Shown: piece by piece, positions 1-10,171 of the stretch
Position numbering within the stretch: position 1 is the stretch's first letter
Layout of the letters: each line of letters begins with the position of its first letter
Source of the DNA: an uncultured archaeon
GTDB taxonomy: Archaea > Asgardarchaeota > Thorarchaeia > Thorarchaeales > Thorarchaeaceae
Direction of reading: 5' to 3'
DNA: 10,171 bases
Assembly: GCA_964648855.1 (NCBI GenBank)
Contig: CAZYLT010000040.1
Span: forward strand, 1 to 10,171
The notes under the pieces: generated by a model
Databases searched by the model: none
Told to the model about the DNA's origin: nothing
What the model saw: the letters and a program-made list of their open reading frames with translations, nothing else
Program-made: the position numbers and the translations under genes

Positions 1-219
1 GGTAGGCAGTTGGGCTGGGGCGGCACAGGGCTGACAGGAGATCAGCCCTGACCAATGCTGAGCTCAGAGGCGATGGAAACGTCTCGTTGAAATCAAGGGT
101 ATAAGCTCGGCTGACGGGTTCCCGAACAGCAACGGAACCCGAGACGAAAGTCTGGCCTAGCGAACTCTTACTAGCCAATTGTGAGCGGTAGGAATGACAA
201 AAAACTTACCCCAGGGGTA
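1..219 (+). rRNA. rrl: 23S rRNA, domain V, exon upstream of the intron (5'-truncated by the window)
   Basis: P-loop region GGCTGGGGCGGCAC (about 13-26), TCAAGGGTATAAGC, and TTACCCCAGGGGTA, which matches the conserved UACCCCAGGGAUAAC leading to A2451 (E. coli numbering). The variants are archaeal-type. Confidence 0.97.
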
Positions 220-958
220 ATCTTTAGCCGGTCGCTGAAAAGCGAGGACAATAAATGCAAATTTGCCAACAAATGAGTGGAGAAAATGGAACGCTGGAAC
301 TTACGAGATGATGAGGACCTCAATGAGGTATCAAGACCTCTTGAAGACCTCAGTCTACGATTCGCCAGCGAAAACGTTGCCTATCTCGCAGGTATATCTG
401 AGGATGCCCACCTCGGTAAAGGTGGAAAGGAAGGATACGTCTTTGATATCGAATCCAAATCAGAACGATGGCTTACTGACATCGTTATGCCTGCGCTCAA
501 ACTTGAGTTTCCTAAGGAAAAGAAGGTTACAGTCAAAAAGCGTGGAACCAGACCTGAGTATCGTATTCAGGTGTGGGATAAACATCTCGTTGAGACTCTC
601 CGAGTCATATCTGAGAGACCCGAGATAATACGATTATGGGGTGTCAAAGAACAACGAGCATGGGTGTGCGGTCTTGCTGATGCAGAAGGCTCAGCAACTC
701 GTAACACCGACAACCAACCACAATTCAGTATCTATAATCAAAGCCTGAAGAAACTTAGAATAGCAGGCGAGATCCTTGAAAGAGATGGTATCCACTTTGG
801 CCTCTACCTACCTAAAGGTAGAGACGTGTGGCAGATGTATCTAACAGGACGCGAGAATCTAAAGCGTTTCTTGGATGTGGAAGCTGGGGTGAGACATCCC
901 GAGAAGCGTTCACGCTTACTGCAATACCTCGCTGAGTAACGCCGACTAAGGACCCTAA
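220..958 (+). other. Archaeal bulge-helix-bulge (BHB/BHL) rRNA intron, 739 nt, between A2450 and A2451 (E. coli numbering)
   Basis: Intron ends pair: TCTTTAGCCGG 221-231 with CCGACTAAGGA 942-952. The central 4-bp helix is GGGG 214-217 / CCCT 953-956, with 3-nt bulges TAA 218-220 and AAA 957-959. Cutting after the second base of each bulge regenerates GGGGUAACAGAG. There is an internal GAAA tetraloop hairpin TCGCT-GAAA-AGCGA at 232-245. Confidence 0.9.
277..939 (+). CDS. Intron-encoded two-motif LAGLIDADG homing endonuclease (alternative ATG start at 286)
   Basis: The ORF lies wholly inside the intron. It has motifs AYLAGISEDAH (degenerate) and AWVCGLADAEGS about 100 aa apart, plus a typical C-terminal 'HPEKRSRL' segment. 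Confidence 0.92.
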   Translation: MEKMERWNLRDDEDLNEVSRPLEDLSLRFASENVAYLAGISEDAHLGKGGKEGYVFDIESKSERWLTDIVMPALKLEFPKEKKVTVKKRGTRPEYRIQVWDKHLVETLRVISERPEIIRLWGVKEQRAWVCGLADAEGSATRNTDNQPQFSIYNQSLKKLRIAGEILERDGIHFGLYLPKGRDVWQMYLTGRENLKRFLDVEAGVRHPEKRSRLLQYLAE

Positions 959-1452
959 ACAGAGTTGTCGCGGGCAAGAGTTCATATCGACCCCGCGGCT
1001 TGCTTCCTCGATGTCGGCTCTTGGTATCCTGGCGTTGCATAAAGCGCCAAGGGTGCGGGTGCTCACCGATTAAAACCGAACGTGAGCTGGGTTTAGACCG
1101 TTGCGAGACAGGTTGGTTTCTCTCTATTGGGACTGTCGGATGTCTGTCGCTAAGATGATACCGGTACGAGAGGAACGTATTGTCGCGGCCAATGGTGTAC
1201 CATTTGTCCGAGAGGGCACTGATGGGTAGCTAAGCCGTAACGGATAACAGCTGAATGCATCTAAGCTGGAAGCCGGAGCATAAACGAGACATCCACTTTA
1301 CAGACTCCCTTAATTGGGCGACGGGGTCGGCGACGACAACGTTGCGTCTGGAAAACGAGGACTCATCTAGAAGAGATGGTTAATAGGGCAGGGGTGTAAG
1401 CTTCGAGGTTCGCCGAGAAGTTCAGCTCACTGCTACTAATGTCCGAGGCTAG
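959..1452 (+). rRNA. rrl: 23S rRNA, 3' exon (rest of domain V and domain VI); 3' end approximate
   Basis: Contains CATATCGAC, CCTCGATGTCGGCTC, GTGAGCTGGGTTTAGACCGT, the sarcin-ricin loop GTACGAGAGGAAC (about 1164-1176), GCTGAATGCATCTAAG and the terminal GTGTAAGC...TACTAAT...GAGGCT. Confidence 0.96.
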
Positions 1453-1556
1453 CAGATCGAAAGTGCAGCTCGCACGTACCTAGAGTTGCGAGTGCGACAA
1501 GGATTGTAGTAAGTGTATATGCTCAGAGAATGCCTTCATCCAATGTAGCTATTTTT
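1393..1556 (+). repeat. Direct repeat copy 1: last ~60 nt of 23S plus ~100-nt structured 3' trailer (resident copy)
   Basis: 1396-1493 is identical to 7033-7130. 1453-1555 aligns with 3354-3455. Confidence 0.95.
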
Positions 1557-1560
1557 AGTT
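1548..1560 (+). terminator. Probable oligo-T terminator of the rRNA transcript
   Basis: GCTATTTTT sits at the end of the structured trailer, where similarity among the three repeat copies ends. It is retained at 7187-7195. Confidence 0.45.
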
Positions 1561-1854
1561 CATTCTAGCATATGACAGCTGGTTTGATATAGCACCTACC
1601 ATCCCGATGACTTCTTTGCTTCTGATGCTCTCCAAAAGCTATACCATCAAATGTCCGACTGTGAAGTGGAGAGCAGAATAATTGACCTCTTATTGGCTAT
1701 CATTCCTATCTTCTAAAAAATTAATTTATGATTGAATCTCTAATGGTGAATATTGCCTTAATATCCGAGTTTCATCCATTCTAGTTAATTCTAATCTTAT
1801 CCTACGCCTATATATGCGTCCTCTATCCATAATAGAACTAGTGTGGGAGAATAA

Positions 1855-2733
1855 TTGAGTATTAGTTTAACGAAATCTAAAAGAGTTCTACTACTAGCTA
1901 TTTTACCCCTGCTATTTATGGCATTTATAGCACCGATACCGAGCGCCAAGACCAGTGCCCAAACACAGTCTTTCAATACAACACGAAACAAACTACTAAG
2001 ACCTAGGATAGGTTCTTTTGACGCTACACGTAGCTTCGATTATCAAGAGAATCATGCTAAAATCACAATTTCCGGAAATGTATCGCTAGATAACGACAAG
2101 AACATTGCAAATTATAAACAGAAAATAGTTATCCGTGATAGCGCGAGTAATAAAAGTGTGAATGAAGTAAGAGAGGTCAGTAGGTCTATTCCGGTCATAT
2201 CTATGGATTTTGAGAGCACAACATCATCCAATAGTATGGTGCCAGCGCTTGACGACTATGGGACTTTTGTTTACTTCACATGGCATGGCATAACTCATAT
2301 GATTCGCACCTATGGAAACAGTCAACAGTGGGTCAAATACGAACATCCTGATAATTACTATACTTATCATCCTCAACAGTGGAATCTCCAATGGGATCAA
2401 TCTGTTGGAAATGGATACGGGATGATTCACCATTCACAATCAACAGTGTATCAAGCCATCCAAGCTAACAGCATTTGGGTTGTAGCGATGGCAATCGCAG
2501 ATGCTGCAATTGGTATGTACTTGCTTACCTTGGCAGCTATAACACTTGCAGCATGGATAGTCGCAGGTCTTCTTGCTATCCTCACTGTCTACTTTGTTGC
2601 GGTAGGTTGGTGGCTGGAACATGTTCTTAAGGCCGAACAAGATGACGGATGGCCATATACATATTGGAATGGCGTGTTTCTACAGGCATCATATGGTGGC
2701 TGGAAGGATCTCTGGATATATTCATGGGGATGA
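1855..2733 (+). CDS. Secreted or membrane protein of unknown function: signal peptide, soluble region, C-terminal hydrophobic helices (candidate archaeocin-like protein)
   Basis: 292-aa ORF with a TTG start after GGGAG. It has a KSKR + hydrophobic N-terminus and an Ala/Leu-rich hydrophobic stretch of about 45 aa followed by a Trp/Tyr/Gly-rich tail. Confidence 0.8.
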   Translation: MSISLTKSKRVLLLAILPLLFMAFIAPIPSAKTSAQTQSFNTTRNKLLRPRIGSFDATRSFDYQENHAKITISGNVSLDNDKNIANYKQKIVIRDSASNKSVNEVREVSRSIPVISMDFESTTSSNSMVPALDDYGTFVYFTWHGITHMIRTYGNSQQWVKYEHPDNYYTYHPQQWNLQWDQSVGNGYGMIHHSQSTVYQAIQANSIWVVAMAIADAAIGMYLLTLAAITLAAWIVAGLLAILTVYFVAVGWWLEHVLKAEQDDGWPYTYWNGVFLQASYGGWKDLWIYSWG

Positions 2734-3281
2734 ATGATATGGATTCGAAAAGCCTCAAGCTGGATTCAATCGAGGGAAATTATTTGCTCTCTATACGCTT
2801 CTTACCATTCACCATTCTGGACATAGCATTAGCTGTGGTTAGCACGCTTGGGATCACATTAGCTTGGATCCAAAGGCCTTCTTCTACCTGGATCTATGAA
2901 ATCAGTACTATGGACGCCGTCATCCTGTATGTTATCTTGGCATTCCTCGGCTTCTCGGTGGGAGTTTATTTACTGCGTAGATTCGAAAAGAAGTTTATCA
3001 AGAAAGAAGCAGTTCGTGTTTCTATTCCCTACATGATACTTGTACTGAGCCCCCCATTCTCTGTGGTATCGGTAGTCTTGGGCTTTGCGGTCAATACTGC
3101 TCTTGGCGGATTTGGTGGGCTTGCATGGAGCTATTTGTTCTATGGACCGGGATTAGGACTCTTACTCGCTCGATTTCTTTACTTCATTCATAGGTCACGG
3201 CTTTGGACGTTCAGACCCATCCCCAATGAGGAACCGGAAGCTTTTCCGAATGTCAAGCAATACATTGTTTCAAAACGGTAA
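2730..3281 (+). CDS. Integral membrane protein, about 4 TM helices (183 aa from the ATG at 2730), translationally coupled to the upstream gene
   Basis: The ATG at 2730 overlaps the upstream TGA (ATGA) and is in frame with the listed 2649..3281 ORF. There are four hydrophobic segments separated by a basic loop (RRFEKKFIKKE). Confidence 0.8.
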   Translation: MNDMDSKSLKLDSIEGNYLLSIRFLPFTILDIALAVVSTLGITLAWIQRPSSTWIYEISTMDAVILYVILAFLGFSVGVYLLRRFEKKFIKKEAVRVSIPYMILVLSPPFSVVSVVLGFAVNTALGGFGGLAWSYLFYGPGLGLLLARFLYFIHRSRLWTFRPIPNEEPEAFPNVKQYIVSKR

Positions 3282-3353
3282 ATTCGTTCGATGTCTAGAC
3301 AATTCAATATAATGCATATCTAGTTGTTTGGCTACTATAGAGAAGCAGTACAA

Positions 3354-3455
3354 CAGATTGAAAGTGCAGCTCGCACGTACCTAGAGTTGCGGGCGCAGCA
3401 AGGATTGTAGAACGTGTATATGGTCAAGAACTGCCTTCATCCGATGCAGCTATTT
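3354..3455 (+). repeat. Direct repeat copy 2: diverged copy of the 23S 3' trailer
   Basis: CAGATTGAAAGTGCAGCTCGCACGTACCTAGAGTTGCG...CAAGGATTGTAG...GTGTATATG...TGCCTTCATCC...AGCTATTT aligns with 1453-1555 and 7090-7194. Confidence 0.93.
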
Positions 3456-3539
3456 ATTCATACAATATTAGTTCAACCAAGAACTGGGGATTCTCTATTA
3501 GATTAGAATGTTTGTACATGAGTGGTTGGTGCGCACATA

Positions 3540-4031
3540 TTACATGAAGCGCTTTACAATTTCTCTTATCTCAGGGTAGGACAAAATGAGCGCTACACTC
3601 ATCAGGACAAACCCCATTGAGATGACCCTCGGATGTGGTGTCGCTCGGTACACGTTAATATTCACCCAAGATTCTGATGGGCTGATATTCGATTGGGTAA
3701 CGACGAGGAAGTAGGCTTTGTCGCTAGGTAGATCGATAACGCCTTGGTAGTTGCTTGTGTTCTCTATAGATACAATAGGGGATACATTCTCCATAGAGTA
3801 TTCTCTGAACAACTTCATTCCGCTTTCATTATCAAACAGGTAGAGAGAGAAAGTACTCTCAGTCAGAGACTGTGCGTTCACAAGGATATCACCGCTGTTC
3901 ATGACTATCATACCGCTGAACTCACCATCCTTATTTGTGAAGTCGTTCCCTCCTATTCTACTGGGGGCAAATGAAAATAGGAGAAGGAGAACTCCAATGA
4001 ATAAGAGTGGTTTTGAAAGGCGTTTCCGCAT
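3540..4031 (-). CDS. Membrane protein with N- and C-terminal TM helices and an extracellular beta-rich domain (163 aa)
   Basis: Likely ATG at 4031 (MRKRLSKPLLFIG...) after an SD-like GGGGTG, just downstream of the permease stop codon. Both termini are hydrophobic. Confidence 0.78.
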   Translation of the reverse strand: MRKRLSKPLLFIGVLLLLFSFAPSRIGGNDFTNKDGEFSGMIVMNSGDILVNAQSLTESTFSLYLFDNESGMKLFREYSMENVSPIVSIENTSNYQGVIDLPSDKAYFLVVTQSNISPSESWVNINVYRATPHPRVISMGFVLMSVALILSYPEIREIVKRFM

Positions 4032-4036
4032 TTTGT

Positions 4037-4834
4037 TCACACCCCTGTTCGCCGGAATACTGCATAACTGGCCGCCATTAGCAAAACGACGAGGATACAT
4101 GACATGCCCATAGCCATTATGATATCTATAAGCGTGATATCTATAGAAACGTATACCCATATTGGACCAGTACCAATGTACTTGCCAATCACTCCTGGTA
4201 GAAATAGAATCATTTTCATGAGTGGCGGTGCATTAAGCCAAGTGAAAAGAAAGAAAGAGCCAAACATGATAGCAATAGAACCAAATGAGGTCGCCAATGA
4301 ATTCCTAGTAATACCACCAACCAAGAAAGCAATAGCTGTCGTTAAAGAAATATGCACCCAAAGCGAAACTAAAACAATAACAGCAGATGCTAAACCATAG
4401 ACGAGAGGGACAAAGAAAAACACACTAGATATACATCCCATAACAGCCGCCATCCCCACCCAGAATACTACATTCATGTACTTCAATAGAAAAAGGTCAC
4501 CTCTCTTAATCGGAAAAGAGAGCAGCGTCCGAAATAACCCACTATCATATCCCCCTGCAAATGTGAAGCCAACAACAAGTGGAACGATAATCATCAAAGG
4601 AAAGATGAAATTTGCCGCTGAAGTCACTAAGACTGAGATACCCATGTCTTTTATGGCATTAGAGATCAACTCTAGTCTACCTATATCTGGACCTGAAATT
4701 GTGATGTTTCTGGACGAGTGTGTCAAGGCCGAATACATGCCTGCAACAAGAAATGTTCCTATTATGGCAGCAATTGCCGGAAATGAAAACTTGCTCTCCA
4801 TCTCAAATTGAATGACACTCTTCTTTTTAGTCAT
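4037..4834 (-). CDS. ABC-2 type transporter permease
   Basis: About 6 TM segments and the motif 'YDSGLFRTLLSFPIKRGDLFLLKY', typical of ABC-2/NosY-like permeases. It overlaps the ATPase gene. Confidence 0.9.
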   Translation of the reverse strand: MTKKKSVIQFEMESKFSFPAIAAIIGTFLVAGMYSALTHSSRNITISGPDIGRLELISNAIKDMGISVLVTSAANFIFPLMIIVPLVVGFTFAGGYDSGLFRTLLSFPIKRGDLFLLKYMNVVFWVGMAAVMGCISSVFFFVPLVYGLASAVIVLVSLWVHISLTTAIAFLVGGITRNSLATSFGSIAIMFGSFFLFTWLNAPPLMKMILFLPGVIGKYIGTGPIWVYVSIDITLIDIIMAMGMSCILVVLLMAASYAVFRRTGV

Positions 4835-5774
4835 GTTCTGTTTGAGCTCCTATCACCTTTCGATATACTTCTTCAAGACTTCTGCTTGGTTCAATCTTGT
4901 ATATCTCAATATCTTGTTGGACCGCAATATCTCTAACCAATGATTCGATGTCTCCTTCCAAATCAGAATGCCCTTCTACTACCAAACTGGCAACTCCAAG
5001 AACCAGCGTTTCCTCAATGTTTGCATTCTCTTTTAGGTGCTTGGAGAGCTGGTGAGCGTCAGAAGTTATTATTTGATACCGATTTCGAGTGTGCTTTGCT
5101 ATTAGCTTATCCACTGGTCCATAATCAAAGAGGCGTCCCTTCTTGATGAAGGCTACTGAATGACATGCGCGTTCTAGTTCAGATAAAATATGAGAGGAGA
5201 TTAAGAAAGAGATATCCTCCTCTTTGTGAAGTTTAACGATAAGACTCACAACTTCATCTCGTCCTCGAACATCGAGATGAGAAGTGGGTTCGTCAAGAAA
5301 AATGAGACGAGGATTTCCTACGAGGGTTTGAGCGAATCCGAGCCGCTGATACATTCCAGCAGAAAGATGTCGAATCTGTTTATCGGCTGCATGCAAAATA
5401 CCCACCCTTGATAGTATTTCATATATGTCGCTATCTGTACCATGGAATCTGTTTGCCGCTTTCAAAAAGGCAGATGGAGTCATAGAGGGCGGAAAATAGG
5501 CCTTCTCATGCAAAACTCTTACTCGCCTGCGTACCTCTATGGATTCAGTAACAACATTATGACCCAAGACCCTTGCGATACCTCCATCAGGTCTAAGTAG
5601 GCCTAACAATGTTCTGATGAGAGTTGTCTTTCCTGCGCCATTCGGTCCAATCAGACCAGTAACACCCGACTCTATATTCAGTGTCAGTCTATCCAATGCT
5701 TGCAAATTACCATATGATTTTCGTAGCTCTCTTATGGATATTACAAACTCTGGTACTGTCATACTCTCATCCAC
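4827..5774 (-). CDS. ABC transporter ATP-binding protein (exporter type)
   Basis: Walker A GPNGAGKTT, signature LSAGMYQR, Walker B IFLDEPT, H-loop SSHILSELE. Confidence 0.96.
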   Translation of the reverse strand: MDESMTVPEFVISIRELRKSYGNLQALDRLTLNIESGVTGLIGPNGAGKTTLIRTLLGLLRPDGGIARVLGHNVVTESIEVRRRVRVLHEKAYFPPSMTPSAFLKAANRFHGTDSDIYEILSRVGILHAADKQIRHLSAGMYQRLGFAQTLVGNPRLIFLDEPTSHLDVRGRDEVVSLIVKLHKEEDISFLISSHILSELERACHSVAFIKKGRLFDYGPVDKLIAKHTRNRYQIITSDAHQLSKHLKENANIEETLVLGVASLVVEGHSDLEGDIESLVRDIAVQQDIEIYKIEPSRSLEEVYRKVIGAQTEHD

Positions 5775-5849
5775 GTATGAATTCGCTTTGACTGGTATTT
5801 CTTCTAAGGGGTTGTTTTACCAGATACTACTGACAAGTCTGTTTCACCA

Positions 5850-6326
5850 TTAATAATCAGCTATGACATACGGGGTATCATCAAAGGTCCAGGTATGAAC
5901 TGTGTTATCGCCATCATCAAGGCAATCAACAAATCGAAGTTCCAGCGTAGAACATGTTGCATCGGTAATTAGCCAGTCCAGGTCACTACTCCAAATATCG
6001 AAATACGCGATATCAGTCCACGTAGTTTGTGTACCCCATCGATATTGTGCCAGTAGGCTCTCCGCATTGGGCCAGCCAGGAGAAACCCCTACGAAGTCTA
6101 TATGAATGTAGTAATCGTCACCATCGGTTCGAATTCCTGAATAATAGAATTTGAACTTACAACGATAATCATCGTCAACATTCTCTTCAGTCGCCTTGTA
6201 TTGACCTGATTGTTCGGTCCAAGAACCCCATGTTACACTTGGTTCGTCATCGTTATAGGTTGACCTGCCTGCCATAACAGGACCCACAGAACCAAGTATT
6301 ATCACAGCTGCTACAAAAATGGGCAT
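5850..6326 (-). CDS. Small acidic secreted protein of unknown function (ORF can extend to a GTG at 6359)
   Basis: ATG at 6326 is preceded by AGAGGAG. A signal-peptide-like PIFVAAVIILGSVGPVMA is followed by an Asp/Trp/Tyr/Thr-rich, beta-like mature domain. Confidence 0.75.
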   Translation of the reverse strand: MPIFVAAVIILGSVGPVMAGRSTYNDDEPSVTWGSWTEQSGQYKATEENVDDDYRCKFKFYYSGIRTDGDDYYIHIDFVGVSPGWPNAESLLAQYRWGTQTTWTDIAYFDIWSSDLDWLITDATCSTLELRFVDCLDDGDNTVHTWTFDDTPYVIADY

Positions 6327-6579
6327 TATGTTACTCCTCTTACCCAAGTGTAATCCCACCGACTAACAGAAGGGCAATGCCCCTCATTGGTAGGTAAATG
6401 GTACACCATTTCCAATAAATGTTTTGTATTTTCAAGTTGACTTCGATTAGACCTATCATTTTTATGGCTTCTTGAAAGTCATCGACAGTCACAAGAGATT
6501 TACATGAAACAGATAGGATACTATTTCAGAAACATACTGCAGAAACCCTTGCTTACTAGTATTTAGCCTACGATAGAGT

Positions 6580-7000
6580 CATCATTATTGAGCTTAAACA
6601 TTTACTCATAAACTAAAGGCAAAACTGGTGAATTGCATTGCCGTTCTCTAAAGATTTGTACAATTTCTAAGATCAGATAGGTTTCTAACATCCATCGTGC
6701 GATCATGGCTCCACTCTATGGAGGAAAATCATAGATGCTATAAGATTCATGCGAAATCGGCGGGGGCATAACCCCTTGTCGCTCTAAGCAATAGACCCCC
6801 CATTTGCCTCCCAGACTTGTCATGTTCACAGTGATTGTGGGAAACATATTGAGAGATGGTCACCAACAGAGAGAAAGGATGGAGAGGACTTTTGGTGTGA
6901 AGAGTGCGATGAATATTTCCACGCAGGCATCAATGCCGCTCGCAATTCCATTCATGTACAAGATAACCTATCCAGCACCATTCCTGAACGGAGGCCTTGA
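6580..7000 (+). pseudogene. tnpB: Decayed tnpB (RNA-guided RuvC nuclease, IS200/IS605/IS607 family), C-terminal portion; 5' boundary uncertain
   Basis: Manual translation across frameshifts: IAVL*-DL (about 6637-6658, RuvC-II-like, weak), WRKIIDAIRF...*AIDP, then SQTCHVHSDCGKH...FWCEECDEYFHAGINAARNS...RRP* (TGA 6998-7000). This matches the TnpB pattern DPxxTSQxCxxCG...FxCxxC...ADxNAAxNI, with the RuvC-III Asp changed to Gly. Confidence 0.8.
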
Positions 7001-7029
7001 AATCCAAGGTTGTGCTAATAACAATGAAC

Positions 7030-7195
7030 GGCGTAAGCTTCGAGGTTCGCCGAGAAGTTCAGCTCACTGCTACTAATGTCCGAGGCTAGCAGATCGAAAG
7101 TGCAGCTCGCACGTACCTAGAGTTGCGAGTACGCAGCAAGGATTGTAGTAAGTGTATATGGTCGACAGATGCCTTCATCCGGTGCAGCTATTTTT
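7030..7195 (+). repeat. Direct repeat copy 3: displaced 23S 3' end plus trailer and T-tract (attR-like)
   Basis: 98 bp identical to 1396-1493, preceded by GGC versus GGT at 1393-1395. The distal trailer differs by substitutions and small indels. Confidence 0.96.
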
Positions 7196-7329
7196 CTTCA
7201 TTTCAAGATTCTTCAGCGTGCTGTTCAAATTTTATTCTAGAAAAGAAGTATTGATATTGAACATACAACTATACAACAGTGAGAAGGTTTTCTAATACTA
7301 CAAGTAGCATGCTTTGGGGATCACTGGTG

Positions 7330-8880
7330 ATGAAAAGGGGCTCTGGGTCAATCCTAATGGCATATATCATTGTTCTAAACCTAATTGGTTTCCTATCATT
7401 TCCATTATTGGATAGCAAGCAGCATCCTTCATTATTAAGCGACAGCGGAATTGGTGAGTATTCTGTTGCTGATGAGAGTTCGCCTATATCCATCCGCTCA
7501 GATTCTGAACTCATGGCCAAGGCTAAAACTGAGAGGTGGCCAGGAACAGGGACCATTGATGCTCCTTACCTTATTGAGAACTTAACAATACGAAGTGATG
7601 TAACCTGTATAAGAATTCAACACACATCTCTATATTTCCGGTTGGGCCACAGCCGTCTCCTGTCAAAGAGTGAATCCAATGGAGTTGGTCTGTACTTTCA
7701 CAATGTGACAAATGCAGTAGTGAAGAATATGACTATTGCAAACAAGAGAATCGGAATGGTGATCCAAAGCTCGAATAATTGTGTCTTCTTGAAAAACAGT
7801 GTGAAATCAATCTCTGATGCCGGTATTAAAATTTCAGACTCAAGCTACATGAAAGTTTTACAGAACACAGCAAAACGAGCGTATATTGGCTATGAACTAT
7901 CTCAGTTGAGATATTCCATTCTCAACAAAAATAATGCCACACTCATTTCTTCAAATGCAATAGATTTCTATGATGGTACTGATTGTGTGCTACACGCTAA
8001 CACCATCAATGCAGTTCAAGGATCCGGCTTGATAATACGTCAATCGGACAACCTTTCTATCAGCCTTAACACCGCATATCTCTCCGAGCAGGATGGGTTT
8101 GTACTCCAAGGCCTCCACTCTTGCTCGTTCACCAATAACACATCAGTGCTGAATGGGGCTAATGGCTTCTTCTTTGATGATTGTGATCGTTGCACAATTT
8201 ATGGGAACATAGCTGTTCAAAATGTGAGAAATGGCATATCCGCTCCGCGCCTCCAGAATGACTCCATTATTCATAATCTTCTCTGTGCCAACGGTGGTTT
8301 TGGTCTGCAATCTGGCTATGCCAGATTCCCCTCGGTGCTATCAGATAACTCGCTGGGATGGAATAGGGGAGGTAATGCTTGGGAAAATGCTGATGAGAAT
8401 ATTTGGCTAGGAAACAAATGGAGCGACTATGACGGCTCGAGAGAATACAGCATTTCTGGCTGGGCAAACGCAAATGATACAAATCCTTCATTGCTAGTAG
8501 ACACTCTATCTCCTATGATTTATCAGCCAGAAGAACTAGTGGAAGTCAAAGACAACGAAAGCATTGTTATACAATGGCATATCTGGGACTGTCAACCATC
8601 GAGGTATGAGATATACCTTAATGGAACTGAAATTGAGGCAGGAGATTGGAATCGTCCGGATATCCATATCTGGCTAGGACCATTTGAAGAAGGCACCTAT
8701 ATCATTATGTTTCAGGTTTTTGACGAGAATGGACACTCGGCAACAAATACAGTGCTTGTCTACGTGTCGGCAAGGTACAACGTTTCGATGAATTCCTTTT
8801 TCTTGCGATTAGCAATTGGGTTGGTTCTAATCTCTTCATTTTCAATTGTATACTGTTATTTTCGAAAGAGGGATGTATGA
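7330..8880 (+). CDS. Secreted, C-terminally anchored right-handed parallel beta-helix (NosD/CASH-like) protein with an Ig-like domain (ORF open from 7279)
   Basis: Signal or TM N-terminus, 'PISIRSDSEL...WPGTGTIDAPYLIENLTI' cap, repeated G-hydrophobic/Asn-ladder PbH1 units, 'GNKWSDYDGS...DTNP' motif, 'DTLSPMI...YEIYLNGT' Ig-like module, and a C-terminal TM followed by RKRDV. Confidence 0.9.
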   Translation: MKRGSGSILMAYIIVLNLIGFLSFPLLDSKQHPSLLSDSGIGEYSVADESSPISIRSDSELMAKAKTERWPGTGTIDAPYLIENLTIRSDVTCIRIQHTSLYFRLGHSRLLSKSESNGVGLYFHNVTNAVVKNMTIANKRIGMVIQSSNNCVFLKNSVKSISDAGIKISDSSYMKVLQNTAKRAYIGYELSQLRYSILNKNNATLISSNAIDFYDGTDCVLHANTINAVQGSGLIIRQSDNLSISLNTAYLSEQDGFVLQGLHSCSFTNNTSVLNGANGFFFDDCDRCTIYGNIAVQNVRNGISAPRLQNDSIIHNLLCANGGFGLQSGYARFPSVLSDNSLGWNRGGNAWENADENIWLGNKWSDYDGSREYSISGWANANDTNPSLLVDTLSPMIYQPEELVEVKDNESIVIQWHIWDCQPSRYEIYLNGTEIEAGDWNRPDIHIWLGPFEEGTYIIMFQVFDENGHSATNTVLVYVSARYNVSMNSFFLRLAIGLVLISSFSIVYCYFRKRDV

Positions 8881-9197
8881 TGAAAGCCATCATTCTCCCA
8901 ATATCCTTCTCCCATGGAGCTGTTTCCTTTTTCGTGCATTCAAGGAGAGAGAAAACAACTAAACCAATCGTGAAGGAATTAAGCTGCAAAACACTAAGCC
9001 AATAGTGATATACCTACTTCCGACTTGCTTCTTGTTACTATTTTTCTTCCTGCCATATCAACTACCAATCTATCGTTGGAGATATTACTCTGAACTAGAA
9101 GTCACACTCAAAGCTATGGTAGCGAGGCTTATCAAGGCTCGATTATGGATTTGGGAAGACATCGTTTCCTTTGTAGTAGAACCCTATTCTATTGGTC

Positions 9198-9629
9198 CTA
9201 CTCATCTCGCCTTTTTTCGATGAATTGAACAATATGTTGAGCTAGAAGATCGATATCTCCGACATTCTCTTGAAGAATCGAATACAAAATCTCGTTGTCG
9301 AAATCTCCATAGAGGTGTACGATTCGATTTCTGAACCTTGCCATCTCTTGAAGGCTCTCAGCGAGATTTGTGGGCAGGACTTGATTCTTCTCGAGGATTT
9401 CGAACACAGATGCATAATCCTGTGGCCTCTCCCATCCCATAGATCCTATGATGTGATTGCCAATATCGAGACAAATCTGAATCGCTTCCAATAGGTAGTA
9501 TTTCGCAGCTCCCAATTTGATTCTGTCAGCAAGAAAGGTTTCTTTTTCCTCTTCAGCGATATCTCGAAGCAAGCTCATGGTTGTTGTCAGTCTAGCGAGT
9601 TTCGCATCCATGACATTCATATTATTCAT
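9198..9629 (-). CDS. hepT: HEPN (DUF86, HepT-like) RNase toxin
   Basis: RX4HXY motif RNRIVHLY. The gene overlaps the upstream nucleotidyltransferase gene by 4 bp. Confidence 0.92.
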   Translation of the reverse strand: MNNMNVMDAKLARLTTTMSLLRDIAEEEKETFLADRIKLGAAKYYLLEAIQICLDIGNHIIGSMGWERPQDYASVFEILEKNQVLPTNLAESLQEMARFRNRIVHLYGDFDNEILYSILQENVGDIDLLAQHIVQFIEKRRDE

Positions 9630-10057
9630 AGTTTGCCAGTCTCCAGGATTCTCTGATGCATATTCCGATTATAGTCAGCAATCATTGGCTTGAAATCAAG
9701 AAAGTGCATCACTGCTCGGTCCTCGAATTCAAGTCTTCTCCTTTCATCTTTACAGAGGACTACCTTCCCCTCTGATATGACTCGAAATTGTAGCTCAAGA
9801 AACGCCTCATTGAGGTTTCTCACATCCACGTCATGCCCAAGCTGTCCAGATAGCTTTTCCGATAGTCGCAGTAATTCCCTCTTCCGTTCCTTGACAGGGG
9901 CTTCTTTTGTCCAGAGAATCGCAATATCCAAATCACTGAGAGGGGTTGCTTCTCCTCTCGCATATGATCCGTACAGATAGCATGCTATCACAGAGCTATC
10001 TTGAATCATCTCCTCTAGGGCACTAGAAACCTTATCGAGGGATATTTCTTGAACCAA
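9626..10057 (-). CDS. mntA: Minimal nucleotidyltransferase (MntA-like) antitoxin
   Basis: GSX10DXD motif (GSYARGEATPLSDLD), a third acidic strand VDV, and position directly upstream of the HEPN gene. Confidence 0.92.
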   Translation of the reverse strand: MVQEISLDKVSSALEEMIQDSSVIACYLYGSYARGEATPLSDLDIAILWTKEAPVKERKRELLRLSEKLSGQLGHDVDVRNLNEAFLELQFRVISEGKVVLCKDERRRLEFEDRAVMHFLDFKPMIADYNRNMHQRILETGKL

Positions 10058-10171
10058 GGTGTTAGGCCTCCATAATCTACGGCTACCAATATTACATCTT
10101 CAATTTTGTTCTTTGCGGTCAATAGGACCCTTGTCAAATATCCATTTAGAGCAACACATTGCCATAGTCGT

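Follow-up and report, generated by a model that had tools for sequence, protein, structure and literature searches.

The window, by which we mean the whole 10,171-nucleotide stretch of DNA analysed here, comes from a Thorarchaeota (Asgard) archaeon and forms the part nearest to 23S of an accessory-gene island that spans about 17 kb at least, in which copies of the 3′ tail of the 23S rRNA gene alternate with gene cassettes. We are confident in describing this locus as a serial tail-replacement array. The whole statement, that the 23S tail has been replaced serially and that the cassettes are exchanged by homologous recombination between tails, is in our judgement evenly balanced between right and wrong. 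Because no integrase was found, the rRNA gene end seems to be a reusable gene-capture site that is mostly run by ordinary recombination. Stacking of this type is known from tRNA and tmRNA genes; the 23S-tail anchor without a detected integrase is what differs here, and no paper was found in the literature that describes 23S-tail arrays of this layout. An earlier note on this DNA had reached a related interpretation, which is partly supported by the results below.

The 23S gene end and its copies

The 23S rRNA gene is represented by its 3′ third, at positions 1..1458 of the + strand (archaeal LSU rRNA, Rfam RF02540, model positions 2326-2987, 468 bits), its 5′ side being cut off by the start of the contig (C40). 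A 762-nt insertion within it (~171-932) contains a LAGLIDADG ORF (277-939; PF14528, E 3e-10). The mature 3′ end lies at about 1458 in the Rfam alignment, and the gene is continuous with the resident tail T1 (1393..1556, +), in which the terminal 66 nt of 23S (1393-1458) are followed by 97 nt of trailer (1459-1555) and by a T-run. Through T1 the 23S is complete up to model position 2987, with the orphan tails downstream, from which the 23S gene can be recognized as the anchor that the earlier note had taken it to be.

Repeat and BLAST searches bear out the three copies of the rRNA 3′ end and trailer reported previously, all in the same direction, at 1393-1556, 3354-3455 and 7030-7195. Orphan tail T2 (3354..3455, +) retains 6 nt of the 23S end in front of the trailer and is 86-88% identical to window positions 1453-1554 in T1 (E 1e-30). 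Orphan tail T3 (7030..7195, +) has the last 63-66 nt of 23S, the trailer and the T-run; its identity to T1 (1393-1556) is 92-93% (E 1e-64), rising to 98% over the first 104 nt. T4 (C47:6761-6624) lies about 56 nt beyond window position 10171 and is a fourth array member, because an exact 55-nt overlap joins the right end of C40 to C47. A fifth copy (C24:27236-27369), 94% identical to T2, is outside the 23S scaffold, bringing the genome total to five in 3.1 Mb. Copies had been expected only downstream of 23S; exceptions are the C24 copy and, in the relative G015, a tail at G015:C1:13276 that is separated by about 240 kb from the 23S of that genome. All copies share the 3′ edge GCAGCTATTT plus T-run, while on the 5′ side they begin at differing points (23S positions 1393, 1421, 1426 and 1453). 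T1 to T4 all run in the + direction of the C40-C47 scaffold regardless of the orientation of the cassette genes.

In relatives, trailer and 23S 5′ leader pair along the whole length of the trailer, the base of the helix coinciding with the 3′ edge of the repeat (leader-trailer duplexes of -107 kcal/mol in G023 and -92 in G003; 69 intermolecular pairs in G012). These predicted duplexes indicate that the trailer of the relatives forms the 3′ strand of the pre-23S processing helix, and for T1 we infer the same from trailer homology; the source genome is a short-read metagenome bin (94.6% complete) whose assembly does not include the 23S 5′ leader. Such a role of the trailer would explain the fixed 3′ edge of the copies. 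The repeat unit is probably a functional pre-23S tail, comprising between a few and 66 terminal nt of 23S, the helix 3′ strand in full and an oligo-T stop, and the spare copies are, as had been proposed, gene ends that have been displaced together with their entire trailer and T-run. At paired sites of the G012 orphans, 91 substitutions keep pairing and 67 break it, and informative sites in the G012 tail core are all transitions (15/15); this pattern fits tails that were functional at acquisition.

Copies that are truncated at the 5′ side and end at the T-run of a transcript, together with the lone copies far from 23S on C24 and at G015:C1:13276, would also be left by a small mobile repeat, SINE- or MITE-like and possibly derived from pre-rRNA 3′ ends, scattered in an ordinary variable region. 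We consider this very improbable: the tails keep a single orientation within each contig (5/5, 4/4, 6/6, 4/4 and 2/2 copies in G012), they cluster behind 23S, neither a reverse transcriptase nor target-site duplications were seen, and five copies per 3.1 Mb is a small number for such a repeat.

Cassettes in the window and in relatives

Exact contig-end overlaps give the order 23S-T1, cassette 1, T2, cassette 2, T3, cassette 3 and T4, followed by an accessory 2-oxoacid dehydrogenase operon and then a flank conserved in relatives; this order and the C40-C47-C44 joins depend on overlaps of 55 nt in a single short-read assembly. The two blocks between the window copies, put at about 1.8 and 3.6 kb in the earlier note, measure 1797 and 3574 nt, and it was right that their genes lie on opposite strands and that their products, judged by a TM scan, look secreted or membrane-bound. 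Cassette 1 (1557..3353, +) contains an ORF of 292 aa (1855-2733, +) with a signal-peptide-like N-terminus and C-terminal TM segments, and one of 210 aa (2649-3281, +) with three TM-like segments; no Pfam family matched either. Cassette 2 (3456..7029, -) is an ABC-type exporter module, encoding on the - strand a 206-aa membrane protein (3540-4160) and a 265-aa permease-like protein with 6-7 TM segments (4037-4834), both recognized by TM scan, an ABC ATPase (4827-5774; PF00005, E 8e-27) and a secreted acidic protein of 169 aa (5850-6359). Cassette 3 (7196..10171, mixed strands, with T4 beyond it) combines a surface protein of 533 aa (7279-8880, +), which has an N-terminal TM segment, a right-handed beta-helix (PF13229) and a C-terminal TM anchor, with a HepT/MNT toxin-antitoxin pair (HepT 9198-9629, MNT 9626-10057, both -; PF01934 and PF18765 for the pair).

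Elsewhere in the family, too, co-oriented tails alternate with cassettes of 1-8 kb, and a genome can have as many as 30 tails or more. The number of genes per cassette is 2-4 in the window and 1-6 in relatives, and these genes may lie on either strand. No extra tails occur downstream of 23S in G004, G011, G010, G014, G007, G005 and G016. Three congeneric species (genus g12) have tail counts of at least 30, 29 and 13; most of these tails are 85-97% identical, and just three short segments of cassette DNA are common between the species. Cassette number and content thus vary strongly between relatives, as had been predicted, and the arrangement is not fixed. Some cargo is found again between tails in other genera: the HepT/MNT pair has a counterpart between two tails in G012:C32 (74% nt, 70-72% aa identity), and diverged paralogous ABC modules (21-50% aa identity) lie between tails in G012 and G015. 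Recent transfer of shared cassettes is unsupported, because the similarity between genera (70-72% aa) is no higher than that of ordinary orthologs. The cargo of the G019 array includes LRR proteins.

Repeats of this kind could be an artefact of assembly, in which strain variants became joined at the rRNA tail as a chimera. The genome is a short-read metagenome bin, the contig begins within 23S and stops at a graph break, and assemblies of relatives frequently break at or just beyond tails. An artefact is nonetheless extremely unlikely. The copies differ by 7-14% and for that reason were not collapsed, a de Bruijn contig would not traverse one repeat three times, and the same layout is found within large contigs from independent assemblies (G015:C1, 255 kb; G019:C3, 250 kb; G003:C46, 81 kb).

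Proposed recombination between tails

Compared with T1 and T2, T4 agrees with T2 at all informative sites of its left part and with T1 at all those of its right part (estimated p about 0.004 for this split), and on the aligned sites it appears to be a clean chimera of two tail variants. The four-gamete test fails for 65 of 105 site pairs among the G012 tails, and a PHI-type recombination test is not significant (p 0.25); part of the mosaicism could be mimicked by recurrent transitions. Identity to T1 over the common core is 86% for T2, 89% for T3 and 90% for T4 and does not fall with distance, so that recombination at any tail fits better than strict insertion at the gene. Homologous recombination, one of several options in the earlier note, is favoured on these tail mosaics.

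We surmise that recombination inside the 23S tail would let incoming DNA, bringing its own complete working tail, provide the new gene end, and that the previous tail would be displaced downstream as an orphan. The orphans would then act as further recombination joints, and blocks could be gained, lost or swapped at any tail. The agent would most likely be the cell's own homologous recombination, for which the 100-165-nt tails and the conserved body of the 23S gene would supply the homology, and less likely a dedicated integrase. Homologous recombination alone does not account for the origin of the first orphan tail.

Were the blocks integrative elements with an attP that copies the 23S tail, inserted in the manner known from tRNA and tmRNA genes, whether by an integrase of the tyrosine or serine type or by some unknown recombinase, acting in trans or since lost, the topology of tRNA islands would follow, namely a restored gene end, co-oriented partial copies and tandem stacking. 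The common 3′ edge of all copies agrees with site-specific integration, as does the start of the longest orphans of several genera in one 23S zone (positions 1391-1406). We nevertheless regard it as unlikely, since the tail 5′ starts are spread across 60 nt, the T4 crossover lies at mid-tail and a decay gradient away from the gene is absent. Furthermore, PF00589 and PF00239 have no matches in this genome (G000) or in G012, nor in the array contigs of G015, G019 and G003, and the 25 most frequent of 113 Pfam families (117 array ORFs) include no integrase or recombinase, or fragments of one. The missing Xer-type match suggests that the sensitivity of the PF00589 search is limited, and a novel recombinase can be missed by profile searches. 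Against the self-contained integrative elements of the earlier note, neither circles nor an attP-bearing element were found, and no tail sequence on IMG/VR contigs. No Cas1 is linked to the array, the Cas1 matches being CRISPR-type and on other contigs. A tentative possibility is that the 23S tail is a dedicated recombination site of an undescribed gene-capture system common to Asgard lineages, working without an integrase or with an unknown enzyme, and that selection, not mere persistence, keeps the tails intact.

The borders of the blocks consist of conserved, repeated homology, with differing content between close relatives. In 2014, Lopez-Perez, Martin-Cuadrado and Rodriguez-Valera reportedly described additive and replacement flexible genomic islands that are maintained by homologous recombination. 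The arrays resemble these in that accessory blocks would be swapped between relatives via conserved flanks without a dedicated enzyme, and differ in that the homology is an rRNA processing element with many repeats inside one island (tail counts reach 30 or more), which makes the blocks cassette-like. Integrons, including those of Archaea, have intI beside attI, attC hairpins and mostly single promoterless ORFs in one orientation. Like them, the array is a fixed platform that accumulates cassettes with a recurring site between them. The suggested likeness fails on three counts: there is no IntI (no tyrosine recombinase was found in the window or the genome), the cassettes have one to six genes in either orientation, and there is no attC-like hairpin, because the five tails fold no better than shuffled sequence (z +0.1 to +1.4), the pairing partner of such tails in relatives being the distant 23S leader.

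A close topology is that of the tycheposon islands of Prochlorococcus, tandem islands at tRNA and tmRNA 3′ ends (Hackl et al., bioRxiv 10.1101/2020.12.28.424599). Both systems use the end of a stable-RNA gene as anchor, restored by the incoming DNA; in both, partial co-oriented gene copies lie between blocks, new arrivals displace older ones outward, as we suppose for the present arrays, and the niche and defence cargo varies between close relatives. Here, however, the anchor is the 23S tail with its processing-helix strand rather than a tRNA, the repeats are 100-165 nt instead of about 40 nt, no integrase, intact or fragmentary, was found in arrays or genome, and the proximal-to-distal decay gradient is absent.

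A tnpB remnant beside T3

The earlier statement that the window contains no recombinase holds; it does, however, contain a remnant of tnpB, an RNA-guided nuclease gene, at about 6690-7000. This 3′ remnant and the right end of its insertion sequence (6690..7032, +; PF07282, 31.8 bits, above cut-off) encode a Zn-ribbon and a RuvC-III motif with HAG instead of HAD, with an in-frame TAA (stop 6998-7000), and judged by these lesions the gene is a dead, 5′-truncated remnant of about 340 nt. It shares with IS200/IS605-type tnpB elements the C-terminal Zn-ribbon and RuvC-III, a conserved right end, a sharp boundary and unrelated flanks, and differs from them in its length and in having neither left end nor tnpA. 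In seven homologous copies in family genomes, homology ends at window position 7030-7032, and the 5′ edge of T3, formerly read as a cassette joint, is the right end of this insertion sequence. The junction between right end and 23S was found in no other genome among 86 of the family and therefore looks secondary. The simplest reading is that the insertion sequence entered an orphan tail and that a later deletion took its left part.

The abutting right end raises the matter of homing, in which a TnpB or homing endonuclease would cut a naive 23S tail and repair would copy the donor tail with its cargo, a selfish spread. Because the tnpB right end abuts T3, the predicted guide would correspond to 23S sequence from near position 1396 onward, and the resident 23S matches this predicted guide region over about 100 nt. 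An Asgard precedent is HeimM2, an 8-kb element between the sole 16S rRNA gene and tRNA-Arg of Ca. Heimdallarchaeum endolithica, which carries a homing-endonuclease homologue (Wu et al. 2022, PMC8813620). It resembles the present arrays as an element at an rRNA gene end with LRR-type cargo (compare the G019 array), and differs in being a single element for which no rRNA-tail repeat array is described, whereas the arrays have no endonuclease gene. Homing is distinctly improbable here, given the state of the window tnpB and the uniqueness of its junction. In addition, no TnpB match occurs in the array contigs of G012, G015, G019 and G003, and the other located tnpB genes of this genome have no adjacent guide-length tail match. 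LAGLIDADG genes are likewise absent from the array contigs, the matches outside the 23S intron being ORFs of 258-1379 aa on other contigs. Finally, a cut in the resident tail that was repaired on a downstream orphan would delete a cassette, not add one. In a variant of the dedicated-site reading, RNA-guided nucleases such as TnpB, with 23S-tail guides, may drive spread by homing.

Nucleotide homology to the intact relatives of the insertion sequence extends at most across tnpB and never upstream of its 5′ end. The intact relatives of the window tnpB have unusually long ORFs, with stop-to-stop frames of up to 711 codons.

Tail copies behind the 23S rRNA gene

An archaeal 23S rRNA was identified with Rfam at positions 1-1458 of the window (model positions 2326-2987), the gene being truncated on its 5′ side by the start of the contig; its mature 3′ end is placed at approximately 1458, where the match stops. 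The earlier note had proposed that the end of this gene and its trailer recur twice downstream in the same direction, and repeat finding, alignment and BLAST bear this out far above chance expectation. The resident tail (T1; 1393-1556, + strand) is uninterrupted with the 23S gene. The first orphan copy (T2; 3354-3455, + strand) is 86-88% identical to 1453-1554 (E 1e-30), and the second (T3; 7030-7195, + strand) is 92-93% identical to 1393-1556 (E 1e-64). All copies share a single 3′ edge, characterized by a GCAGCTATTT motif passing into a T-run, while the 5′ starts vary between the orphans, which retain 66 nt versus 6 nt of the 23S gene. The blocks between copies measure 1797 and 3574 nt and carry their genes on opposite strands, as had also been noted. 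GC content ranges from 0.37 to 0.45 across the whole non-rRNA part, and base composition does not mark out the cassettes. The tRNA scan found no tRNA in the window, and the tails match no Rfam family above threshold except 23S itself, over the first 66 nt of T1.

Within domain V of the 23S gene lies a 762-nt insertion (171-932), with the contig start just 170 nt upstream. It looks like a homing-type rRNA intron, because of the LAGLIDADG ORF inside it (277-939; 220 aa; PF14528, E 3e-10). The 23S gene of relative G003 (contig C46; L069 754-1084) possesses a group I intron (RF00028, 114 bits) instead.

In three relatives with a complete 23S gene (G023, G003 and G012) the trailer of approximately 100 nt pairs over its full length with the 5′ leader, with duplex energies of -107 (G023) and -92 kcal/mol (G003) and 69 intermolecular pairs in G012. 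The base of this processing helix falls at the repeat's 3′ edge, immediately ahead of the T-run. The trailer in the window is homologous to the trailers of these genera; the 23S leader is absent from the assembly of the window's own genome (G000), and helix pairing in the window is deduced from this homology. The repeat unit is thus probably a functional pre-23S tail, consisting of the gene end, the 3′ strand of the processing helix and a stop signal, which would explain the sharp 3′ edge shared by all copies. Tails were also considered as self-folding RNAs or attC-like hairpins, a reading we rejected because they fold no better than shuffled sequence, as would be expected when the pairing strand is the 5′ leader. 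At paired sites in the G012 orphans, 91 substitutions keep pairing with the resident leader and 67 break it (the copies are related and the counts non-independent), and all 15 informative sites of the tail core are transitions. This pattern is that expected of tails which were working when acquired.

Extent, cargo and turnover of the arrays

G000 is a bin of 62 contigs, 94.6% complete, in which contig ends overlap by exact 55-mers. On these rest the joins between C40 (the contig of the window), C47 and C44: the right end of C40 matches one end of C47 only, and the other end of C47 matches the start of C44 only. A fourth co-oriented tail (T4; C47:6761-6624) is located in this scaffold approximately 56 nt beyond window position 10171. 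It is followed by a complete four-gene 2-oxoacid dehydrogenase operon, E1alpha-E1beta-E2-E3 (C47; L006 1758-6526), with no tail detected on its far side. The operon is a genus-specific second copy (91% aa identity in same-genus G001); it is 34% identical to the family-wide orthologue on C1, and its closest match outside (48%) comes from another family. An entire metabolic operon seems to be cargo of the island. The genes of C44 are those found 8-17 kb downstream of 23S in G007, G020, G005, G023 and G017, from which we take C44 to be the island's conserved distal flank, the island measuring approximately 17 kb or more.

BLAST and an nhmmer profile agree on exactly five tail copies in G000, the profile revealing no further decayed copies in the C40-C47-C44 scaffold or the whole genome. 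The fifth (T5; C24:27236-27369, L007 9937-10070) is located outside the 23S scaffold, in the chain C27-C48-C25-C24-C43-C2, with unannotated ORFs on one side and an aromatic amino-acid lyase gene on the other. It is 94% identical to T2 and may be what is left of a second array, or have arisen by rearrangement at a tail. One ORF near T5 (L007 8198-8995) has a homologue in G002:C8 (L036), approximately 2.7 kb from a copy of the 23S tail there.

Cassette 1 (1557-3353) encodes two proteins, one of 292 aa with a signal-like N-terminus and C-terminal TM segments, the other of 210 aa with three TM segments. The products of cassette 2 (3456-7029) are an ABC ATPase, a permease-like protein with 6-7 TM segments, a membrane protein of 206 aa and an acidic secreted protein of 169 aa. 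In cassette 3 (7196-10171) a beta-helix surface protein with a TM anchor is encoded alongside a toxin-antitoxin pair of HepT and MNT. Some of this cargo recurs between tails in relatives: G012 and G015 have diverged ABC modules there, made up of the same three families (21-50% aa identity), and in G012:C32 two tails enclose a 1-kb cassette consisting of the HepT/MNT pair (74% nt, 70-72% aa identity). Among 117 array ORFs of relatives, the most frequent Pfam families listed (best 25 of 113) are LRR, ABC, GNAT, nucleotidyltransferase/HepT, PIN and N6-methylase. Several G012 cassettes (L029 12939, L033 321, L031 11179, L032 13483 and L033 4088) have paralogous ends, which read as a hydrophobic C-terminal stretch and basic tail (e.g. 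...VILVVLYIKKRQ, then the stop). As these stop codons fall approximately 10 nt ahead of the tail copy, a surface-protein gene family appears to have been repeatedly joined to tails in this genome.

Across the 40 relatives searched, extra copies of the 23S end were found in G012 (12 in the cross-genus search), G015 (5), G019 (3), G002 (3) and G003 (2). Using a genome's own tail as the query raises the counts, G012 then reaching at least 19. The G012 copies lie on five short contigs which start and finish in tails, all co-oriented within each contig. Arrays are also found immediately behind 23S inside long contigs, namely G015:C1 (255 kb), G019:C3 (250 kb) and G003:C46 (81 kb). The array behind 23S in G019:C3 (1-20000; L027) includes six paralogous leucine-rich-repeat proteins, together with a second, long 23S fragment (approximately 200 nt of the gene plus trailer) located 8.7 kb downstream. 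No extra tails were found behind 23S in G004, G011, G010, G014, G007, G005 and G016 over the approximately 2-18 kb readable before the contig ends, nor any tail in the assembly of G001, where the contig stops within the E3 gene. The first 5-15 kb behind 23S are poorly conserved even in genomes without extra tails there. In genus g12, tails number at least 30, 29 and 13 in three species and are mostly 85-97% identical, while a 13-kb array contig of one species has just three short cassette segments in common with the other two; tails are therefore conserved while cassettes turn over.

Proposed recombination at the tail

Nothing matching PF00589, PF00239, PF01867 or PF14528 was found in or beside the arrays of G000 and four array-bearing relatives. 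Tyrosine (PF00589) and serine (PF00239) recombinases were not found anywhere in G000 or G012, nor in the vicinity of arrays elsewhere. Cas1 matches are of the CRISPR type and on other contigs; the LAGLIDADG matches are the 23S intron ORF and large ORFs (258-1379 aa) on other contigs, with none in array contigs. The invariant 32-mer of the tail is absent from viral, genome and metagenome contig collections, and no tails were found on IMG/VR contigs. A degenerate tail pattern gave nine IMG/VR matches, which show no further similarity and were dismissed as chance.

Recombination inside the tail, the incoming DNA bringing its own complete tail, would account for copies that all point one way, begin at uneven 5′ points and end at a single 3′ edge. 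This topology fits an integrase and homologous recombination alike. We favour the latter on four points: the lack of any detected recombinase, the mosaic tails, the lack of decay with distance and the scattered 5′ starts. T4 matches T2 at all left informative sites and T1 at all right ones, and T5 and T3 are likewise patchworks. Among the G012 tails, 65 of 105 site pairs are incompatible by the four-gamete test, although a PHI-type recombination test was not significant. Identity to T1 shows no fall with distance from the gene, and the 5′ starts are spread over 60 nt. Counting against homologous recombination, the longest orphans in several genera begin in one zone (23S positions 1391-1406); this account also leaves the origin of the first orphan tail unexplained.

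The ends of tRNA and tmRNA genes are classic landing sites for islands, served by integrases. Tandem islands at such genes, for instance the tycheposon islands (Hackl et al., bioRxiv 10.1101/2020.12.28.424599), have the same topology as the 23S-tail array. Unlike these, which are defined by an integrase and anchored at a tRNA or tmRNA gene, the array revealed no such enzyme and has an rRNA tail with its processing strand as anchor. The likeness to an integron drawn in the earlier note did not hold for intI, attC or cassette form. The closest published Asgard case found is HeimM2, a single element beside the 16S gene of Heimdallarchaeum with a homing-endonuclease homologue (PMC8813620); full-text literature searches gave no description of rRNA-tail cassette arrays. 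Across a whole Asgard family, an rRNA gene end and its processing-helix strand appear to serve as the island anchor; a single genome can have up to 30 or more such joints, and no integrase could be recognised. Should ordinary recombination operate at the joints, archaea would have in them a simple means of assembling, reshuffling and exchanging accessory genes, among them those for surface proteins, exporters, toxin-antitoxin pairs and methylases of the restriction-modification type, and even an entire metabolic operon. In Asgard metagenome bins, rRNA flanks will break or mis-join at tail repeats, which for their part can be used, by outward PCR or long reads, to sample the flexible genes of these uncultured archaea.

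A tnpB remnant at the edge of T3

A PF07282 match is located at 6719-6946. The frame there reads as a TnpB C-terminus: it has a Zn-ribbon, the RuvC-III HAD is replaced by HAG, and an internal TAA precedes the stop at 7000. Seven homologous elements in genomes of the family have their last 160-240 nt in common, and in all seven homology ends at 7030-7032, past a conserved CAATGAACG-R-Y end, beyond which the flanks are unrelated; the 5′ edge of T3 is therefore the right-end junction of an insertion sequence. Because the two bases past CAATGAACG are R-Y in every copy, C7032 is more likely part of the element than of the target. The gene is dead, with at least 1.5 kb lost on the left. It is not related to any of the full-length TnpBs in G000, and in intact copies nucleotide homology covers at most the tnpB gene, never the region upstream.

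On the simplest reading, the element inserted secondarily into an orphan tail and a deletion came later. We keep as a rival that the remnant took part in homing, the putative guide of its RNA being such that it would have read 23S from approximately position 1396. A search of 86 family genomes for the junction of right end and 23S returned the window and one chance match only, and all TnpB (PF07282) matches in relatives lie outside array contigs, so that TnpB was rejected as a general driver. A 13-mer scan of the genome for guide-like tail matches yielded a single 17-nt exact match, with no tnpB located there (C16:56180-56196, - strand, equivalent to trailer 1528-1544; approximately 390 nt from the contig end, with about 0.1 expected by chance). 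The element family (L055-L062 and L071-L073) is typified by its conserved right end and by long ORFs, with stop-to-stop frames of up to 711 codons. Copies in genus g7 (G049 and G022) have the same flank straight after the right end, and one copy of the element is located 93 nt upstream of a tRNA gene.

Follow-up and report, generated by a model that had tools for sequence, protein, structure and literature searches.

A decayed TnpB transposon end beside a displaced 23S rRNA tail in a Thorarchaeota genome

In a Thorarchaeota genome, what remains of a tnpB gene lies directly beside a displaced copy of the 3′ end of the 23S rRNA gene. Is this junction the trace of an RNA-guided element that homed into rDNA, as an earlier note on this DNA had proposed, or did a transposon land once in a place already prone to such tails? 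We consider the second answer likely, namely a single decayed insertion of a giant-gene/TnpB element in a hotspot of cassettes bounded by 23S tails.

A tnpB pseudogene next to a repeated 23S tail

The window, by which we refer to the whole stretch of DNA analysed (10,171 nt), is contig C40 in its entirety and comes from a metagenome-assembled genome of 3.1 Mb in 62 contigs, estimated as 94.6% complete. This genome has a single 23S rRNA gene, within which the contig starts. The identified features are listed in Table 1.

Table 1. Features identified in the window
Feature	Position	Strand	Basis or remark
23S rRNA gene, 3′ part	1..1458	+	Rfam LSU_rRNA_archaea, 467.9 bits, model positions 2326-2987
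23S intron, 762 nt	171-932		interrupts the resident 23S gene
LAGLIDADG ORF of the 23S intron	277-939		Pfam LAGLIDADG_3
Resident 23S tail and 3′ trailer to T-run (repeat copy 1)	1393..1563	+
Repeat copy 2	3354..3455	+	equivalent to 1453-1554; divides cassette A (1.8 kb) from cassette B (3.6 kb)
Cassette B cargo, four ORFs	3540..6359	-	206 aa, 265 aa, 315 aa, 169 aa
ABC ATPase, 315 aa (cassette B)	4827-5774	-
169-aa protein (cassette B)	5850-6359	-
tnpB pseudogene, final ~165 codons	6500..7000	+	one frame, six internal stops, RuvC-III D to G
Right-end / omega-RNA-like scaffold region	6833..7029	+	alignment and RNAalifold pair counts
GGC: core GG (7030-7031) and first flank base C7032	7030..7032	+
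Repeat copy 3, displaced native 23S tail and trailer	7033..7202	+	from 7030 including GGC (equivalent to 1393-1564)
Cassette C overall	7279..10057	both
Beta-helix/NosD-like protein (cassette C)	7279-8880	+
HepT/MNT toxin-antitoxin pair (cassette C)	9198-10057	-

The pseudogene was recognized through its C-terminal domain, as PF07282 (Cas12f1-like TNB) matched positions 6719-6946 with 31.8 bits (cut-off 26.3), and the Zn-ribbon of the CxxC...CxxC TNB domain is visible in the translation (CHVHSDC...CEEC). When the 70-aa C-terminal frame was compared with longer proteins in a word-based search, no match was obtained, and relatives were found via six-frame genome searches instead. Positions 6500-6991 could be aligned without a change of frame to residues ~533-711 in relatives of ~700 aa, with 33-48% identity (tblastn/blastp). 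Thus, of the frameshifted tnpB ending at 7000 that had been described, the end stands, with a terminal TGA at 6998-7000, while the frameshift does not. Internal stops were located at 6557, 6614, 6629, 6668, 6686 and 6785. The 5′ three-quarters of the gene, with RuvC-I and everything else before residue ~533, are gone, and comparison with intact relatives detected no similarity to tnpB or to its giant partner gene upstream of ~6500. The RuvC-III motif reads FHAGINAARN versus FHAD(V/I)NAARN in all relatives, which confirms the loss of the catalytic Asp. The copy had been called dead on account of stops, frameshifts and this substitution; the stops and the substitution hold, the frameshifts drop out and the 5′ truncation has to be added. 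On its sequence, the remnant is best classified as a pseudogene of the TnpB / Cas12 superfamily, having kept neither an intact catalytic triad nor an open reading frame. No paralogue of it was found in its own genome by tblastn.

The 23S sequence beside it is not a chance match, as the same tail is found five times in the assembly. The repeat unit, in direct orientation, comprises the final ~65 nt of 23S and a trailer of ~100 nt ending at a T-run. Outside the window, copies were identified at C47:6624-6761 (minus strand) and C24:27236-27369. Since the final 55 nt of C40 are also the end of C47, the tail on C47 would be the fourth copy of the series, located ~70 nt past the end of the window, beyond which ordinary chromosome begins with a 2-oxoacid dehydrogenase operon. 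All tail copies share one end, at the T-run, and their starts vary (1396, ~1421, ~1426 and ~1450). Comparing the sequence from 1393 with that from 7030 without gaps, we found a single mismatch before offset 101, at offset 2 (T1395/C7032), exactly as the earlier note had it, and positions 7033-7130 are identical to 1396-1493 (98/98). The distal trailer of repeat copy 3 has diverged from the resident one. Its helix has the sequence of its own genus, unlike that of the relatives.

The TnpB family, its right end and its predicted RNA

We searched 61 genomes from the same taxonomic family in six frames and found the ~700-aa TnpB family in 33 of them, with more than 130 matches in total and up to 15 per genome; no intact member was found in the genome of the window. 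Full-length genes encode 699-731 aa with TNB and OrfB_IS605 domains, and score 71-75 bits for guided_TnpB (cut-off 100) and 36 bits for IS607_TnpB (cut-off 350). Many copies, at unrelated sites, are truncated or riddled with stops. At most intact loci, tnpB lies head-to-head with a giant gene of 1,560-1,940 aa, in whose product neither Cas1 nor any other Pfam domain was detected, even when it was searched as four segments at E up to 5.

The family's giant gene is homologous (31% along 1,579 aa) to those that adjoin TnpBs of the window's own genome (C21, C19, C28 and C4). The latter TnpBs are distant from the family, with 23-40% identity over short stretches, and have different scaffolds. Downstream of the tnpBs on C21, C19 and C28 we found ...CAGAAGT followed, after 11-15 nt, by GTTCACTC. 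In the aCas1-associated TnpBs of Asgard archaea, a conserved T, a hypervariable stretch and then GTTCACTCA follow tnpB (PMC10691335). We assigned the remnant to this published kind of element because of the homology of the giant genes together with the pattern of T, variable stretch and GTTCACTCA at the three host TnpBs.

In two of the ten long loci examined (L108 and L111), an IS607-type serine recombinase (MerR HTH and Resolvase) was identified beyond the giant gene, so the recombinase type that had been invoked is present in some full copies of the family; in the other eight it is absent or degraded, and it is absent from the window. Subterminal repeats upstream of the recombinase are inverted versions of the right-end repeats, and the two co-vary (TCTAG-type in L108, TCCAA-type in L111). 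This layout and the co-varying end repeats indicate that a full element consists of the left end, tnpA(Ser), the giant gene, tnpB and the right end, with a length of about 8.6 kb in L108. A tRNA was present near 5 of 31 family loci, with inconsistent geometry.

The right end could be placed exactly. The window and 27 relatives have ...TCCAAGTTTGTCCAACTTACAATGAAC-G(G/A)-(T/C) in common, after which the flanks are unrelated; the terminus shared by the 27 family members is ...TTTGTCCAACTTACAATGAAC-G(G/A)-(T/C), with full divergence thereafter. A typical right end reads ...CAATGAAC-GG-T, and in the window the terminal ...CAATGAAC stops at 7029. Two comparisons of occupied with empty sites showed what the shared bases are. 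The copies in G020:C6 and G078 sit at AAAAG-GA-TTATGAAAAG, which is uninterrupted in G093, G091, G089 and G092, and the copy in G065:C9 sits at TTCAT-GG-TACGC. In both cases, the crossover is a two-base core common to the element junction and the target, with no long target duplication. The element proper therefore ends at ...AAC, the GG or GA core is shared with the target, and the next base is already target DNA; insertion at a GG, as had been supposed, agrees with these empty sites, in which the core and the base following it are target-derived. Among the 28 copies listed, the window included, 24 have T as the first flank base and 4 have C. No conserved motif was detected after the variable flank in the 28 flanks of the family.

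Applied to the window, the right end at 7029 and the core GG at 7030-7031 bear out the earlier reading that the 23S copy starts, just after the element, at a GG corresponding to the GGGG run at 1391-1394; the resident GG at 1393-1394 is the counterpart of the core. As resident positions 1391-1400 read GGGG-T-GTAAGC, mapping the insertion to a GG of this run is reasonable. At the precise point of the junction 23S reads GGT, and GG-T is what the family strongly favours; this coincidence fits a genuine choice of site, without proving it.

We aligned the last 200 nt of 27 copies to examine the RNA scaffold. It has a hairpin (TCCAG..CTGAA), a long-range GGAC/GTCC helix and subterminal repeats. At pair 148-165, 14 of the 27 copies have CG, 12 UA and 1 GC; at pair 152-161, 21 have GC, 4 CG and 2 GU; at pair 168-203, 19 have GC and 5 UA. 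These two helices with compensatory changes fit a predicted omega-RNA running to the end of the element. The claim that the omega-RNA overlaps the tnpB 3′ end and the right end and takes its guide from the flank gains from this, as the structured scaffold stops at the right end. The copy in the window has lost one pair of the hairpin and two of the long-range helix, which suggests that the RNA part has decayed too.

The guide of TnpB is the DNA directly flanking the right end of the element. By this rule, and with the right end at 7029, the guide slot of the remnant holds the 23S tail, which matches the resident gene perfectly from 1396 onwards. The would-be guide is 7033-7052, its match in the resident gene is 1396-1415, and in the 3.1-Mb assembly the 20-mer GTAAGCTTCGAGGTTCGCCG was found only at 1396 and 7033. 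A guide RNA that targets the rRNA gene, as the earlier note put it, would be literally true only of a hypothetical active ancestor, which would then presumably have been self-targeting.

Homing into rDNA and other explanations of the junction

According to the proposal of the earlier note, the whole island between the tails is one cargo-carrying TnpB element that rebuilds the 23S terminus at its left end, cuts empty 23S alleles with its guide and is protected from self-cleavage by C7032. The 98-nt exact repeat does bracket this island, but within it the tail copy at 3354-3455 marks off two cassettes of the ordinary kind. One of these has a cargo family that is also present where TnpB is lacking, as TnpB-free tail copies in G012:C18, G061:C133 and G046:C32 are adjoined by relatives of the 169-aa protein. 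Insertion at a GG is likewise what serine-recombinase elements do, but a left-end motif, the giant gene and the recombinase are all lacking in the window. A rebuilt 23S terminus also finds no parallel in the intact relatives, which have no rebuilt copy of the target at the left end. In ten long loci, the far side carried no direct repeat of the right flank, with an inverted 43-nt piece of tRNA-His in L104 as the sole exception, and the only resolved left junction (L110) adjoins plain host DNA.

Homing itself fared no better. Right end and tail meet without a gap, and the guide slot matches 1396-1415, but this right-end/23S junction was unique to the window among 86 genomes, and the flanks of the 27 relatives, intact homologues included, are unrelated DNA. 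None of the 40 displaced tail copies fetched from relatives is preceded by a TnpB end.

Two further candidates were rejected. A search of the 86 family genomes for the right end followed by the GTARGC pattern, AATSAACGRYGTARGC, returned the window and one other site, G023:C121. This second site is a genuine right-end remnant, yet its supposed 23S junction is a 7-nt chance match with no Rfam hit, and when its flank was aligned to the 23S tail of that genome, 64 of 500 shuffles reached the alignment score. In G046, a TnpB fragment does share the rRNA contig, but it lies 4 kb from the 23S gene between non-rRNA flanks.

Nor does C7032 behave as a protective mismatch. The position equivalent to 1395 is T in all 18 resident 23S ends that carry the motif, including that of the window, and C in none; 7032 is the first flank base, which in the family is T or C whatever the flank. 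Unrelated flanks of the homologues and the absence of C from functional 23S genes, here all 18 resident ends examined, are the two outcomes that the earlier note had itself named as refuting its proposal; the homing model is thus weakened, and we consider it very unlikely.

Displaced tails might, alternatively, serve as a landing pad that is harmless in itself and used repeatedly, so that the element would have landed there not by chance but owing to the GG-T site and the many copies of the target; the guide of a copy inserted there would also match the functional 23S gene, so its nuclease would be toxic and selection would quickly kill the copy. The family does prefer G(G/A)-T, which the GGGGT of 23S supplies at this point, but with more than 130 copies in the family and 86 genomes surveyed, this junction was the only one of its kind, so the data show no preference for tails. 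Inactivation of the copy is thorough (truncation, six stops, D to G, broken scaffold pairs), its guide slot is a perfect match to the sole 23S gene and no cognate TnpB is left in the genome; however, with so many family copies truncated or stop-ridden at unrelated sites, its decay needs no special cause. We regard this alternative as improbable, though less so than homing. Selection against a self-targeting copy may have acted, but it is not needed, as many family copies are equally truncated.

In the preferred reading, that of a single decayed insertion, an element of ~8-9 kb (left end, possibly a serine recombinase, the giant 'aCas1-like' gene, tnpB, omega-RNA and right end) would have entered a native tail copy at the GG of GGGG-T-GTAAGC equivalent to 1393-1394. 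Everything left of tnpB codon ~533 would next have been deleted, and what remained of tnpB would have gained its six stops and lost the catalytic Asp, with the scaffold helices losing pairs. As the left junction is gone, insertion into the tail copy can be deduced only indirectly, the alternative being that the element and the tail arrived together. The abutting tail presumably kept its 98-nt identity through gene conversion with the resident gene or through recent recombination, which we propose because an identical tail (98/98) lies beside a badly decayed pseudogene; conversion would stop at the edge of the homology, so that 7032 would stay unconverted. The difference in decay between tnpB and tail does require such an extra assumption, be it gene conversion or selection on the tail copies.

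The 23S-tail cassette array and its known counterparts

The region downstream of the sole 23S gene is a hotspot of small stacked cassettes, each bounded by a tail and trailer. Such arrays are general in the relatives and free of TnpB. The tail was detected in 44 of the 61 genomes of the same taxonomic family, many of which have several copies (up to 12 per genome), and multiple copies are often arranged serially downstream of 23S. No integrase was found in the array of the window or beside the other tail copies of its genome, and our literature search for 23S-tail integration in Asgard archaea returned nothing relevant. The unusual biology near the remnant is this integrase-free array of 23S-tail cassettes, which TnpB does not explain.

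It might be argued that the array is a product of assembly ambiguity, in which case 1494-7130 (5,637 bp) could be a circular molecule, or a variable segment of the population, with one tail copy. The exact repeats at 1396-1493 and 7033-7130 are, at 98 nt, longer than the apparent k-mer of the assembler (55), which is why such a form is conceivable; the contig also starts inside 23S and overlaps C47 at its end by exactly 55 nt, as is typical of graph breaks, and the genome is a metagenome-assembled one in 62 contigs. The assembler nevertheless threaded the repeat twice in one contig, and comparable serial arrays are present in many relatives, including on large contigs. We find this explanation about as unlikely as homing into rDNA, and under it the juxtaposition of right end and tail would still be real.

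Among known systems, the remnant comes closest to the aCas1-associated TnpB elements of Asgard archaea, groups Cas1H-Asgard-1 and -2 (Altae-Tran et al. 2023, PNAS, PMC10691335). Like them, its family is multi-copy in a Thorarchaeota host, pairs TnpB, at most intact loci, with a divergently placed (head-to-head) giant gene whose homologues adjoin the host's motif-bearing TnpBs, and shows one conserved T (or C in the family) before a hypervariable stretch downstream of tnpB. Unlike them, the family has a TnpB of ~700 aa and a scaffold that ends in ...CAATGAACGGT, lacks a conserved GTTCACTCA-like motif after the variable stretch, includes two copies with an IS607-type serine recombinase and encodes a giant protein in which Pfam revealed no Cas1 homology; the window itself has a dead 3′ fragment only.

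With the IS607 family the remnant's family shares a TnpA with MerR-HTH and resolvase domains (L108 and L111), the two-base core (GG/GA) common to junction and target, subterminal repeats at both ends, and a right-end TnpB with an RNA scaffold up to the end. It departs from that family in its extra giant gene of 5 kb between tnpA and tnpB, in the lack of tnpA in most copies examined and in a TnpB nearly twice the usual size. As for the ISDra2-type TnpB (IS200/IS605), its guide also comes from the DNA flanking the right end, so that an insertion into 23S-derived DNA gives a guide matching 23S; here, in contrast, no Y1 transposase is present and the window copy is a pseudogene.

Elements that home specifically into rDNA, such as R2 retrotransposons and the I-PpoI-type and LAGLIDADG intron endonucleases, are found at one and the same rDNA site in genome after genome and leave the rRNA functional. 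The remnant resembles them in lying within DNA derived from an rRNA gene, and a true LAGLIDADG intron is present in the same 23S gene, whereas the TnpB junction is unique and lies in a displaced, non-functional copy of the tail. The array itself is reminiscent of the tandem arrays that archaeal and bacterial integrative elements build on att sites at the 3′ ends of tRNA genes, as its blocks of cargo are separated by directly repeated 3′ portions of a structural-RNA gene, which end at the transcript end and vary in their 5′ extents. It differs in having a 23S tail and trailer as target, cassettes of 1-4 kb and no integrase found in the array.

A more far-reaching model can be imagined, which we consider the least probable of all. 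Giant-gene/TnpB elements of Thorarchaeota would land where structural-RNA genes end at their 3′ side (those of tRNAs or, in this case, the 23S tail), their guides would match the functional gene, and the cuts, repaired from ectopic tails, would help to build or reshuffle the cassette arrays. If true, it would amount to an RNA-guided, recombination-driven capture of cassettes at rDNA.

Taken alone, the remnant is a modest finding, one dead transposon end of a known kind of element. It led to a large Asgard TnpB family for which bp-exact ends, the core dinucleotide, target sites and a covarying scaffold are now available, which is what reconstitution needs. It also provides a naturally occurring case in which the guide slot carries the sequence of an essential single-copy gene, which makes self-targeting testable as a limit on the survival of such elements. 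The integrase-free 23S-tail array, widespread in this archaeal family, merits a separate study. In the relatives, several of the displaced tails come after genes that end in a membrane anchor.

Complete elements and their target sites

Two loci of related genomes, L108 and L111, carry complete elements of the TnpB family whose decayed remnant lies in the window (Table). In both, the subterminal repeats at the left end are inverted copies of those at the right end, and the two sets co-vary. This gene order, together with the inverted and co-varying end repeats, suggests an IS607-like element which carries the giant 'aCas1-like' gene. Clean pairs of occupied and empty sites were identified for the same family (L110/L116 versus L117 and L120-L122, plus L115; genus of genome G020), and revealed the target sites AAAAG|GA|TTATGAAAAG and TTCAT|GG|TACGC (left flank, core dinucleotide and right flank). 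The opening bases of the left end in L110 (TTATGAAG...) are similar to the right side of the target (TTATGAAAAG).

Location of the elements, arrays and other features
Feature	Location	Strand	Remarks
Complete element	L108 (G008:C18), about 10130-18730; L111 (G019:C7)		left end, serine recombinase (MerR HTH + resolvase), giant gene, tnpB, right end
Intact TnpB genes of the source genome (G000), 555-593 aa	C21, ~9.8-19 kb; C19, ~37-46 kb; C28, ~5-12 kb; C4, ~177-184 kb		each head-to-head with giant gene
23S-tail array	window, 1393-7202 and beyond		also in relatives G012, G042, G051, G015, G069, G044, G019
762-nt intron with LAGLIDADG ORF (220 aa)	window, 171-939		in peptidyl-transferase region of 23S gene
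Toxin-antitoxin pair, HepT ribonuclease/MNT nucleotidyltransferase	window, 9198-10057	minus	third cassette

The right end and the tnpB terminus

In the alignment of the last 200 nt of 27 right-end copies, an omega-RNA-like hairpin occupies columns 148-165 (window ~6973-6990). Its compensatory changes are numerous and it falls within the final tnpB codons (P-S-A-V-x-G-R), so protein and RNA constraints act on one and the same set of bases.

In a relative, the sequence GTAAGCA comes right after an orphan right-end fragment (..GTCCAAGTTTGTCCAACTAATAATGAACGGT; L124, G023:C121, 1480-1520) and matches the 23S over 7 nt at the same position. We rejected it as a second right-end/23S junction and judged the match to be due to chance, as the remainder of the flank is not 23S.

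Tail-bounded cassette arrays

Arrays in which incomplete repeats of the 23S tail and trailer divide one cassette of 1-4 kb from the next are widespread in the archaeal family of the window, with up to 12 tail copies per genome among relatives. In the source genome, the copies share a common 3′ end at one T-run, whereas the point at which they begin on the 5′ side varies; its tail array contains no integrase. Cargo found repeatedly includes a 169-aa protein family and proteins with a terminal membrane anchor (..VKKR*).

The last 55 nt of the window (10117-10171) overlap exactly the end of contig C47 of the same genome (L128, 6817-6871), and the reversed C47 adds a fourth tail copy, then a 2-oxoacid dehydrogenase operon (E3, E2, E1beta, E1alpha).

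tRNA sequences near the elements

Downstream of tnpB in C21, C19 and C28 of the source genome, the pattern ...CAGAAGT-[11-15 nt]-GTTCACTC was detected; in C21 and C28, a tRNA-like sequence lies on the opposite strand within ~60 nt past it. In L104 (G052:C17), one element is bracketed, in inverted orientation, by a partial tRNA-His copy and a full tRNA-His (9458-9500 and 17621-17694, tnpB orientation). The full tRNA-His is located 95 nt past the right end; the inverted copy, which covers 43 nt of it, lies just past the giant gene.
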